Origin: a virus
Lineage: Duplodnaviria > Caudoviricetes
Reading direction: 5' to 3' (one strand)
IMG/VR virus record: IMGVR_UViG_3300016744_000001
DNA length: 64,000 nt
The notes beneath the pieces are model-generated. The model worked only from the letters and a program-made list of their open reading frames with translations, did no database searches and was not told the origin of the DNA. The position numbers were made by a program, and so were the translations under genes. Shown in pieces: positions 1-64,000 of the stretch. Numbering within the stretch: position 1 is the first letter of the stretch; every line of letters starts with the position of its first letter.

Positions 1-2
1 CG

Positions 3-146
3 AAGACACGTATCCGGTTGGATGAAAACGGTCATGGTACTTTCCGGTTCATTTCCCTTGGTCTTGAGAAGGGTGACATCATGAAGGTCAAAGCTGGTTT
101 CAGGTTCATGACAAACTCTGCTGAAGCGGATATCGCAATCATCTAA
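3..146 (+). CDS. 3' end of a hypothetical protein immediately upstream of the radical SAM pair (partial)
   Basis: Open frame from the window edge: KTRIRLDENGHGTFRFISLGLEKGDIMKVKAGFRFMTNSAEADIAII, TAA at 144-146, then a hairpin. Confidence 0.7.
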   Translation, partial: KTRIRLDENGHGTFRFISLGLEKGDIMKVKAGFRFMTNSAEADIAII

Positions 147-157
147 CAGTCATTCTC

Positions 158-187
158 ACAGAGTCAGGGAGTACTCCCTGACTCTGT
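158..187. terminator. Perfect 30-bp palindrome / terminator-like hairpin
   Basis: ACAGAGTCAGGGAGT|ACTCCCTGACTCTGT just after a stop codon. Confidence 0.7.
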
Positions 188-244
188 ATATCTACTGCAT
201 TATTTATGCATCGGTTACACCAAAAATAAACCTGAGGAACAGAT

Positions 245-1483
245 ATGTTAAGTCTAGTCTTCAATGACAAATCGCTTGAGAAATTCAAGATCGACTTCAA
301 TCCGTACACCATGAAGTTTGGTCAGGATGTCCAAGATATCAAACCGCTGATGACTGTGCAAACAAAGATCCACAGCAAGTCACCAAAAGTGCTCAAAATC
401 ATGCTTGGTGACGCTTGCAACTTTCGCTGTAAGTATTGCCGTCAAGATCATCATGGTCGGAAAGATTCTTTCAATCCGGCACGATTAGCAGCATTCATGC
501 AGATGCTCACGAACAACCTGTCACTGCATCAGCTTGAACGTGTGGAGTACTGGGGCGGTGAACCCCTCTTGTATTGGGATGAAATCCGGTACTTGATGGA
601 CAGAATCGAGACACACGTAAAACGGCCCGTAACGCACCATATAACGACGAATGGCAGTTTGCTGACCAATGACATCGTTTCAGACATAAAGTCGCTTAAA
701 TACCTCTTTAAGCTCTCTCACGATGGTCCTGGGCAAAGTCTTCGCACGGCAGATCCATTGAAGCTGCATGAAAGCAAGATCATGGATCTGTACACCCACA
801 TGAAGACGGCTGAAGGAAGCAAGTTTCACATCAACTCGGTGCTGACCAAATTGTGTCCGTCACCTTTCACGATTGTGGATTTCTTCCGAAAGAGGTTTGA
901 CAACGATGTCTCGATCATGAAGATCGAACCAGTCATCCCGTACAATGATGATGCGTTGTCTTACGCGATCAATCCAGCAGACATGCCGAAGTTCTCATTC
1001 CAGATCGCCAACGACATCATCCGTGGGGATATCGTCAGAAGTGTTGTGGAATACCAACAGCTGTGGGATGCTTTCGTTTTGATGGAAGCTGCCCCTGACT
1101 ACATCTACAACATGACTGAAGCCAAATGTCATGGGTCACAGTTGATGACTATCTGCACTGATCTCGATGGTAACCTCACCCCTTGTCAGGTGTATGACAA
1201 CTACACTCCTGATCAAGTCATCGGCCATCTGACCAAGCTGGATGACATCAAGGAAGAACTTCCTTATGCTCCGATCAATCGCGCCGGTCGTTGCACCAAC
1301 TGCCCTGTGATCTCACTGTGCCGTGGGGTATGCCCACACATTGCTCCTGGTCAGCATGCTGACACCAACTGTCTGATGCGGTACAACACGTACCTGGGTA
1401 TCCTTACTGCGTTCCTGTTTTTCAAGACTCAGAAATTCTTGATTCAAGTTAACGGGGACTATTACCACAACCAACAAAGGTAG
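245..1483 (+). CDS. Radical SAM protein with SPASM domain (1)
   Basis: CNFRCKYC (CxxxCxxC), WGGEPLL, TTNGSLL, SHDGP; C-terminal C...GNLTPC...CTNCPVISLCRGVC...C; GAGG RBS. Confidence 0.93.
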   Translation: MLSLVFNDKSLEKFKIDFNPYTMKFGQDVQDIKPLMTVQTKIHSKSPKVLKIMLGDACNFRCKYCRQDHHGRKDSFNPARLAAFMQMLTNNLSLHQLERVEYWGGEPLLYWDEIRYLMDRIETHVKRPVTHHITTNGSLLTNDIVSDIKSLKYLFKLSHDGPGQSLRTADPLKLHESKIMDLYTHMKTAEGSKFHINSVLTKLCPSPFTIVDFFRKRFDNDVSIMKIEPVIPYNDDALSYAINPADMPKFSFQIANDIIRGDIVRSVVEYQQLWDAFVLMEAAPDYIYNMTEAKCHGSQLMTICTDLDGNLTPCQVYDNYTPDQVIGHLTKLDDIKEELPYAPINRAGRCTNCPVISLCRGVCPHIAPGQHADTNCLMRYNTYLGILTAFLFFKTQKFLIQVNGDYYHNQQR

Positions 1484-1488
1484 TTCAC

Positions 1489-2820
1489 ATGCAACTGATT
1501 ACCTTAAAGAATGGTACTCAGCTTAAGTTCGATCCAGTCAGCGTTAAGTTCTTCCAGATGGACGGTACTCCGATCACGGTCAGGAATGATATCAATGCTG
1601 ATCAAGATTGTTCCAAAGTGAGTAACCAACTGAACATGCACATGCATGCGAACACAAGATTCGACAACCCGAAAAACTTGCGTATCGTTCTTGGGCACGC
1701 CTGCAACTTCAAGTGCAAATACTGCAGTCAGAGTCACTCACCTCTTGACCTGCCCCCGGCCAAACAAGTTAGCAAGTTCATGATGGACTTGTTCAAAACG
1801 ACTAATCTTTCCCAGTTGAAGGTTATCCAATTCTGGGGTGGTGAACCACTGCTGTACTGGCCAACCATCTGCTTCTTTATGGATGCATTCCGGGAGATCA
1901 ATCCCAACATTGGGTTCTCTATCGTGACCAATGGTAGTTTGATCACCAAGCGCATGGGCGATGTCATTCTGAACGACGACCAGTTTGGTTTCATCCTTTC
2001 TCATGACGGTCCGGGTCAACATCTCCGTGGGATTGATCCATTGGCTCTGGGTTCTCGTACCAGAGACATCCTGTTACAGTTGGCAAAGGAAAAGGTGCCC
2101 AACCAACACCGGAAGTACTTGAATGAAGGAAGGAACTTTGCAGTCAATCCGGTGATCACCTCAGCTGTGGGTTCACTCACATCCTTGGTAGAATGGTACG
2201 ACAAAGCCTTTGAAGGTTGCGAAGTACCAATCGCTGAATCAATTCCTGTGATCCCAATCCAAGACGACACGGCACAATACGCGCTGCATCATGACGATCT
2301 ACCCAAGTATACAGCGATGATCTACCACGATCTACTGAAGCTTGGGTTGCATCGTTTTGACAACTACAAGATGCTGTATGATCTCTTCCTTCAGAAGTGG
2401 TCACTTCCGCAATTCTTGGTGAACCCCAAAAAAGCTTTGTGCTTCACCACCGATCCATACATGCTGACATTGGACCTGAATGGTAACATCTTACCATGCC
2501 AGACTTTTGCAGCTTCGGATCATCTTGGTAATGGGGAACCAGCATCTTACAGTAACCTGCTGGATTTTGGTGACAAGACTGATCCCACCACAACCGGACC
2601 AGACATCAAAATGCCAACAGTTCATGGTTATGGTAGCCGAGGTAGTAAGTGTAGTAACTGCCCAGTAGTTTCTTTCTGCATGGGTGGTTGTCCTTACCTT
2701 GTTGGTGCACAACACGACATTGACTGCCGTGTCAAGTACCATCATTTCCTTGGACTACTGTTTACCTTTGTCACAATGGCCTTTGGTGAAAAGGTCCTCA
2801 AAATCGAAACCCTCGATTGA
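1489..2820 (+). CDS. Radical SAM protein with SPASM domain (2), paralogue of 245..1483
   Basis: CNFKCKYC, FWGGEPLLYW, VTNGSL, SHDGPGQ; C...GNILPC...CSNCPVVSFCMGGC...C. Confidence 0.93.
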   Translation: MQLITLKNGTQLKFDPVSVKFFQMDGTPITVRNDINADQDCSKVSNQLNMHMHANTRFDNPKNLRIVLGHACNFKCKYCSQSHSPLDLPPAKQVSKFMMDLFKTTNLSQLKVIQFWGGEPLLYWPTICFFMDAFREINPNIGFSIVTNGSLITKRMGDVILNDDQFGFILSHDGPGQHLRGIDPLALGSRTRDILLQLAKEKVPNQHRKYLNEGRNFAVNPVITSAVGSLTSLVEWYDKAFEGCEVPIAESIPVIPIQDDTAQYALHHDDLPKYTAMIYHDLLKLGLHRFDNYKMLYDLFLQKWSLPQFLVNPKKALCFTTDPYMLTLDLNGNILPCQTFAASDHLGNGEPASYSNLLDFGDKTDPTTTGPDIKMPTVHGYGSRGSKCSNCPVVSFCMGGCPYLVGAQHDIDCRVKYHHFLGLLFTFVTMAFGEKVLKIETLD

Positions 2821-2825
2821 TGACT

Positions 2826-2853
2826 ATCCCTGCTAGGCTATCCTAGCAGGGAT
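2826..2853. terminator. Hairpin between convergent genes
   Basis: ATCCCTGCTAGG-ctat-CCTAGCAGGGAT. Confidence 0.75.
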
Positions 2854-2857
2854 GTCT

Positions 2858-3136
2858 TTACTTGCATTTCATTGGCTGTGCTGGTTGAGTGCTAAATGAT
2901 GGTACATCAAACAACTGCAGCATGAACCCCTTTTCATGAATGAGTACTACAACACCATTGACGCACCACATGTCAATGTTGGCTCCCCAGCTTTTCGAAG
3001 ATTTGAAATGATCCATTTCTCTGATGGGCTTGTCTTCGATTGTTGCTGCAATCACTGCCTCAGTTGCAATCTGGTCAGTAGCAACACCACAAAGAACTAC
3101 CAACAAAACAATGAGTTTAAAAATAAACTTCCGCAT
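2858..3136 (-). CDS. Small exported or membrane-anchored protein
   Basis: MRKFIFKLIVLLVVLCG signal-peptide-like N-terminus; AGGAG RBS; two Cys in the mature part. Confidence 0.7.
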   Translation of the reverse strand: MRKFIFKLIVLLVVLCGVATDQIATEAVIAATIEDKPIREMDHFKSSKSWGANIDMWCVNGVVVLIHEKGFMLQLFDVPSFSTQPAQPMKCK

Positions 3137-3198
3137 ACATGTTCTCCTTTATATAACCGTACCATCAAATACCAATTCAACGAAAGGTCTTTCCACGA

Positions 3199-3206
3199 TA
3201 TATTAC
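3199..3206 (+). promoter_or_regulatory. phiKZ-type early promoter motif TATATTAC
   Basis: Exact motif, intergenic, upstream of a + strand gene. Confidence 0.7.
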
Positions 3207-3283
3207 AACCTTGAACGTATGCTGTGGATCTTTACGACAATTCTTGATTGTATACAGAAATCTCTGCTAAAGAGGAGTGTTTG

Positions 3284-4408
3284 ATGAAAAGTCAACAGTT
3301 CATCTACGTTGATGCGCATCCAAAAGAACTGAAGGATGACTCGCAATATAAGTGTCTTGGTACCGTTGAGATCAGTGATGTGTTCTACACGGTTGAAGTG
3401 GATGGTCGCATCCAGCTCAAGCTGGTTACTTCTGCTCCGGGCTGGGCCAAGATTCTCAATGACTGTACACAATTTAACACCGAGACCATCTGCGCTGTTC
3501 TGATGGATACGGAAGATGTCACCATCGGTGACTCGTTCGAAGTCTTTCGTTTAATGGACAATGGACGCACTGAACTGAAAGAACAGGAGAACGAGTACTT
3601 CAACCTCAGTGCCAAGGATGATGAGAACCATCTGGTCTTTCGTTGGCGGTTGAAATCAAGGTATCATGGTGACCCTGAAAAGCACACCACCCGAACGGCC
3701 TCTGTCGTCTATGGACCTCGGTTCTGCCCAATCTGTGGGGAGGAGCTGGACATTGATGAAACGATCGGTGATCCCATCTGTCCGAATAGTAACTGCCGAA
3801 TCTACAAGTATCTGGCGATTACTCGTTTCTTAAATGTCGCTTGCAGGTTGCCACAGCATCAACGGTTTGGTCGTCTCCTTGTTGACCATCAAGTGATTGG
3901 GTCAACAGCGGATATTTTCGAAGTGCTTTCCAGCAAGAAGTCCTTGCTTCAGCAGTACGGAAATCCACAGTACGTCAAAACGTTTATTGACGACCTGTCA
4001 TCAATCAAAGGAACAATCACTCTCGCTGACTGGGTGAACTCCCTTCCGACACTGCGTCATGACTTCTACATGGTGGAGAAACCGCTTGTCAAGATCTGTC
4101 AACCCGCCGGCAATGTTGTCAATCTGAAGAACTACCTGTGTGCAACTGCGCTCAACAAGGATTTTGGGAGTAACCCAGTAAACCTCGTGAACTGGGTGGA
4201 CGACTTGTTCAGTGATGTCATCTATGCTGATGACACTACTGAATTTGCAGATTGGCGGGAATCCCAAACGAAGAAGATCTTGAAGTACATGTCGGTTCCT
4301 GTCTTCTTCAGCCTTGCAGAAGTTTTCAACTATGGCCATCCGTCAGAAGAAGACTATCCCACAACATTGGAAAAGCTCCAACGTCTTGGAGTATTCAAAA
4401 CCAGTTAG
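3284..4408 (+). CDS. NAD+-dependent DNA ligase-derived protein (OB fold + C4 zinc finger + HhH-like region; no adenylation domain)
   Basis: DVFYTVEVDGRI..CTQFN..DVTIGDSFEVFR resembles the LigA OB domain; CPICG..CPNSNC resembles the LigA Zn finger; LVDHQVIGSTADIF resembles the HhH region; no KxDG; GAGGAG RBS. Confidence 0.65.
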   Translation: MKSQQFIYVDAHPKELKDDSQYKCLGTVEISDVFYTVEVDGRIQLKLVTSAPGWAKILNDCTQFNTETICAVLMDTEDVTIGDSFEVFRLMDNGRTELKEQENEYFNLSAKDDENHLVFRWRLKSRYHGDPEKHTTRTASVVYGPRFCPICGEELDIDETIGDPICPNSNCRIYKYLAITRFLNVACRLPQHQRFGRLLVDHQVIGSTADIFEVLSSKKSLLQQYGNPQYVKTFIDDLSSIKGTITLADWVNSLPTLRHDFYMVEKPLVKICQPAGNVVNLKNYLCATALNKDFGSNPVNLVNWVDDLFSDVIYADDTTEFADWRESQTKKILKYMSVPVFFSLAEVFNYGHPSEEDYPTTLEKLQRLGVFKTS

Positions 4409-4450
4409 GAATAATCACTGATTTCGATTTGGTGAAACACTGAATAGAAA

Positions 4451-4458
4451 TATATTAC
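4451..4458 (+). promoter_or_regulatory. Early promoter motif TATATTAC
   Basis: Exact motif, intergenic. Confidence 0.7.
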
Positions 4459-4567
4459 AACATTGTGGTCCTGTCAGGAAAGTAAATCTATACTTCTTGG
4501 TGGTATCACATGCTGTTAACAGCGGTATGGTTTATCAACACAAACACTTTCCATGGAGAACAGAGTC

Positions 4568-5095
4568 ATGAGTACCGAAAAAATCGCCAGCAATGATCCC
4601 AACCGTATTGAAGCCCTTTCCAAGAAAATGCGCGAAGGCGCCACCGTGGCCGCCCCCGAAAAGGGCAAAGAACACATTGCTGAGCTTGAAGTTCCCGAAG
4701 CTATCATCCTTGAAGCCCTTGGCGAACGCGGCATCACGCGTGACCAGATCAAAGAAGTCGCCACCGGCGTCGTCGAACTGACCCGCGCTGCCCATCACTG
4801 CGCCACCGTGCACAACATCGATCGCATCAAAACCGCCGTCAAATCCAAGACCGATCCCCGCAACTTCGAAACCCGTGTGTCCGGCAATGTCGGCCGCTCC
4901 CTGCAGATCAACGCCTCGTCCAAAGCCATGCGCGAAGGCGAAATCACCACGCCTACCGGTGAAAAGAAATCCTACCGCACCTTCGGCACCGGCAAGGGTC
5001 AGGCAATCATGGGCGGTGGCCTTGGTGCCGCCATGTCCAGCGACCTGGCTGAAAAAGTCAAGAACGCCTTCGACGGCTGCGAATACCTGAAGTAA
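4568..5095 (+). CDS. Hypothetical protein, probably highly expressed early protein
   Basis: GGAG RBS; strong C-ending codon bias like the capsid gene; own promoter and hairpin. Confidence 0.8.
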   Translation: MSTEKIASNDPNRIEALSKKMREGATVAAPEKGKEHIAELEVPEAIILEALGERGITRDQIKEVATGVVELTRAAHHCATVHNIDRIKTAVKSKTDPRNFETRVSGNVGRSLQINASSKAMREGEITTPTGEKKSYRTFGTGKGQAIMGGGLGAAMSSDLAEKVKNAFDGCEYLK

Positions 5096-5114
5096 GCGCC
5101 CTTCCCCGGCACGT

Positions 5115-5150
5115 GTACCACCCTGCAGCTGCTTGGCTGCAGGGTGGTAC
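5115..5150. terminator. Hairpin
   Basis: GTACCACCCTGCAGC-tgcttg-GCTGCAGGGTGGTAC. Confidence 0.75.
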
Positions 5151-5247
5151 TATCTACTTAAACATGTGAATGAAATTTTTTCTACCGATATATCACTGCT
5201 CAGGATACCATCCTCAACATTTTAACATTACCTAAAAAGGATCTATC

Positions 5248-5880
5248 ATGAGCACCGCAGACTTCAGCAAACTGCTTCCTGTCATCCGTGAACTTGAAGC
5301 AATGGATTGGGCAGAACGTGCCTTGATCGCCAAGGCCATCAACCACATCAACATGCAGGTCGACTTGATTGTCGACTACCCCAAGCTTGAAGAGCTGGAA
5401 GAACGCTTCGCGCAGCACCTTGAAAGTCGCCAGATCAGCGACATCCTCACCGGCCGTCTCCCACTGGACCAGGTCAACGACGAACTGTTTGAAAAGCTCG
5501 GCAAGGACCCCAGGTTTGAATACCTGCTGATCGAGCGGTTCAAGCAGCTTGGCATCAACCTCAACGACCACGAAGGTCTCCTTGACCGCTGGGTCAACAG
5601 CGACAACCGTGATGCCATGGTCACCCACACCACGGGTATCCCCAGCCATGGTGAAAACAGTGGCATCCCCATCGAAGACTCCAACAACTTCGCGATCCCG
5701 CCGACTGAGCATTCGCTCATGACAGCTGACAGCGCTGCGCAGACTGAAGGGTCTGTGCAGAGCGCTGATCCCGCCGGCAATCCGGTGACCATCGTTGGTG
5801 CTGAACAGGTCAGCACCACGGCTTCTGCCACCACTGACATCAACACCCGGACCGCAAATCGGCATTCCGGAAAAAAATAG
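5248..5880 (+). CDS. Hypothetical acidic protein; possible -1 frameshift extension to 6083
   Basis: AAGGA RBS; TATATCAC promoter variant at 5189; ends GGA AAA AAA TAG. Confidence 0.75.
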   Translation: MSTADFSKLLPVIRELEAMDWAERALIAKAINHINMQVDLIVDYPKLEELEERFAQHLESRQISDILTGRLPLDQVNDELFEKLGKDPRFEYLLIERFKQLGINLNDHEGLLDRWVNSDNRDAMVTHTTGIPSHGENSGIPIEDSNNFAIPPTEHSLMTADSAAQTEGSVQSADPAGNPVTIVGAEQVSTTASATTDINTRTANRHSGKK

Positions 5881-5932
5881 CCGGGGATAGGAATGGCCGA
5901 CCTCGTGCTCGGCACTTCCGGTCTCCGTCCCC
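5871..5932 (+). other. Candidate -1 programmed ribosomal frameshift signal
   Basis: In-frame A_AAA_AAA heptamer before TAG; GC-rich stem-loop 5883-5932; -1 frame open to TAG at 6081-6083. Confidence 0.55.
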
Positions 5933-6094
5933 TATGAGAAAAACCGCAGTAGCGGAGACACCTGCGGATGACGCAGTTGATCACCAGACTACCAACTCTG
6001 TGGTTGACAATTGCGCATCAAACAAACTTCAAGTGGATTCGGTCCCAGCGATCGATCCCTCCTTGCTGGATTGTGGAACGTAGTGCACTACAAA

Positions 6095-6128
6095 CATCTG
6101 GGTACCAGGATTTCCTGGTACCCAGATG
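6095..6128. terminator. Hairpin between convergent genes
   Basis: CATCTGGGTACCAGGA-tt-TCCTGGTACCCAGATG. Confidence 0.75.
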
Positions 6129-6129
6129 G

Positions 6130-6828
6130 CTACGTCAAGTAAGGCGATTTATATTTACATTTCTTCAACAACTTCTTCACAGTCTTTGTAAAGGAAGTCA
6201 TCCGTGGTTCCAATACTTTTGCATCCAGCATTGGTTTCCACAACTTTGAAAAGGTAAAGCCAATGCTTATCGCATCAATGCTGTGTTCTGTGAACAAAGC
6301 ACTGTCAGGCATTTTACCTACTTTAAACCCACGAAAGGTTATTTCTTTTTGTTGTACACGACAGTTAAGTGCCGTGGTCATATCGTCTTTTGTCGCTTTA
6401 CCACCAAGCTCATGTGACATCACTTTCTTGATCAATGTGGGTGGAGTTTTGAATACTCGCGCTGTCACTGGATCAATGAGTATACCTTCTTCATACATTC
6501 CGTGTAAGGTTGATTCCATCGCGTAGATGGCAATCAGCAACGAAATAAATGCATTTGGACGAGAAGGATTGTAGAACGCATCTTCACTAGCGATGTAGTC
6601 TGGTTTGTACATCATCACCAATTCTCGAATTGTTCTACCTATTACCTTACCACACAGTACTCGATCTGAGTACCACTTGTGGTCTTTACGATACCTGCTT
6701 TCTTTTGGGTAAGCAGATGGGTAAAGTGTGTTATGCTCAAATACTTCAAAATTGTTATCAGTGACTTGACTAAACGCATACCCAAAGGAATTAGTTCCCG
6801 GGTCAATTGATAAAACTGTATAGGTCAT
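6130..6828 (-). CDS. ruvC: RuvC-like Holliday junction resolvase
   Basis: VLSIDPGTNSFGYA, IASEDAF, KATKDDM, SIDAISIG acidic catalytic pattern. Confidence 0.85.
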   Translation of the reverse strand: MTYTVLSIDPGTNSFGYAFSQVTDNNFEVFEHNTLYPSAYPKESRYRKDHKWYSDRVLCGKVIGRTIRELVMMYKPDYIASEDAFYNPSRPNAFISLLIAIYAMESTLHGMYEEGILIDPVTARVFKTPPTLIKKVMSHELGGKATKDDMTTALNCRVQQKEITFRGFKVGKMPDSALFTEHSIDAISIGFTFSKLWKPMLDAKVLEPRMTSFTKTVKKLLKKCKYKSPYLT

Positions 6829-6892
6829 TGTAAAACTCCAACAGTGGTATTCACTGTATAATCACAATCCAGTCGAAACTAACGAGGGATAT

Positions 6893-7570
6893 ATGGAAGT
6901 CATCGACCAGATCTTGGATTCTCCACTGAAGAAATTTGATTCGTACTACGTACCGATCTTAACACAAATACGAGATTGCATCCTTGCAAACTCCACAAAA
7001 CGGGCATCTCGGGATGCTGAATTTGAGACGTTGAGGAAAGCAGTGTCAATACTGCAATTGGTTCCAGCCGAGGTCATGAAGCATTGCGAATTCGTGAGGA
7101 CATCAAAGAACCTGCGAATGACCATTGCTCACTCTCGAAATTTTAAAGAACATGACTCACACACAGCAACTCCACCAACTCCAGAAGAAATCAGAGTTAT
7201 TGAAGATACCATGCGGTTGATTTTCAAACTCTTCCGGACAAAGAAAGTTGATAATGTTCAACTCGAACACCCAGTGACAACATTCAGTCACAATGGTCAA
7301 GCGGTCAGAATACCGCAAGATGATTTCATCATCTACACAATCACGTTTCATGGTGGGTCAAGTCTGGTGATTAACCTTTCACCACAGCAAATACACATCA
7401 ACTTTTACAACACGCTGGGTCCGATAAAAATATCCCAAGAAGTAGTGTTGTTTGATATCTTTCTGGAGCAAAACATCCTGATCTCGATCATACGACTCAT
7501 GATCAATTGTTGTTTCTTTGCCGGATTTGATGATAACCCCATCATAAATCCATCTGAAAATGGAGAATGA
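6893..7570 (+). CDS. Hypothetical protein, tandem paralogue family member 1
   Basis: 225 aa, GAGG RBS, shared motif EFETLRKAVSILQLVPAEV. Confidence 0.75.
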   Translation: MEVIDQILDSPLKKFDSYYVPILTQIRDCILANSTKRASRDAEFETLRKAVSILQLVPAEVMKHCEFVRTSKNLRMTIAHSRNFKEHDSHTATPPTPEEIRVIEDTMRLIFKLFRTKKVDNVQLEHPVTTFSHNGQAVRIPQDDFIIYTITFHGGSSLVINLSPQQIHINFYNTLGPIKISQEVVLFDIFLEQNILISIIRLMINCCFFAGFDDNPIINPSENGE

Positions 7571-7573
7571 TCA

Positions 7574-8197
7574 ATGAACCCACAGATTCAGAAGTTGCTG
7601 CATACTCAGTTTCAAGATCTGATCTTGTCTGATCTTCAGCACAACACATTTGCTGAAAAATCCCCAATAAGCCTTAACACGATGCTTGAGATGGTCAACT
7701 TCATTGATGCCACAATCGCAGTTGAAGTCCCACTGGAGCAAATCTTTGACTTGGCCGACAACGGTCTCACCAATGAAGACTTCAGTGAAAACTACACGCA
7801 TCTGTGGTTGCAGCTTAACGAAGAACTTCGGGATGGTGGGCTCTCTGGATTTAATCCAGAACCAGTTAGTCGGGAACACACTCCTGCTGGTAAACTTGAC
7901 CTAGCCGGCGGTGAGTTCAAGGTCCTACCTGATGGGGTTACGGCTTTTTTCCTACTTCGTAACCCCACAACCAATGACCATTACAAGTTCACGCATCGAA
8001 CCTTCCAGATGTACGAAGGTAGTCAATTTGGTCAAATGACTAAATACGTTGGGACAACGAATCCCATGATCAACCTGTTTATTCAGTACTACTTCTGGAA
8101 AAGCTTAGCCGTATCTTGCCATCCTAATTTTAGTGAAAAAGGCAAGGACCATTATCGAAACCTCAAGCAGATGCTTATACTTCAGCATCTACTCTAA
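7574..8197 (+). CDS. Hypothetical protein, tandem paralogue family member 2
   Basis: 207 aa, GGAG RBS, SLNTMLEMV..VPLEQI. Confidence 0.75.
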   Translation: MNPQIQKLLHTQFQDLILSDLQHNTFAEKSPISLNTMLEMVNFIDATIAVEVPLEQIFDLADNGLTNEDFSENYTHLWLQLNEELRDGGLSGFNPEPVSREHTPAGKLDLAGGEFKVLPDGVTAFFLLRNPTTNDHYKFTHRTFQMYEGSQFGQMTKYVGTTNPMINLFIQYYFWKSLAVSCHPNFSEKGKDHYRNLKQMLILQHLL

Positions 8198-8214
8198 TAT
8201 ACAAGGAGGTAGTG

Positions 8215-8853
8215 ATGGCATGGACCATGACGGGGGGCCTGAAAGGACTGCCAATGGAATACATCAGCAACCGGTATCCAATGTTTACTGCCGAATACAA
8301 ACCCATACTTCCGACATGCCGTGTGCTCAAGCCAATTTTACAACAGATCACCGATCTGTTGATTGCTGACTATGATCAACCTGAAGAAGCAAGGCAACAA
8401 GAATGGGAGACCCTTTGTATTGGGATTGCTCATGCTGAAATGACCAAGTCTGAAGTTGCAAACCATTTTAAGATTGTGGCAAGCTTAGTGCAGACTTACG
8501 GTGTGATGAAAGGTCGTGTCTCACTGGCGATTAAACTTGAAACTAGAAAAGAGCCGCAACCAAAACCAATTGATCAAACTGTCTTTGGTGAAGCGATGTC
8601 ATTTTGGGCAGGACACCCAGACGATGATGGTTTGCGAACAGTGGCAAAAAACCAAGAGGTTGATATTTTTCGGTACGATCATCCGAGTAAGGGCTTTCTA
8701 TCAACCAACCGAGACAGTTTGATAATCATTTCATCAACGTCAGATAAACAAGTATCGATTTACGCTGACGGTGGTGTGGCAAGCTATTTTACGGTGCGCT
8801 GTACGTATTGGTTTTGTGCTTGGGTGGATAAGCAGAATACTCAAACTTCATAG
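8215..8853 (+). CDS. Hypothetical protein, tandem paralogue family member 3
   Basis: AGGAGG RBS, EWETLCIGIAHAEMTKSEV. Confidence 0.75.
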   Translation: MAWTMTGGLKGLPMEYISNRYPMFTAEYKPILPTCRVLKPILQQITDLLIADYDQPEEARQQEWETLCIGIAHAEMTKSEVANHFKIVASLVQTYGVMKGRVSLAIKLETRKEPQPKPIDQTVFGEAMSFWAGHPDDDGLRTVAKNQEVDIFRYDHPSKGFLSTNRDSLIIISSTSDKQVSIYADGGVASYFTVRCTYWFCAWVDKQNTQTS

Positions 8854-8861
8854 GAGAAAGC

Positions 8862-9494
8862 ATGGTCACTGATCAGCTTAAAGATCCGGAAGCTGCCAAA
8901 CTGTTGAGCAAACAGTTCTTGGATTTGTTCATTGCTTGGATTGATGGTGGTTGGGATGAGAATGAGACAGCTGTGAAAGCGGAACTCACCACTTTAGTGG
9001 AAGCTTTCACCGTCTTAGACTACCATCTGGCAGATATCCTTACCGTCTTTTACCGGCAAGTGATTAGCCAGGATATTCCGAAATTCCTGGTTGCTTGGAA
9101 TTTCTACAGCACCCAAAAATGTGAGCTTAAAGCGACAGAAGAACCGCTGCACGCAGTCATGCAGTTTAGGGAAAGGTTCTGCCCTTGTCTTAACTGGACG
9201 AACCTGAAGGTCATGCGTGAAATTGAGTTTGTGGTCAATTCTCCGAAGGAGGATTCATCAATAATTACAAATGTTGGTCTTAAGCTCAACCTTGACAACG
9301 CAATCTTCTCAATACTTAAAGACGAAATGGCAGTTAAGACACCAGAAGACATAGACTTCACAATCATCCCGATCCAGGAAGATAATGGGTTTATCGTCAA
9401 GTTCTTCCACGCCGCGCACTACTTACTGCTGCTTACAATTGTTGAAGTCTGCAATCCAAAAGAATCACCACTTCAACTGCAGTACCAGAAGTAG
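8862..9494 (+). CDS. Hypothetical protein, tandem paralogue family member 4
   Basis: 210 aa, AGGAG RBS, ELTTLVEAFTVLDYHLADI. Confidence 0.75.
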   Translation: MVTDQLKDPEAAKLLSKQFLDLFIAWIDGGWDENETAVKAELTTLVEAFTVLDYHLADILTVFYRQVISQDIPKFLVAWNFYSTQKCELKATEEPLHAVMQFRERFCPCLNWTNLKVMREIEFVVNSPKEDSSIITNVGLKLNLDNAIFSILKDEMAVKTPEDIDFTIIPIQEDNGFIVKFFHAAHYLLLLTIVEVCNPKESPLQLQYQK

Positions 9495-9496
9495 TC

Positions 9497-10153
9497 ATGA
9501 CTGGTCAAATGTTGGATCTTTTGCGGTTACACGCAAGAGACGCGTTTGAAGTTTATGTCCACTGGTCAACTCGACCAGAAAAGATTGGTATCGACAAGCT
9601 TGAATACCAAGTGGCGCACAACCTCAACACGTTTCTTCTTGCTGTGGAAACTCTTGAACTAACTCAACCGCAAATCCTTGATCTATCTGGAATCTACCTC
9701 AACGTTAAGTGGGTTCCGGACTTCGGTGAGATCTGGAACAAAGTCACCACTGAAAATGGATTCTGTTTTGGATCACTTGATTTCCCAGCTGAGGAATACC
9801 GTCGTTTCAACAGCAGACTTAAGCGGTACAACACTCAAACTGATTACATCTTTGATCAGAGCAGTTCAATCAATTTGATCAAACCTTGGAGTGGTGTGAT
9901 TCCAAGTTTGTTGCTTACTGCAAAAGGCATTCCCCTGCAAATCAAGATTGACTTTAAACGCATCACGATTAACCCGGGAAAGAATTCTTTTGTAGTTGAA
10001 CCGGAATACACAACACACTTTGGACATGTTGTTAACATGTTCCGTCATCTCGTCACAGCACAGCTTCTCACGAAACTGATCTGGCCTGATGATATACTTC
10101 AAGAGCACGAAGCGATCGTTCGTTCATGTCCGTACGAAATACAAAGCGATTGA
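9497..10153 (+). CDS. Hypothetical protein, tandem paralogue family member 5
   Basis: 218 aa, NLNTFLLAVETLELTQPQI. Confidence 0.75.
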   Translation: MTGQMLDLLRLHARDAFEVYVHWSTRPEKIGIDKLEYQVAHNLNTFLLAVETLELTQPQILDLSGIYLNVKWVPDFGEIWNKVTTENGFCFGSLDFPAEEYRRFNSRLKRYNTQTDYIFDQSSSINLIKPWSGVIPSLLLTAKGIPLQIKIDFKRITINPGKNSFVVEPEYTTHFGHVVNMFRHLVTAQLLTKLIWPDDILQEHEAIVRSCPYEIQSD

Positions 10154-10184
10154 AGTCTAGGCAGGGGATTCCCCTGCCTAGACT
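10154..10184. terminator. Hairpin between convergent genes
   Basis: AGTCTAGGCAGGGGA-t-TCCCCTGCCTAGACT. Confidence 0.75.
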
Positions 10185-10186
10185 AA

Positions 10187-11842
10187 TTATGTCATTCGTT
10201 TTCTTTTTTCATAAATCTCACGAACATGCTTTTCCATCTGCTCGTAGTTCTTCAGCCCAAAGTACGTACTACCAATCCAAACTGCATTTTCTTTTGGATC
10301 AGATAACGCACTACACAAAGGTTCAACTACACTAGTTGGCATCCCAATAACGGAGACCAACGTTGACAGTTTGTTTTCCTTTGCAATCCCTGCTGCAATC
10401 TTCCATGACGGATACAGCGCACTGTAGTCATCGTCAGCGCAATACAACAAGACTGATGTGATCTTCCCGATTCGTTCTTTGACGCAAGGAATGCCCATTT
10501 CTATCACATTTCGAGCATCAAGAACAGCACCACCGATCTTTGACAGTAGATGATCATACGGACTGACCATCACCTTGCCAGTGGTAGCAAACACACGTCC
10601 TTGCATTAACAAGTCGTGATGATAGTCATTACCGAGCATGACTGTCTGCTTACTAAAGTCCATCAAAGTGGAATGTTCAGTCAGCATGTACAAGCTATTG
10701 TAATCCTGCGATGCCCAAGTGCCAATCTGGACGAGCATGCCGTCAAAGATATTGTACACCCAGTATTCCAGAAAGTGATCTTTCTGCATCTCGTAATGAC
10801 CTCGATCTCCAAGGTCAATCTTTGTTGCTTTGATCAACTTGGTCATGATGTCACCAAGTTTATAACTGGATTCTTTAGGCTTCTGCTTTCTTACCTGACC
10901 ATACAAGGCCATGGCGTCAAGCCACTGCGTCTTGGATGTACAGTGGAGCCAGTTCCACTTCTCAACGATGTGCGAAACCTCACGACGATCATCGTAGTAC
11001 CGTAAGAACCTTTGGCCTTTGGGAATGTCTCTCGAACAAAAGAAGTCTTGTGGATTCAAGCCATTGGCTTGGATTCGACTGATCATCTGCGGAACGTCAT
11101 AACCAAGGTTCCAGATGAACATGTAGTCAGGTTCATCACGATGGATATTGTCGAAGATCCACTTGTACATGTCCATTTCATCGTCAAAGACTTCAGCGAT
11201 GATCTCAAACCCATGCTTGGCGAGGTGTGGACCAATCATCTTTTCTGCAAGTGGAAGCATCTCTTCCTTTGTAGCCTTCACTCGCTTTCCACCAACATTC
11301 TTCCACATGAACTCACCAAGAGCGGCTGTGTAGACTTTCTTGTCACAGATCACCGTGATCAAGTTCGTTCGGTGGTCATCGTGGATCACGGATGATTCAA
11401 TATCGAGAGAACCAATCGTGATCGGACAGACATCATGCACCATCTTCGATTCGTACTTATAACGAACCAAAGCTTCCATGCTGATGTCAGTGCCGTAAAT
11501 ATACGGAGAGTTGCACAGCTCTCTCAAAAACACTCGCTGGTTTCGGTGCATCCCCAATTGTTCTCGCAACAACTCTGGGAGAAAACGATCTTCCACTTGG
11601 AAGACGTCACAATGAGAAACCAGCTCTGATTCTTTCTTGTATCTGTGAGTACGGTATTCTGGTTTTGTAATCCAGACCCGTCTTGACGGATTGATAAATG
11701 GCCGAAGCACTGTCTTGGTTGACAATACCTTCTTGGTCTCTTCATCGATCGTTACATGTTTTTCTTTAACTGTCAGGATGGCTGCTTCATCTGTTTTGTT
11801 GTAACAGCTGTGCATCCACTGAACACTTGTAAGTTCGCCCAT
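10187..11842 (-). CDS. Split family-B DNA polymerase, exonuclease / motif A subunit (phiKZ gp82-like)
   Basis: ExoI SLDIES, ExoII WNLGYD, ExoIII YNIFD, motif A DDYSALYPS; motif C (DTDS) absent. Confidence 0.85.
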   Translation of the reverse strand: MGELTSVQWMHSCYNKTDEAAILTVKEKHVTIDEETKKVLSTKTVLRPFINPSRRVWITKPEYRTHRYKKESELVSHCDVFQVEDRFLPELLREQLGMHRNQRVFLRELCNSPYIYGTDISMEALVRYKYESKMVHDVCPITIGSLDIESSVIHDDHRTNLITVICDKKVYTAALGEFMWKNVGGKRVKATKEEMLPLAEKMIGPHLAKHGFEIIAEVFDDEMDMYKWIFDNIHRDEPDYMFIWNLGYDVPQMISRIQANGLNPQDFFCSRDIPKGQRFLRYYDDRREVSHIVEKWNWLHCTSKTQWLDAMALYGQVRKQKPKESSYKLGDIMTKLIKATKIDLGDRGHYEMQKDHFLEYWVYNIFDGMLVQIGTWASQDYNSLYMLTEHSTLMDFSKQTVMLGNDYHHDLLMQGRVFATTGKVMVSPYDHLLSKIGGAVLDARNVIEMGIPCVKERIGKITSVLLYCADDDYSALYPSWKIAAGIAKENKLSTLVSVIGMPTSVVEPLCSALSDPKENAVWIGSTYFGLKNYEQMEKHVREIYEKRKRMT

Positions 11843-11979
11843 GTGTTACCTCTCAGTGGGGTTTACACTTTATATCAGACATGGTTCAAAAGTAATGTCA
11901 ATGATGGTGTTTGACGGATATATAACTACTTTGATAATTGCAAGTTATTACCTAAACAATATAACTCAGCGGGCAATTT

Positions 11980-12453
11980 ATGAACATCTTACACGACCTT
12001 ATGGTGAGGTTTGGGGAAATTCACCACTTCTGTTTTGTAGCACCAGACGATGCCATCTTTCGGGTACGGAACGCCATCTCTGAATGGCTTGATCGCATCG
12101 GTGTGACGATCGAACTTGATCGTGGCTCCAGTCATGTCTGGCGGCTCACTAACAAAAGTGATGCCCCTTATGGTAAAGACGGAAACCTTAAACGCTCACC
12201 TGATGGGAGCACTGTGTATCTTACTGACGGGTACACTTTGATGTCATTCACCAGAAACGGTGAGAACATCCTCATCAAACTACTGTTCATTCATCAGAAG
12301 GGAAATGCACAGTGCTACTTCAACAAAGGATCAATTGCTCTTGGCCGAGTAATCGGTCAAGGGTTTGAGCCAATCATCGTGTCATCAGAATCAGCGTCAA
12401 ACACTGAACAGCAGTACTATAAGGCTTGCCCTTTCAGCACTGCTAAGATCTAA
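11980..12453 (+). CDS. Hypothetical protein
   Basis: 157 aa ORF after promoter-like TATATAAC at 11919. Confidence 0.65.
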   Translation: MNILHDLMVRFGEIHHFCFVAPDDAIFRVRNAISEWLDRIGVTIELDRGSSHVWRLTNKSDAPYGKDGNLKRSPDGSTVYLTDGYTLMSFTRNGENILIKLLFIHQKGNAQCYFNKGSIALGRVIGQGFEPIIVSSESASNTEQQYYKACPFSTAKI

Positions 12454-12488
12454 GTTTATAAACCAAACAAACTCCGAAGGAGTCCATC

Positions 12489-12920
12489 ATGCTTCCTACC
12501 ATCACCCCCAGCAATTTTGTCAACATTCTCATGTACCTTCCTCACAGCGACCCCGACGCTAACACCTCGGAAAACATCCAGACGAAAGATCTTATCACCA
12601 GTGCAATCGAACGCAACCTTCGGGTGGGCCACTTCGATCCGGCGGTTGACGGTGGTTTGTATCTGACCCAGGTGCGTCTGACCGACAGCACCAGCGCCTT
12701 CGTAGCAGTCAAGGATGAAGCTGGTAATCTGATCCTGCGGACGATCGTTCGCCGGTCAGGTGAAACCTGCCAGCTTGGTGAAATCTGCAGACCGTTCGTC
12801 GACATCAACACTCCGGAAAACGTTGTGTTTGCTGATCCCAGCATCTGGCCGGCAACAAGTCAGCTGAATCCGATCTTTGTGGATGCTGACGTTCTGGAAA
12901 AACTGAACAAAGTTTTGTAA
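12489..12920 (+). CDS. Hypothetical protein
   Basis: 143 aa, AAGGAG RBS, followed by a hairpin. Confidence 0.75.
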   Translation: MLPTITPSNFVNILMYLPHSDPDANTSENIQTKDLITSAIERNLRVGHFDPAVDGGLYLTQVRLTDSTSAFVAVKDEAGNLILRTIVRRSGETCQLGEICRPFVDINTPENVVFADPSIWPATSQLNPIFVDADVLEKLNKVL

Positions 12921-12927
12921 CTACCAC

Positions 12928-12964
12928 TCCACTGACCCTCTCCTTTTGGGAGAGGGTCAGTGGA
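12928..12964. terminator. Hairpin between convergent genes
   Basis: TCCACTGACCCTCTCC-ttttg-GGAGAGGGTCAGTGGA. Confidence 0.75.
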
Positions 12965-12998
12965 TTCATCTTGCGATGATTTTTTTTTCAGTCAGTTG

Positions 12999-15311
12999 TT
13001 ACTGACCGATTTTCCCGATGCCGGTCCAGTACTTGTCCCGGTTCAGGATGTTGATGATGCAACCCATACCGTTGAGGGCGATCGGGTATTCACGGGTGTT
13101 CTGCATGGACCGGCGGTAGGTGGCGTTGGCGCCATCGGTCGGGGTCCAGTTCACACTGTACTGACCACCGTCGTAGTTGACCGCAAAGTTCAGGTCGCTC
13201 TGCGGCTGGTTCGGACGGTAGGGGATCAGGATCATGGTGTCTTCCATGTAGTGGAAGGCGGTGGTCACGAATTCGATGATCGTGCCGTTGGGCAGGACTG
13301 TCTTGAATTCGGTGGGCTTGCCAGGAACCTTGACTTCGAATACCTGTTCGCCGTTCTTGCCGGAGGGCATCTGGTTTTCATGGATGGAAGCCAGCGACCA
13401 GAGGCAGTCGATGATCGGCGTGGTGGTGATGCACTTGTACACCGGGGCAGAATCTTCCAGCTGCTGCAGGAGCAGTGAACGGTAATGCATTTCGGTGGTG
13501 ATGGTGTTCATGCAAGCGCGCATGTAGGTCCAGAGGTCGGACAGCACGTCTGAGGTGCGGAAGTTCACGACGTTCTGGAAGTCGATGGTCTTGATCATGA
13601 CCGTGGGGTTGACGCGGCAGCCGGACACGAAGGACTTGGCAACAGTCATGTTGTCGTAGTTCTCGATGTAGCGGGAGTCGGACATTTCGTTCTTCACGCG
13701 GTCGGCAGTGGCCTTCAGCGTCTTCATGATCAGCTGAAGGTTACGATGGTCGATACCGATCGTCTGCACTTCAGCAGCCACGTCCAGAGCGTGCTCGGGC
13801 AGAGTCTGGTTGTGGGCATGGTCGACCACGATTGTGCGGCCGTCAGGCAGCGAGTAGGTCAGTACGTCGGTCATCGAACGCACGGCCATGTTGGTCTTGC
13901 GGAAGTTTTCTTCCGAGTAGAAGGCGTCGATTTCCCAGCCGATGACTTCGCAGGTGATGTCCTTCACCAGGTCCTTCAGGTCCTGAGAAGCATCGGTGCC
14001 AGCGATGGAAACCACAGGGCGGAATTCCACGTTACCAGCGCCATACACGCGAGCAGACTGCAGGTTGGCACGGCCGTTGAAGTTCAGTGAGCCGATGATG
14101 TATTCGAGCGAACGGTTCTGGCTGGCGAAGATGACAGTGCGTTTGTCTTCAGCCGTCATCAGGTCCTTGTCGAACGCGATCTTGGTGAGGAACATGACGC
14201 CACGGTCAGCCACGTTGTCCTGGGTGTTGTTCAGGTGAGTGAACGTACCCATGTTGGCATACGGGGTCAGATTGACCATGAACTGTTCGGTGATACCACC
14301 GGCGTTCGGGTCGCCCTTGGTAACCTTCAGGTGCACAGCGCGGAGCTGGATGCGGGCGGAGAGCAGGTCGGTGTAGTTCAGTTGGTCATAGCCGACTTTG
14401 CCTTCGACCATGGACAGGTCCCACAGGGGGATTTCCACATTGGGCTTCAGGATGTTGTTGGCGACCAAGTACTTGTGTTCAGTGTCAGCGGCAAGCAGCG
14501 GCACCACGGGGATCAGTTCCATGTCCACAGGTTCGGGGTGACGCAGAAGCGTGATCATCTGGTTGCGGTGAGCCCAGCTCTGGCGTTCAGCCGTGGACTT
14601 GTTCTGGGATTTGGCCAGATCGTAGAATTCGTCGTTCGGACGCACGAACTGCACCACACCGGTGTCATTGGAGACGCGGTGCATCAGACGGTTGCTCAGA
14701 CCCTTGTAGCCCTTCAGCAGGGTAAGCGTCATGGCAGTCTTGATGTCAGCGATGGACTGGGCGAGGTTCGAACCGAACATTTCGCGACCCATCAGGGCGC
14801 CGGAATAGGAAGCATTGGCGGTAACAGACGAAGGATAGATCGAAGACAGGTTGCGGTGGCCGATGTCAGCGGTCTGCATGGTCTTGAAGTGATCATCCAC
14901 ACGGTCGTTGGTGTAGCGATGCATGACCAGGGCGAGGTTTTCCATGGTGGACGCAATGCGTTCTTCAGGAATTTCGCAGTCTTTGCAAAGCTGGTAAAGG
15001 CCTTCACCCATGGAAGCAAGTTCCTGGCTGCCCACGGCGGACATCTTGAAGCCTTCTTTGCCAGCGCCACCCCAGAAGGTGTTGTTGATCGTGCCGTAGC
15101 CGGTGCTGTTCAGGAAGTTCACAACCTTGTTGTAGAACTTGCCGGACTTGCCGTAGGAAGTCATCTGTTCGGGATTGAATTCCGTGAACTGGGGGTCCCA
15201 GGGCAGTTTGTGGTCAGTCGCCAGTTTGGCCATGCCAGCGCGGAACTGGCGAATGGGGGACTTTTCGCTGTGGTTGGTCAGCATGTCAAAAGAAAAATTG
15301 GGATTTGCCAT
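12999..15311 (-). CDS. Major capsid protein (phiKZ gp120-like)
   Basis: 770 aa; extreme codon bias; order helicase / head protein / MCP as in phiKZ gp118-120; G-R-E|MFG protease-type site at about residue 177. Confidence 0.8.
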   Translation of the reverse strand: MANPNFSFDMLTNHSEKSPIRQFRAGMAKLATDHKLPWDPQFTEFNPEQMTSYGKSGKFYNKVVNFLNSTGYGTINNTFWGGAGKEGFKMSAVGSQELASMGEGLYQLCKDCEIPEERIASTMENLALVMHRYTNDRVDDHFKTMQTADIGHRNLSSIYPSSVTANASYSGALMGREMFGSNLAQSIADIKTAMTLTLLKGYKGLSNRLMHRVSNDTGVVQFVRPNDEFYDLAKSQNKSTAERQSWAHRNQMITLLRHPEPVDMELIPVVPLLAADTEHKYLVANNILKPNVEIPLWDLSMVEGKVGYDQLNYTDLLSARIQLRAVHLKVTKGDPNAGGITEQFMVNLTPYANMGTFTHLNNTQDNVADRGVMFLTKIAFDKDLMTAEDKRTVIFASQNRSLEYIIGSLNFNGRANLQSARVYGAGNVEFRPVVSIAGTDASQDLKDLVKDITCEVIGWEIDAFYSEENFRKTNMAVRSMTDVLTYSLPDGRTIVVDHAHNQTLPEHALDVAAEVQTIGIDHRNLQLIMKTLKATADRVKNEMSDSRYIENYDNMTVAKSFVSGCRVNPTVMIKTIDFQNVVNFRTSDVLSDLWTYMRACMNTITTEMHYRSLLLQQLEDSAPVYKCITTTPIIDCLWSLASIHENQMPSGKNGEQVFEVKVPGKPTEFKTVLPNGTIIEFVTTAFHYMEDTMILIPYRPNQPQSDLNFAVNYDGGQYSVNWTPTDGANATYRRSMQNTREYPIALNGMGCIINILNRDKYWTGIGKIGQ

Positions 15312-15386
15312 GATACGTTATTCCTTAAAAGGAAGCTCAATGTTTTTCCACATCAACATTACGTTGATCTCTTAGCCAGAGTACGG

Positions 15387-16892
15387 TTAATCAGAAAGAC
15401 CAAGAATATCCCCAAGGATTTCTTTAGTTGTTGCCACAGAAACCAATGAGAACCATTGTGTCACCCAGAACTTAAGGAATTCAACATCCTCAGCCTGGAT
15501 GGTGGATGGCGGGTTATTGATAAGACGATTGATACGGTTCTGAAGTGTTCCTCTTTCAAGGTACTCGTCAAAACTTTCGTCTGCGATCAGCTCGATCAAC
15601 GGATTGACATCTTCCGGATCAACAGTGGTGTCATCTGACGTTGTGTCTGTCGATGAAGAGGAACCATCCCCTTCACTGTCATCAGACCCATCAGGATCAC
15701 CCGAAAAGTCATCGTCTGCAAACGGATCATCACCACCATCGTCCCCAGTCTCCTCGGTCGAAGTATCGTCCGAGTTATCACTGCCTGACTCCGTAGTAGT
15801 GGTATCATCAGCTGCCTTTGTGTCGTCACCATCGTTCGATGAAGATTCCGAAGAATCTGCAGCTTCCATACCATACCCAACAAGACTCAGTGAGGAGAGG
15901 AATTTCAAGTCACCTTGTTCTTCCCACTTCTCAACTTGTCCCATCGTTGGGTTTGTATTGGTAAGGTAGGTCAACCGGTTGTCTTTAAGGTAACTGAACA
16001 AGTCACCGAACTGACTAAGTTGAACAGGTTCCTTCTCAATAAGAGAAGGGTACTTTGTTGTCAGGGCACGAAGCATATTCAACATTTCAGTCGAATACAT
16101 TTTTGTGTTCACTGACATCCCGAGTGAGTTGCGGTGGAAGTAATTTTTCAACACACCACACAATGATTCTGAACCTCGTTGTTTCAGATCATCAATGAAC
16201 AAGCTCTGCAAAGTGTCGACCAACTCATGCCACGTATGCCCATTGTAGTTCATCGAGCAGATGTATTTGTGCGTGGGGTTGGTCGTGTGATATGAATCAA
16301 CACTTTGCATGGATGAGTATGAACGAGCAAAGAAGGTAACCGCAACGTCAGTCTTGCTCGTCTTATCCCGACGAAGCACTGGCGACAAAACAATTGGCGC
16401 CAGGAACTTCCCATCGGGATTCAAAATGTTGAAGGAGTTCTCCTTCACTTGAAGATACGGAATACTGAAGTTCCTTGGAACTGTGCAGTATTTCGAGTTC
16501 TTTGGCCCGGTGAATGTATCCACCAAAGCGGTGATATTCATACCAGGGAGTTTTCCAGTATAAACATACTTGGCGATCAATTCCTGATCTGCCGGTGTTA
16601 TCTGGGCATCTTCCTCAGTGCCACCAAGATCAAAGTCTTCGTCTTGGTAAGTTTGAAGGTTCAAACGCAACACGTTTCGGTAATCGATCAGTGCATTGTT
16701 GTTCGGGTCAGCTGCCAGCAAGTAGTCTGCCAGCAAAGCTTGCTCGAAGAAGATTGAAAGGATATCACGAACACCAAACTTCAAGAGTTTTTGGTTTCTG
16801 CGATATACCGCAGCGGTGATGTGCGATGCTACAAGGTTGGACAGTTTTGGTGTCATCTTTGAGGGACGAACACTGAGATATCTGATCTTCAT
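15387..16892 (-). CDS. Virion head protein (phiKZ gp119-like)
   Basis: Between helicase and MCP; GAGGT RBS before MKIRYL; G-M-E site followed by a long D/S/T-rich linker. Confidence 0.6.
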   Translation of the reverse strand: MKIRYLSVRPSKMTPKLSNLVASHITAAVYRRNQKLLKFGVRDILSIFFEQALLADYLLAADPNNNALIDYRNVLRLNLQTYQDEDFDLGGTEEDAQITPADQELIAKYVYTGKLPGMNITALVDTFTGPKNSKYCTVPRNFSIPYLQVKENSFNILNPDGKFLAPIVLSPVLRRDKTSKTDVAVTFFARSYSSMQSVDSYHTTNPTHKYICSMNYNGHTWHELVDTLQSLFIDDLKQRGSESLCGVLKNYFHRNSLGMSVNTKMYSTEMLNMLRALTTKYPSLIEKEPVQLSQFGDLFSYLKDNRLTYLTNTNPTMGQVEKWEEQGDLKFLSSLSLVGYGMEAADSSESSSNDGDDTKAADDTTTTESGSDNSDDTSTEETGDDGGDDPFADDDFSGDPDGSDDSEGDGSSSSTDTTSDDTTVDPEDVNPLIELIADESFDEYLERGTLQNRINRLINNPPSTIQAEDVEFLKFWVTQWFSLVSVATTKEILGDILGLSD

Positions 16893-17025
16893 TTCTAATG
16901 ACCTCACTGAAGTGATGTTCGGTTCGCATAGGATGCTGCTTTCGTATCCTATTTTCATCAATATCCATATGCATCGACTAGGCAATTCTCTCGAAAAAAT
17001 CCCACTTAACATAGGCGGAAGCAGT

Positions 17026-18639
17026 ATGAATGGCGGTCTCTCACTCAATACCTTTTTGAACGCCCTGATTCTGTTGGTAGGATCTAAGGATGATGAGTCC
17101 TTAGATCTGGTCAATCAGTTGATTGATGTTTACCAAGAAGAAATTAAAATGAACAAAGGTCTGGATACTGTCCTGGCAAGGAAGTTTCTTGCCTTGTTGA
17201 AAGACCTGCGTAAAATCCCAAGGAAGGACGAGAACGATATTGAGCGAGTGTCACTCATTGCTGACTTCCTCACCAATAACAAAACTGTTGAAGATCAGGA
17301 CGCGTTGTTCTTTGACTCCATGAAGAGTATCTTCGAAGCGTCTAAGAACACCCAAGGCGATAGTGACTTCTACATTAAGAAAAAGAAACAGATCAAGAAC
17401 ACGTTAACTTGGGCACGTTTCAAACGAATGTGTGCCCGAATGTACGGTCAGCTGAACGAATTTCTGTCGACCACGGATGAAGACCAGCAGGCGGACTACC
17501 TCTCCAACTGTGTGAATGTCGCCAGAAAGCTAGTCGACTCCGTCCGTGGTGACATCGGTAGCATGAACAACGGTGCTGAAGAACGTGTCATATTTTCAGA
17601 CGATGCATCTTTGAAGGCTGCTCTTGAAAAAGCTTTAGCTTCTGAAAAGGGCGGTGCAGTGTTGAAGACTGGGATGAAAGGTCTAAACACAATGCTAGGA
17701 AAACGTGGTGGGTTTGTTCGTGGTGAATGGGTAATTATTTACGGTCTCTCCCATCATTTCAAGACAGGTCTTCTGTTGTCAATCACTCGTGGGATTGCCA
17801 AGAACAATGATCCGACCAAGCTGGTCAAACCTGGGAAGAAGCCACTCATCCTGCTTGTCTCTTTGGAGAACTACGCAAACCGCAACTTGCTGTGGTTCTA
17901 CAAGACAGCATACGCTTGTACGTTCAACAAGCCACCGGACCCAGAAATGTCCATGGAGGACATGATCCATTTCATCAAAGACTTCTACGTTCAGTCTGGT
18001 TGGGAGTTCATCATTGAACGTTACAAGGGCATGAACTTTGGTTATGACGAATACGTCAGCACTATAGAAAAATACGAAGCTCTTGGTTATGAAGTGGTTG
18101 TGGCCGAAGTGGATTACATGGAGAAGATGAAGAAAACTTCCTCTATCTTCAGTGGTGAAGCTGAATCCCACACTGGGCTTACGGCACTTGCAGATGGTCT
18201 CTTTGGCTACAACAAGTCCAAAGAAATCCTATTCATCTCACCACACCAGTTCAACCGCAAGATGCAAGAACTGGCTGACCGAGTCAAGACCAACGTGGTT
18301 AAACACTTCAGTGCTGATGGTGTTGGTGGTGCGATCTCAATCAACCAGATTGCTGACCTTGAAATCTATGTTTACATTGAACAAGACTTCGAGAAGAATG
18401 CTTGGTTGACGGTGCAACGTGGCAAGCATCGTTACGTTGATGACACTCCAGTTGCTCATCGTTACTTCGCGCAGAAGTTTGACAGTGAGCTTGGTATTCT
18501 GGATGACATTGACCTGAAAGAAAAGTACTTTGTTCGTGACATCTACGCCAACGACAGTGAAGCAACTGAAGGCAGCAGGAAAGGCTCAAAACCTGATGCG
18601 TATGCTAAGCCAGGCATTGGTGCAGATGAAGTGTTCTAG
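17026..18639 (+). CDS. DnaB-like replicative helicase (phiKZ gp118-like)
   Basis: LKTGMKGLNTML, Walker A-like GLSHHFKT, VSLEN, EVDYM, SPHQF, RGKHR. Confidence 0.85.
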   Translation: MNGGLSLNTFLNALILLVGSKDDESLDLVNQLIDVYQEEIKMNKGLDTVLARKFLALLKDLRKIPRKDENDIERVSLIADFLTNNKTVEDQDALFFDSMKSIFEASKNTQGDSDFYIKKKKQIKNTLTWARFKRMCARMYGQLNEFLSTTDEDQQADYLSNCVNVARKLVDSVRGDIGSMNNGAEERVIFSDDASLKAALEKALASEKGGAVLKTGMKGLNTMLGKRGGFVRGEWVIIYGLSHHFKTGLLLSITRGIAKNNDPTKLVKPGKKPLILLVSLENYANRNLLWFYKTAYACTFNKPPDPEMSMEDMIHFIKDFYVQSGWEFIIERYKGMNFGYDEYVSTIEKYEALGYEVVVAEVDYMEKMKKTSSIFSGEAESHTGLTALADGLFGYNKSKEILFISPHQFNRKMQELADRVKTNVVKHFSADGVGGAISINQIADLEIYVYIEQDFEKNAWLTVQRGKHRYVDDTPVAHRYFAQKFDSELGILDDIDLKEKYFVRDIYANDSEATEGSRKGSKPDAYAKPGIGADEVF

Positions 18640-18647
18640 GAGACAAC

Positions 18648-18986
18648 ATGCTTAAAGAATACGAATTCTCTCGGAAAGTCAAGGCAGTCCAATTCACTGG
18701 CCCTGATTCGATTCAAGACATTATTGAACTAACGGCACCAGCGAGATTCCTTGGAGAGAGTTTTGAAGAACTCGCAGATGAGGAAATCGCTGATTATGAA
18801 TGTTCCACAATCATCATCCAAGTACTTGGAAATACTCTTGAGGTATCTCAAGGTGATTGGATTGTGAGGTGGAACTACCCGTTGGTTAATGGAAATGGCT
18901 GCCAAGATTTTGTGGTTGTTTCCAATGATTTGTTTACACGGGAATACCGTCCGACAGCAATCGAAACTCTCAAACCACCGTTCTAA
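18648..18986 (+). CDS. Conserved small phage protein
   Basis: AGGAG RBS; VKAVQFTG..GDWIV..F..EY pattern common in phage hypotheticals. Confidence 0.7.
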   Translation: MLKEYEFSRKVKAVQFTGPDSIQDIIELTAPARFLGESFEELADEEIADYECSTIIIQVLGNTLEVSQGDWIVRWNYPLVNGNGCQDFVVVSNDLFTREYRPTAIETLKPPF

Positions 18987-18991
18987 ATACT

Positions 18992-19022
18992 ACTAGGGAG
19001 CAGGTTTTTCCTGCTCCCTAGT
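18992..19022. terminator. Hairpin
   Basis: ACTAGGGAGCAGG-ttttt-CCTGCTCCCTAGT. Confidence 0.75.
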
Positions 19023-19105
19023 GGAAATGATTATTATGTCATGTCGTTTATCTGATGAACAGTCCAAAAACTGCGAATGCTTGGTTAACAAATACGAGGA
19101 ATACC

Positions 19106-21994
19106 ATGGGTGCGAATAACAACACTGCATTTGATCCTGCTGACATCTATACTCAGCAGGAGATTGTTGGTACCACACAAACACCTGACAGTCTGATCAC
19201 TGTAAGTGTTCAGACAGATGAAGTTCAGTTTCCGAATGGTTCAAAACTCACTGGGCTTTCTCAAAACTTCAAAGAAAACCAATATGACACTTGCCCAAGT
19301 TCATTCGCCGTTTTCCTTGGGTTGAGCACACTCGATAGTAATATCAAAGCTATCGATCCGAACAGCAATTTCTTCAAAGACAACACTGTCATTTCACTCC
19401 CTCTGATCAATAGCAACTTTGCGCCGCCATGGCAACGAGCTGGTAACTGGTCAGTCGTGGATGATCAAGCGTATTACACGGGCATTGCGAATGATCCTGA
19501 AAACTACCTCAAGATCCCATCCTCAGTAATCCCGTTTGTTGGCTACTACTACCTCAATCTCTCAGTAGCCAGATTGGACAGTGGTTATCTGAAGGTATAT
19601 GACCACACTGACAAGTTGGTTGCTACCATTAATAAAGCTGGTGAGTACAATGTCGAAATGTACATCGCCAGTCCAGATGTCACCACATTCAAGATTGTTT
19701 CTGAGGGAACTTTCCCTGGTGACTACGTCAATATTGACACCGTGCGGTTCTGCCGTGTCACGGATCGATTCCGTGATTACTTCTTGTACCTGATCGATAG
19801 TCTCGGTCTTCAAGGTGCAAACGAAGAAGTGATCAAGAAAGTTGTCACTGAAGTAGTAGCGGCGGCGCTTGTTGAGATCAACCAGAAACTCAGTGATACT
19901 GAACTCGAAGTGACTGATCACAAGAATGCCAACGGTAACGTGCACAATCTCACCTTGTCGGAATTGCACGCTGCTTCAGATGTCCACACTCATCCAGAGT
20001 TTACGACATTTCAATCAATCATTGATCGATTGGTTGCACACATGTCTGACACAGCAACCAATCCCCATGGTATCTCATGTGCAATGATCAAAGCCGCGCC
20101 AGAGATCCACAAGCACCAGCCTGAAGAGTGTGGTGCGGCTGCTGCAATCCACGCACACCCAGACTTGGCAAATGCTGCCGAACTTGCTGATCTCAAAACC
20201 AATCTTCCGACGATGATTGATGATGAAATCAGCAAGCAGATCCTGTCAAGTAACTTTGGTGCTGCGCCATACATCATCACTGAACCAAAGAGTCTTGGTG
20301 AAGAACCTTTGATGGCTGAGGACAGTCTGATCAACAAACCAGCACCAATGGTGTTGTTCCCATACGTCCTTCATCAATCAGCTTCAGACTACGACTACAA
20401 AAGCGGTTATGCTGAAGCCAATCGTCTTGGGATCAACAACCGTAGTGCCGCACTGGCTTTTTCTGACTACTACTGCACTAACTTCGCACTGCAGGAAGCA
20501 GGAACAAACATCCCTGAAACGATCCTGCAGTACACATTCCACACACCCAGAGAGATCTCTGGTTTGTCAATCTTTAAGGATGTCAGCAATGCCGTAACTG
20601 GCTATGCTTCATCCATTGCGGTATACGTGGATGGCGCACTGGTCGGCTCGATTAGTAATCTGTCTTGGTCTGATTTCAATAAGCGTCTTGAAACAGATGC
20701 TCTTGGTCATACTGACATTTTGTTCACCAAGGTCAGTGGTACAAGGATCAAGTTGGTGATCAATGGTGCGAAAATGGATAGTTCTCTGCAATGGGCAATC
20801 CGTGTTCGTTTCAAGTTCATTGACGTTCCAAGTACGATTCCTGGCACGTTCACAATCAACTCACCATTCAAGATGAACTTCGGGATGGTGGCAAACACTA
20901 CAATCGATGGCAACATGGATGGTAACGGGCGGATGAGTGGGACGGTTGACCTGCCTACGTTGGATAGCCCAACATACATCTATCTGAAAAAGAGTGGCGA
21001 TGTTTCTTACACCACTCAGATGGACAACATCCCGTCAGAGTTTTCCAGATTGCAACTTGGTCAGAATGTTCTTCTGAACAAATACCTGTCTGGCAACTCT
21101 CATCCTGCATGGGGTGCGATCTCTGCGAACAGTGAAGATCCATCTTACCCTGTCCGAAACATCTACAACGATGGTTCAACGTACTACAAAAGTGTGAATG
21201 GTGCTGCATCAGCTGTACTGACACATGTGTACGTTCAACCACAGTCAGGGATCAGTGGTTTGCGGTTTATCTTTGCTGAACTGCTGGCTAGCTTGAACCT
21301 GATCCCAGATACCATTTCTATTCAGTTCATCACACAACCCAACTGGCAAAGTGGAGACACCACAGAAGTCGCTCTTGCGCCAATCGTGATTTCAGATGTT
21401 CTTCCAATTCGCCGAGCGAATGGTAGTGGTTTCATCTGGAAGAAACTCTACTTTAATGATGACAACAGACCGAAACAGGTCTCAAAGGTCATCATGACTT
21501 TGTACGGAAACAAAAATCAACCAGCACTTGCCATGAGTAATTTTGGTATGATGTTGCGTGGTTGGTGGTTCAATCCTTGGTCTGGAGCAAGTACAAATAT
21601 TGCTCGTTGTCCATTTGGTAGGTTTGAACGAGTCGCACTACCAGCAACAAGCACGTTGCCAGCAGCAATTGAACATAACGGTGTATCGACCGGTAAATGT
21701 ACGTATTATCCAATCGATCACTTTAATGTTCTGTCGGCTGGAACCTACCAGATTCCAAATCCGTTCAGTACTCAAGAGATCACAGCAGACATCATGGCGA
21801 TGACTCTTGATACTGGTTCATCTGGATCAACGAAAACCCAGAACCTTTTGGCTGAAGTTGAAAACCTTCCGTCAATTGTGTCGACAAGTAGCAATGAACC
21901 CTTGGCTGAGATCACTCAGATTTCAGTTGATCACATCACAATCCAAGTATACTCCACCGGCAGGTATGCGGTAAAGGTGTTTCGTCTATGGTAA
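19106..21994 (+). CDS. Virion fibre / baseplate structural protein with NPH and HxH repeats and beta-sandwich domains
   Basis: HMSDTATNPHGIS, HTHP, HKHQP, HAHP; GAGGA RBS; paralogous N-terminal half with 23186..25423. Confidence 0.65.
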   Translation: MGANNNTAFDPADIYTQQEIVGTTQTPDSLITVSVQTDEVQFPNGSKLTGLSQNFKENQYDTCPSSFAVFLGLSTLDSNIKAIDPNSNFFKDNTVISLPLINSNFAPPWQRAGNWSVVDDQAYYTGIANDPENYLKIPSSVIPFVGYYYLNLSVARLDSGYLKVYDHTDKLVATINKAGEYNVEMYIASPDVTTFKIVSEGTFPGDYVNIDTVRFCRVTDRFRDYFLYLIDSLGLQGANEEVIKKVVTEVVAAALVEINQKLSDTELEVTDHKNANGNVHNLTLSELHAASDVHTHPEFTTFQSIIDRLVAHMSDTATNPHGISCAMIKAAPEIHKHQPEECGAAAAIHAHPDLANAAELADLKTNLPTMIDDEISKQILSSNFGAAPYIITEPKSLGEEPLMAEDSLINKPAPMVLFPYVLHQSASDYDYKSGYAEANRLGINNRSAALAFSDYYCTNFALQEAGTNIPETILQYTFHTPREISGLSIFKDVSNAVTGYASSIAVYVDGALVGSISNLSWSDFNKRLETDALGHTDILFTKVSGTRIKLVINGAKMDSSLQWAIRVRFKFIDVPSTIPGTFTINSPFKMNFGMVANTTIDGNMDGNGRMSGTVDLPTLDSPTYIYLKKSGDVSYTTQMDNIPSEFSRLQLGQNVLLNKYLSGNSHPAWGAISANSEDPSYPVRNIYNDGSTYYKSVNGAASAVLTHVYVQPQSGISGLRFIFAELLASLNLIPDTISIQFITQPNWQSGDTTEVALAPIVISDVLPIRRANGSGFIWKKLYFNDDNRPKQVSKVIMTLYGNKNQPALAMSNFGMMLRGWWFNPWSGASTNIARCPFGRFERVALPATSTLPAAIEHNGVSTGKCTYYPIDHFNVLSAGTYQIPNPFSTQEITADIMAMTLDTGSSGSTKTQNLLAEVENLPSIVSTSSNEPLAEITQISVDHITIQVYSTGRYAVKVFRLW

Positions 21995-23100
21995 TCAGCA
22001 ACAATACGAACTGGCGGCAAACGTACTACCAACAGGTCATGGCTTGTCTCAAAGAGTTTTGTGGTAAGCCTGCTGAAATACCGGCAACGCTAACACTACC
22101 AGCATCCGACAAAAACTGCATGTTCGAGTTTGGTGGCAGCAAGTTTTCTTCGGGAACAGCGATGCTTGTTGCCACTCCTTCAGGATTTCCAAACTCAGCA
22201 ATTGCGTTGAAACAACGTAAACGCAATGGCATTCATGCCAGCAGTAAAGTGTGGATCAATTGTCTGATAGGGATCGCTCATCATCAATACGGAATAACCA
22301 ACATTGGGATCTACCAAGTCAAACGGATTCGTCGAGCTGACAGTGTTGTCCAAGGGACTAAGCTCGAAAACATCGTTGATCTGGAACTCATTGTTGGGTT
22401 AACACAAGCCAGTCCGGAACAAACCAGAGACCTGGACTGGCTGTCTCCGTATCATCGAAAATATCCAGGACTGCGCAAACTTGCATCTGTCTTACTGGAT
22501 AAGCTGGAGATGTTCAACTGTGCAGTTCCGATGTACCTTGAACCATTCAGGATTATTCGGAAGTACACACAGAAAGAGCCTGACTTCAACAAGCTCATGC
22601 TGTACACAGATCTGACGATTCCTGAGAACCTGTCAGATCTGGTTCCAAAGTACGTAATTTACGAAAAGAACATGGCAGAGGTAATCAGGTTTGATCACTT
22701 CTACCAGTTTGAGAATGCCTTGACGAACACCTGTCAACAGCTGATCCAAACTTACCCGTTCATTTACTTGCTGTTGTGTCATCACACATCACCAAGTGAG
22801 TCAGGTGGGGTGGAACTACTCACGCACGCTTTCATTTGCTCTCAGGAGAACGAAGGTAAACCGTTATTGTTCCACAAGACAGGTTATGTCTACAAACACA
22901 CTGGTCAAGAGATTGGTCGTTCGACTGACCTTGAAGGCTTCATCCGAAGCAACTACAATGAGTCGTACCTACACAGCTTGCTTGGTGTTCACGGTGGTGG
23001 CATCCAAAGACTGCTCACGTACATCAAAAGTAGTAAAGATGGGTGTTTGTACGTCCCACTCAAGTTCGTGCTCTGTACACGCAAATACACGCAATTTTGA
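21988..23100 (+). CDS. Hypothetical protein
   Basis: 370 aa ORF overlapping the previous stop, followed by a hairpin. Confidence 0.7.
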   Translation: MVISNNTNWRQTYYQQVMACLKEFCGKPAEIPATLTLPASDKNCMFEFGGSKFSSGTAMLVATPSGFPNSAIALKQRKRNGIHASSKVWINCLIGIAHHQYGITNIGIYQVKRIRRADSVVQGTKLENIVDLELIVGLTQASPEQTRDLDWLSPYHRKYPGLRKLASVLLDKLEMFNCAVPMYLEPFRIIRKYTQKEPDFNKLMLYTDLTIPENLSDLVPKYVIYEKNMAEVIRFDHFYQFENALTNTCQQLIQTYPFIYLLLCHHTSPSESGGVELLTHAFICSQENEGKPLLFHKTGYVYKHTGQEIGRSTDLEGFIRSNYNESYLHSLLGVHGGGIQRLLTYIKSSKDGCLYVPLKFVLCTRKYTQF

Positions 23101-23102
23101 GC

Positions 23103-23134
23103 ATAGTGAGTGCAGGTCACCCTGCACTCACTAT
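23103..23134. terminator. Hairpin
   Basis: ATAGTGAGTGCAGG-tcac-CCTGCACTCACTAT. Confidence 0.75.
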
Positions 23135-23185
23135 TTATGTCGGGATCATATGGTCAATTCAAAAGCTTACCTAAGAGGAAGAATC

Positions 23186-25423
23186 ATGTCACAAGCTGAT
23201 TTGAATACAACTACTGGTGCGACGTTGACTCCAGCCGGGATCATCAGTGAACAAGCAACTGTTGATACCCTCAGAGCGCAGAATCTTAATCTTGGTGGTC
23301 AACAAGCATCAGGCATCTCTCATGACTATACGGATGATGACCTCAAAAAGCTTGCATCCATCCTTGCTGTGCGCAACTCTTCTGAAGAACTGCGCGCCGC
23401 ACTGGCTGCGCTTGGACGAGATCTGTCCAATATCTACCTGACTCCCGTACTGTCAGAAGTACTTGCTCCACCGAACTTCTCAGACTTGTCAAAGTGGTTG
23501 TTGGGTGAAGGTTGGGTGATTGAAGACAGTGATGCTCTTTACATCAACCGCAAAGAAGTCGCTCCTGAACAAGCGATCTTGCGTTTGGACTCATCTGCGT
23601 TTATCAGTCCTGGTCTGCACTTTGTTGACATGACTGTTCTTGAAATCGAATCTGGTGCAGAACTCATCGTTCGCAATGAAGCTGGCGAGGTCTTCAAAAA
23701 GATCACCTCAGCTGGGCAATACAGATTTGAAATCCTTGTCGACAACCCAGCGACTGCTTACCTTGAGTTTGTTGCTGGACTCCTTGATCCAAGCTATTCA
23801 ATTCGGATTGATGAGATCAACGTGTACCATGTCAAGAACTCATTCAGTTCTTACATGTACTACATGTCTGGCAAAATCATGTCTGGTGGTAGTGGGTTTG
23901 CTTCAATCGATGACATTAACAATGCGGTCAACAATCTTGATGCTGCATTGAGGATTTACGTCAACACTGTGGTTGATGGCAAAACTAGTCAAATGACTGC
24001 GCATATTGCGGATACCACTAGCAACCCGCACAACATCACACCAGCCTTGATCAAAGCAGCAAAAGAACTTCACAGGCATTTGCTTGGTGATATCGATGGT
24101 GTTACTGATCAGATCTTGACACCGATCAGTCAGAACGCTGCAATGTTACAAAACCTGTCGAATGCCATCACGTCTCACTTTGCGGCAATCAACCCGCACG
24201 GAATCACTCCGGCGATCATCAAAGCTGCAAATGAAAAACACCTGCATCTTCCAGAAGACATCAATGGACTCGTGGACTTTGAGTCCTACGTCAAAGATCT
24301 GGAAACAAGTGTCAATGCCCATTTCACCGCAATTGAAAACCGAATGGACAACTCTCAGTCTGATGCAACTGTTGTTGCAGACATGCTCAGAAAGCATGAA
24401 CAGAAGACAGGAAACGCACATAATTCAGTCCCGGCTGACTTTGGCATTGTTTTGGCTACTCCAGCTGAAGCTGTTGCTGGTACTAGTGGTACGTTGTATA
24501 TGTCACCACTGGATGATCGCACTGCTTTAGAAGCGTACGTCACTGAGAAAAATGTTGATCCGGTTAAACTTAATCCAAGGTACCTAGGCAGGTTTTCACT
24601 TAAGCCAGAAAACCTGAGCGTGAACATCCCAGTAATTGCGAATCGCAGATACCAGTTTGTTCTGTCAGGAATTAAGCAAATGGATCTGCGCAGTGTGACA
24701 ATGACTGCTAATGGTACTATTCAAACTGTCAGTGGTACAGCGAACCACATCAGCTTTGTTCAGAAAGCCGGGAGCACTCTTGTCAGTGAAACCGTTGACG
24801 GTTGGAAGTTTGTGCCCTCAACCTCACAATACACTACCGTGCAGGGGACATATGACTTTGATACGAATACTGGGGTACTTCGTGGTCGTGGGATTGGTTA
24901 CGTCCTCAATAGCAGTTTCGTCTCTACTGGTATTACTGACCTGCTTGATTTCACAAGTGCGTTTGACACTCCAGTTCAGATTGACAGCTTGGACACTCTC
25001 ACGCTGACAGCAACAGCAATCCCAGCCGATGGTGAGATCATCATTGACATGTACGAGTTGATGTCAGTTGACATCAATCAGGTGGTAACTGATGCCAACC
25101 CCACGGGGTCAATCATCTACAGAATGGGCACCGCAGCTCTTGCGAACTACAGTCTGTTTGATGGTAGCATATTGCCACGTTCAGTGTACTCTGAATTGTT
25201 AGCGTACGCTAGCAGCACTGGCATGATCGTTGACCAAACTACGTGGGACACTGAAGTTTCCACGAATGGTTACTGTGAAAAGTTTGGGATGGGTGATGGA
25301 ACAACAACGTTCCGTTTGCCTAAACTCAAAAATAACACTGTGATCAACCCTTACATCAAACTCAACTCAAAACTATTGCCCTCACCTGCCCAGGTGATGT
25401 ATCAATTTGTTTGGGGAAGTTAA
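23186..25423 (+). CDS. Tail fibre-like protein with NPH repeats and C-terminal tail-collar domain
   Basis: SNPHNITPA, INPHGITPA, HRH/HLH; PTGSII..FDGS..R..YSEL..GDGTTTFRLP collar motif; GAGG RBS. Confidence 0.75.
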   Translation: MSQADLNTTTGATLTPAGIISEQATVDTLRAQNLNLGGQQASGISHDYTDDDLKKLASILAVRNSSEELRAALAALGRDLSNIYLTPVLSEVLAPPNFSDLSKWLLGEGWVIEDSDALYINRKEVAPEQAILRLDSSAFISPGLHFVDMTVLEIESGAELIVRNEAGEVFKKITSAGQYRFEILVDNPATAYLEFVAGLLDPSYSIRIDEINVYHVKNSFSSYMYYMSGKIMSGGSGFASIDDINNAVNNLDAALRIYVNTVVDGKTSQMTAHIADTTSNPHNITPALIKAAKELHRHLLGDIDGVTDQILTPISQNAAMLQNLSNAITSHFAAINPHGITPAIIKAANEKHLHLPEDINGLVDFESYVKDLETSVNAHFTAIENRMDNSQSDATVVADMLRKHEQKTGNAHNSVPADFGIVLATPAEAVAGTSGTLYMSPLDDRTALEAYVTEKNVDPVKLNPRYLGRFSLKPENLSVNIPVIANRRYQFVLSGIKQMDLRSVTMTANGTIQTVSGTANHISFVQKAGSTLVSETVDGWKFVPSTSQYTTVQGTYDFDTNTGVLRGRGIGYVLNSSFVSTGITDLLDFTSAFDTPVQIDSLDTLTLTATAIPADGEIIIDMYELMSVDINQVVTDANPTGSIIYRMGTAALANYSLFDGSILPRSVYSELLAYASSTGMIVDQTTWDTEVSTNGYCEKFGMGDGTTTFRLPKLKNNTVINPYIKLNSKLLPSPAQVMYQFVWGS

Positions 25424-25427
25424 GCTC

Positions 25428-25461
25428 TATCCATCCTCTGGGATATCCCAGAGGATGGATA
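25428..25461. terminator. Perfect palindrome between convergent genes
   Basis: TATCCATCCTCTGGGAT|ATCCCAGAGGATGGATA. Confidence 0.75.
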
Positions 25462-25464
25462 TCT

Positions 25465-26532
25465 TTAGAACAAAGCAATATTCACGGTACCTGCACCACC
25501 AGCTGCCCCGGCAATACCGTTTCCTGCAACACCACCAAGTCCACCAGTCGCAGTGATCTTGCTGGGACTATTGATCGTGCCACGATGGAAGAGATGAATT
25601 GCACCACCACCTGAGCCGGCACCACCTTGTGAATATGGATACGAACCACCCACTGTGGAGTGACCATTACCACCATTGGAACCGTTACTCTGGATTGCTC
25701 CACTTGCACCGAAGATGATGTTTCCTCGAACAAAGAGAATCAACAGACCACCGGTACCGGTGCCACCAACACCAGCACGGCTACCACCAGCAATCCCACC
25801 TGGGTTACCGGCACCACCACCACCTTGTGAGTTGTTAATTGCCGCACCATGACCACCCGCTCCGCCATTGTCGGTGCCAGCAGTACAACCATTGAACGCA
25901 GAAGTATTGCTCATCCCAGCAGCATCTGAGTTCGAAGCTCCACCACCAGCACCCGCACCGCCAGAAAAGGAGGTTGCATGACCACCACGATACAAGTAGT
26001 TACCACCACCAGCACCACAGGCACCATTTACTCCAATACCGCCAACTGCAACTGACGTGATGTATGGTTTGCCGGTTGTTCCCAAACCACCTTGCTTCTT
26101 GATCACTGTAAATGGTGAGTAGTCGAAGCCACTATCCAGGGCATCGGTATAATAGATCTTTTTGTGTACCTTGTCAATAATGACATTTTGCCCAGCAACT
26201 TTCGCCCCACGGGCAGTCATTGATAGTTTACCATTGATGACCAAATCACCAAGGATATTCAAATACAAACCTTTACAACGTTGAGTTGTGGTGACGGTAT
26301 GCCCAGCGTTGATTGTAAAGTTATTAAAACTCAACACCGCCGGATTGCTATCCAATGATGATGTAAACTGATCGTGTGCGGCGACCCCGGTTGACGAAAA
26401 ATCAGTGAGGTTTGTTTCATCAAAAGCAAATGTTGACAATGCTAACGGTGGTGTAAAGTCTAAAACTTTTTCCACGTATACTTCAGGTGGCATCTGTTCA
26501 AGACAGATCGACATCAAGATTGGTTCATTCAT
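25465..26532 (-). CDS. Glycine-rich tail/fibre-associated protein
   Basis: Many GGxG repeats (GGAGAGGG, GTGGLLIL, GAGSGGGAI); AAGGA RBS before MNEPIL. Confidence 0.7.
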   Translation of the reverse strand: MNEPILMSICLEQMPPEVYVEKVLDFTPPLALSTFAFDETNLTDFSSTGVAAHDQFTSSLDSNPAVLSFNNFTINAGHTVTTTQRCKGLYLNILGDLVINGKLSMTARGAKVAGQNVIIDKVHKKIYYTDALDSGFDYSPFTVIKKQGGLGTTGKPYITSVAVGGIGVNGACGAGGGNYLYRGGHATSFSGGAGAGGGASNSDAAGMSNTSAFNGCTAGTDNGGAGGHGAAINNSQGGGGAGNPGGIAGGSRAGVGGTGTGGLLILFVRGNIIFGASGAIQSNGSNGGNGHSTVGGSYPYSQGGAGSGGGAIHLFHRGTINSPSKITATGGLGGVAGNGIAGAAGGAGTVNIALF

Positions 26533-26597
26533 TCTGACTTCCTTTGACAATTATGTGATTTGATTTTAGCAATTAACAAAAAACCTTGAGAGGAATT

Positions 26598-26981
26598 ATG
26601 TCAATGCGACCTTACGGCATGGTGGGGACAGACCAAATTATGTTCGCTGAGGACTGGAATAAGCCTACCGATATGATCCTTGTTGTATCAGCAAACTCAC
26701 CAGGCTCTGGTTATATTATCGATGAGACTGGCAACTGGGTATTACCTGCAAATGTCTCAGCAGCTAAAGAAGCGGTCCGCGCTGCCAGACAAGAGGCTAT
26801 CCTGAATGCTTGGCCAGTCGCACAACAAATGGAAGCCATCGGTGATCATCTGGGGGGTGACAGCACCAAGTTCGACAAGATGCAGCTTGAGCTGGAAGAG
26901 ATCAGGAAGAACTTTCCTTATCCAGAACAGTCAACCGCGGCATCAAAAGGTCTCAAACTCACTGTGAAAACTTCAAGTTAA
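26598..26981 (+). CDS. Tail fibre assembly chaperone-like protein
   Basis: PGSGYII..GNW, R..R....WP...Q.EA, IRKNFPYP pattern; GAGG RBS. Confidence 0.6.
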   Translation: MSMRPYGMVGTDQIMFAEDWNKPTDMILVVSANSPGSGYIIDETGNWVLPANVSAAKEAVRAARQEAILNAWPVAQQMEAIGDHLGGDSTKFDKMQLELEEIRKNFPYPEQSTAASKGLKLTVKTSS

Positions 26982-27012
26982 TGACTAGCTGGGGAATTTC
27001 CCCAGCTAGTCA
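26982..27012. terminator. Hairpin between convergent genes
   Basis: TGACTAGCTGGGGAA-t-TTCCCCAGCTAGTCA. Confidence 0.75.
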
Positions 27013-27016
27013 CTGA

Positions 27017-27940
27017 TTAGTACTTGAGCTTTCGTGTGATTTCCTTGCACACTTCCACATGGTTGTGTTCAACCCGATGGAGATCTTGCGCAGCCAATCC
27101 AAAGGTATCAAAGGTCTTGGCCATGAACAAACAAGCGTTTGCCAGAGAAGCCAGATCTTCTTTACTGAGGGATACCTGCGAATTGGACTGCAAATGCTTG
27201 GCGGCAGCAACGGAAGCTTGCATGTTGGCATCGCATTCCAGCAGGTATTTGTAGACGGCATGGATCTCATGCAAGAAGCGTTCATTGTCACTCAACAATG
27301 TACACTCCAAGTTGAACTCATCCATGCTCCGATATAGCTTGCTAAACTTCGCAGAGTTCGCACTGCTCTTGTCAAAACACTTGTCGTAAGTCACGAACAA
27401 GTTGTTGATCTTCTGCACTTCATTGGCTTGCCCAAACAGCAGAGCAACTGCTTCAGTGGTTGATGCACCTTCAACCAAACGGGCTTTGATCGTTTCACTG
27501 ACTTTGACAAATGACTTTGCCCTGACTTCCATGTCACAAGCCTGCAGACAGGCAAGGATCTTCTGAGTGACGTCAACGTACGTTGTTGTCAACCCTTTGG
27601 GGAGTGGCATGTCAAGGTTGGACACTTCGAGATATCCAGTCTTCCGAATACGCAACAGCGTCATTGCATACTTTTCCTTGTAGTCCTGCCACTCTGTCCG
27701 CTTCAATCCCTGAAACGCACGGTAGACAATCTTAAAGGAGTTAAAGAGTTTGGAGATCATGTTGGCGATGCCCGTGAGCAATCGCAGCATCATGTCAAAC
27801 AAGCCTTCCTGTCCAGCATAAGCCGCCAAGTTAGCTTGTGCAACCAAAAGCTCAGCATCAGTTACCAGAGCTGAGAAATGAAATCCGTACGTTTCTCTGG
27901 TGTCATCAATCACCAGATTGTCATCCATTGTCAACGACAT
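27017..27940 (-). CDS. Probable internal head protein, proteolytically processed
   Basis: Acidic propeptide ending AGQE|GLFDM, then an amphipathic helix, typical of phiKZ-like head proteins. Confidence 0.55.
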   Translation of the reverse strand: MSLTMDDNLVIDDTRETYGFHFSALVTDAELLVAQANLAAYAGQEGLFDMMLRLLTGIANMISKLFNSFKIVYRAFQGLKRTEWQDYKEKYAMTLLRIRKTGYLEVSNLDMPLPKGLTTTYVDVTQKILACLQACDMEVRAKSFVKVSETIKARLVEGASTTEAVALLFGQANEVQKINNLFVTYDKCFDKSSANSAKFSKLYRSMDEFNLECTLLSDNERFLHEIHAVYKYLLECDANMQASVAAAKHLQSNSQVSLSKEDLASLANACLFMAKTFDTFGLAAQDLHRVEHNHVEVCKEITRKLKY

Positions 27941-27941
27941 C

Positions 27942-29453
27942 TTAAGCCTCCAGCTTAACTTTAACCGTCATTCGGATTGGCGAAGTGATTGTCTGGAACG
28001 ATTCACCGAATGGTGAGCCAGCAGAGGCACCAGCCGTAAGATAACCAATCTGACCAACCTGAACCAAAATGTTGTTGTACTCATCATTGGGTTTCGGATT
28101 GGCAATGACACCAGTTTGGTCATTCCACTTTGATTCACCCCACTTGCTGTTGTACTCAACATACGCAGCTGTGGTAACCTTGGAAATGAACGGGTTCACC
28201 AGCATTGCTGACTTGCCCAATGGGATCGGGTTCAGCACAGGAACAACTGCCGTGTCACCAAATGGGACGTTCACCAACTGAAGAAGCTGGTTCGACGAGA
28301 AATAGGCTTTCGCAATATACACTCGCCGCAGTAGATCACCGGCATGTGTTGTCATCTCACATGTGGCGGTATTAAAGAAATCACCCTGACTGGCTTCTCG
28401 ATACGTGCCCATGGCTGGGCAATACTGAGTAACCCCGTAGTTGGTGAAATTCCCCTTTTCATCCAGGTCAACATACAGGTAGTGAACACCATCAGGCATT
28501 GTTGGTGCAAACAACCCGTTAATTGGTTGACCAAGAATTTTGCTCATCAGAACTTTGCCTTGATAAGCATACGCCACTTGCAGTTGGCTGTTGATCACGA
28601 AGTTGCGATCACCGCTTTGAACAACGGTGTTTGGTGGAACAGTGATGTCATACATACTCCACCCAGGTAGCCGTGCACCAACCTGACCAGCGACAACAGT
28701 CTGTGGTTTCACTGACAACGCCACCTGAACCATGTCTTTCACCAGAAACGATCCAGTGTGTGGTGTCAGGTAAGTAACGTCATTGTTCTGGTCAATTGCT
28801 TGCAGTTCAGTTGCTGGTGGATAGTCAGCAACATTGCCCAGCTGAACATCGCTCTTTGTAACCACATGCGGGTTACCCTTAATTGTGTTGATGTGGTCCA
28901 GGGCAACCGCAAGTACTGCGCGCAAACCACGCAACGAGACCAACACGTTCATGTCAGCCGTCTTGTCATACCCAGGGTCGAGTGGATCATCAGTAATTGC
29001 ATTGGGCAAGTTACCAAGTCCCACTTGTGACTTATCCACGGCATGAGGATTTTTTACATCCTTTTTGTGGGTGTCAAGTTGAATTGACAGATCTGTCAGC
29101 ATCTTGGAGATCTCTGACAGATCGACACTTGGATCAACGGTACCAAAGATACGGATGCTGAGTTTCCCACTGCCATCAGCAGCCTTGACAAACACCTTTT
29201 GGTTGTCAAGGCTGGAGATCTCGTAGTTGATCCCACCAACTTCTGGTGGATTTTTACCTGTCAGTGTCAGATAGTCCTCAACTGTATCTGCAGTCAAGGT
29301 CTGATCTGACGTGCTGAATACTGACACAGTTGTTCCACTAAGATTCTTGATAGTCAGAGCAGAAGTAGGGTCAGCAAACAGGTCATTAACTTGATGCCAG
29401 TTCGCATCAGGAATTGTGTATTCTTTCAATGTATCTGGTTGGTCAATTGCCAT
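27942..29453 (-). CDS. Virion structural protein (tail/baseplate) with NPH repeats
   Basis: KNPHAVDKSQVGLGN, GNPHVVTKSDVQLGNV; GAGG RBS. Confidence 0.7.
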   Translation of the reverse strand: MAIDQPDTLKEYTIPDANWHQVNDLFADPTSALTIKNLSGTTVSVFSTSDQTLTADTVEDYLTLTGKNPPEVGGINYEISSLDNQKVFVKAADGSGKLSIRIFGTVDPSVDLSEISKMLTDLSIQLDTHKKDVKNPHAVDKSQVGLGNLPNAITDDPLDPGYDKTADMNVLVSLRGLRAVLAVALDHINTIKGNPHVVTKSDVQLGNVADYPPATELQAIDQNNDVTYLTPHTGSFLVKDMVQVALSVKPQTVVAGQVGARLPGWSMYDITVPPNTVVQSGDRNFVINSQLQVAYAYQGKVLMSKILGQPINGLFAPTMPDGVHYLYVDLDEKGNFTNYGVTQYCPAMGTYREASQGDFFNTATCEMTTHAGDLLRRVYIAKAYFSSNQLLQLVNVPFGDTAVVPVLNPIPLGKSAMLVNPFISKVTTAAYVEYNSKWGESKWNDQTGVIANPKPNDEYNNILVQVGQIGYLTAGASAGSPFGESFQTITSPIRMTVKVKLEA

Positions 29454-29475
29454 GATATCCCTCGAATGGTCTTGG

Positions 29476-31317
29476 TTACTCGCCAAAGAAGAAGTGAGCA
29501 CTTTCCGCGTTGATCATTTCGGGATAGAACTTGAATGACTTCACATACCCGTTAAAATGATCGGACAAATACCGGCTGCACCCAAGGTACAAGGTGGCAC
29601 AATCAGGGTTCAAAACCTTTGACGTGTTCTTGATTTTTGGATCTTCAGCAGTTGCGGCAAACAAGTTTTCAGTAGGTGAGAAAGCATGGATCGTTTGAAT
29701 CCAAGTTCTGCGCTGAGCATTTGTCCAGCTTGAACTTACAGTGGCATTGTTTCGGTCGTAACCACTCAAGTAAGCCCGGTTGTTGTGGCCAACAGGATAT
29801 CTGGCAACAGCGGCAATGTTTTCCAAACCAGTTGCAATGTTGTACAACTCACAGGGAGAACGCAGCTGAGTGTCAATTGCTTGGTTTGTTGCTTCAGCAA
29901 CGATTGTTCCATATCGGTTGTTAAACCAAGGACCAACTGGGAGTTCCACTGTGGTTCCAGCGATTGATCCAAGGATCTTGTGACGTGACGGAATGTACGG
30001 AGGCAAGAATGGACCATCAGTTACCATCAAGCCAAACATTGCCATCCCAACACCGTCAATACCTTCATGTGTGTCATCACCGTCATGGATGTCAAGAGTG
30101 TACAAGCTCACTGACAATGGTGTTGATGCTAATGCCCTGAAGGTGACCTGCAGTCGATACCACCCATTGTACAACGGATAGATGTATCCAGTTAGGTCGT
30201 TTGCATTTTCATTGATGAACACTTCTTCGGTTGCACAATTGAAATGTGCGTTCCGATACATCGCTGCAGTTGGTTGACGGAAAGTGCCTTGGTCAAATGG
30301 TAACAGGTTTGAACCATTGAAACCAAACCGACCAACACCATCAATGATGTCCAGTACCTCGATCCCGAAGCAATCACGCCCCATGGGGTGGACAAAGACT
30401 GAGATTGTGTAGTACTCACCTTCCACGATGTTCATCGTTTCACCAATATAGCGAATCTCATGCCTGACTGGGGTGGGATTTGCTACCTCAGTCAGAACGT
30501 AGGACGGTGAGGCAGATTCATCCAGAGACAAAGCAGCTTCACTGCGAGTGATGGTTGCCGCTTTACAGTAGTACAAGTCTTCATCAAGGAAGTCTTCTGA
30601 TTCCTCAATGTAGTTTGTCATTGCCCCAAAGATTGGGAAACTGGATTCACCAGTACTGTGATCAGCTTCCAACGTGTGCGGTGGGATCTCTTTCATTGTC
30701 CCCATTGAGGATAGAACCCACAGGCTACTTTCTCGTGTGACAACTGCGTCTTCCGGGAGACCGATGTAGGCTTCCAGTGCAAAAGACGGAGACGTCCTCA
30801 CCATGGAACCTGGGAACAATTTACGCCAAAGAGCTTCGTGTGCGTCAGGGTTGGTATCATGGTCATTGACCACTGTATTCAGCCCTTTTGCAGAAACCAC
30901 TTCATCGTACGCGGTACCTTGTCTGGTTGTCGCAATGTCAGCAATCTTGACGTACTGGAAGATGACTTTCATGAAGTCTTCACGAGTGCCTTCATTACCA
31001 AGGGACAACCAAAGATTGTACAGTTCCTGAAGAACACTGGTATCCAGATCTGTCAGGTCCAGCTTGTGTGGATTGTCAGTACGTGCCATGTGGCGACGAA
31101 TTGTTTCTTCAATCTCATCAAGCCTTGCAACACTAAACTCTTCTCGGAAAGCTTTCACCACTTTCAAAAGGTCAGCTGCTGTAAACTGGTGGTCTCCGGT
31201 TGGAGTTGCACCATCCACCTGTTGTGTGGTGATCTTATCCCACCCAGCCAAGATACCAACTGAACGATGGTTGGGATCTCTTTGACTGTAAGGACCAGAA
31301 TTATAGTAGTTTGACAT
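29476..31317 (-). CDS. Virion structural protein with NPH repeat and C-terminal LamG-like beta domain
   Basis: DNPHKLD, HDTNPDAH, GWYRL, LYLG..HFNGYVKSFKFYP. Confidence 0.7.
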   Translation of the reverse strand: MSNYYNSGPYSQRDPNHRSVGILAGWDKITTQQVDGATPTGDHQFTAADLLKVVKAFREEFSVARLDEIEETIRRHMARTDNPHKLDLTDLDTSVLQELYNLWLSLGNEGTREDFMKVIFQYVKIADIATTRQGTAYDEVVSAKGLNTVVNDHDTNPDAHEALWRKLFPGSMVRTSPSFALEAYIGLPEDAVVTRESSLWVLSSMGTMKEIPPHTLEADHSTGESSFPIFGAMTNYIEESEDFLDEDLYYCKAATITRSEAALSLDESASPSYVLTEVANPTPVRHEIRYIGETMNIVEGEYYTISVFVHPMGRDCFGIEVLDIIDGVGRFGFNGSNLLPFDQGTFRQPTAAMYRNAHFNCATEEVFINENANDLTGYIYPLYNGWYRLQVTFRALASTPLSVSLYTLDIHDGDDTHEGIDGVGMAMFGLMVTDGPFLPPYIPSRHKILGSIAGTTVELPVGPWFNNRYGTIVAEATNQAIDTQLRSPCELYNIATGLENIAAVARYPVGHNNRAYLSGYDRNNATVSSSWTNAQRRTWIQTIHAFSPTENLFAATAEDPKIKNTSKVLNPDCATLYLGCSRYLSDHFNGYVKSFKFYPEMINAESAHFFFGE

Positions 31318-31327
31318 GTCGATGTCC

Positions 31328-32503
31328 TTATCTTGCTTGGATCAATGGGAATTGGTACAACCCAAACAAAAACGAAAGTTGTTCAGGTGACATTGCCTGT
31401 CGATAGATTGCAAAAGACTGCAATGGATCGTTTTCAGCCATCCTGGCAAAGAACACCCGAGGATTGCTAGGTCCACGAGGCTTCACGCAAACTGAGATTT
31501 CCTGATGGTTGGTTACCACTCCGGGAATGTCGTAAGAAGAACTTGCGCCATTCACAGCAAGCGACATCTGAGTTGGTGTGAACACCATGGCGATGCTGAT
31601 GTGCCGATCAGGATCAAGATAATCGACCATGAACGGGGTGACGTCAATCGACAACAATTCTTGGTCGTATTCACCATCTAAAACTTTCTTGTGGTCGATG
31701 AATGAACCTTGGTCAAACGGCAACCAGCTATTATCGTCCAAACCAAAGGTTGGACGATCTTTCGGCAGTATACGAGACATTAAGCTCACTTTTCTGTATA
31801 CTGGATCGATCTTCACGTAATGGAAATGAACGGTGTTCAGCCCTTGAATTCCAAAGACTCTCATTGGCTCAAGAAACCGCACACACCCAATCAATGTGAC
31901 AGTGTTCCGAAGAAGCTTCACATTGTCAAATGTTGGAACCATGCTGTAGCCATTTTGCTCTGCCACATACGTGGACTCAATGTGGTGTGGCAAACCAACA
32001 TACTGGAAGAAAGCATGCCCTGGTTCAACGTTTGGAACTAACCCAGGGATCATCTTTCTGATGAGATCTTCGTGTACGTAGATGCTGTCGTCATGTGCTT
32101 TAAGGAACTTGGCAACTGCTTCCACGGATGGGATCAGATCTTCTTTCTCAATGTTCCCAAGCAGGGTGTCGTAATCAACAATCTGGATATACAGAAAGAA
32201 GAGATTCTTGAAGAATTTCAGATCTCCTTTATAACCTTCTTGCCGCCATGCTTCATAGATCACATCAATGACTTTTGTCGGCAGCTGATCAACTGTCAAC
32301 TTGTGTGGATTTCCATCAAAGTCAGAGACGTGTGAATACATGTCTTTTATTGTTGCAGCCGCTGCTTGTACAACAGGATGATTCGCAATCACATCGATGA
32401 CTGACTTAAGATCCTGAAAGAGTACCGCATCAACTTTAAGTGGTGCGGCTGAAGAGGAGATGTTGTGCCATTCAGCCAACACCCACGGTAAATTTTTTGA
32501 CAT
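31328..32503 (-). CDS. Virion structural protein, paralogue of 29476..31317
   Basis: GNPHKLTVDQL..Y..W..EG aligns with the neighbour's N-terminus; GGAG RBS. Confidence 0.7.
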   Translation of the reverse strand: MSKNLPWVLAEWHNISSSAAPLKVDAVLFQDLKSVIDVIANHPVVQAAAATIKDMYSHVSDFDGNPHKLTVDQLPTKVIDVIYEAWRQEGYKGDLKFFKNLFFLYIQIVDYDTLLGNIEKEDLIPSVEAVAKFLKAHDDSIYVHEDLIRKMIPGLVPNVEPGHAFFQYVGLPHHIESTYVAEQNGYSMVPTFDNVKLLRNTVTLIGCVRFLEPMRVFGIQGLNTVHFHYVKIDPVYRKVSLMSRILPKDRPTFGLDDNSWLPFDQGSFIDHKKVLDGEYDQELLSIDVTPFMVDYLDPDRHISIAMVFTPTQMSLAVNGASSSYDIPGVVTNHQEISVCVKPRGPSNPRVFFARMAENDPLQSFAIYRQAMSPEQLSFLFGLYQFPLIQAR

Positions 32504-32623
32504 GGTACATCTCCAGTAAAAACTCCGATAAATTTGCTTAACCAACCGCAATGTGATCAAAACATCATTAGGCTGGCTGAAGACACCATAGCATCAGTCA
32601 CGTAAATCAAACATATTTGTCAA

Positions 32624-32631
32624 TATATTAC
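32624..32631 (+). promoter_or_regulatory. Early promoter motif TATATTAC
   Basis: Exact motif upstream of the ORF at 32683. Confidence 0.7.
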
Positions 32632-32682
32632 TTTATTGATCAGCTTGGTCAAACCTACACATCTTGCTTTTTGGAGGCAATC

Positions 32683-32997
32683 ATGGTTACTGATTTTGAA
32701 CGTTCCTCAGTTGTTGGTGCGGAGCAGCTCAGGACGAGAAGTGAAAACGCTTCTCTTCACGACACTGTCGTGGGTGAAACACCCGTGGTTCTTCGTGACC
32801 CCACGTTGGACCGAGACACCATCAAAACCCTTTACATCACCAAGTTCAATCCAATGACGGAAGACTTCGATCTTGCGAAGTTGATTGAGCTGGAAAAGTT
32901 ACTCCGCCCTGTTCAGATGGGCATCGCCAACTGGATCGTGTACGGCTACACTCAGGAAGTGAAGCGGCATATGGAATTGGCCGGCAAAGCCAATTAG
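32683..32997 (+). CDS. Hypothetical early protein
   Basis: GGAGG RBS; own promoter and hairpin. Confidence 0.75.
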   Translation: MVTDFERSSVVGAEQLRTRSENASLHDTVVGETPVVLRDPTLDRDTIKTLYITKFNPMTEDFDLAKLIELEKLLRPVQMGIANWIVYGYTQEVKRHMELAGKAN

Positions 32998-33003
32998 ATT
33001 AGT

Positions 33004-33039
33004 ATTGCACAGCACCCTCAATTGAGGGTGCTGTGCAAT
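33004..33039. terminator. Perfect 36-bp palindrome between convergent genes
   Basis: ATTGCACAGCACCCTCAA|TTGAGGGTGCTGTGCAAT. Confidence 0.75.
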
Positions 33040-33048
33040 GCAACAAAG

Positions 33049-34509
33049 TTATTTTTGTTTTTTCTTTCCAGTCGGTTCTGGCTTGGGTGGAACGATGGTG
33101 TCAGTAACCTGTACAGACGAGTTGACATCCTTCATCCCAACTAGCTCAAAAACGTCCATAATTGACATGTAAGGACGTTTTTCTTCAGTGTCGTATGTCC
33201 AGTACCCTCGGCTCTGAAGAATGTCGTTAACGTCAATTCTGGAGGATTGATTGATCCTCTCCACAAAGTTCTCAACCGTCGCTGGAATGTCATACGGATA
33301 CGCTGCCGTATTCCAGTAATGGTGAATCCAGTGGAACTGGAACATCAATTCCAAGGTGCGTTTTGCCGCGTAGTTCTCGTCACAGGTCTGACGGATACTA
33401 TTCCGGTGGAATGGTACATCCGGCAACAGTGGTGAGAACCGGTTGTAGCCTTTGAGCAGGAACCCAGAAGATTCGTACTCACCAGACTTGGCCTTATCAC
33501 TGACGTCACGCAGATACTCGTAGTACGACAGGTCAGCAAGGACACCACGGTGCTGACTCATGACAGTGGGGATGATTGTGCCGGTCATGTTGTTCTTACC
33601 ACGAAGAACCTTCATTTCCAGCTTGTTGATTTCCACTTTTTCACGGTCAGTGGCGTTGAGATCCCCTGAAGGATACAACGGTTGTCCATCTTGGTCGACC
33701 AGTGGTTTGGGTCTTGCCAACTGGAATGACAAGTTCGGCAAGTACTGAAAGTTCTTGCCAGCATTGGTGATCTTTTCACCCTGCTTCAGCCACTGGTTCT
33801 GCTTCGGTGTGGGGCGACGAGGATCAATTTCGATCTTCGAGTCCACATGAGCAGTAACGAAGAAGTACATGCTGTACCGATAAGCGTAGGTGATGAACAG
33901 ATCCATCAGACGCTTCTTGATGCGAGCATCGTACATGTCAGCGGTGTTGTTCGACTTGTCTTCCATGCCGGTTGAGAAGTCGACATTGTCAGTGCTCAGG
34001 TTGGAGATCGAGTCCAGCGAGATGAATGTCGGGACCATGATCTTCAACGGCTTGCCAGTGTTGGTATCCAAGAATGGTGTTTCCACCAAGTATTCTTGCT
34101 TGTTCTTCAGTTTGTACTCACCAAGGTTGGTAAGGAATTCAATGTATTCTTTCAGGTTCATCTCACCCTTATTGGTCAAGTGAACCCGTTCGTCAACATT
34201 GACATTCAAACCTTGAGCCAAGCGATAGAAACGATGCAAGCTGGTGGACGTGTTTTCGGTGTCGTACTTGAAGTACTCTGACCTCGGATAAATCTCCATC
34301 AGGTTAACAACCATGTTGTCAACTGTAGTCGACTTAAAGTAACCACTTCTGGCAGAGAATCCGTTTACCGGTGCAGCACCAGCATCAAGCAACCACGCAC
34401 CGTTGAAACCTTTGACATAAATGCCAGTGCAGATATCAATCGGTGATCTGGTGTTGAGGTATGGGTAGAAGTATGCAGGTTTGAATCCTGCTGCTTGGGC
34501 AAGTGACAT
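33049..34509 (-). CDS. uvsX: RecA/UvsX-like recombinase (phiKZ gp152-like)
   Basis: IDICTG, Walker A-like ARSGYFKST, YDTE, Walker B ISLDS, TAH, RGKN. Confidence 0.8.
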   Translation of the reverse strand: MSLAQAAGFKPAYFYPYLNTRSPIDICTGIYVKGFNGAWLLDAGAAPVNGFSARSGYFKSTTVDNMVVNLMEIYPRSEYFKYDTENTSTSLHRFYRLAQGLNVNVDERVHLTNKGEMNLKEYIEFLTNLGEYKLKNKQEYLVETPFLDTNTGKPLKIMVPTFISLDSISNLSTDNVDFSTGMEDKSNNTADMYDARIKKRLMDLFITYAYRYSMYFFVTAHVDSKIEIDPRRPTPKQNQWLKQGEKITNAGKNFQYLPNLSFQLARPKPLVDQDGQPLYPSGDLNATDREKVEINKLEMKVLRGKNNMTGTIIPTVMSQHRGVLADLSYYEYLRDVSDKAKSGEYESSGFLLKGYNRFSPLLPDVPFHRNSIRQTCDENYAAKRTLELMFQFHWIHHYWNTAAYPYDIPATVENFVERINQSSRIDVNDILQSRGYWTYDTEEKRPYMSIMDVFELVGMKDVNSSVQVTDTIVPPKPEPTGKKKQK

Positions 34510-34527
34510 TGTGCACTCCTTACTGGA

Positions 34528-36375
34528 TTAAGCGATCAGACCGTCGTTGAGCACACCAACCCATTCGCCATTGCACATGAACAACTGAATGTTTTCACCA
34601 TATCCGGTCAGTTCGACCTCGGACATGGCATCCAACATCCGGCCACGATACATCAGACGCAGCGGGAATTCTGCTGTGGTCTTGATGACCAGTGCGGTGT
34701 TGTTCTGGCAGTACTTGTAGACGTTACAAACATCATTGGCTTCATGACGGTTGGACAGGTCAACCGTAAAGCGATTGGGAGTGACGGTGTCATTGCTGAA
34801 CACATACCACGCCTTCACACTGGGATGCTTCTGCACATCAAAGCTTTGCCCATTCAAGTTGCCAGCATTGATACCCCCGACGGTATCTTCCATGCCATCA
34901 ACACTATTCTGCAAGATTTCGATCTTCTTTTCGGCCGAAGCGATGAACGAGCGGCAAAGCTGTTCAATCTTGTCAGTGATGCCATCAAACTCGGCTTTCT
35001 GGGAAGACGAAAGCTTGGCAACAGTGTCCTGCAATTTAAGTTGTGCCTCTTCAGCGGTGGCAACCAAACTGTTTGTCTGATCGGCGCAGAGCTTTCGGAT
35101 TTCTGCTGTAAGCTGATCCCTCAACCGTTCAGGGTAATCTGAAATCAGTGCCCGTGCTTCACGGGGTACAGCTTCAGCCGGCAATGCTTTCAATGCGGCA
35201 TCAACCTTGCTGGTTACGTCATTAAGCAGGTCATTAACCTTACTTGTCAAAGCATGCTGAATTTCCTCAAACTGTTCCACGGTGACCAGATTGTCCTTGG
35301 GCTGGCTCGCCAGTTTGATGTATTTCAACTCGATGTTGTGTACATCTTCTTTGACGACCTTCAAATGGGCATCTGCCTCATCCAGTCTGCCAGAAACATT
35401 GGGCATCGCATCATGCACCGCAGACTTGATCAGTTCCGCAATGTTAGGATGCTGCGACAGTGCCCCCACCAACAGGTCCATGTTCACTTCAGGAGTAGTC
35501 ATCACTGGACGATCAGTGTCGACATTTTCAGCGAAGTGTCTGGTGACGTCAACACCTTTAAGGTTGATGGCGTAAACACTGTCAACCGGTGCAGGGATGT
35601 TGAGGGATTCGAAGACACAAGCGTCTTCAACAAAGTCAAACTCCACTCGATAGAACCCGGGAGCAGTATCAGTGGGATCAACGTCCTTGTCTTCCCATTC
35701 ATGCACGATGAGCTTGAAACCCATGTACTTCAGGTTGGGCCAAGCCTCTTCTGGGAAGGAGAATTCAGTCGGAGCACCGTAAGCCCATTCATCCACGTTG
35801 AACCGGGTGGGGTCAACCAGATTTTCCCAATTGACACGGTCAGGGTTCTGCATGACCAGATCTTCATACCGGTCATGTGTTGCCTGCAGTGAGTAGATGG
35901 CCGGAACCGGCACCCCAAGCAACAGTTCACCAGTAGGGCCAATCTTCGGACCACCCGCAGGAATACGTGGAATGATACGAATTCCCTTAAGTGTCTTTTC
36001 CCCGGAAACGTTCTTCAGCAGCACCCCAATGTACACAGAACGACCAGGTACCGGAGTCGACAAAAACTGTTCTCTGGGATCAACTGGCTTCGACGTGTCA
36101 ATTTCCTGCAGTGCAAACTGCGGCAAAGCAACACCACCGTTCAACGGGTTGGGCACGGGAGGTGACGAGATAATTTTGCAGACCTCGTTGGTGTCCATCC
36201 CGGGCAAAAAGTTGGTGGCACTCTTTGACGTCACATAGGGAATGTTCAACGCATCCAGCATCGGCTTTGGATAGATGCTGGTGTCAATATGGCTGCCGTC
36301 CAACGGTATGTACTGCTTGGGGTTTGCGTAACAAGTAACTTTGGGGATCAACTCAATAACGGGTGGAAAATACAT
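34528..36375 (-). CDS. Hypothetical coiled-coil protein, possibly tail-associated
   Basis: Collar-like N-terminus (YIPLDGSHID..YP), central coiled coil; AGGAG RBS. Confidence 0.6.
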   Translation of the reverse strand: MYFPPVIELIPKVTCYANPKQYIPLDGSHIDTSIYPKPMLDALNIPYVTSKSATNFLPGMDTNEVCKIISSPPVPNPLNGGVALPQFALQEIDTSKPVDPREQFLSTPVPGRSVYIGVLLKNVSGEKTLKGIRIIPRIPAGGPKIGPTGELLLGVPVPAIYSLQATHDRYEDLVMQNPDRVNWENLVDPTRFNVDEWAYGAPTEFSFPEEAWPNLKYMGFKLIVHEWEDKDVDPTDTAPGFYRVEFDFVEDACVFESLNIPAPVDSVYAINLKGVDVTRHFAENVDTDRPVMTTPEVNMDLLVGALSQHPNIAELIKSAVHDAMPNVSGRLDEADAHLKVVKEDVHNIELKYIKLASQPKDNLVTVEQFEEIQHALTSKVNDLLNDVTSKVDAALKALPAEAVPREARALISDYPERLRDQLTAEIRKLCADQTNSLVATAEEAQLKLQDTVAKLSSSQKAEFDGITDKIEQLCRSFIASAEKKIEILQNSVDGMEDTVGGINAGNLNGQSFDVQKHPSVKAWYVFSNDTVTPNRFTVDLSNRHEANDVCNVYKYCQNNTALVIKTTAEFPLRLMYRGRMLDAMSEVELTGYGENIQLFMCNGEWVGVLNDGLIA

Positions 36376-36454
36376 GAAAGTCTCCTTGGACTTGAGGTTG
36401 CAATGGCTGAGTCGAATGCATATCTCTTTCACACCTAATGAAAAGAAATACCTT

Positions 36455-36484
36455 CTCTAGGGAGAGGATATCCTCTCCCTAGAG
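36455..36484. terminator. Perfect 30-bp palindrome
   Basis: CTCTAGGGAGAGGAT|ATCCTCTCCCTAGAG. Confidence 0.75.
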
Positions 36485-36495
36485 TGGGTCAGCGC

Positions 36496-36795
36496 TTACA
36501 ACCGCATGATGTAATACAAACGGTCAGCATCCGTCAACCCGCACTTCAGGTTAACGTCGTCTGACAAAGGAAGCATGTTCGGTGTGCCGTTAGTGCCATC
36601 ACACAAAGCAAATGCTTCCATCGGTGCATTGTTAATCACTGGTCTTTTACCATCGCTTCCCCCAAAGGTTCCGTTCCAGAGGAGAACTCCTCTCTTCGGA
36701 ACTGACATCGTCAGGAACAAAGCTTTAACGGCAATGATCTCTGGCTGAATACAGTTTCGAACGAACGTTTGCATATTCTTAAATTGAAATGACAT
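36496..36795 (-). CDS. Small tail-collar-like protein
   Basis: VPKRGVLLWNG..FALCDGTNGTPNM..YYIMRL. Confidence 0.65.
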   Translation of the reverse strand: MSFQFKNMQTFVRNCIQPEIIAVKALFLTMSVPKRGVLLWNGTFGGSDGKRPVINNAPMEAFALCDGTNGTPNMLPLSDDVNLKCGLTDADRLYYIMRL

Positions 36796-36807
36796 TTTTT
36801 ATTTCTC

Positions 36808-37395
36808 CTACTTGTCAATCGAGTCTTTAATGCAGTCAGGAACGACAGGCATCTTCGATTGAGCAATTGGACCATTGCCATCCCAAGGGTACCCCGGCAG
36901 AGATGGCAGTTCTTTGATGTGCAGTCGGTATAACTCAACCTCTTGGATCTGCGCTTCTGACAGTGACGAGTCCCGCATCAGAAACCGGTCAGTCTTATCC
37001 AGTTGAGGTTTTCGCAATGTGTACCGACAAATCTCAGACAGTTCTTCCACACTCGGAGCAGGCTTTTCTGGTTGAATCAGAAGAACACCCACTGGAAGTG
37101 GTCCAAGTTCTGTCATGTAACTTGGTGGGGTCATCCAAGTGGCATCAGCTGACCAGAACGGAGTTCCACCAACCAAGGTTCCATTGTCATCAGGTTTTTG
37201 ACGATGGTCTTCAACCAGATTCCAAGTGGTTCCATCCCAACGAACAGTTTTGCCTTCAGGAATTTCGGTTGGAATAGGAACCAAGGTACCGCAAGCACAT
37301 TCTGTCAGTGGTTCACCATTGAGCAACTGTGCTTCACGCTGGTGAAGATATTCGCCAGTTGCCAAATCAAAAATGTACAAGATAGGAATATCCAT
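36808..37395 (-). CDS. Tail fibre assembly protein (Tfa-like)
   Basis: YIFD..TGEYL, WDGTTWNLVEDHR, ELGPLP, YR..IKELP..PGYPW. Confidence 0.8.
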   Translation of the reverse strand: MDIPILYIFDLATGEYLHQREAQLLNGEPLTECACGTLVPIPTEIPEGKTVRWDGTTWNLVEDHRQKPDDNGTLVGGTPFWSADATWMTPPSYMTELGPLPVGVLLIQPEKPAPSVEELSEICRYTLRKPQLDKTDRFLMRDSSLSEAQIQEVELYRLHIKELPSLPGYPWDGNGPIAQSKMPVVPDCIKDSIDK

Positions 37396-37404
37396 GGAAT
37401 CTCC

Positions 37405-37737
37405 TTAACTTCCTTCAGGGTAGGCTGGCATCAATGGCAATGAGTCGGTTAATTTTTCGCTAATGATTTTTCGCAAAGCGACTCTGTATACAACCCATTC
37501 TTCCGGAATGGCAACTCCACGTTCAACACATCGCAAAATCGTGATGTCTGACTTTGCTAAAGCTAGTTGTGCTTCTAAAAATGCAGGGTTCTCCGTTGAG
37601 GTGGTGGCATACTCAAAAACTGTGATATTTTTAGCCACCAGTTCGTCGTAATCACGATTGCCTTTGCACACTGGAATGCATCGACCGTCTGAACATTGAA
37701 TTGCCGTTTTTTCCATGTTTGCGTAGGTATATGTCAT
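37405..37737 (-). CDS. Tail fibre assembly chaperone
   Basis: IP...GNRDY, AL.KSD, W..YRVALR, P..P.YP. Confidence 0.7.
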   Translation of the reverse strand: MTYTYANMEKTAIQCSDGRCIPVCKGNRDYDELVAKNITVFEYATTSTENPAFLEAQLALAKSDITILRCVERGVAIPEEWVVYRVALRKIISEKLTDSLPLMPAYPEGS

Positions 37738-37748
37738 TGGTTCACTCC

Positions 37749-39857
37749 TTACATTCTAGCATCAGCAATCCAGTGACACCCACCGTATTGGCTAACGGCA
37801 TCGCAGGTTCCATAAATTCTGATACTGGTCGTTCCCATGAAAGTATCAGCACGCGCTACCTTATCAGCCGCATTTCCGTCATACTGCCTAAAATATCCAG
37901 CTGCTCCAGTAACTGGGCTATACACGGTCACGGAAGGCACCACCCGCATTGGGACTGAAAAATTCACAAAACCATTCCATTCAGCAACCCCAATTGTACG
38001 GTTACACAAGGCGCCATTATTGGTGATACTACCAAGAACGGTATCAACATCATAGCTTTTCTGAAAGTACCGACGGCACCAATTAAGAGCTTGCTGAAAA
38101 GTCAGGAATTCAAACTCAGTAGCTTCTGTTCCAGCCTCGAGTTGAACCCCACCTATTTCATAAGTCGCCCCGGCAACAGCGACTAGCTTAATACATTCCG
38201 CTGTTGTCAAGACATTACTTGCTTGCCAAATCTTTGGTGTTTCAGTGATATACCCGCTGCCGCAACCAAGATCAAACCGAAGAACCAATGCGGTGGCCGA
38301 ATCGTTTGGCCAAGTTCCAGTCTGACAACCAGGAATTGTCTGAGTACACACGTTTTCACCAACAGCAAGATCCTTAGTAAAAACGTAACTCAGGGTTCCA
38401 TTTGCCAAGCAAACACTGAACGCATATTTTCCAGCGGTATTGACCTTGACAGTAAAACTCACGGTGATTGGTTTTGCGTTCGGGGTACCCCAACACAGAT
38501 CACTAAGGTCGAATCCTTCGACACACATGTTGAGATGATACTTGTCATTCGTCCCTGGTGTGGTTGCAACAGCGGTTGTAATCTTTTCAGAATACATCAG
38601 CTTTGACAGTGACGTCGTCATTCGCTGAGCTTTCAGTTTTGATGCCGCGACAATGATTAATCTCGCATTGTCAGCAATGTAGTCTACGGTCGTTGGTATG
38701 ACCTCAAGACTCCCATGCTGTTGTGAGATCCGAAAATCTCCGTTGCACAACCGATTTCTACGTCCAGTTGGTACCCATGCAACCAATGAACCATTCTGAT
38801 TTGCTACTGGAATTTTCCCGGCATTCGGGGTGACCGCCGTATTTACTCCAGCGGCAATAAATGCTGGGCCATTATTGATCGTCGCGCTATCAATCAAATC
38901 AACACCCGTAGCAACTCGACCAAAACCGACACTTGTTGTCGTGGCCATCCAGTTCTTCGCTGCAGCTGAAACACTGAGCACTTTATCCGCCCGCCCAAGG
39001 TACATGATCACTGGGCGTTTGATTGTGTCAGGAGTAACTGTGGTTGATCCACCAAAGACAGTGCTTGCCCGACTAAGATCAATCTCAACTCGACGACCAC
39101 CAACCGGATCACCACCCATGTTGAACAAATTCGCACTGCTTGTTGTGGCTTGTTTTGCAATTCCAATCGTATTTAAATTATCCGTCCCACCGACAGATCC
39201 TCCCCACCAAGGTAATGACCCAGTTGCATTCGGCAACCCGGCATTCAGATGGGTGCCAGCAGTGCCGTTAGCCGCAGCTGTCCATGCTTGATAGTACGCA
39301 CCACCATCAACTGGAAGATACAGCCCAGTCGGGATCGCTGCATCGGGACGAAACATACCTTTGTTTGCTGCTTGTGTTGTTGCATCCGCGTTGTATGCCA
39401 TCAGTAGTCCAGCAAATCCACCGGCATCATACTTGGCTTTGAATTCTGGACGTCCAGCAAATGAAATGAAATCCCCGTTGACCAAGACGTGGTCAGCTGG
39501 TGGTGTTGTGCTTGTTGCCCACTGGGGTCGACCAATACTGGCTTGACGAAGGTTGTTCAATTCGGTCAGAATTGCAACTTCATCATCGCCCATTCCCATT
39601 GGAGTGAAACTGACTTTTTGCCAATACAACAACCCGTCGTTCGGAGCGTGTACGCCGTTGGCTGAAGTCGTTCCGGATTCCTGAATCGCTTGATACAGTG
39701 CACTGCCGTAATACCAGTACGTACCAGTGCTGCACAATGGGACCGTATTTTTCCAGGTTGGAAACACTCGACCAGTAACCAGATTGTTGCACAGTGGAAC
39801 GAGCATTTCAATCAATTTGCGAAAACCCATCCCACTAAAAAAAGAAGAAGCTGCCAT
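37749..39857 (-). CDS. Tail fibre protein
   Basis: Collar-like domain plus RNRLCNGDFRISQ..VQLEAG..ATEFE..CRRYFQ receptor-binding-type C-terminus; followed by chaperone genes. Confidence 0.85.
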   Translation of the reverse strand: MAASSFFSGMGFRKLIEMLVPLCNNLVTGRVFPTWKNTVPLCSTGTYWYYGSALYQAIQESGTTSANGVHAPNDGLLYWQKVSFTPMGMGDDEVAILTELNNLRQASIGRPQWATSTTPPADHVLVNGDFISFAGRPEFKAKYDAGGFAGLLMAYNADATTQAANKGMFRPDAAIPTGLYLPVDGGAYYQAWTAAANGTAGTHLNAGLPNATGSLPWWGGSVGGTDNLNTIGIAKQATTSSANLFNMGGDPVGGRRVEIDLSRASTVFGGSTTVTPDTIKRPVIMYLGRADKVLSVSAAAKNWMATTTSVGFGRVATGVDLIDSATINNGPAFIAAGVNTAVTPNAGKIPVANQNGSLVAWVPTGRRNRLCNGDFRISQQHGSLEVIPTTVDYIADNARLIIVAASKLKAQRMTTSLSKLMYSEKITTAVATTPGTNDKYHLNMCVEGFDLSDLCWGTPNAKPITVSFTVKVNTAGKYAFSVCLANGTLSYVFTKDLAVGENVCTQTIPGCQTGTWPNDSATALVLRFDLGCGSGYITETPKIWQASNVLTTAECIKLVAVAGATYEIGGVQLEAGTEATEFEFLTFQQALNWCRRYFQKSYDVDTVLGSITNNGALCNRTIGVAEWNGFVNFSVPMRVVPSVTVYSPVTGAAGYFRQYDGNAADKVARADTFMGTTSIRIYGTCDAVSQYGGCHWIADARM

Positions 39858-39932
39858 GAATTGCTCCTAGTGAACATATTAATGATCCAAATGATAGTGC
39901 CAAGCTGGTCAAAAACCAGCTTGGCATCAATA

Positions 39933-40910
39933 CTAAGCGATCGCGATATATTGCCCACCAAATGTACTTTCCCCAGGAATGGTTCCTGGGAAAATGGTAG
40001 TGTCAGTGGCAGTGCCAATAACAGCTTTGATCACTCCATTTCCTTCAGTAGTGTACCGTTTTCCTGTCAGTGTCCCTGTCGTTGTGAACTTTGGTGCTCT
40101 GGAAAGAACCTCTGGGTTAATCCAAGCATTGATTGTTCCAACTGTTTCAACCGTGACAAATGTAGCCATCTGGGATGAACCTGTCACCTGAACATCCTGC
40201 ATGACGTTGTGCAGTGAGTTGGTGCTTGCGTACAGAAACGCGGTGATAATTGAAGTGTCATCAACTACGAATTCAAACTTCGTTGTCCCGGTCAAACTAA
40301 CTGTCCCCCCAGTCCAAGTGCAGATCCCAAACACTCCTTGGCTAGTGACATTTGACGGCATGATCATCCGACAGTTGAACACTGAAGTTTGTGATCCCTG
40401 TAACCCAGTGACCAATCCGTGGTAAGACCCACTTTCGATGTATCCTGGTGCCAGGGTAAGATCTTTCAAAATACAAGTGCCACGACTGGTGTTGGTCAAC
40501 CTACCAGTCTTGACTTTGGTATTGTCAGTAGAGTTCCCAACAATCCACAACTGCCCAGTGGTTGCAACATACGCTGGGACAACCGTGTTCCCAGTAAGAT
40601 TGTAACTACCGTCTGCCAACTGAATCGTGACGTTGTACTGGTTGAAATTGTACTTGGACGACACAAAGTTCAAGGCATACTGCAACGTCTTGAACGGGTT
40701 ATCAACACTCAGTCCTTGAGAGTTGGCCGTCGTATCCACACCACTTGGACTGACGTAGACAGTCAATGGCGCTGTCAACCACAAGTACATTTGAAAGTTC
40801 TGAGCCACTGCAGAAATGATGTTACTCATGCTCTGCACATCAATGCCAAGGACCAACAGCTTGCTCAAAAGCTCGCCAGTCGGCATTCTGTCATAAAACG
40901 GATTTGCCAT
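39933..40910 (-). CDS. Tail fibre / spike protein with beta-helix-like domain
   Basis: VYVSPSGVD..GLS..PFKTLQYA..IQLADGSY; C-terminal PGTIPG..GGQY. Confidence 0.75.
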   Translation of the reverse strand: MANPFYDRMPTGELLSKLLVLGIDVQSMSNIISAVAQNFQMYLWLTAPLTVYVSPSGVDTTANSQGLSVDNPFKTLQYALNFVSSKYNFNQYNVTIQLADGSYNLTGNTVVPAYVATTGQLWIVGNSTDNTKVKTGRLTNTSRGTCILKDLTLAPGYIESGSYHGLVTGLQGSQTSVFNCRMIMPSNVTSQGVFGICTWTGGTVSLTGTTKFEFVVDDTSIITAFLYASTNSLHNVMQDVQVTGSSQMATFVTVETVGTINAWINPEVLSRAPKFTTTGTLTGKRYTTEGNGVIKAVIGTATDTTIFPGTIPGESTFGGQYIAIA

Positions 40911-40951
40911 GATTAACTCCAAACTAAACAGGTTAAATCACAACATAGTTA

Positions 40952-40982
40952 GATGAGCGCTGGGTAATCCCCAGCGCTCATC
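40952..40982. terminator. Hairpin
   Basis: GATGAGCGCTGGG-taatc-CCCAGCGCTCATC. Confidence 0.75.
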
Positions 40983-40983
40983 A

Positions 40984-41904
40984 TTACACTTCACCGATGT
41001 ACATGATCACAGGAAGAATAGTGTTTCCGGGTCGAAATTCAGTATCGACTTCAACTTGAGTTGATGCATCAAACACTGCTTTGTAGCGTTTGTTTGAAGT
41101 CAATCCATCCCAACCACCACCAATGAAACTTGCTTGTGACCGAGTAAGCGCATTAAACACCCCACTCAGCTCATCAAACGCGTACATTGATTTAATACCG
41201 TTGTTCGTTGTCCCAACAGTCAAACCAAATGTACCATACAAGTTCTTCATTGCCCCAAGCTGGGTACTACCCGCAGTTCTGGCTAAACCGTCAACCCAGC
41301 AACGAATAAACTCATTACCAAGCACTGGTAAATACAACCCACTTGGATTCGCTGAGTTCGGTCTGAACATGCCTTTATTTGCAGCGCGAGTAGTCTGGCT
41401 TGCGTTATGTGGTAACAACAACCCATTGAACCCACCATTAATATAGACATTGTAAAATTCTGAGTTCCCAGCAAATGAAATGAAATCACCATTCACCCAA
41501 ACGTGTCTAGGAGGAAGAATCGTCGATCGATGAACTCTGGGCACACCAATCTGAAGCATTCGAAGTGAATCCAAAAGGTTCACCTTATTCGTCAAGTCAG
41601 CAAGCTTCTGGCTCACATCAGTCGAGGATGCGGCAACTGATGGAGCAACTTGGCTCCACGATGTCGCTTGCGCTGCCGGCGCAACAGGACCAGCTAATGT
41701 TGAGGTTCCAGACTCTTGGAGAGCCACAAAGATTTTTGACTCGTGACTCCACAATGTCCCAATTGCGCAGAGTTCTACGGTGGATGACCAAACGGGAACT
41801 ACTGCACCATTTTGAACAAGAAATGCCATACTTGTCAAAGCTTCCAACAGCTCTTTTACCGGCATTCCGTTAACGACTTGACTGGTTGCACCCATAGGCA
41901 CCAT
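40984..41904 (-). CDS. Short tail fibre protein, paralogue of the N-terminal half of 37749..39857
   Basis: VNGDFISFAG..AANKGMFRP..GLYLP shared; FDAS..EFRP.N..PVIMY. Confidence 0.8.
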   Translation of the reverse strand: MVPMGATSQVVNGMPVKELLEALTSMAFLVQNGAVVPVWSSTVELCAIGTLWSHESKIFVALQESGTSTLAGPVAPAAQATSWSQVAPSVAASSTDVSQKLADLTNKVNLLDSLRMLQIGVPRVHRSTILPPRHVWVNGDFISFAGNSEFYNVYINGGFNGLLLPHNASQTTRAANKGMFRPNSANPSGLYLPVLGNEFIRCWVDGLARTAGSTQLGAMKNLYGTFGLTVGTTNNGIKSMYAFDELSGVFNALTRSQASFIGGGWDGLTSNKRYKAVFDASTQVEVDTEFRPGNTILPVIMYIGEV

Positions 41905-41935
41905 CCTAGCAACGACTCATGATGTGATCATTGCA

Positions 41936-42604
41936 CTAATTCTTCTTGAATGTTGCATACACTCCAGTTAAAACTTCTGAATTCGCTGCCACGTAACTCA
42001 AAAGAAAACTGATTGTTTCCTTAAGCAGTACCTGCCGAAATTCGACTCGTGTCAATTCGTGATTTCTACGAGCCAACAAATCATATAACGTGGCCAACCA
42101 AGTGCGGCTAATCGAGTAGATATCCAAGCCATCATACTTGGATTTGTACGTTTCGATTTCCGTCGGATCGAGTTCCATACACGCCTGAAAGAATTCAGGC
42201 GTGATGTACTTGCCCACAGAGGGGCTAGAGACGATGTTCATATTACGAACACTGGTTTGCTGCTCATCAGTGAATGAGTTTCCTTCATTCATTTGTTCTG
42301 CTGAGAGAAACGGGTTGGATCGGTCACCCCGAGCATCAATCGTGAAGAACATCTGCATTCGTGAAGCAATGTGCGCGGCATGTGCCAAGGTGCTCTGAGG
42401 TTCGTATACCTCAAACTGGCACAACTTCAAGGTGTGCCGAATCAGCGCGTCCAAGCTGCACCAGGCGGTACAATCGGTCGCATCAGTGGGTTCTTTTTCC
42501 CAACCATGCGCTTTGTACTTCATCGTAGCGTTGTGATGTATTGCCGCAACCATTGCCAGGATGTCTTTCAACATACCGAATTTGACGGTCAAACGAGCTT
42601 TCAT
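41936..42604 (-). CDS. Hypothetical protein
   Basis: 222 aa, GGAG RBS. Confidence 0.7.
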   Translation of the reverse strand: MKARLTVKFGMLKDILAMVAAIHHNATMKYKAHGWEKEPTDATDCTAWCSLDALIRHTLKLCQFEVYEPQSTLAHAAHIASRMQMFFTIDARGDRSNPFLSAEQMNEGNSFTDEQQTSVRNMNIVSSPSVGKYITPEFFQACMELDPTEIETYKSKYDGLDIYSISRTWLATLYDLLARRNHELTRVEFRQVLLKETISFLLSYVAANSEVLTGVYATFKKN

Positions 42605-42639
42605 TAAAGCTACTCCAATTTAAAGGTAGTGAGGTTGAT

Positions 42640-44163
42640 ATGCCGGTCGTACACTCAGTCGTATCTGAGGCAAACACCCACATTCATTTGCCGATGATTA
42701 CTCAAGTGGCTCACCATTTGGTAAATTCATTAAATTTGCCACAGTACATCAAAAATGACATCCATATTGAGACTGGGTGGACATCAACTAAGGGCACAAG
42801 AGATGATCACTCGCTGCGCATCCGTGGAAACATGTTCCGTGTGATGGCGACACAAGCGTCCCCACATGCCCCAGTGTTTGACTACCAGACATTCAACCAT
42901 GTTGGTGGTCATACTTTTTATCCAGGGCAGTTGGACATCGCTTACAATCCAATCTTACGAGATCCGTACTCCGAGATCTCTCTGCATGAAGTACCACTTC
43001 CGTGCTCATTCACACTAGACTGCACGTTCTGGATGATTGATCGAAATTTGGCATACGACATCACAAAAAGATTGGCATTGCGTTTTTCAAATAGCGTAGT
43101 GCATTCCTTATCAATGGTGTATGACTATCCAGTTCCGAAGGATATCCTTTCAATGCTGTTCGGTCTGTTCAAGTTTCGGAAGTTCTCTGAAACTGATGAT
43201 CGTTTTGGTGAGATCATCAAAGCCAAGAAGAATCTGACCTTTGCTGATTGGCTGGATAAGACGTCGATCGTCAACTTCGTCATGGCAAAGTCGAGAGCAA
43301 GGAACACAAGTGAACTTGTTATCAACAAGCACATTGACAATGCGTTGCTCTCGATAGAGTTCGAAGGTGGTAAGCCAGAAGAAGACAAGAACATGACTGT
43401 GGCGAACACCTACCAGACAAACTTCACCTGTCGGTTTCAATTCGCTGAAGCGGCGGCACTGATCCTGAAGTACCCGTGCATTGTGGATAACACCATTGTT
43501 CCGGGAAACATGATTCCACAGCCTCGAGCAAACGACACACCAATCCGATCAATGAAGCCAACATTCCAAAACCCCATGCTGGACGATGCATTCAGCGAAC
43601 TCCGTGCGGTGAAAGATGTTGATGAACCAGTAGTTTGTCCGTATTACGATGACTGGGTTGTTCCTGAAAATGAGCTGTGGCATCGATCGTACCGACCATT
43701 CTTCATCAGCCTCTACACGATTGAATCAGAAAAGTTGAACACCGTCATTGACCTGAGTGGGATCTTGTACGAGAGTTCCAAGCTTCACGATATCGTGCAG
43801 TACATCTTAAAAGCTCAAGGAAATGAGAGCTTCAGGGATGACTGCATCTTCAACATTTCAGCTTACCTGCGAAACCGTCGACAGGTGAACAGTGAACTCT
43901 CTTTGGCGTCAGACTTGAAGCTGACACTAAAAGCTCAAGACGTACATCCACAACGGCATTTGGTGATTTCAGAAATCACTGACTATCGCTACTTGAATCC
44001 CAAGTGGTGGAAGTACATTGAGCAATTCCCTGACTACTTCAATCCGAAGACGAAACCTGGTGGAAACAACTCAGGAGACAATAATGGCACTAATCGATCG
44101 TTTCGGGTCTTTAACTACGCCCTCATCCCAAGGAACACCGGTATCAGAGAGCAGAAATCTTGA
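42640..44163 (+). CDS. phiKZ-like virion structural protein
   Basis: 507 aa, GAGG RBS; YP..VDN and P.YDDW motifs recalled from phiKZ-like tail/baseplate proteins. Confidence 0.55.
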   Translation: MPVVHSVVSEANTHIHLPMITQVAHHLVNSLNLPQYIKNDIHIETGWTSTKGTRDDHSLRIRGNMFRVMATQASPHAPVFDYQTFNHVGGHTFYPGQLDIAYNPILRDPYSEISLHEVPLPCSFTLDCTFWMIDRNLAYDITKRLALRFSNSVVHSLSMVYDYPVPKDILSMLFGLFKFRKFSETDDRFGEIIKAKKNLTFADWLDKTSIVNFVMAKSRARNTSELVINKHIDNALLSIEFEGGKPEEDKNMTVANTYQTNFTCRFQFAEAAALILKYPCIVDNTIVPGNMIPQPRANDTPIRSMKPTFQNPMLDDAFSELRAVKDVDEPVVCPYYDDWVVPENELWHRSYRPFFISLYTIESEKLNTVIDLSGILYESSKLHDIVQYILKAQGNESFRDDCIFNISAYLRNRRQVNSELSLASDLKLTLKAQDVHPQRHLVISEITDYRYLNPKWWKYIEQFPDYFNPKTKPGGNNSGDNNGTNRSFRVFNYALIPRNTGIREQKS

Positions 44164-44179
44164 TCCAAGAAATCAGCAC

Positions 44180-45499
44180 ATGGCTACAGATTCTGACATC
44201 GACAAGATCGTCAGTATCAAAGATACCTTCACAACTCAAACAGCTCTGAACCCAGTGAACTATCCAGAAGAATACAGAATGCTTCTGGCGTACACTCGTG
44301 GTTACCCAATGTCGGTGACGTATTTTCACCGACAGAATCCCAATATCGACATCCGAAGCTTCATCGTTTCAGTATCGATGGATGAAGACACTATCCATGA
44401 AGATCTTACAAAGATCAACAATCTGGAAATGGTGTTGGAGTCATCACTGCAGTATGAACTGCAGAACGAAGATAAGACCACCGCACTCACTGGTGCGGCG
44501 AACATGTACCCGGGTCTTGAACCTTACGAAGGTGACATGTTTGTGCTTGAAGTTGGTAACAACAACCTTGTCCTCTTTACGGTCATGGCGGTCACCCCAA
44601 CAACGTATCGGCAAGAACGTGGTTACCGGATCAACTTCAGTGCGTATGGCCGTTTGTCCGAATCATTGTACAAACGTTTATTGTCGGCCGTGACGGACAC
44701 TTGTCACTTTGAAAAAAGAAAGTACTTCGGGGAAAGTGAGTTCACATTCCTCAGTACTCAAAGCTACGAACAGCTGAACAAACTTGAGCACCTACGGCGA
44801 TCGATTGCTCAAGACTATGTCAACTTCTTTTTTGTTTATGATGAACTGAGTTTCTTCAGACCGGATGATGTCTACGACCCATACGTCACGGAGTTCCTCA
44901 GAAAGAAGTTGACAGTCCTTGAAAACAAAGTGCGGGCGACTCAGTTACAAGTGCCTTTCCTTGATTTCTACCGGTCAATTTGGTACAAATTCATTGATGC
45001 TGAAAACCGGCACGACTTGTCAGAACTTTACCGGTACGTTGGGATTCATCGCAAGATCCCTGAGTACTTTGGAGCTGGTTTGAATGGCTTGACTGGACGG
45101 CAGTATCTTGAAATGCAAGCTACCTCAGCACTGCTTGTGTCGTCTCGTCTTCCACAAGATCCACGCACATTGCATCACGTTGTCAGAGATGACAACAGTT
45201 GGCAACATGTGTCAACATTGTCTAATGATAATGTTGTTGATCAGATGTCAGCGAACTGGTCGGTTGACGGTGGTGATTGTTACATCTTTTCCAATGACTT
45301 TTACAACAACACAGTAACGGCTAGTTCTGACAAGATTGAGGTGTTGGTTAACAACTACCTTACAAAGAACCTGATCAACATTGATGAAGTGATCAGCGTC
45401 ACTGAGCCATACCGCAAGCTTGGTCGTGGTGTGAATGCGTTTTATCGGTTGCCACTCTACTTGGAACTGATTGACGCTGCGATCATTGCTGTGAAATAA
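44180..45499 (+). CDS. phiKZ-like virion structural protein
   Basis: G.P..VTYF, ANMYPGLEPYEGDMF, YDPYV motifs. Confidence 0.6.
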   Translation: MATDSDIDKIVSIKDTFTTQTALNPVNYPEEYRMLLAYTRGYPMSVTYFHRQNPNIDIRSFIVSVSMDEDTIHEDLTKINNLEMVLESSLQYELQNEDKTTALTGAANMYPGLEPYEGDMFVLEVGNNNLVLFTVMAVTPTTYRQERGYRINFSAYGRLSESLYKRLLSAVTDTCHFEKRKYFGESEFTFLSTQSYEQLNKLEHLRRSIAQDYVNFFFVYDELSFFRPDDVYDPYVTEFLRKKLTVLENKVRATQLQVPFLDFYRSIWYKFIDAENRHDLSELYRYVGIHRKIPEYFGAGLNGLTGRQYLEMQATSALLVSSRLPQDPRTLHHVVRDDNSWQHVSTLSNDNVVDQMSANWSVDGGDCYIFSNDFYNNTVTASSDKIEVLVNNYLTKNLINIDEVISVTEPYRKLGRGVNAFYRLPLYLELIDAAIIAVK

Positions 45500-45501
45500 T
45501 C

Positions 45502-45533
45502 ATAGCTCTGGTAGGAATTCCTACCAGAGCTAT
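45502..45533. terminator. Perfect 32-bp palindrome
   Basis: ATAGCTCTGGTAGGAA|TTCCTACCAGAGCTAT. Confidence 0.75.
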
Positions 45534-45570
45534 CCACGATATGTCACTATCTTTAATTCTGAGGTGCGTA

Positions 45571-46179
45571 ATGAACCCCCTTTCCGACAAATTCATGAGC
45601 CGTGTTAAGATTGCTGATGTTCCACGGCTATACCTGGATATCAGCAAACTGATCAATGAAAACTGTTATCTCCTTATCAACATCCCAGAAGTCTCAGCAA
45701 AACGGTCTGCTTACGAACTTGGGGTTTTGACTGGAGAGAGTGCTGGTCCAATCAAAACTCCATTTGGGTACGAAGTTGGTCGTGGGCAATACACGATCAA
45801 CTGGATGATCAACAACTACGGTGTGACACCATTTGAGTTCTACAACTGGAAGGACTCAGTTGAGGTTGCGGAACTCATCACTGAGTATGTTGATCAACTC
45901 ACGAACCGAGAAGATCCGTTGACCGAGGAAGAAACAGCTTACTTGTTGAAAGCAAGTGAGTTTGGCGCAAAGATTTGTGAAATCGCCAAACGCTTGATAA
46001 GTGTTCATGGCATCAAAAACCTCGGGAAAAGTATCTTCGATCAACACAAGACTCAAAAACTCAAGGACATCCTTGAAGGACGTCGACAAGCAGAGCTTGA
46101 CAAGATGGAAGATGTGGTCAGCACAACAATTCCAACAAGAGGCAATCCCGCCCTTGGTCGTTTGACAAGGGGTAATTAA
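45571..46179 (+). CDS. Hypothetical protein
   Basis: GAGGT RBS before MNPLSDK. Confidence 0.7.
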   Translation: MNPLSDKFMSRVKIADVPRLYLDISKLINENCYLLINIPEVSAKRSAYELGVLTGESAGPIKTPFGYEVGRGQYTINWMINNYGVTPFEFYNWKDSVEVAELITEYVDQLTNREDPLTEEETAYLLKASEFGAKICEIAKRLISVHGIKNLGKSIFDQHKTQKLKDILEGRRQAELDKMEDVVSTTIPTRGNPALGRLTRGN

Positions 46180-46180
46180 C

Positions 46181-47599
46181 ATGTATTTTGGGAAAATCAT
46201 CCAGTCTCTGGGCGACAAAGCAAAAGAGATTTTGCGTGGTGGTGTTTCTCAGATTTGTAAAATCAAAGGCACCATCTTCTCTAAGGAAGATGCAAACATC
46301 ACGATTGACCTCATGCAAGTGGATACCTGGAATGTGATTCAGCTCTTCGAAAAAGAGTTTCACGATCAGGTAACGATCACTCTTAATGTCAGTGTTGAAG
46401 AAGCAATGCTGTTGCTAACAAACTACAAAAACCTTCGACTGACCGTGAAACTAGATCATGTTACTCAGCACTACTACCAGCTGATTGACGAGATCCCACA
46501 GGAGGTCCATGAATTCGTAGTGATTATCAAAAATCCAACGGACCTCTTGAAGGAACTTCAAAAGACTGAGTTGACAACAACAAAAGAAGAGTCAACCACG
46601 AAGAGTGATTACCAGCCGGATTCAATCAGATCCAAGCGGTATGGTTTACAAGTTGAACTGATGGAAGAGAAACTCAGCAACTTCCGAACTACCCCGTTTA
46701 ACTGTCTTGGCTCTCAGTGTAATGTCTTGGCAGTGATCCTCGGCGCGTTAGCTGCCGTTGATATCAAGGGTGATGAGATCGAAATCATCCGTAAACCTGA
46801 CAATGCCAGAATCTACACTGCCATTCCAATCCCACCCATGCAGACCCTGCAAACTGTATTTGACTTACTGCATGACACTTACGGGCTTTACAAAACTGGC
46901 ACTGAGTATTACTACACCAACAAAAAGATGTACATCTATTCTGGGTACGACACCAACCCACCAACGGAACGTGTTGTACACTTGTACCGGTTGCCAGAAA
47001 ACAGTTATCCCGGTGATTGCAAGTATCACACTGTTGATGAAGGTGGGAATGTCCACATCGTCTTGCAAGATCCAGTGAACATCACAAACCTTGCCGAAAA
47101 AAGCATCGATGTCAATGGTAACTACCAAATCGCTCGTCGCAGTGATGCTGGTCTTGACGTCGACATCACAATGAATGGAAAGGATGCCACTGTCAGAGGA
47201 AACAACCTCATGACCATGGCTGCCCAAAACGAGAATCAGTCTCAGCCCGGATCAACATCTGCAAAATACGTCCCGACAACGAACAACGCTTTAGCGATGT
47301 CCAGTAACATGGCAGCTGCTATGTGCAAGTACATGACATCGACTTGGCAGTTTGCTTGGCCGTGGTTACTAACACCCGGGATGAAGGTCATGTATCACTA
47401 CGAAGACATGAATGGTCTCAAGACCACCACTGGGATTCTTTCATGTATCGAGTATGCATTGAGCAAAGTTGATGGTACCATTGGCAAACACAACAGCTAT
47501 GCTTGGGCCGCTCAGTTCGGGGTACGTCTTTCACCAGACGAAGTCACCGAAACAAAGATTGAGCCAGATATGTTGTCAACGTTCAAAGCGTTGGCGTAA
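46181..47599 (+). CDS. Probable baseplate hub-like structural protein
   Basis: 472 aa; PDN..Y..I.IP, YGLY..G..YY, W....P.LL.PGM.V pattern recalled from phiKZ-like virion proteins. Confidence 0.5.
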   Translation: MYFGKIIQSLGDKAKEILRGGVSQICKIKGTIFSKEDANITIDLMQVDTWNVIQLFEKEFHDQVTITLNVSVEEAMLLLTNYKNLRLTVKLDHVTQHYYQLIDEIPQEVHEFVVIIKNPTDLLKELQKTELTTTKEESTTKSDYQPDSIRSKRYGLQVELMEEKLSNFRTTPFNCLGSQCNVLAVILGALAAVDIKGDEIEIIRKPDNARIYTAIPIPPMQTLQTVFDLLHDTYGLYKTGTEYYYTNKKMYIYSGYDTNPPTERVVHLYRLPENSYPGDCKYHTVDEGGNVHIVLQDPVNITNLAEKSIDVNGNYQIARRSDAGLDVDITMNGKDATVRGNNLMTMAAQNENQSQPGSTSAKYVPTTNNALAMSSNMAAAMCKYMTSTWQFAWPWLLTPGMKVMYHYEDMNGLKTTTGILSCIEYALSKVDGTIGKHNSYAWAAQFGVRLSPDEVTETKIEPDMLSTFKALA

Positions 47600-47633
47600 A
47601 TATCTTTTTACATCATCTACCTGAATATATGCA

Positions 47634-47662
47634 TACACCAGGAGGTAACCCCTCCTGGTGTA
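47634..47662. terminator. Hairpin between convergent genes
   Basis: TACACCAGGAGG-taacc-CCTCCTGGTGTA. Confidence 0.75.
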
Positions 47663-47671
47663 CTAAATGCA

Positions 47672-48871
47672 CTAGTCTCCGTGTTGGTACTCTTGAGCAA
47701 CCATCATGAAGCTTTCCAACGTGCTTTTGATGATTGCCCGATGTTCTAGATTCTTGATGTTCGACAATGGGATATTGTTGTTCCACTTGACAACAAGCGT
47801 GTACAACCTCGTCATGAGGTTTCGCAGGTCGTGTGCGTCTTTGTTCTTTGCCTTTGACAGGAGATACACTCGAAAGAGGTATTCTAGATATGGCAAGTCC
47901 CGAAGTAACCGCAAGTACTGGAATGGTGTTTGGTGTTGGATATCCTGATACACAGGAATCTCATTCGCGATGTCAGCAAAGGACTTTGTTCCATCTCGAT
48001 AGAACTTCTGGTTGAACAAGACCTGTGGTCGGAATTCACCAGTTGTCACTGGGAAGTAATACTTCTCCAATGCCTCCATCACTTCAGTAAAACGAGCACC
48101 AATTGAACCCCATTGAGTTTGACTGCGTGTCCTCATGGAGTCAATCACTGTTGGGGATGTCACATCAAGCATGATGTCCACGGTCAACTGGTGCAATTTG
48201 TACAACCACAAATGGTTGCAATCATCAGGGATCGAATTCAAGACCCCTGTATGAATATACTCACGTAGGTCTGGATATGTAACACCCTGTACCTGCTTCA
48301 TGCGGTACCACTTAACGGCCTTCATAACCAAGGTTGGAATGTCCAGCAACCACAAAACCATCGAGGGGTAATTTTGATGAAAACGTAAGCTACCTGACAT
48401 CATGTCCATGGTGTACTCGGCACTGTTGTGCCACCACAGTTGCAATGGTTTCAGTTTCTCCCAAGCTGAATAAGGTTGAAGCATCGGGAAGAACTTTAAC
48501 CAGTCATTATCATCAACCGGGATAACGTACTCCCATGTTGGTGTACTGTGTGAATGTATAAATAATCCCTTATAAGCTTTGCCTGATCGTGCAAGATCAA
48601 AGATGTTCTTGTGCCGATCAACAATGTCTTGGAGCTGTGTGCTGTAGATGTAAAAGTCATCAGCAATTGCAGCTAGTCTTGGGATATCAGCTTCTCGCAA
48701 AATAAACGAAAGCAGTTTACTTCCGGGGGTCTCTGGTAGGACTTCCAATGATTGAAAGCGACGTTCCAGTGTTTCTTGCTGAGGTTGCAAGCTGTGAGTA
48801 TATTGAGTCCACAACGGAAACATCCTGATCTGACTTGTGGGACGATAGAAGTACTTGAATTGCTGAAGCAT
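47672..48871 (-). CDS. Conserved phiKZ-like protein divergent from chimallin (gp52 position)
   Basis: 399 aa, AGGAG RBS; synteny. Confidence 0.6.
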   Translation of the reverse strand: MLQQFKYFYRPTSQIRMFPLWTQYTHSLQPQQETLERRFQSLEVLPETPGSKLLSFILREADIPRLAAIADDFYIYSTQLQDIVDRHKNIFDLARSGKAYKGLFIHSHSTPTWEYVIPVDDNDWLKFFPMLQPYSAWEKLKPLQLWWHNSAEYTMDMMSGSLRFHQNYPSMVLWLLDIPTLVMKAVKWYRMKQVQGVTYPDLREYIHTGVLNSIPDDCNHLWLYKLHQLTVDIMLDVTSPTVIDSMRTRSQTQWGSIGARFTEVMEALEKYYFPVTTGEFRPQVLFNQKFYRDGTKSFADIANEIPVYQDIQHQTPFQYLRLLRDLPYLEYLFRVYLLSKAKNKDAHDLRNLMTRLYTLVVKWNNNIPLSNIKNLEHRAIIKSTLESFMMVAQEYQHGD

Positions 48872-48929
48872 ACAAACTCCTGAAAAGAAATAGTTGCTTT
48901 TTCAAATTATACCATCTCGGAGTAAGCGA

Positions 48930-48937
48930 TATATTAC
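48930..48937 (+). promoter_or_regulatory. Early promoter motif TATATTAC (chimallin candidate)
   Basis: Exact motif. Confidence 0.75.
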
Positions 48938-49049
48938 AAATGTGCTAGTGATGAACGATCTGTATTGGTAGTCCAGATTGAATATCATTAGTCCAGTCTC
49001 TGTCGTGCACGACAGAGTGTAACCACCAAAACCTCATGAGGACTTGAAC

Positions 49050-50765
49050 ATGCCTAACTTTGTCGATCCCAATTCCACTTCGGCTTCTGTTGCTGACGCT
49101 GCTCTTACCGATATTGGCACGGATGCCAACAGGGAACAGAAGGGTGGCCGTATGTCCACCGCTACCCCTCAGGGCGGCACGCTGAGCAGCAATGCTCCGA
49201 TCAACACGGCTGAACGCAGTGAAAGCCAGGCACCCCGCACTTCTTTCCGCAGTCAGTTCATCGATTCGCAGAACCGCGAAAAGATGTCTATCATCGGCGA
49301 AGAATACCTCAAGGTGTTCATGGAGCAGGCCACTGCTGAAAAGCTGACCGTCACTGCCATGCCGGTCAATGGCGCCTACGTGGTGCACAACAACCAATAC
49401 GGCGTCGGCGTGATCTTCGACGAAGCGGTGCATCGCACTGTGGGTAACGAATTCTCGCCCCGTGGCAAGATCATCGACAAGATCTTCAACGATCCGATCA
49501 TGGTCAGCTCCCTGAAGCAACTCGGAGTCATGAATCTGACCGGGGTGATGATCACTCCCGACGACTACGGTACCAAAGAAGCCAGTCTTGCCTACGCCGC
49601 CATCAGCAAAATCCGCAACTACATCAACCTGGCCCTGAACGCTGACGCTCAGCTGTCCGAGCTCGGCAACTATCGCCTGCGCATCGTGACCAACCCCCAG
49701 GTGGTCGAACGCAACATGATGGCCAACTCGGCACATGGCGTGCTGCCGCACTACATGTACGGTCTGACCATGGAAATCTGCATGGACGAAGAAGTGCAGG
49801 GCCGCAATCGTCGTCCTGACAAGAACGAGGAAGAACTGAACTGGAACCACTTCTTCACCGTCGTGGCCATGACCGAATTCCTCGACTACCCCGAAGACGA
49901 ACGCCCGAAGATCCCCGTGGTTACCATCACCGGCTACGAAGGCACCTACCTGTCCATCAAGCTGCTGCCGCTCGTGTTGGCCGCCTCGTATGAAATCTTC
50001 ATCAACCAGGGCCTGTGGCTCGAACCCTTCAAGAACTACGGCTCCGAAGGCCGCAACCTCGGTGTGCTGTACCCCGATCCCAAGACCGGCAAGCCCACCC
50101 GCATTCAGGACCGCGAAGAGCTCAAGGCTTTCCTCAAGGCGTTCGTTGGCGACCCGAACCTCGCAGTCGACCTGCGCTACGGTTGCTTCAACTACCCTGG
50201 CTTTGAAGTGCTGGCCGACGCCTCGCTCAAGCGCCTGTCTCTGGAAATGGAAGAATTCACCGATGGTGACCTCGCTCAGATCGCTGACCCGGTCTTCCGT
50301 CAGGTGGAATACTACACGGGTACCGTCGCCGATGGCGACAAGATCCGCGACTCCCGTGCCGTTGACTACTTCCGCATCGTGGACGACGTCGCCGATCCCA
50401 CCCTGCGTGACCGCTTCCTGATCTACACCGATCAGCCTGATGACCGCATCCGTGCAATCGCTGAAGTTGGCTTCAGCAACTACAACGGTCGCACCAACAT
50501 GCTGAACGTGTTGTACCCCACCACCAAATACATCCTGAGCGCCGAAGCAATCTCGCAATTTGCCAGCATCGCTTCTGTTCTGGACATCATGCGCAACACC
50601 ACCCGCGACAATCGCCCTGTTATCAACAGCGACGATCTCCGTCAGCAGGGTCTCGGTCTGCGCCAGGGCGGCAGCATCTTCTCGAACCGCAGTGCCACCG
50701 GCAACTCCAGCTTCCGTCGCAGCACCGTGGGTTCGATCTTCGGTGACGGCCGTCGCCAGTTCTAA
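49050..50765 (+). CDS. chmA: Chimallin (phage nuclear shell protein) candidate
   Basis: About 570 aa; directly upstream of nvRNAP beta' as in phiKZ gp54-55; capsid-level codon bias; early promoter; low-complexity N and C tails. Confidence 0.7.
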   Translation: MPNFVDPNSTSASVADAALTDIGTDANREQKGGRMSTATPQGGTLSSNAPINTAERSESQAPRTSFRSQFIDSQNREKMSIIGEEYLKVFMEQATAEKLTVTAMPVNGAYVVHNNQYGVGVIFDEAVHRTVGNEFSPRGKIIDKIFNDPIMVSSLKQLGVMNLTGVMITPDDYGTKEASLAYAAISKIRNYINLALNADAQLSELGNYRLRIVTNPQVVERNMMANSAHGVLPHYMYGLTMEICMDEEVQGRNRRPDKNEEELNWNHFFTVVAMTEFLDYPEDERPKIPVVTITGYEGTYLSIKLLPLVLAASYEIFINQGLWLEPFKNYGSEGRNLGVLYPDPKTGKPTRIQDREELKAFLKAFVGDPNLAVDLRYGCFNYPGFEVLADASLKRLSLEMEEFTDGDLAQIADPVFRQVEYYTGTVADGDKIRDSRAVDYFRIVDDVADPTLRDRFLIYTDQPDDRIRAIAEVGFSNYNGRTNMLNVLYPTTKYILSAEAISQFASIASVLDIMRNTTRDNRPVINSDDLRQQGLGLRQGGSIFSNRSATGNSSFRRSTVGSIFGDGRRQF

Positions 50766-50774
50766 CATGTAACA

Positions 50775-50815
50775 AATAGGGAAGGGGGCGCAAGCTCCCT
50801 TCCCTATTATTTTTT
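50775..50815 (+). terminator. Intrinsic terminator
   Basis: AATAGGGAAGGGGGC-GCAA-GCTCCCTTCCCTATT plus T-tract. Confidence 0.85.
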
Positions 50816-50840
50816 CTCAATCTCAATCAGCCTGGACTGA

Positions 50841-50848
50841 TATATTAC
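50841..50848 (+). promoter_or_regulatory. Early promoter motif TATATTAC
   Basis: Exact motif upstream of the RNAP subunit gene. Confidence 0.75.
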
Positions 50849-50902
50849 TTTAAAGCTAGCTACTATTATCTATCCGACTAGCTTATTATCTCAGGAGGAG
50901 GT

Positions 50903-52375
50903 ATGTCCAAAAACCGAAAGGTTAGTTTGGTCGACTACACCAAGCTGTTTGAAAGTGCAACTCAACCAAAGTTCCTCAACGATTTACTCTTCAGTGATGC
51001 TGGTAAGAATGTCATTGACATGCTTTTCCAAAAGTCCGAGGGTGATCTTGAGTACGAACCCAAGTGTAGTTGTGGGGCGTATCGTGGCCGGCAGTATGAA
51101 GGACATGTTTGTCCGTATTGTGGTGAAGTCATCTTGTCTGACTTCACCAGTAACTTCTTGCCGACAAACTGGGTAGGGATTCCAGATAATCTCCCAAGGA
51201 TTATTCACCCACGGTTTTACATGATCCTCGCAAACTGGTCCAGCAGAATGCGAGTTGGTAAGAAAGGTACCCGCAATGCCGGTAAGAAACAACGAGTACC
51301 AATCATCGACTTCATTCTGAATCCGGATGAAGAGCTCCCAGACGATTTGGTTGATGGTGTGCATGGTCAGGGTTTCAGTTATTTCATCGAGCACATGGAT
51401 GAAATCATGACCTACATCTTTGAGGAACATCCAAAGTTCAGCAAGACGGCAAAAGCTGAAGAGATCATGCGAATCTATCGAGCGAACAAAGATAAGCTCG
51501 TGCTGGATAAGTTCCCGTTGCTTCACCCATCATTCCATCCGCTGCATGTCAATGGTCGTAGTCGCAAGATTGATAAGACAGCTGACATCATTCTGCCAGC
51601 TGTGATTGACATGGCCAATACGGAATTTACTCTGAGACGGTCAGTCACCAGAAAAAAGTTTGGTGATCGTGAGATCTGGAAAGTCTTCACAAAGTACATT
51701 GACTACATCAAGAAGATCATGGAGTCTAAGCTTGGTGACAAACAAGCTCTGATCCGTCGTCACAACATCGCAGCTCGCATGTTCTGGACTGGTCGAGGAG
51801 TTATCTCGCCAATCAACACCAGACACATGGGCGATGAGATTCATCTCCCGTGGAACATCATCATGTACGGCATGCAGTTGGAGATCATCAACTTCCTCTG
51901 CAACCGTCATGGGTATACCCCTACTGATGCATTGGAATACTTCTTCCGGTGTGTCAACAAGTATGATCCTCTGATTGACAACATCCTTGAGACCTCAATC
52001 AAGGAATGTCCGTACAAGGGTCTGCCTTGTGGCATGGGGCGAAATCCCACACTGCTGCGCACCAGTATCCGACTGGTCTTTTGCACTGGTTACAAGAAAG
52101 ATCCCAATGACAAATCCATCAACCTCAGCATGCGAATCTGTAAAGGTTATAATGCTGATAATGACGGGGATGAGCTTTACATCTACTTTATTAAGGAAAT
52201 GGGTATGGTGCCTTTTGCCATGCGCATGCATCCTCGTGAAGGCATCTTGAGTGAAACCACTCTTGGTGTTAGCGGGTATGTCACCCCCACGAAGGAAGCG
52301 ATCATCCACATCAATCAGTTCTTGCACTACGGTCGTGAAAACACTGGTCCGTGTGAACTGGTTCTTCCGCGATAG
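50903..52375 (+). CDS. Non-virion RNA polymerase beta'-like N-terminal subunit (phiKZ gp55-like)
   Basis: Zn site CSCG..CPYC; RMFWTGRGVISP; GRNPTL; catalytic NADNDGD. Confidence 0.9.
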   Translation: MSKNRKVSLVDYTKLFESATQPKFLNDLLFSDAGKNVIDMLFQKSEGDLEYEPKCSCGAYRGRQYEGHVCPYCGEVILSDFTSNFLPTNWVGIPDNLPRIIHPRFYMILANWSSRMRVGKKGTRNAGKKQRVPIIDFILNPDEELPDDLVDGVHGQGFSYFIEHMDEIMTYIFEEHPKFSKTAKAEEIMRIYRANKDKLVLDKFPLLHPSFHPLHVNGRSRKIDKTADIILPAVIDMANTEFTLRRSVTRKKFGDREIWKVFTKYIDYIKKIMESKLGDKQALIRRHNIAARMFWTGRGVISPINTRHMGDEIHLPWNIIMYGMQLEIINFLCNRHGYTPTDALEYFFRCVNKYDPLIDNILETSIKECPYKGLPCGMGRNPTLLRTSIRLVFCTGYKKDPNDKSINLSMRICKGYNADNDGDELYIYFIKEMGMVPFAMRMHPREGILSETTLGVSGYVTPTKEAIIHINQFLHYGRENTGPCELVLPR

Positions 52376-52378
52376 AGG

Positions 52379-52879
52379 TTGGTTGTGCCACCATCTGAGT
52401 ATAAATTCGGTCTGCGTCAGTACAGTACAGAACCAATGGCATTTATCTTGTCATCAGTTTTGTCCTCACTACAGCACACTGAGACTAACCATCTGCCACT
52501 CCCTAGTCGTTGTGCATCCATGGCAACTGACTGGGGGAATCGTTGGCGTCTGACCAAAGCAGTGTTGCGTGGAGAAGCGGACATCCTTGTGTATGACGTA
52601 ACTCCATCAACAATCGTCAAACCTGATAAAGCTCTTGAGTACGGTCTCCGTCAGAACTTGAGTGAAGAACCCAACATCTTCACTTTGACCGGAATCAAGG
52701 CAAATGTTCAAGAACCCAGGCAGTATCACGCCAACAGCAGTGACCTCTGTATTGGGAACAAGAACAACATCTGGTGGGTTCCAGCAAGAAACATCAGTCT
52801 GTATGCCAGGATCTTTAAGCGGTTGAGATTGGCTTTTGAGGTATTCCGCGGTCGGGCAGACATTCTCTATTATCGATAA
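52379..52879 (+). CDS. Hypothetical protein
   Basis: About 165 aa ORF in operon; start uncertain. Confidence 0.6.
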   Translation: MVVPPSEYKFGLRQYSTEPMAFILSSVLSSLQHTETNHLPLPSRCASMATDWGNRWRLTKAVLRGEADILVYDVTPSTIVKPDKALEYGLRQNLSEEPNIFTLTGIKANVQEPRQYHANSSDLCIGNKNNIWWVPARNISLYARIFKRLRLAFEVFRGRADILYYR

Positions 52880-52889
52880 AGGAGGACAA

Positions 52890-53528
52890 GTGAATGTCAT
52901 CAAGGTAGATGCCATGCCCTCATGGGGAATGATGGCCAACTTCAGCTCACTGGGAACATATGACCAGCAAGCAGAAGGGCTTGATTATCTCCAATCGATA
53001 TTTAATCAGCGCGGTGCCAACCGATACTTCGGTAGTACAGCTGATCGATATCGAGATACATTTGATCGAACAATCCGTACTCAGATTGATCGCACCAGAA
53101 GAGCTGACCTCGCAATACGCGATGCGTTGTCAGTGTTCACTGAGGATGATGCTATCAGACCGTGTATATCGGAGGCATCGTTACGTAGGCTGCCTCCGAG
53201 TATGTACAAGGCAATCCTGTCTCACCGTCCGCTGTACAATTTGTTCAGACAAGGGCGTGTCCAGGGTTGGGGTGAGTACACACCTGAGGACATCAAACCT
53301 GAAGTGCGTCGCTGGACCAGATTGCTTGATCGAAATGGCGCAATGCTCATCGATCCCGAACATGACAATCCGGAGAAGGAAGATCGGTTGTGTTGGACAT
53401 GGACGACTGAAGATCCTGATCTGTCAATCCAACAGATCATCGATATCAAACGTACCCGACGTTATGTTGAACATGTCTTGGAGAACTCGCAGCTTGATCC
53501 TACTGATCTGGATATGGTCAGAAGTTAA
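52890..53528 (+). CDS. Conserved phiKZ-like core protein (possibly gp59/Imp3-like)
   Basis: AGGAGG RBS plus GTG; D.IRP..L...PP.M...I, V.GW, C-terminal DPT motif; synteny. Confidence 0.5.
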   Translation: MNVIKVDAMPSWGMMANFSSLGTYDQQAEGLDYLQSIFNQRGANRYFGSTADRYRDTFDRTIRTQIDRTRRADLAIRDALSVFTEDDAIRPCISEASLRRLPPSMYKAILSHRPLYNLFRQGRVQGWGEYTPEDIKPEVRRWTRLLDRNGAMLIDPEHDNPEKEDRLCWTWTTEDPDLSIQQIIDIKRTRRYVEHVLENSQLDPTDLDMVRS

Positions 53529-53534
53529 CAACCA

Positions 53535-53562
53535 GCTAGTGGTAGGGAAACCTACCACTAGC
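53535..53562. terminator. Hairpin
   Basis: GCTAGTGGTAGG-gaaa-CCTACCACTAGC. Confidence 0.75.
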
Positions 53563-53582
53563 GATTACTTAAAGGAAAACAC

Positions 53583-53918
53583 ATGAGTCGCAAAGTTATT
53601 CGTCGCAAGACTCCCAAATTTGATCTTGCCACTGACGCTGGGTGCATTGAATTTCTCGCCTTTCTTACCACCAACGGCTTTAAAGCCAGCAGCATCATCT
53701 TTGAAAAGCCTAAGGATGAAAAGCTCACCAACCTTACCGATCCGGTTGGGGTGATCACTGCGAATAACCCCCACAACATCACATTCTTCAACGCGGATTT
53801 TGAATACCGCAAAACCACTGACGGTAAGACGATCCTGTTCCACCCCAGCCGGGATCATGTACTTGACCTCGTGCTGGCCAAGAGCCGCGAAAACGGTTTG
53901 CTTGAAGTTCAGATGTGA
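53583..53918 (+). CDS. Hypothetical protein
   Basis: 111 aa, AAGGA RBS, flanked by hairpins. Confidence 0.75.
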   Translation: MSRKVIRRKTPKFDLATDAGCIEFLAFLTTNGFKASSIIFEKPKDEKLTNLTDPVGVITANNPHNITFFNADFEYRKTTDGKTILFHPSRDHVLDLVLAKSRENGLLEVQM

Positions 53919-53929
53919 TCACTTAAACA

Positions 53930-53962
53930 TCAATACCAGGTGGGAAATCCACCTGGTATTGA
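53930..53962. terminator. Hairpin
   Basis: TCAATACCAGGTGG-gaaat-CCACCTGGTATTGA. Confidence 0.75.
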
Positions 53963-53975
53963 AAGGATAGCAATC

Positions 53976-54836
53976 ATGACAAGATTGATTCGGATCAATC
54001 CAAATGAACTCAACCACATGGACATTCATTCATTTTTTAGTTACAATGAAAACAATCCAACAATTCAGATTGCTTTGGTTGCCGAGGCGGACACGATCAT
54101 TCGGTTGCGTGAGTTTGTTCGCGATAATTATGCGCATACGCAATTGGACGCCGATGAAAGCTGGTGGAATTTGCAAGCATTTTTCAATTGCCCAACGGAA
54201 ACTAGACGAGAAGTAAATTCGGTGCAACCGAAGGGATCAATGCATGCGTACTACTGGAAATTTAATGACAAAACTTATTTGGAAACACCGTTTTCAATTG
54301 ATGTCGTCATTAACTTACTGGTAACCTGTATCAGAATGCCAATGTTCAAATCCCATGTCAGTTTATGCATCGTTTTTAACGATTCAACAAAAACTCATGA
54401 TGTGTGGTCAATTGGTGAATTGGACTACGACCCAAATTTGATCCGGCTGCACACCACCTTCAGTCTTGATCCCGACGTTCCGGCAAAGCAGATTGAAGCA
54501 ATGGTTGAACGATACAAAGAATTCAAATATCACTGGCAATCAATACTTTACTGCAGTCTAGACCCAAAAGCCATGGGTCTTACCGCATTGTGGGCATGTC
54601 TGAATGCCTTAAACTACAAATGTGATGACCTCAGGATTGTAGAACTGGCGAACAACATGCCAGTTACCAAATGGCTGCCTCGTCATCTCGAATTTGTAAA
54701 TCCTAAATTCGAGATCATCCCAATTGAAGGCACAAACAACATTGGGTTGTGGCTTGATCATGACAACATAAAGCAAGGACTCCACATTTTAGAAGAACCT
54801 GGGGGATGTGCACACTTAGTTAAAACGTTACTTTAG
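53976..54836 (+). CDS. Hypothetical protein
   Basis: AAGGA RBS; AT-richer than neighbours; flanked by hairpins. Confidence 0.7.
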   Translation: MTRLIRINPNELNHMDIHSFFSYNENNPTIQIALVAEADTIIRLREFVRDNYAHTQLDADESWWNLQAFFNCPTETRREVNSVQPKGSMHAYYWKFNDKTYLETPFSIDVVINLLVTCIRMPMFKSHVSLCIVFNDSTKTHDVWSIGELDYDPNLIRLHTTFSLDPDVPAKQIEAMVERYKEFKYHWQSILYCSLDPKAMGLTALWACLNALNYKCDDLRIVELANNMPVTKWLPRHLEFVNPKFEIIPIEGTNNIGLWLDHDNIKQGLHILEEPGGCAHLVKTLL

Positions 54837-54843
54837 TAACCAT

Positions 54844-54878
54844 GGATAGTACTGAGTGATTTTCACTCAGTACTATCC
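54844..54878. terminator. Hairpin
   Basis: GGATAGTACTGAGTGA-ttt-TCACTCAGTACTATCC. Confidence 0.75.
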
Positions 54879-54941
54879 TAAACTCTTTTATTTTTTCTGT
54901 ACTATCCCATGCAAAGTCATCATTTTTATAGGAGACTTCCC

Positions 54942-55376
54942 ATGCCAAACGTATACTTATCCCTTGATAGTCACGGTGGGGTACTGACTGATCCAGTTGA
55001 TGTCATTCCTTCAATCATCCGACATGTGTTTGCTCAACCCGGTAATGTCTCAACCATCTTCGATAACGTTGATGATTCACCAATGTTTTCAGTTCGAGAA
55101 CTGGAAGCAAACCATGGTACTGACCCAGCTCTGTTTGTTGCAGAATTCCAGAAAAAACTGTTGGCAATCATCCGTCGGTACTACCCGACTCGGTACATTT
55201 TACCGATGATCACCTACGAAATGGAATCTGACAATGTCAGATACAATGTCACAATCGATGTGCAAGAACAACTCGCTGGTGGGCAGGTTGAACCGATCAT
55301 CATCACCGACAGGATCTCCATTGATCCAACCACCCACAACATCGTTCTGAAATTCAAAGGAGATTCCAATGGCTAA
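54942..55376 (+). CDS. Conserved phiKZ-like protein
   Basis: AGGAG RBS; SL...G.LTDP..RYY pattern; position upstream of SbcD. Confidence 0.6.
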   Translation: MPNVYLSLDSHGGVLTDPVDVIPSIIRHVFAQPGNVSTIFDNVDDSPMFSVRELEANHGTDPALFVAEFQKKLLAIIRRYYPTRYILPMITYEMESDNVRYNVTIDVQEQLAGGQVEPIIITDRISIDPTTHNIVLKFKGDSNG

Positions 55377-56160
55377 TGATTCCAATCAACCGAACAGTGT
55401 GGTTGCCAACTTCGAAGCAATGAAGCAGTTGGTTGAACCAGAACTTCAGAACTTTGTGAAAGGTACTTCCCGTCTTCCGAAGCATCTTCAGTTGAAGGGT
55501 GGGACAAACCAAAACCCAAGCAATGTCAGTGATGTGCTTGCAATCGCTACAATCGAAGAAGAATTCGAACAGATCAACAACGAAATCATCAAAACCAAAA
55601 ACCGTTGTTCTGTGAGCGAGTACGCCAACAAGTGGGCGTTCTTGCATCTGCTGTTTGAACACTCTGGCTGCAAAACCAAACATGAATTCAAGCAACGTCG
55701 AGCACAATTGTCGTCGGAGTATCTCAACAGATTCTCCACACAACATCCCATCGTGATCTTTGAAGACCGCAATCCGAATCATGTTATTGCGATCATGCCA
55801 CCAATGTACCGTCAGGTGCAGCCATTGCGGGGTGGTGCGAATGGCGCAATTGACTCATTCATTTCGTATGGTGTCTGTGACCGTCCTGATGTTGAGCAAG
55901 CCGCCAACTTCAATCTGGTGAGAGCAGGGGTTGAAGCACAGCAAACAACCAAAGAAGCACTGAAGATGATGCAAGCACAAACAAACGATGCCATCATCAA
56001 GGTACTGCAGTGTTTTGAGCCCAACCACCCGCTTCTGCAAAAGATGCAAACTGCCAAACAAACTCAACCAGCTGCTACACCAACCACTACTGGTGCAACC
56101 CCGGTTGTGGCTGACAAAAACACAATCACAGATCTTGACCCTGACGATTTTGGTTTCTAG
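55369..56160 (+). CDS. Conserved hypothetical protein
   Basis: 263 aa, GGAG RBS, acidic C-terminus. Confidence 0.7.
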   Translation: MANDSNQPNSVVANFEAMKQLVEPELQNFVKGTSRLPKHLQLKGGTNQNPSNVSDVLAIATIEEEFEQINNEIIKTKNRCSVSEYANKWAFLHLLFEHSGCKTKHEFKQRRAQLSSEYLNRFSTQHPIVIFEDRNPNHVIAIMPPMYRQVQPLRGGANGAIDSFISYGVCDRPDVEQAANFNLVRAGVEAQQTTKEALKMMQAQTNDAIIKVLQCFEPNHPLLQKMQTAKQTQPAATPTTTGATPVVADKNTITDLDPDDFGF

Positions 56161-56162
56161 CC

Positions 56163-57296
56163 ATGGGGATTAACATCCTTGCGTTGAATGACCTACATCT
56201 AAACCATCCACACATCCCAGCAAGTGATACACATGACAACCTAAAAAGGTTGTTATATCCATTGCTAGTTCAAGGCAACATTGACATGTTGTCAATTGGT
56301 GGGGACTTCTTTGATTCCGCCCTATATCTGGATGATGTCGGTTCACTGCATGCAATGGAAATCATGACCGAACTTTGTCAACTGGCAAAACAACATGACT
56401 TTGCAATACGAGTCATTCGTGGTACCTACACACATGACCGTGACCAGTTAGCGCAAATGATTCCAATCGCTAGAAAGCATGGGATTGACTTTGCGTACTA
56501 CACTGGAATTGCTGTGGATGTCTACAAAGGGTTTTCTTTTTTGTATCTGCCTGACAATCTTCCACTTACTGTGGAGGCAATAATGGCAAACATTAAGGAA
56601 CTCTTGAAACCCTTTGATGGAAAGGTTGATTGTGTGTTCGGACATGGTTACTTTGACTATGTCCTTCCACCAATCGCTGCTCAACCAGGCCACTTCATCA
56701 CACACTACAAAGTCAAGACATTTGAACGTTTTGTCAATGAAGTTGTGGTCATGGGGCACGTGCATCAGTTCAGCAACTGTCGGATCGTTTGGTACAGTGG
56801 GTCATTTGACTGCAACTGTCATGGTGAAGAAGAGACCAAAGGTTTCCTTAGAATCCATCTGGAACACGGGAACACCAAGGTCAATCTTATTCCCAATCAG
56901 TTTTCGATGCCACACATCTCACTCCAGCTGTGTGGCAATACAGTAGAAGATCAGTTCAGTGACATCAACAAGAAGATCAGAAAGGTCTTTCCGGTTCCAC
57001 TACGGGGATACCTTCGAGTCATTGGTGGTGAGACACTCAAAACAGTAACGGCAATGCTTCGTGAGAAGTATAAAGGTCAACTGACAATCACTGAACTTGA
57101 CATCAACCTAAAGAATAAGTCCAGTACAAAAACCAGACTTGACTTTGGGTTCAAGCAACATCAGTCTGAAGTTCCAACCCGTGAAAATCTTGCAGCTCTG
57201 GTTCACGAATACCTGAACAACAATGTGATGAATTTTGATTTGTCGCAAATAGAAATTGAATCGGGTTTACAGGAATTACAAACGGGGAGTAACTGA
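56163..57296 (+). CDS. sbcD: SbcD/Mre11-like metallophosphoesterase nuclease
   Basis: NDLH, GGDFFD, RGTYTHD, GHG, GHVH, YSGSF. Confidence 0.9.
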   Translation: MGINILALNDLHLNHPHIPASDTHDNLKRLLYPLLVQGNIDMLSIGGDFFDSALYLDDVGSLHAMEIMTELCQLAKQHDFAIRVIRGTYTHDRDQLAQMIPIARKHGIDFAYYTGIAVDVYKGFSFLYLPDNLPLTVEAIMANIKELLKPFDGKVDCVFGHGYFDYVLPPIAAQPGHFITHYKVKTFERFVNEVVVMGHVHQFSNCRIVWYSGSFDCNCHGEEETKGFLRIHLEHGNTKVNLIPNQFSMPHISLQLCGNTVEDQFSDINKKIRKVFPVPLRGYLRVIGGETLKTVTAMLREKYKGQLTITELDINLKNKSSTKTRLDFGFKQHQSEVPTRENLAALVHEYLNNNVMNFDLSQIEIESGLQELQTGSN

Positions 57297-58288
57297 TGGA
57301 CAAATTCAATCCCGCTGAAATACTGGCTCCACCAGTCAACCGTCCTGCAGTTAAGCATGACTTTGATGATGAACCAGCTCCACAGACTGAAAAACAGACT
57401 GATGGTCAACACAACTTTCTCGATGACTATGAGCTCAACAAAGATACTGGATATGGTACTGACAGTTTGATCAAGGTGTTTAATGGGCTTCCAAGTAAGT
57501 CCAGTGACAACATCTTCGATACCGTTCTCATCAACGTGTCGACAATCATCAGGAACAATTCCACTCTTGACCGAGATAACTCAGAAATCAAGAAGTATAC
57601 TGAAGACGACGTGGTCAATCTCATCCAAGCGATAGTCACCTATCAGGAAGAGATGAGCCGTATGCTCACCAACCCCATGATCGTCTTCTATCTTCCTGAT
57701 TACAGTTGGCTTCCAACAATCCATCAACGGAAACCTTCACCTCTCAAAGTGAAGATCAATGCCGTTGTTGAAGCGTTCATGAAGGAAGACAACATCAGAA
57801 CAAAGAAGCAGATTCGTAGCCACCAAGGGAATTCGACGATCTATGAATTGTTTGCAGGTGGAAAGACTGAGTTGCCTCACCAGTCCATCAGCAAGTTTAT
57901 CGGCAGGATCAACACACTTAGTCACATTGACCCGGCTACTCAGTTGACTAAGTACCTGCTGATCTCACATTGTCCTCTGGATTATCACTTGCTGTTGTTG
58001 TATCGCAGGATGATGATCCTTGAGAGCTTTACTGGTGAATTGATTCCACCAAAGAGACTTGGGTTCAAGGTATTCAAAAACAACTTTGTCCCATTTAACT
58101 CTGTGACACACTTGTTATTTGGTGATCCTGTTCAGATATTGCCGATGGCAAAACGTAAGAACCGCAAGATCATCATGGATCAAGCAGCCCGTGAACAGTG
58201 GTATGTGCGGACACCGTATGAGATCGCTCAAATGGTTGGGCGTACCGGACAGGTCGACGCTCGAATCTTGACGCATCTCAAATTCTAA
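57296..58288 (+). CDS. Conserved phiKZ gp66-like protein (PIN/FEN-like fold suspected)
   Basis: INVSTIIRN, FYLPDY, ISHCPLD, LESFTG, PFN..LFGD; synteny. Confidence 0.55.
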   Translation: MDKFNPAEILAPPVNRPAVKHDFDDEPAPQTEKQTDGQHNFLDDYELNKDTGYGTDSLIKVFNGLPSKSSDNIFDTVLINVSTIIRNNSTLDRDNSEIKKYTEDDVVNLIQAIVTYQEEMSRMLTNPMIVFYLPDYSWLPTIHQRKPSPLKVKINAVVEAFMKEDNIRTKKQIRSHQGNSTIYELFAGGKTELPHQSISKFIGRINTLSHIDPATQLTKYLLISHCPLDYHLLLLYRRMMILESFTGELIPPKRLGFKVFKNNFVPFNSVTHLLFGDPVQILPMAKRKNRKIIMDQAAREQWYVRTPYEIAQMVGRTGQVDARILTHLKF

Positions 58289-58307
58289 CTCTCCAAGGAG
58301 ACTGACC

Positions 58308-58964
58308 ATGGCGATGGATGATACTGATCACACAAAGTTCAATATGAACTCGCTCCAGCGTTTGACCAATAAGGAGCGGGACAAGCAGATGACCCTTGGG
58401 GTTTACAATGGTGATCCCCAGATCTCCCTGAACACTCTTCCCTTTGAAAAGGGAACCCGCCCGAAGTCCATCAAGGTGAACGACATCCTGCGCTATGTCA
58501 TCATCGAAAAGATGCAAAAGCTTCTCGATGCTCCCGGCCCAGACAAGAAGTTCCCCATCATCATCAATGGGCGCTGGAACCCGGACACCCGCAAGAAAGA
58601 ACTCTCCACGGTCTTGACCATCGGCATGGATGACACCGGAATGTGCTTCATCGGTGTCAAGCACATTGACGATCAGGGCAACAACTTCATTTCGAAGTTT
58701 GAACTGACTGGTGACCGTAACATCGAGTCGGTTGACTACGACGACGACAAGTCGCGTTCATTGTCGACCTTGCGCATGCTGAAGCATTTCCTTGAAAACG
58801 CTTGGCCTGTCAGCGCGTACTTCACGCGTAACCACCTTGTGACGAAACAGTTCAATGGTGGTGGCAACGGTGGTGGAAACAAGGGTGGATATCGCGGTGG
58901 CAACAATGGCGGCGGATATAACAAGATGGCCGCAGAGACTAAGGGTGAAGACGACATCTTCTAG
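58308..58964 (+). CDS. chmC: ChmC-like nucleic acid-binding protein (phiKZ gp67 position)
   Basis: 218 aa; G/N-rich tail GGGNGGGNKGGYRGGNNGGGY and acidic end EDDIF; immediately before the gp68-like gene. Confidence 0.6.
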   Translation: MAMDDTDHTKFNMNSLQRLTNKERDKQMTLGVYNGDPQISLNTLPFEKGTRPKSIKVNDILRYVIIEKMQKLLDAPGPDKKFPIIINGRWNPDTRKKELSTVLTIGMDDTGMCFIGVKHIDDQGNNFISKFELTGDRNIESVDYDDDKSRSLSTLRMLKHFLENAWPVSAYFTRNHLVTKQFNGGGNGGGNKGGYRGGNNGGGYNKMAAETKGEDDIF

Positions 58965-58982
58965 GCAATAGCCTTTCCGTGA

Positions 58983-59013
58983 TCAGTGAGGTAGGCTTGT
59001 CCTACCTCACTGA
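58983..59013. terminator. Hairpin
   Basis: TCAGTGAGGTAGG-cttgt-CCTACCTCACTGA. Confidence 0.75.
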
Positions 59014-59039
59014 GATTTATTTGATTACAGAGGTACAAC

Positions 59040-59047
59040 TATATTAC
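59040..59047 (+). promoter_or_regulatory. Early promoter motif TATATTAC
   Basis: Exact motif. Confidence 0.75.
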
Positions 59048-59093
59048 TGATACAGTCATCAAACCTCGATCGTTTAAAGTAAAGGGAGTGGGC

Positions 59094-60689
59094 ATGCTTC
59101 AGTTAGTTGAAGTCGATAACTTCTACGAAAAGACAATGGTTGTTGAACTGAAAATGAGTGGGTTTGAAATTGACCTTCTCAGTCAGCATCCTGAACTTGG
59201 GCAGTTCAATGTCAAAACGTTCTACATCTTCATCAAGGCTCGCAACACGGATATGGCGTATGGTCCCGTCAATCAGTTCTTGTCTGACCTAACCGTGGAA
59301 AAACAGCAGAAGATCGCAATTGCACTGGTCATGATGAATGGCATCATGCGGACAGCTGCTGAAAACACTGAAGACATCAACCAGCTACTGGATCAGTGTG
59401 GGATGATCCTTGACACTCTGGATCAGGAAATCAATCTGTGTGACGATATCCTGAGCTGGGTGAAAACCTTTGTGCCCATCTCTGACATGTCTTCTGCCGG
59501 CAGTGGTCCACACCACAGTGCCGACATGACGTTCCATCAGGATGAAGCGATCACAATTACGGCGATCACAATCCTATCCAAGTTGTTCTCTCCTGTAGTC
59601 GGTGAATTCATCTACCGACATGCTGGTTTGATCAACAACCTGTATAAGGAAAGCTTTGCTTGCAGTATGTTTACTCAGCTGTTCAAGCGGAAGTATTCTG
59701 ACATCATCAAGAAGATGCAGCATTATGTCGGAAATCTTGTTGCAAACAAGATGAAGTCAGTTGACATGACAATCCATTATCGGGGATTCACTCCTGAGAT
59801 GATTGCCAGAATCATCATGGACACAACGATCATCAAGAAGTTCGTGTCTATCGATCTGTTCAAGCCAGACGGTAATGTTATCAAGTACATTGCCGCCTGT
59901 ATCACCAGCTACATCGAAAGTCAGCAAAAGAATGGTGGTGCGAAGTTTAAGGTTGACTCATTCACCGATCCCAAGGATGGTGATGCCATCACTGGTACTG
60001 AGGAAACCAACAGCTCCCGTATCGAGATTGAGTCATCTGCATCTCACAAACCAATGCTGGCGCCGCCAATGTCCAGATTCGCGGCGAAGTGGATCATCAG
60101 ACAGTCACTGATTGATGAGAACATCAGTGCGGAAGAATTTGAAAAGAGCACCAGCTTCTTTGAGAAGAATCCTATTGTGATCTCACCGATCCCGCTGTTT
60201 ATCCTGAGCACTTATTTTGGGCCTGATGCTGGCGGTGGTCACTCAATCTATCTGCTGGATGCTCCGCTGACGATTCGTCTAGCGGCTCTACTGCAGATCA
60301 TCGCTGCTCGTTCAGGCGCCGACGCAATTGCCAACATGCTGACCATGAAGATCACCACTGAGGATCGTCTTGGCCAAGCTACTGACTTTAACTTCTCAAA
60401 CTCATGGAGAGCTTCTCCTGAGTACGCTGAATGCCGCAGAACAGTCTGCAACGGCTTTGGTGAGATCACCTGGGATTGTCATCTCCGGGAGCTCGCGACT
60501 ACCCTGACGTCCAAGACATTTATCTATCATACTCCGCAGCATGTGTGGGATATCCTTGGACAGGAAAACAAAAATGGAACTGTCTTTAACGAACAGCTAC
60601 CATTCATGCTGCAGCTTCTGAAGTTGATTTCAACCCTCTGGAAACAACGGAGCCTCACCAATGATAAAGCTGATTCGGCGACTTCCTAG
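59094..60689 (+). CDS. nvRNAP fifth / sigma-like subunit (phiKZ gp68-like)
   Basis: About 530 aa, helical; TF..DE, K...PV.GEFI motif; synteny. Confidence 0.65.
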   Translation: MLQLVEVDNFYEKTMVVELKMSGFEIDLLSQHPELGQFNVKTFYIFIKARNTDMAYGPVNQFLSDLTVEKQQKIAIALVMMNGIMRTAAENTEDINQLLDQCGMILDTLDQEINLCDDILSWVKTFVPISDMSSAGSGPHHSADMTFHQDEAITITAITILSKLFSPVVGEFIYRHAGLINNLYKESFACSMFTQLFKRKYSDIIKKMQHYVGNLVANKMKSVDMTIHYRGFTPEMIARIIMDTTIIKKFVSIDLFKPDGNVIKYIAACITSYIESQQKNGGAKFKVDSFTDPKDGDAITGTEETNSSRIEIESSASHKPMLAPPMSRFAAKWIIRQSLIDENISAEEFEKSTSFFEKNPIVISPIPLFILSTYFGPDAGGGHSIYLLDAPLTIRLAALLQIIAARSGADAIANMLTMKITTEDRLGQATDFNFSNSWRASPEYAECRRTVCNGFGEITWDCHLRELATTLTSKTFIYHTPQHVWDILGQENKNGTVFNEQLPFMLQLLKLISTLWKQRSLTNDKADSATS

Positions 60690-61908
60690 AATTCGCAATC
60701 TTCCAACCATCAATGTTGATAACATCGTGCAGTACTGTGTTTCTGTTCCACAGGAAAATGATCTTATCGACATTGACTTTGGGTCATTTGGGCAGTTAGT
60801 TCGGCTGCCCAAATGTACTCAAAATAAAAAAGCAGTGGACATCTGGCAGATCGTTGAAGTCTGCCATCCGTACTTACATGTCCATTATGCTGAAGAAATC
60901 AAACCTGGTCGTTTCCAGGTGATCCTCTCCGCCGTTTACGAAGAGCGCACTGGGAACCTGGTGACGTACCACATCCCCAGCACTCACAACGTGGACAAGC
61001 TGAAGAATGTACATCAATGGAACGCTGATAAATTCACGTTTAGCCGTATCCTGCTTGACGATCAGCGGCTTGAGGAAACTCCATACATCGAAGCCTGGTG
61101 TGGGCTGGTTGAAACACTGGAGTCAGCAAACAGGTTGCCCATCTTTGCAGTGGCTGATCTGGATCATGTTGACAGTCTCTGCAGGGAAGCTGAAGCTGCT
61201 TGCCATGCGCATCCTTCGTTTCTGAGTGCCTGGCTTGATGACATTTACAGGAGTGAGTTTGGTCTCAATGCTGATGCAGAAATGAAAACCAGCCGGTTAC
61301 TTCATGATGCTCCCAGTAACGAAATCTTCCATAGCTCAGATCTGGAAAGTCATCTAGTGGCTGGAAGTAGTGTGGAGACCAATACGGCAAAGCTCTTTGA
61401 GCAAAGCTTTGAAGATCTCTTGTCCAAATCCTCTGGCATCATCAGTATGCGTCAGGATGGGATCAGTGGTCGACTGCCATATCACACCGAAAACAGCTTC
61501 ATCATGGCGGGTGATGTCATTTTGCACTTCCTGACATCACCCATCACCAACATGGAGATCACGTATCGCTATGCTGCATCCGAAGGTAAACTCTATATTA
61601 CTAAGGGTGAATGCAGTAACGAACTTATCGATACCAAGAAACCAATCAATCTCCAAAACGCTGATGAAGTTCCCTCTAATTTAAAGAGGTGGATACTCGA
61701 ACTTGCTCGGTTGTTGACCAGCAGGATCATCAAACCGCACACCCCAAAAGACTTCAACCTTGGAAGTGTCAAGGTAACTTTTGCTGATTTCAATCTGGTG
61801 ATTCAGTTGTTCTCAACAGAAACGAACCGAAAGTCGTTATCTCTCGTACTGCCAATCCTCTCAGTGATCAATGGTATACCAATCACTGAATGGAAAGCTG
61901 ACGAGTAG
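60661..61908 (+). CDS. Hypothetical protein inserted in the core block
   Basis: 415 aa ORF, GGAG RBS. Confidence 0.7.
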   Translation: MIKLIRRLPRIRNLPTINVDNIVQYCVSVPQENDLIDIDFGSFGQLVRLPKCTQNKKAVDIWQIVEVCHPYLHVHYAEEIKPGRFQVILSAVYEERTGNLVTYHIPSTHNVDKLKNVHQWNADKFTFSRILLDDQRLEETPYIEAWCGLVETLESANRLPIFAVADLDHVDSLCREAEAACHAHPSFLSAWLDDIYRSEFGLNADAEMKTSRLLHDAPSNEIFHSSDLESHLVAGSSVETNTAKLFEQSFEDLLSKSSGIISMRQDGISGRLPYHTENSFIMAGDVILHFLTSPITNMEITYRYAASEGKLYITKGECSNELIDTKKPINLQNADEVPSNLKRWILELARLLTSRIIKPHTPKDFNLGSVKVTFADFNLVIQLFSTETNRKSLSLVLPILSVINGIPITEWKADE

Positions 61909-62003
61909 TTATATTTGACGAAAACCTATTACTAAATGTTGGGCGGAGGAAACTCCGCTCAATATTCAAACACCCGTTTTAACCGATAAGCCGAGGAGTT
62001 AAA

Positions 62004-63629
62004 GTGAGCAGCGGTCTTTTTCGTGGTGGAAACCGGTCTCTAAGAGATCTCAGTTTGTTTGGGCAGGATACCTCTCCAGCGAGAGTGAATGACTCCATCT
62101 TCAACAAAACACACTCGAGTCAGCCGAGTGTCATGTTGTACATCTTCTCGCCATGCACCCGCGAAGATCCGATCATCCGACCGCATTCGTACAACCTTGA
62201 TCCCGAAACGATGAACACGATTCAGGAGACGGTGTCGAATGTTCGTCAGGATACTCTCAGGTCAATCAGCGGTGTGGCCAGAGATAAATTCTATCTGCAA
62301 AACGATCCGAACATTGATCAGGCGCTGATGCCTGGCAACATGTCCTTTCGTTTTGGTCGCAACTACTTGAATGATCTGCCTTCATTCGTGTTGATGGTGA
62401 ACAACGCATCAATCCAATCACGAGTGGCTGTCAATGGCAATCTCAAGAACTCCATCATCTACACGGGTTACTTCCTTGATGAACCCATTTCCAGACGTGG
62501 GGGTTATCTGAACCCTGAATGTGAGATGGTCTTTACTCACATGACTCAGATTGATGTTGATGAAGTAGCGGCAAACACTGGTTACAACGCCATTGCCAGA
62601 CCCCGACTGGATGTTGATATCCTGAGTCCCAGGATTCTTGATCTTGACAGCACTCACGATGATGAGCGGAAGTATTTACTCTCTCCGGTGGAAGTCGTTG
62701 GGGCAATTGCTGATGACACCTCGCCTGATCGGCCATACGACGTTGTGGATCAGGAAATCGCCACGCTGGAACGCAAAGACTTTGCAGCTACCGAAATCTC
62801 AGTCTACAATTCTCCGCGTCAGCAAATGAATCGCGTCCTCAGCAGTTTGGCAAAAACTGTGGTGGAATTCGACGCTGACACCTCCAACCCCATGTCTGGT
62901 CTTGGCCGGGCACCTTCTCTCTTCTCTGATCGATTCGGGATCAAGAAGACATTCCAGAACTTCCTTGGCGGTACGTATTCAGATCGACTGATCGGTCCGG
63001 ACTACCGCAAGGTTATTACAGTTGGGCAATTGTCACGGATGTATCCAAGTGTTGAAGACAACCTCACGTATATCCAACTGCCTGACGATATGACCATGTC
63101 TGTGATCGATGAGGAAAACACTGATCTCTTGACGATCATGTCGTGTTTCCTCAAACACTCAGTGCCCTCGGTCTTTGCTGATCATGGCATCAGCCAGATC
63201 GCTTTCCGGTATGCCACGTCTGATCCTCGTGATAACTTTATCACCAGACGTGATCGTGAACCCATCTGGGACATCATTGAGTGCCAACCGTTCATGGCTG
63301 AACCGATTGAGCATACTCGTGAACGTGTCGAAATGATGTTCAGACATCTTCGGGAGTATGTGTTCTCGGTTGTGGAAAACATCTGCGATGACATCGAAGT
63401 GCTCATTCAGCATCGGTCATGCGCGGATACTGTCATCCAGTTGCAGCTACGTGACCACACTGAAGAAATCAATGATGGTTTCTCTGTATTGCAGGGATCA
63501 CTTGGTGGGATCGTGTCACCCAACCTTGGTGGCAGTGACAACTTTGAAAACCACAACAGTACTCTGACATCCATGCTTGACTTGGTGGATGCAACAATGT
63601 CGCCGTCCCAGGACCGCCACTTCTATTAA
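62004..63629 (+). CDS. picA: PicA/Imp1-like nuclear import factor (phiKZ gp69-like)
   Basis: 541 aa, GAGGAG RBS; FVLMV..IYTGY.D....G.LNPECEMVF pattern; position after gp68-like. Confidence 0.55.
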   Translation: MSSGLFRGGNRSLRDLSLFGQDTSPARVNDSIFNKTHSSQPSVMLYIFSPCTREDPIIRPHSYNLDPETMNTIQETVSNVRQDTLRSISGVARDKFYLQNDPNIDQALMPGNMSFRFGRNYLNDLPSFVLMVNNASIQSRVAVNGNLKNSIIYTGYFLDEPISRRGGYLNPECEMVFTHMTQIDVDEVAANTGYNAIARPRLDVDILSPRILDLDSTHDDERKYLLSPVEVVGAIADDTSPDRPYDVVDQEIATLERKDFAATEISVYNSPRQQMNRVLSSLAKTVVEFDADTSNPMSGLGRAPSLFSDRFGIKKTFQNFLGGTYSDRLIGPDYRKVITVGQLSRMYPSVEDNLTYIQLPDDMTMSVIDEENTDLLTIMSCFLKHSVPSVFADHGISQIAFRYATSDPRDNFITRRDREPIWDIIECQPFMAEPIEHTRERVEMMFRHLREYVFSVVENICDDIEVLIQHRSCADTVIQLQLRDHTEEINDGFSVLQGSLGGIVSPNLGGSDNFENHNSTLTSMLDLVDATMSPSQDRHFY

Positions 63630-63653
63630 CCACTAAAAGTAGACGAGGGTATA

Positions 63654-64000
63654 ATGCCGGATACAAACGAACTGTCCGCAGTCGAGGTCCACGACACGCT
63701 TCAGCGAATCGTGACTGAGATCCTGCAATTGGGAATGACACTGATCGTTCACGATGACGGGCACATCTCCTGGGCGACATCACCGAACACTCCCATTGTA
63801 CTTACTCAGGATCAGAAGAAAAAGAAAGACCCCATGCCGTTGTGCACGTACATGACGGATTGCCGTATCCCTGGGGCGCTAATCCTGAACCCACTGAATG
63901 AAAGTGTTGGTGAAATGACCAGTGAAAAACGCTGGTACTACAGTGTCACCAACATGGCGCACAGCATGGCTTTTGCTCAGGTGATCCGTAGCATGCTGGA
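63654..64000 (+). CDS. phiKZ gp70-position protein (partial, runs off the window)
   Basis: GAGG RBS; MPDTNELS...ILNPLNESVGE...; open to the window end. Confidence 0.55.
   Translation, partial: MPDTNELSAVEVHDTLQRIVTEILQLGMTLIVHDDGHISWATSPNTPIVLTQDQKKKKDPMPLCTYMTDCRIPGALILNPLNESVGEMTSEKRWYYSVTNMAHSMAFAQVIRSML

Follow-up and report, generated by a model that had tools for sequence, protein, structure and literature searches.

A paralogous radical SAM/SPASM enzyme pair in a jumbo phage belongs to a family genetically linked to Cys-ladder fibre proteins

To our knowledge, radical SAM thioether chemistry is regarded as characteristic of natural products that are peptides, to which a few cellular proteins have so far been added, and covalent chemistry on the phage particle is known in a few forms only: the isopeptide links of the HK97 capsid, glycosylation and proteolytic maturation. 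PapB introduces Cys-Asp thioethers into repeated motifs of PapA, yielding the ranthipeptide freyrasin. In the anaerobic sulfatase-maturating enzyme (anSME), both auxiliary clusters are fully ligated, by eight Cys. CteB is the thioether maturase of the SCIFF peptide CteA (PDB 5WGG/5WHY). The streptococcal enzyme NxxcB makes Cys-Asn beta-thioethers on NxxcA, with Asn as the native acceptor and with Ala, Gln and Asp tolerated (PMC9389541). Two further systems act on proteins. CrpC of Methanococcus voltae, an enzyme with a seven-Cys SPASM domain, installs ranthionine links on the whole Cys-rich protein CrpA, helped by a paralogous partner protein (PMC13692751), and the radical SAM/SPASM enzyme QhpD, in complex with partner proteins, pre-forms multiple intra-protein Cys thioethers on the small structural subunit QhpC (PMC7876137).

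The locus compared here lies at the start of a window of 64,000 nucleotides (the whole stretch of DNA that was analysed; IMG/VR record IMGVR_UViG_3300016744_000001). It comes from a phage contig of 273,336 bp that has phiKZ-type genes, in agreement with the jumbo phage proposed in an earlier note made from the letters and their open reading frames. A megablast search against the INPHARED phages returned no match. As that note had also claimed, two adjacent paralogous enzymes, here called A and B, are encoded on the same strand with a 5-nt gap between the genes (Table 1); by BLASTP they are 32% identical over about 425 columns (E 7e-69). In the phylogenetic tree, A falls into an A clade (SH-aLRT 98) and B into a B clade (SH-aLRT 100); the two clades are separate, well supported and retained together. 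A profile search found no further radical SAM protein of the phrog_1802 type in the window beyond A and B.

Both enzymes carry the CxxxCxxC, GGEP and Cys-rich SPASM-type C-terminus that had been noticed before. Each agrees with the SPASM pattern that carries two auxiliary clusters (Cx9-15Gx4C, a gap, Cx2Cx5Cx3C, a gap, and a last C), so that these clusters are predicted for A and B. The CxxCxxxxxCxxxC stretch spans residues 350-363 of A and 388-401 of B, and the complete layout in B is C318-x13-G332-x4-C337, then C388/391/397/401, then C413. The columns of the cluster motif and of the seven SPASM Cys are invariant across 80 family members. The HMM PF04055 gives 35.6 bits for A and 38.2 for B, both beyond the gathering cutoff of 29.5, and with the SPASM model TIGR04085 B reaches 29.2 bits (cutoff 27). 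The profile of phage radical SAM proteins, phrog_1802, matches A at E 1.4e-38 and B at E 9.1e-43, spanning about 380 profile positions. The short beta-rich N-terminal extension described in the earlier note is also real: FNPYT (A 18-22) and FDPVS (B 14-18) are instances of a family-wide [FY][DN]P motif within a short element of three strands. In the structural model of B, a C-terminal strand joins the only elements ahead of the core, three short strands and one short helix, and no PqqD/RRE Pfam domain matched A or B at E values up to 0.1. The best explanation of these features, as far as sequence can tell, is that A and B are active, anciently duplicated radical SAM/SPASM maturases.

Table 1. 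Features of the phage locus, in positions of the window
Feature	Position	Strand	Details
3' end of accessory protein cl2, last 47 codons	3..146	+	profile match, E 2.5e-10
Stem-loop between accessory gene and A	158..187	+	13-bp perfect stem, -25.6 kcal/mol, z -5.77
Radical SAM/SPASM enzyme A	245..1483	+	412 aa; GAGGA ribosome-binding site 8 nt 5'
CxxxCxxC of A	416..439	+	residues 58-65: C58, C62, C65
GGEP of A	554-565	+	residues 104-107
SPASM region of A	1127..1372	+	seven conserved Cys: C295, C314, C350, C353, C359, C363, C376
Radical SAM/SPASM enzyme B	1489..2820	+	443 aa; begins 5 nt past the A stop codon
CxxxCxxC of B	1702..1725	+	residues 72-79: C72, C76, C79
GGEP of B	1837-1848	+	residues 117-120
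SPASM region of B	2440..2727	+	seven conserved Cys: C318, C337, C388, C391, C397, C401, C413
Terminator-like hairpin ending the operon	2826..2853	+	12-13 bp stem, T-rich tail, -25.8 kcal/mol, z -6.0
Small convergent ORF	2858-3136	-	beyond hairpin 2826..2853

The sequence preceding the pair had been described as the end of a beta-rich hypothetical protein. The ORF is real, but it is not generic: it is the C-terminus of an accessory protein family, cl2, for which a profile was built from 34 members found in other phage loci. It matches profile positions 237-282 of 282 end to end and is the sole cl2 match across the six frames of the window. The cl2 gene lies directly 5' of the A+B pair in the relatives L087, L088 and L089 (E about 1e-25) and at position -1 or -2 relative to the enzyme in most loci, and at positions 3-146 of the window it likewise stands directly 5' of the enzyme, as it would in the cassette proposed below. 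Judged by sequence profile and gene order, cl2 is a conserved accessory protein placed between Cys-ladder candidate substrates and the enzyme. The hairpins that the earlier note saw bracketing the pair are both far stronger than expected from shuffled sequence. None of 200 shuffles folds as well as the first one, which is without a clear U-run and drew no terminator call in the consensus scan; it may act as an attenuator or affect RNA stability. The second hairpin is listed in the same scan, with 7 G-C pairs among its 13 and with a T-rich tail.

Additional clues come from the enzyme family as a whole, for which at least 577 related loci of the phrog_1802 type are present in IMG/VR. Viral loci with at least 3 kb of upstream DNA were scanned for ladders, that is, (X-Cys) runs of four or more pairs. 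Such a run is found 5' of the enzyme and on the same strand in 51 of 64 viral loci; altogether these loci contain 63 runs in 595 kb of upstream DNA, 1 in 499 kb of downstream DNA and 3 on the opposite strand. The runs lie at a median distance of 1.4 kb from the enzyme, and most end 0-6 residues before the stop codon. In an independent metagenome set, 15 of 24 loci with sufficient upstream DNA have such a run, and all 19 runs counted lie upstream, none being downstream or on the opposite strand. Both sets combined hold 82 upstream runs, against a single downstream one and 3 on the opposite strand. No upstream run of four or more pairs was found in 13/64 viral and 9/24 metagenome loci; some of these loci contain shorter runs or other Cys-rich proteins. 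The residue X is mostly Asn (65%), followed by Asp (13%) and Ala (12%). By PHROGs, the ladder carriers are mostly tail fibres, some with a Hint domain immediately past the ladder, and in most loci outside the A+B lineage the ladder ends long tail-fibre proteins encoded between a J-like central fibre and lysis genes. The enzyme family is therefore genetically linked to Cys-ladder fibre proteins family-wide, and the comparison of neighbourhoods recommended in the earlier note, which had allowed for finding no co-conserved substrate, instead reveals a Cys-repeat class of candidate substrates adjoining the enzyme in most phage loci.

The family also bears on the type of host. The earlier note expected the enzymes to work best in an anaerobic host; this idea fails, because family members occur in phages that infect aerobes, namely Achromobacter xylosoxidans and Ralstonia solanacearum, and also in a Limnohabitans MAG. 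Relatives in culture are Achromobacter phage JWF and the Ralstonia phages RSP15, RP12 and RP31. Among GTDB genomes, no member of the A or B clade was found, and only three distant loci. In the jumbo Ralstonia phage RP12, an unannotated 65-aa ladder ORF lies just 5' of the radical SAM gene cluster. The homologue in phage JWF was formerly annotated as an anaerobic sulfatase-maturating enzyme.

Because the enzyme family adjoins Cys-ladder fibre proteins, the phage probably cross-links chemically a part of its own host-binding fibre. The reading we favour, and consider reasonably probable, is that A and B form the enzyme end of a fibre-tip maturation cassette and join Cys of a ladder-bearing fibre-tip protein in thioether links. 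The cassette would run from tail-fibre genes through a fibre-type protein that ends in a ladder (Cys alternating with Asn, Asp or Ala) and the accessory protein to one or more enzymes. Theoretically, SAM would be cleaved at the radical SAM cluster, and the resulting 5'-deoxyadenosyl radical would abstract hydrogen from an acceptor residue of the tail (Asn, Ala or Asp) at its alpha or beta carbon. Since a seven-Cys SPASM domain offers three ligands to auxiliary cluster I (AuxI) and four to auxiliary cluster II (AuxII), an open iron is expected on AuxI; a nearby substrate Cys could bind there and form the C-S thioether. The electron would exit via AuxII, with a loss of 2 Da per link. A and B would probably differ in the links that they make, in the part of the tail that they modify or in their substrates, and the product would be a covalently stapled fibre tip resistant to redox conditions and protease. 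From the two-enzyme modification of a Cys-rich substrate encoded outside the window that the earlier note had put forward, the enzyme class and a linked substrate class stand; the thioether chemistry, the division of labour between A and B, the biological benefit and the substrate of this particular phage are what we infer.

A more general picture can be offered, tentatively and at somewhat less than even chance: many tailed-phage lineages may apply RiPP-type radical chemistry to their own virion, with a SPASM enzyme, here duplicated as A+B, that thioether-staples the Cys/Asn ladder of receptor-binding fibre tips, possibly between the chains of a trimer. The two paralogues may then write two link types on a tail of two parts, of which the first is a Cys-Asn block and the second a Cys-Ala/poly-Cys block.

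Comparison with characterised families bears on the chemistry. The best NCBIfam models for A and B are all thioether-forming maturases of Cys-containing peptides, but the scores to all characterised maturase families lie far under the cutoffs and place both enzymes outside these families. The top model, PapB-type NF047865, gives 78.9 bits for A and 57.9 for B (cutoff 340), the SCIFF maturase model TIGR03974 52.1 and 43.0 (cutoff 425), the anaerobic sulfatase maturase model TIGR03942 51.6 and 40.8 (cutoff 349), TIGR03906 (QhpD) 47.6 and 41.3 (cutoff 453) and TIGR04463 (CrpC) 39.5 and 29.6 (cutoff 525). Chemistry is therefore not transferable with confidence from any of them. A profile search of the PDB ranks TigE (3.8e-30) before CteB (1.6e-23) and anSME (1.6e-20); phmmer with B alone against the PDB did not settle the AuxI ligands. 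An AlphaFold2 model of B (pLDDT 93.1, pTM 0.92) is nearest to the solved folds of CteB (Z 22.2), anSME (Z 21.0) and ChlB (Z 20.5), the first two being tied within the error of the method. The alignment with CteB covers 345 residues at an rmsd of 4.2 A and extends over model residues 1 to 433, including 1-60. By profile and predicted fold, A and B group with the peptide- and protein-modifying SPASM enzymes CteB, anSME and ChlB.

The same data leave some room for a different chemistry on the same Cys-ladder target, such as an anSME-like conversion of Cys to formylglycine, an epimerisation of the EpeE/YydG or PoyD type, or another radical modification. The anSME matches by fold and profile are as just given, the epimerase EpeE aligns to the model of B at Z 12.5, no maturase family cutoff is reached, and a strict period-2 repeat would also fit a modification of every second residue. 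We nevertheless consider this unlikely. The family keeps only seven SPASM Cys, unlike anSME, and neither a sulfatase gene nor the CxPxR sulfatase motif was found among its conserved neighbours. The strongest NCBIfam matches point to thioether formation, and the spacer residues of the ladders (Asn, Asp, Ala) agree with known thioether acceptors (PMC9389541).

As to the substrate of A and B themselves, a six-frame scan found no Cys-repeat in real ORFs of the window, in line with the earlier observation that no obvious precursor lies there, and the neighbour families cl1 (2OG-oxygenase-like), cl10 and cl14 had no profile match in it. In the relatives that have the same A+B pair, a Cys-tailed fibre-type protein is encoded within a few kb on the upstream side. 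In L088, whose B enzyme is 44% identical, fibre genes are followed by a TSP1-type protein of 118 aa with a Cys-Asn ladder at its end, then by the accessory gene and last by an A-type and a B-type enzyme; the small protein is directly 3' of fibre-type genes with CBM_4_9, Mtd_N and phage-tail-repeat domains. In general, the candidate substrate of the A+B lineage is a small stand-alone thrombospondin-like protein of 113-121 aa with a Cys/Asn/Ala tail. A tailed TSP1-like protein probably accompanies an A- or B-clade enzyme on six further contigs (12229, 11325, 11190, 14266, 14478 and 18849 bp), co-location being judged from equal lengths of the longest contig, and the 273,278-bp JGI/ENA contig that encodes another such protein, P0301, is near-identical to the contig of the window enzymes. 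An AlphaFold2 model of the tailed TSP1-like protein was uninformative (pLDDT 45). By analogy with these relatives and with the near-identical contig, on which the assignment depends, the substrate of this phage is most likely a 113-121-aa TSP1-like protein with a Cys/Asn/Ala/Cys-run end, encoded just upstream of the window.

The small size of this candidate raises another possibility, less probable again, namely that the product of the pair is a RiPP-like peptide or small protein that is free and not built into the virion; it could serve, for example, as a bacteriocin, in host takeover or in metal binding, and its place next to fibre genes would be incidental. A protein of this kind is not a long fibre, its domain with a C-terminal core tail resembles a leader-core layout, and metal binding is the role proposed for CrpA (PMC13692751). 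However, elsewhere the identical ladder type terminates bona fide long tail fibres, the small protein of L088 directly follows fibre-type genes, and neither a protease nor an exporter is conserved in the cassette. Finally, a role of A and B in the synthesis or modification of cofactors, nucleotides or DNA bases, like that of QueE, MoaA, NrdG or viperin, is very improbable and was discarded in view of the scores, the fold and the neighbouring genes, and the grouping with such enzymes that the earlier note had named as evidence against itself was not found: weak matches to MoaA (43 and 39 bits), viperin-type (53 and 42) and NrdG2 (32) models and of A to the QueE-like phrog_2076 (E 3e-4) exist, but the first three lie far below cutoffs of 284, 180 and 131 bits and do not reach beyond the N-terminal half-barrel, MoaA and viperin are likewise core-only matches in the PDB search, A and B have a full SPASM domain, MoaA reaches a fold Z of only 12 against 21-22 for SPASM maturases, and fibre proteins, rather than genes of nucleotide metabolism, are conserved nearby.

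In the literature accessible as full text outside subscription journals, we found no paper that ties phage radical SAM/SPASM enzymes to Cys tails of fibres; the paper on phages RP12 and RP31 lists the radical SAM genes only under 'other genes'. If phages routinely staple their receptor-binding fibre tips in this way, it would constitute a new class of enzymatic virion modification, touching fibre stability or host recognition, and would add a step to virion assembly. It would give a role to hundreds of phage 'radical SAM' genes, some of them wrongly annotated as sulfatase maturase or MoaA. It would also matter to the engineering of host range and to the heterologous production of fibres or tailocins, which may require the enzyme, and it would open a large natural library of protein-stapling enzymes whose recognition tails are short and portable.

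Each of the characterised systems parallels the phage locus in part. PapB provides the top NCBIfam model for A and B, yet both lie outside the PapB equivalog. CteB has the three-cluster radical SAM/SPASM architecture and the Cys-rich substrate in common with them, but CteA is a 45-aa SCIFF peptide whereas the phage candidate is a fibre-type protein, and A and B are virus-encoded with no canonical RRE detected. anSME (PDB 4K36-39), close to B by fold and profile, acts on a Cys of a folded-protein substrate; it differs in having eight SPASM Cys against seven in the phage family, and its sulfatase target has no counterpart in the phage neighbourhood. The Asn acceptor of NxxcB resembles the Asn-dominated phage ladders (PMC9389541), but NxxcA is a small quorum-regulated peptide with NxxC spacing, whereas the phage ladder alternates X and Cys in a putative virion protein, and the comparison shows no specific sequence relationship. 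QhpD modifies the gamma subunit of quinohemoprotein amine dehydrogenase, a biological setting unlike a phage fibre cassette. The CrpC/CrpA system is archaeal and cellular, CrpC has an RRE, and the paper describing it is silent on phages (PMC13692751); it is nevertheless the best precedent for a substrate that is a protein and not a peptide.

A and B are paralogues (32% identity, E 7e-69) separated by 5 nt on the same strand, and both exceed the Pfam radical SAM cutoff. Each carries CxxxCxxC, GGEP, the family-specific SHDGPGQ and CxxCxxxxxCxxxC. In an 80-sequence alignment, three radical-SAM cysteines and seven C-terminal cysteines are invariant. The latter, the only SPASM cysteines conserved in the family, follow the canonical SPASM layout (in B: C318-x13-G-x4-C337, C388/391/397/401 and C413), and the SPASM model TIGR04085 scores over its cutoff for B. 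ORF calls, Pfam, alignment and folding bear out every detail that the earlier note had observed of the pair, its motifs and its hairpins. We infer that the upstream hairpin, located 3′ of an accessory gene, may lower expression of the enzymes relative to the structural proteins. The downstream hairpin could terminate both the transcript of B and that of a convergent 92-aa ORF, which has a hydrophobic, signal- or lipoprotein-like N-terminus.

Coordinates of the features discussed in the text (L002, L003 and L088 are loci of relatives)
Feature	Location	Strand	Remarks
Accessory protein (cl2) end	window 3-146		47 codons
Hairpin	window 158-187		about -25.7 kcal/mol, z near -6
ORF A	window 245-1483	+	412 aa
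ORF B	window 1489-2820	+	443 aa
C-S-K..N-Q motif	window 1609-1629		B residues 41-47
Hairpin	window 2826-2853		about -25.7 kcal/mol, z near -6; T-rich tail; terminator scan match
Convergent ORF	window 2858-3136	-	92 aa
DnaB-like helicase ORF	window 16816-18639
UvsX-like recombinase ORF	window 33049-34509
phiKZ-type RNA polymerase beta subunit	window 50903-52375		phrog_2987, 2.2e-86
JWF gp028 tail fibre	L002:4655-6106		ladder, then Hint/intein-like domain (C-F-P-A-G-T)
Unannotated ORF of RP12	L003:1852-2049		65 aa; between ORF074 and ORF075; Asn-Cys ladder at end
Gene order, start	L088		fibre-type genes (CBM_4_9, Mtd_N, phage tail repeat), 118-aa TSP1 protein
Gene order, middle	L088		homing-endonuclease-like insert, 118-aa ORF, cl2 (E 5e-26)
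Gene order, end	L088		MadL and MadM transporter genes, A-type enzyme, B-type enzyme, third small rSAM
MadL, MadM symporter genes	L088:7667-8795		PF03817 1.7e-35, PF03818 1.5e-87
Third small rSAM	L088:11265-12155		296 aa; overlaps 3′ end of B-type gene

The window is phage DNA, encoding a phiKZ-type DNA polymerase, major head protein, RuvC, tail proteins, RNA polymerase beta subunit, DnaB and UvsX. Matches to the last three confirm a phiKZ-like jumbo phage.

A and B are members of phrog_1802. Their top NCBIfam models are exclusively Cys-peptide maturases (PapB, SCIFF, QhpD, CcpM, geopeptide and HxsB). All scores are far under the family cutoffs (for PapB, 78.9 and 57.9 bits vs 340), placing both proteins outside every characterised equivalog family. 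The family profile matched TigE (3.8e-30), CteB (1.6e-23) and the sulfatase-maturating enzyme anSME (1.6e-20) in PDB; matches to MoaA, viperin and BtrN covered the core only. The AlphaFold2 model of B (pLDDT 93.1, pTM 0.92) has CteB (Z 22.2 over 345 residues), anSME (Z 21.0) and ChlB (Z 20.5) as fold neighbours, with MoaA at Z 12. Profile and fold matches thus speak against a grouping with QueE, NrdG or MoaA, an outcome that the earlier note had named as counting against its own reading.

A quick maximum-likelihood tree places A in a clade with 11 metagenomic proteins (SH-aLRT 98) and B in another with 16 (SH-aLRT 100). These clades join (SH-aLRT 99) and lie apart from the 47 single-copy enzymes; the duplication is thus old, and both copies have been kept. 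All cluster ligands are retained in both paralogues. The C-S-K..N-Q motif is invariant in 24/24 B-clade N-terminal extensions and absent from the A clade. The extra conserved cysteine that it supplies could bind a cluster or take part in catalysis.

Scanning IMG/VR with a degenerate pattern gave at least 577 related loci; none exceeds 31% identity to B, which places the lineage of the window outside that collection. ORFs were called and proteins clustered for 80 of these loci and three cultured phages. The recurrent gene order is a J-like central fibre, two small proteins, a tail fibre, cl2 (~275 aa), cl1 (~204 aa, PF13759 2OG-Fe(II) oxygenase-like), the rSAM enzyme and lysis genes. Fibres of this module, which belong to PHROGs tail-fibre families, end in Cys ladders, for example N-C-N-C-D-C-N-C. 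As a control, (X-Cys) runs of at least 4 pairs were counted in six frames for loci with at least 3 kb upstream. Of the 64 viral loci, 51 have a run upstream, on the same strand as the enzyme. There are 63 runs per 595 kb upstream vs 1 per 499 kb downstream vs 3 on the entire opposite strand. The runs lie a median of 1.4 kb from the enzyme and mostly end 0-6 residues short of the stop codon; at the X positions, Asn makes up 65%, Asp 13% and Ala 12%. In an independent metagenome set, 15/24 loci have a run (19 upstream, none downstream or on the opposite strand). The association between enzyme and candidate substrate is therefore strong, directional and co-conserved.

In several loci a Hint domain (PF05203) directly follows the ladder, as in Achromobacter phage JWF; such fibres also occur in L021, L035, L037, L052, L079 and L119. 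Hint self-cleavage would leave the ladder as a new C-terminus. A different repeat flavour is seen in three IMG/VR loci (L051, L053 and L059), with ~25 pairs, mainly Lys-Cys after an N-C-N-C start, 6-8 genes upstream of the rSAM gene. Loci without a run of at least 4 pairs (L013, L028, L036, L040, L071, L072, L077, L081 and L083) often encode, directly adjoining the rSAM gene, a member of the Cys-rich protein family cl14, with up to 19 Cys spaced in the manner of G-N-C-N-N-G-N-C and a membrane-like C-terminal portion.

The window itself enters this cassette at its left edge. The ORF there matches positions 237-282 of 282 in a 34-protein cl2 profile (E 2.5e-10), the sole match in six frames of the window. 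By this match it is the C-terminal end of the cassette's conserved accessory protein. The "beta-rich hypothetical protein" described earlier ahead of the pair is thus present, but it is a conserved family member. No Cys ladder, cl1 oxygenase or further rSAM of the A/B family was found in the window.

A second metagenome scan yielded three contigs with B orthologues (44% identity), including L088 (48.7 kb). Its 118-aa protein has a thrombospondin type-1 domain (PF19030, 26.9 bits vs 23.8) and C-N-C-N-C at the C-terminus. MadL and MadM, malonate/sodium symporter genes that separate the accessory gene from the rSAM pair, are unusual transporter cargo for a fibre module. A TSP1 profile search of 1.84 billion representatives matched many animal multi-TSP1 proteins, confirming the relationship, as well as short phage-type relatives. 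A tailed subgroup of the phage proteins has a near-invariant tail of Cys/Asn, then Cys/Ala, then poly-Cys. Their longest contigs equal those of A-/B-clade enzymes in size (12229, 11325, 11190, 14266, 14478 and 18849 bp). We infer from these six matches, which are not proof, that tailed protein and enzyme share the same short contigs. For one tailed protein, P0301, the recorded source is a 273,278-bp JGI/ENA contig, close in size to the 273,336-bp JGI/ENA contig from which A and B are on record. P0301 also shares a 90% cluster with a copy whose longest contig (12,229 bp) matches that of P0001, a 91% identical B orthologue.

Ralstonia phage RP12 (NC_041911) is a distantly related jumbo phage sharing RuvC synteny with the window phage. 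Directly after a fibre-like virion protein, and just upstream of its three rSAM genes (ORF076, 077 and 079), lies a ladder-ended ORF missing from the public annotation. Some lineages (L088, RP12) may use more than two rSAM enzymes. The earlier expectation of best function in an anaerobic host finds no support: members of the family occur in phages infecting the aerobes Achromobacter and Ralstonia, and also in a Limnohabitans MAG.

CteB, PapB, NxxcB, QhpD and CrpC form Cys thioethers via H-abstraction at the acceptor carbon, with Cys activated on AuxI (PMC9389541; PMC13692751; PMC7876137). NxxcB natively uses Asn as acceptor and tolerates Ala, Gln and Asp (PMC9389541), a spectrum that parallels the residues between the cysteines in the phage ladders. 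From this likeness and the established chemistry of the nearest enzymes, we propose that the ladder is stapled by thioethers, which would give -2 Da per link. The work may be divided between the two paralogues. By analogy with CrpB, which was suggested to act in substrate presentation (PMC13692751), the accessory protein may do likewise. An anSME-like oxidation or an epimerisation in place of thioether stapling is a less probable reading of the sequences.

A full-text literature search, with most subscription journals outside its reach, turned up no account of phage fibre proteins being matured by radical SAM enzymes. The thioether-stapling proposal involves a known kind of enzyme; its novelty lies in the class of substrate, the viral setting and the conserved pair of enzymes. 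In CrpC, a seven-Cys SPASM domain provides three AuxI ligands and leaves an iron free for the substrate Cys (PMC13692751), and the A/B family has the same seven-Cys arrangement.

Follow-up and report, generated by a model that had tools for sequence, protein, structure and literature searches.

A candidate programmed -1 ribosomal frameshift extending the product of a small, probably early gene in phiKZ-like jumbo phages

Introduction

The systems closest to the locus described here are the dnaX gene of Escherichia coli, the G/GT tail chaperone of phage lambda, gene 10A/10B of phage T7 and the transposases of IS1 and the IS3 family. In dnaX, a Lys-codon, A-rich heptamer (A_AAA_AAG), with a Shine-Dalgarno (SD)-like element about 10-14 nt upstream and a stable hairpin a few nucleotides downstream, leads into a -1 frame that stops at once, so that the shifted form is the shorter of two isoforms of an AAA+ clamp-loader ATPase, tau and gamma, which are identical in their N-terminal part but not in the C-terminal one, where partners bind. 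In lambda, a -1 shift near the end of the short G ORF extends a minority of its products C-terminally with the folded T domain; both forms share a co-assembling N-domain, the gene lies between those of the tail tube and the tape measure, and the arrangement is kept despite diverged sequence. T7 gene 10, which encodes the major capsid protein, shifts on G_GUU_UUC by its natural stop with the aid of distant 3' stimulators, adding a short extension of 53 aa. The IS1 and IS3-family transposases make use of A_AAA_AAC and A_AAA_AAG heptamers with a nearby 0-frame stop and downstream structure. To our knowledge, annotated phage recoding is largely confined to tail-chaperone genes, and a literature search on frameshifting in phiKZ-like phages found no paper.

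In this work we analyze a 64,000-nucleotide stretch of viral DNA (hereafter, the window), which is a portion of a 273-kb metagenomic contig. In relatives of the locus, the matching gene block has a PhiKZ-type major capsid gene nearby, which indicates that the source is an uncultured phiKZ-like jumbo phage. Judging from comparative sequence analysis, a small, probably early gene of this phage is likely to end in a programmed -1 ribosomal frameshift that would give rise to two isoforms of its product.

Methods

Relatives of the locus were found through protein searches and contig look-ups and were grouped by lineage: the window clade (the window with L001/L002/L005 and L003); L006; L007/L008; L017; and L018 with L014/L015, which continue L018, come from the same sample and show a 17-nt end overlap. 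More distant genomes without the gene family were set apart as a group of their own. A generic scan for comparable sites looked for ORFs of 80 codons or more that end in an in-frame A6N heptamer, have their stop no further than 3 codons from it, and are accompanied by a -1 frame that stays open for 40 codons or longer. For the prediction of complexes, the ipSAE mark was benchmarked on known structures, being reached by 20 of 30 proteins whose solved structure is a pair of one chain and by 1 of 23 whose solved structure is a single chain.

Results

Gene model

The 0-frame ORF of interest has GGA AAA AAA as its last codons, followed by TAG, and thus carries an A_AAA_AAA heptamer, in frame and in the X_XXY_YYZ register, directly before its stop (Table 1). 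The stem-loop that begins five nucleotides further on consists of an outer GGGGA...TCCCC stem and of inner GGAA/TTCC and GCCGA/TCGGC stems. The -1 frame is open for 68 codons (IAGDRNGRPRARHF...PSLLDCGT; entered at position 5877, it reads IAGDRNG...IDPSLLDCGT) up to a stop at 6081-6083, just past which lies a second, perfect hairpin. A first-pass annotation of the window had drawn attention to these elements as a candidate -1 programmed ribosomal frameshift (PRF), and all of its coordinates proved right; the succession of heptamer, spacer and structure is indeed the canonical -1 PRF layout, in which a stable structure follows some 5-9 nt past the heptamer, with the heptamer in register, a correctly spaced stem, and an open -1 frame that has no start of its own. 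Gene callers leave a 250-nt 'gap' or place a spurious small ORF where the extension lies.

Two other ways of reading past the end of the ORF were considered and rejected. Read-through of the TAG would enter a 0 frame that closes after 18 codons and is not conserved, and an alternative genetic code is at odds with the long ORFs of the window, which are intact under table 11.

Table 1. Coordinates of the features of the locus, given as positions within the window
Feature	Position	Strand	Basis or remark
Promoter-like TATATCAC, one mismatch to phiKZ-type TATATTAC, same 'cga' 5' context	5189..5196	+	Motif comparison
0-frame ORF, short isoform of 210 aa	5248..5880	+	ATG at 5248; homologues at 53-58% identity and more distant ones
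Short isoform: predicted helical N-domain (about residues 1-120) and disordered linker (120-210)	5248..5880	+	AF2
N-terminal helical domain, residues 1-125, predicted symmetric homodimer	5248..5622	+	Complex model
Slippery heptamer A_AAA_AAA	5871..5877	+	A6 and register invariant in all lineages
0-frame TAG stop, adjoining the heptamer on its 3' side ('shifty stop' position)	5878..5880	+	
-1 extension of 68 codons, with its stop (278-aa long isoform)	5877..6083	+	Open in all lineages
Stimulatory stem-loop (putative)	5883..5932	+	Folding energies; 5 nt past the heptamer
Near-invariant 108-nt block within the extension	5919..6026	+	2 variable sites among 5 sequences, neither synonymous
21-bp G.U-rich hairpin in the 108-nt block	5967-6019		Alifold
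C-terminal motif IDPSLLDCGT, family consensus [ILV]DPxLxDxG	6051..6080	+	Alignment, BLASTP
Perfect 15-bp hairpin between convergent gene ends, likely bidirectional terminator	6095..6128	.	Conserved

Conservation of heptamer, stop and stem

The layout of the cassette is kept in six diverged lineages, represented by at least 10 independent metagenome assemblies from different samples. Protein identity to the window is 58% and 53% within its own clade (L001, L002, L005, L003), and identity of the N-domain between lineages falls to 18-25%. The first-pass annotation had suggested looking for the heptamer and the stem in related phages; both are retained across the six lineages, in surroundings that have strongly diverged.

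In the family genomes the 0-frame ORF ends in ...NNA AAA AAA TAG, the exception being L017, which ends in TCA AAA AAT TGA and thus has an A_AAA_AAU heptamer of only six A's and a TGA stop where the other five lineages have TAG. The A run is 6, 7 or 8 nucleotides long depending on the lineage, the frame relation stays constant, and the 0-frame stop adjoins the heptamer directly in every lineage. The base preceding the two Lys codons is always A (GGA, TCA, GAA, GAA, TCA), even as the encoded residue varies among Gly, Ser and Glu, and this invariant A is what tandem slippage requires.

The stem begins 4-6 nt past the heptamer in all lineages and is G-rich/C-rich, with folding energies of -24.9 kcal/mol in the window, -27.8 in L003, -22.5 in L006, -24.7 in L007, -23.5 in L017 and -10.9 in L018. 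Against dinucleotide shuffles, the window stem-loop has a z-score of -1.85, and the weak hairpin of L018 one of -0.9. The inner stems are built from wholly different sequences from lineage to lineage: GGAA..GCCGA/TCGGC..TTCC in the window, TGTGCC.GCT/AGC.GGCACA in L006, GGGGACGTAG/CTACGTCCCC in L007 and GGGAGGG..GGTC/GACC..CCCTCCC in L017. Within the window clade, the stem shows one compensatory pair, a full exchange of G-C for A-U. An SD-like element upstream of the heptamer (AGGA, GGGAG, GAGG or AAGGA-like) is present in about 4 of 7 sequences (L001, L007, L018 and L017) and absent from the window, L003 and L006.

Within the 64-kb window, A7 runs occur at 3 loci against 18.5 expected. The heptamer run is the sole sense-strand A7 inside a coding region; of the remaining two loci, one is a T9 between genes and the other, close to where a minus-strand gene starts, a T7 on the coding strand. 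The generic scan returned a single match in the window, both strands included, and exactly one per related locus. Applied to nine distant RuvC-like control loci from IMG/VR, the scan gave 0 matches, and neither the cassette nor the motif was found there.

Close DNA relatives of the locus were searched for among 50,697 cultured phage records and none was found. A tblastn search with the 210-aa protein and the upstream 175-aa protein produced no match, and IMG/VR scans with the protein, its alignment and a conserved 27-mer revealed no relative. The RuvC-like neighbor matches only distant phages (PhiEaH1, vB_Ea277G and AgentSmith), and the loci of PhiEaH1 and AgentSmith lack both synteny and the cassette.

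Coding character of the -1 frame

Across the six lineages, the -1 frame contains 0 stops over 68, 70, 79, 87 or 88 codons, against 3-7 stops in each of the other two frames, in extensions whose sequences have diverged between lineages beyond nucleotide alignment. The codon overlapping the 0-frame stop is ATA in five lineages, and the extension starts with I-x-G-D in four. Near their end all extensions carry an (I/L/V)DPxLxDxG-type motif: IDPSLLDCGT in the window, LDPSLIDTGV in L006, IDPRTLDG..FDTGT in L007, LDPQLADLGL in L014 and VDPLDDQLSDVGL in L017. When the window is translated in all six frames, the motif appears a single time. In BLASTP, the extensions of the window and L006 align with an E-value of 0.003 at the same motif positions, and those of L017 and L014 with an E-value of 2e-8.

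In the window clade, 17 of 33 variable sites in the extension fall at third codon positions, which are thus over-represented. Synonymous divergence in this clade is 4-8 times lower in the extension than in the N-domain (dS of 0.13-0.39 versus 1.1-2.2). The dN/dS of the extension is 0.23-0.31, a coding signal partly confounded by RNA or DNA constraints, since the low dS implies that conservation is partly at the nucleotide level.

No fused, single-ORF homologue was found in protein sets of 5.8 billion and 1.8 billion sequences. A profile search of the 1.8 billion cluster representatives returned only four clusters, of 176-204 aa, all of which end at the shift site, and an extension-based search for longer proteins found nothing. 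Distant ORFs occupying the same slot in L009 (214 aa), L011 (366 aa), L013 (251 aa) and L016 (298 aa) were considered as fused homologues and rejected; profile comparison detected only a 'DPRFE'-type stretch of 18-32 residues with non-significant E-values of 0.01-0.02.

Nucleotide-level constraint in the extension

Nucleotide identity in the window clade is 88-99% in the extension versus 66-75% in the gene body. In the alifold structure of the near-invariant block, site 6006 stays paired, as U-A or U-G, and site 5971 is a bulge. Patches of similar identity exist elsewhere in the alignment, for instance near 600 and 4500, so that the 5919-6026 block is not unique. The conservation of the extension may reflect a constraint on the RNA superimposed on the coding function, or recombination at the locus.

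Predicted structure of the products

The 210-aa protein and the extension have no meaningful match in Pfam, PHROG or NCBIfam. The AF2 model of the 210-aa monomer has a pLDDT of 52.7, with helices of modest confidence up to residue 118 and the remainder below pLDDT 50; look-alikes of the N-domain in the ESM Atlas all have TM scores below 0.5. Two-copy complex prediction for residues 1-125 yields an ipSAE of 0.68, versus 0.01 for the best of 3 controls. The model runs agree in at least 98% of contacts, with pLDDT of at least 71, and place the interface at residues 5-58, which include a conserved W-A-E-R stretch. Taken with the benchmark, the complex model supports dimerization of the N-domain.

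Genomic neighborhood

The sequence cgaTATATCAC lies 52 nt upstream of the ATG. The phiKZ promoter consensus, TATATTAC (PMC7058600, Table 2), is found at 7 places in the window, all on the + strand, where 0.38 would be expected, and the relatives have ATATATCAC or ATATATTAT at the corresponding place. The description of the product as an early protein is accordingly plausible, resting as it does on a phiKZ-type promoter motif with one mismatch. Along the transcript, the promoter-like motif is followed by the gene, the extension and, 12 nt past the -1 stop, the perfect hairpin, an order that fits one transcript containing a frameshift; this hairpin is kept with compensatory changes in L001, L003 and L005.

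The statement that the gene is not in the usual tail-chaperone position also holds, its neighbors being LigA-C-terminal-like, HU-like and RuvC-like. The convergent gene at 6130-6828 encodes the RuvC-like protein. Upstream, a 386-aa protein has a weak match to the C-terminal part of LigA (E-value 0.0011) and a 175-aa protein has a confidently predicted fold (pLDDT 89) of HU/IHF-like shape. PDB matches of the latter are weak (4dky, probability 0.96, E-value 0.1); its clear matches are uncharacterised proteins of Noxifer (E-value 1.7e-4) and PhiEaH1 (E-value 1.3e-3), followed by weaker ones to proteins of KTN4 (E-value 0.011) and Psa21 (E-value 0.019). The neighborhood fits a DNA-associated role and does not prove one. 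A tRNA/tmRNA scan detected none.

Discussion

The conserved layout and the coding character of the -1 frame lead us to put forward that this gene probably undergoes programmed -1 ribosomal frameshifting. Most ribosomes would decode ...GGA AAA AAA and terminate at the adjacent UAG, releasing the 210-aa protein. A fraction would be held by the stem-loop five nucleotides downstream, possibly with a contribution from slow termination at the adjacent stop, and would slip back by one base on A_AAA_AAA, where the Lys tRNAs can re-pair perfectly; they would then go on with AUA GCC GGG GAU... for 68 codons to yield the 278-aa protein. The adjacent stop, conserved in all lineages, could add a kinetic pause, as in the 'shifty stop' context reportedly described by Weiss et al. 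in 1987. In E. coli, A_AAA_AAA is less shifty than A_AAA_AAG.

Both isoforms would contain the helical N-domain, which is predicted to dimerize, and only the long one the tail, a mostly disordered stretch with the conserved motif at its end. By analogy with G/GT and tau/gamma, we infer that a partner docks on this short peptide motif, and that the efficiency of the shift would fix the proportion of subunits with and without the motif in mixed homo- and heterodimers, and with it the docking-competent share. The family is known only in its frameshifted form, so the two-isoform arrangement appears to be necessary rather than accidental.

An identical product could be obtained if it were the polymerase that slipped, the phage or host RNA polymerase adding one A on A7, so that a minority of mRNAs would have A8 and code for the 278-aa fusion in a single frame. 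Five of the six lineages have an uninterrupted run of 7-8 A, the avoidance of A7 elsewhere in the window fits either mechanism, and phiKZ-type phages have their own non-canonical RNA polymerases. We nevertheless consider transcriptional slippage quite unlikely. Productive sites for it usually have at least 9 A or T, against runs of 6, 7 and 8 here, and the L017 run, with only six A's, is poor for a polymerase but still a valid tandem-slippage heptamer. The exact X_XXY_YYZ register, the adjacent stop and the stem 4-6 nt downstream are ribosome-specific features that a polymerase would not need. The ribosome is thus favored on account of the L017 run, the codon register and a conserved stem at ribosome-type spacing.

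Less likely still is an arrangement of two genes, in which the extension would be a small ORF with its own initiation or termination-reinitiation. The A run and the stem would then form an intrinsic terminator of the minus strand (stem, UA, U7) that would stop antisense transcripts of the RuvC-like gene from running on into the early gene. Read on the minus strand, a stem followed after 2 nt by U7-8 does resemble such a terminator, and potential starts can be pointed to: gene callers begin the small ORF at a TTG overlapping the stop in L017 and at a GTG at codon 5 in L006, and in L018 codon 5 is an ATG. None of these starts is conserved across lineages, however. L007 has neither ATG nor GTG near the site, the first in-frame ATG of the window extension, at 5934, is not preceded by a Shine-Dalgarno sequence and is missing from L006 and L007, and in all lineages the open stretch of the -1 frame already includes the heptamer. 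As to the terminator, the evident terminators of this phage are long perfect hairpins without a T run, T-tract terminator-like sites are about as frequent as expected (20 found versus 18.6), T7 runs are rare, and the strong hairpin at 6095-6128 already parts the convergent genes. A minus-strand terminator would, moreover, leave both the codon register of the A run and the conserved, start-less ORF unexplained. The stem might still double as a minus-strand terminator in addition to its role in the shift.

We assign a still lower probability to a structured non-coding RNA or 3' UTR element lying past the stop, with the open -1 frame left untranslated. In its favor, the 5919-6026 block shows no synonymous change in the clade and contains the G.U-rich 21-bp hairpin, the one variable paired site of which stays paired; there is also a third hairpin, whose stem is perfect in both L001 and L003 but differs between them. 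Yet an Rfam search of positions 5700-6250 at permissive E-values returned only noise, the nucleotides are unrelated in L006, L007, L017 and L018/L014 with the frame still open and the peptide motif kept, and structure can in any case coexist with coding. Finally, an error of sequencing or assembly in the homopolymer, or recent breakage of the gene, either of which would make the true gene one 278-aa ORF with A8, is almost certainly not the explanation: homopolymers are error-prone on some platforms, but at least 10 independent assemblies share the out-of-frame layout with A6, A7 or A8 in a constant frame relation, and neither protein set contains an in-frame version, which effectively rules out an A7/A8 error and answers, indirectly, the A8 check proposed by the first-pass annotation.

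With programmed frameshifting as the preferred reading, the cassette might conceivably do more than set a fixed ratio, a proposal that we deem unlikely. As the run and the stop codon adjoin each other in every lineage, slippage might be in direct competition with release factors, and the isoform ratio could report on host translation in early infection. The RNA coding for the extension in the window clade, with its 108-nt block, its G.U-rich hairpin and further hairpins whose perfect stems are lineage-specific, could have a second function. If true, the downstream RNA would be a shift tuner, an mRNA-stability element or a processed small RNA overlapping the coding region.

The frameshift reading would place a conserved, textbook -1 cassette in a gene family that is not structural and is probably early, in phiKZ-like jumbo phages known from uncultured material, and would correct the gene model to two products of 210 aa and 278 aa. 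The C-terminal motif, which would be reached only through the frameshift, provides a handle for finding the partner of the protein, and the locus constitutes a well-controlled example for training recoding predictors.

Among the described systems, E. coli dnaX resembles the locus in having a Lys-codon A-rich heptamer, a stable hairpin at a few nucleotides and a bacterial-type ribosome, and in two isoforms with a common N-terminal part that differ in a C-terminal part, which here would likewise bind a partner. Unlike in dnaX, the shifted product is the longer one, because it is the 0 frame that stops at once; the heptamer ends in A (or U) instead of G, the upstream SD-like element is not consistent, and the 210-aa protein, for which Pfam, PHROG and NCBIfam give no match, is unrelated to the AAA+ clamp-loader ATPases. 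With lambda G/GT the locus would share a -1 shift late in a short ORF that extends a minority C-terminally, a common N-domain that may co-assemble (here a predicted dimer) and an arrangement preserved through sequence divergence. It differs in lying among genes suggestive of DNA metabolism and not between those of tail tube and tape measure, in the lack of a PHROG chaperone match and of any relation by sequence or family, in ending in a disordered tail with a short motif rather than a folded domain, and in its early-type promoter motif. T7 gene 10 offers the parallel of a -1 shift by the natural stop with a short extension (68 aa here) in a gene that is not a tail chaperone, although the present site has an A run and a local hairpin. 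The A6N heptamer, the nearby 0-frame stop and the downstream structure are shared with the IS1 and IS3-family transposases, the A_AAA_AAU of L017 resembling the A6C of IS1, but the locus is devoid of transposase domains and terminal repeats. Belonging to none of the dnaX, G/GT, T7 gene 10 or IS families, the locus is an instance of a known mechanism in a new gene family.

Conservation and annotation of the extension

Across five clade members, the low-variation block identified within the candidate -1 extension of the frameshift gene contains just two variable sites and no synonymous changes, and it encloses a 21-bp G.U-rich hairpin. The third hairpin has perfect 7-bp stems in the clade relatives L001 and L003, which differ between the two.

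Gene callers treat the extension differently from relative to relative in three more diverged lineages carrying the frameshift gene (L006, L007 and L017). The opposite-strand ORF called in L007 is probably spurious, and these inconsistent calls illustrate how annotation misses recoding. In four distant syntenic loci without the frameshift family (L009, L011, L013 and L016), the slot between the HU-like and RuvC-like genes is occupied by a single ORF. The slot ORFs encode 214-366 aa with long low-complexity tails (e.g. poly-Ser in L009), the A run is absent from them, and they show no significant similarity to the frameshift family except for a short DP(R/E)F-type stretch.

Features of the window and of related loci
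Feature	Location	Strand	Remarks
108-nt low-variation block	window 5919-6026	+	inside extension
G.U-rich hairpin	window 5967-6019	+	within block
Third hairpin	about 6035-6059	+	just 3' of block
GC-rich island	window 4500-6100		53-60% GC; strand skew rich in A and C
T9 run	window 12980-12988	+	only other long homopolymer on this strand of the window
HU/IHF-like protein, 175 aa	window 4568-5095	+	structure prediction and structure-database matches
phiKZ-type promoter motif	window 3199, 4451, 32624, 48930, 50841, 59040, 61594	+
386-aa protein	window 3248-4408	+	weak match to LigA C-terminal part
Perfect gene-end hairpins	window 2825-2854, 5120-5150, 6095-6128, 12928-12964
Slot ORF	L009 4744-5388	- (in locus)
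Slot ORF	L011 4773-5873	- (in locus)
Slot ORF	L013 3735-4490	- (in locus)
Slot ORF	L016 1912-2808	- (in locus)
Opposite-strand ORF at extension	L007 1595-1789	+	automatic gene call
Small ORF, GTG start at codon 5 of extension	L006 4743-4943	-	automatic gene call
Small ORF, TTG start overlapping stop	L017 3037-3303	+	automatic gene call

Composition and transcription signals

GC content drops to ~43% on both flanks of the GC-rich island, which spans exactly the HU-like and frameshift genes and has no obvious counterpart in the AT-rich relatives L017 and L018. The promoter motif TATATTAC, often preceded by 'cga' or 'tga', occurs seven times in the window against 0.38 expected, always on the same strand, and its copies mark a group of transcription units that are probably early. 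Hairpins at gene ends have stems of 13-17 bp and loops of 3-4 nt, followed by interrupted, T-rich tails (e.g. TACTATCTACTT) instead of U runs; the window shows no enrichment of canonical T-tract terminators (20 found against 18.6 expected). The T9 run sits between two gene ends, 14 nt past a 17-bp hairpin.

Upstream proteins

The 386-aa protein matches the NAD-dependent ligase LigA only weakly and in its C-terminal part (TIGR00575, E 0.0011, profile positions 386-473), with no adenylation domain detected. The 175-aa protein, kept also in distant relatives without the frameshift gene, is predicted with high confidence (pLDDT 89) to adopt an HU/IHF-like shape. PDB matches of the model are to HU and weak; in BFVD, uncharacterised proteins match it, clearly those from Noxifer, Eowyn and PhiEaH1 and more weakly those from KTN4 and Psa21 (E 0.011-0.019). 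This protein may be a histone-like DNA-binding protein of jumbo phages.
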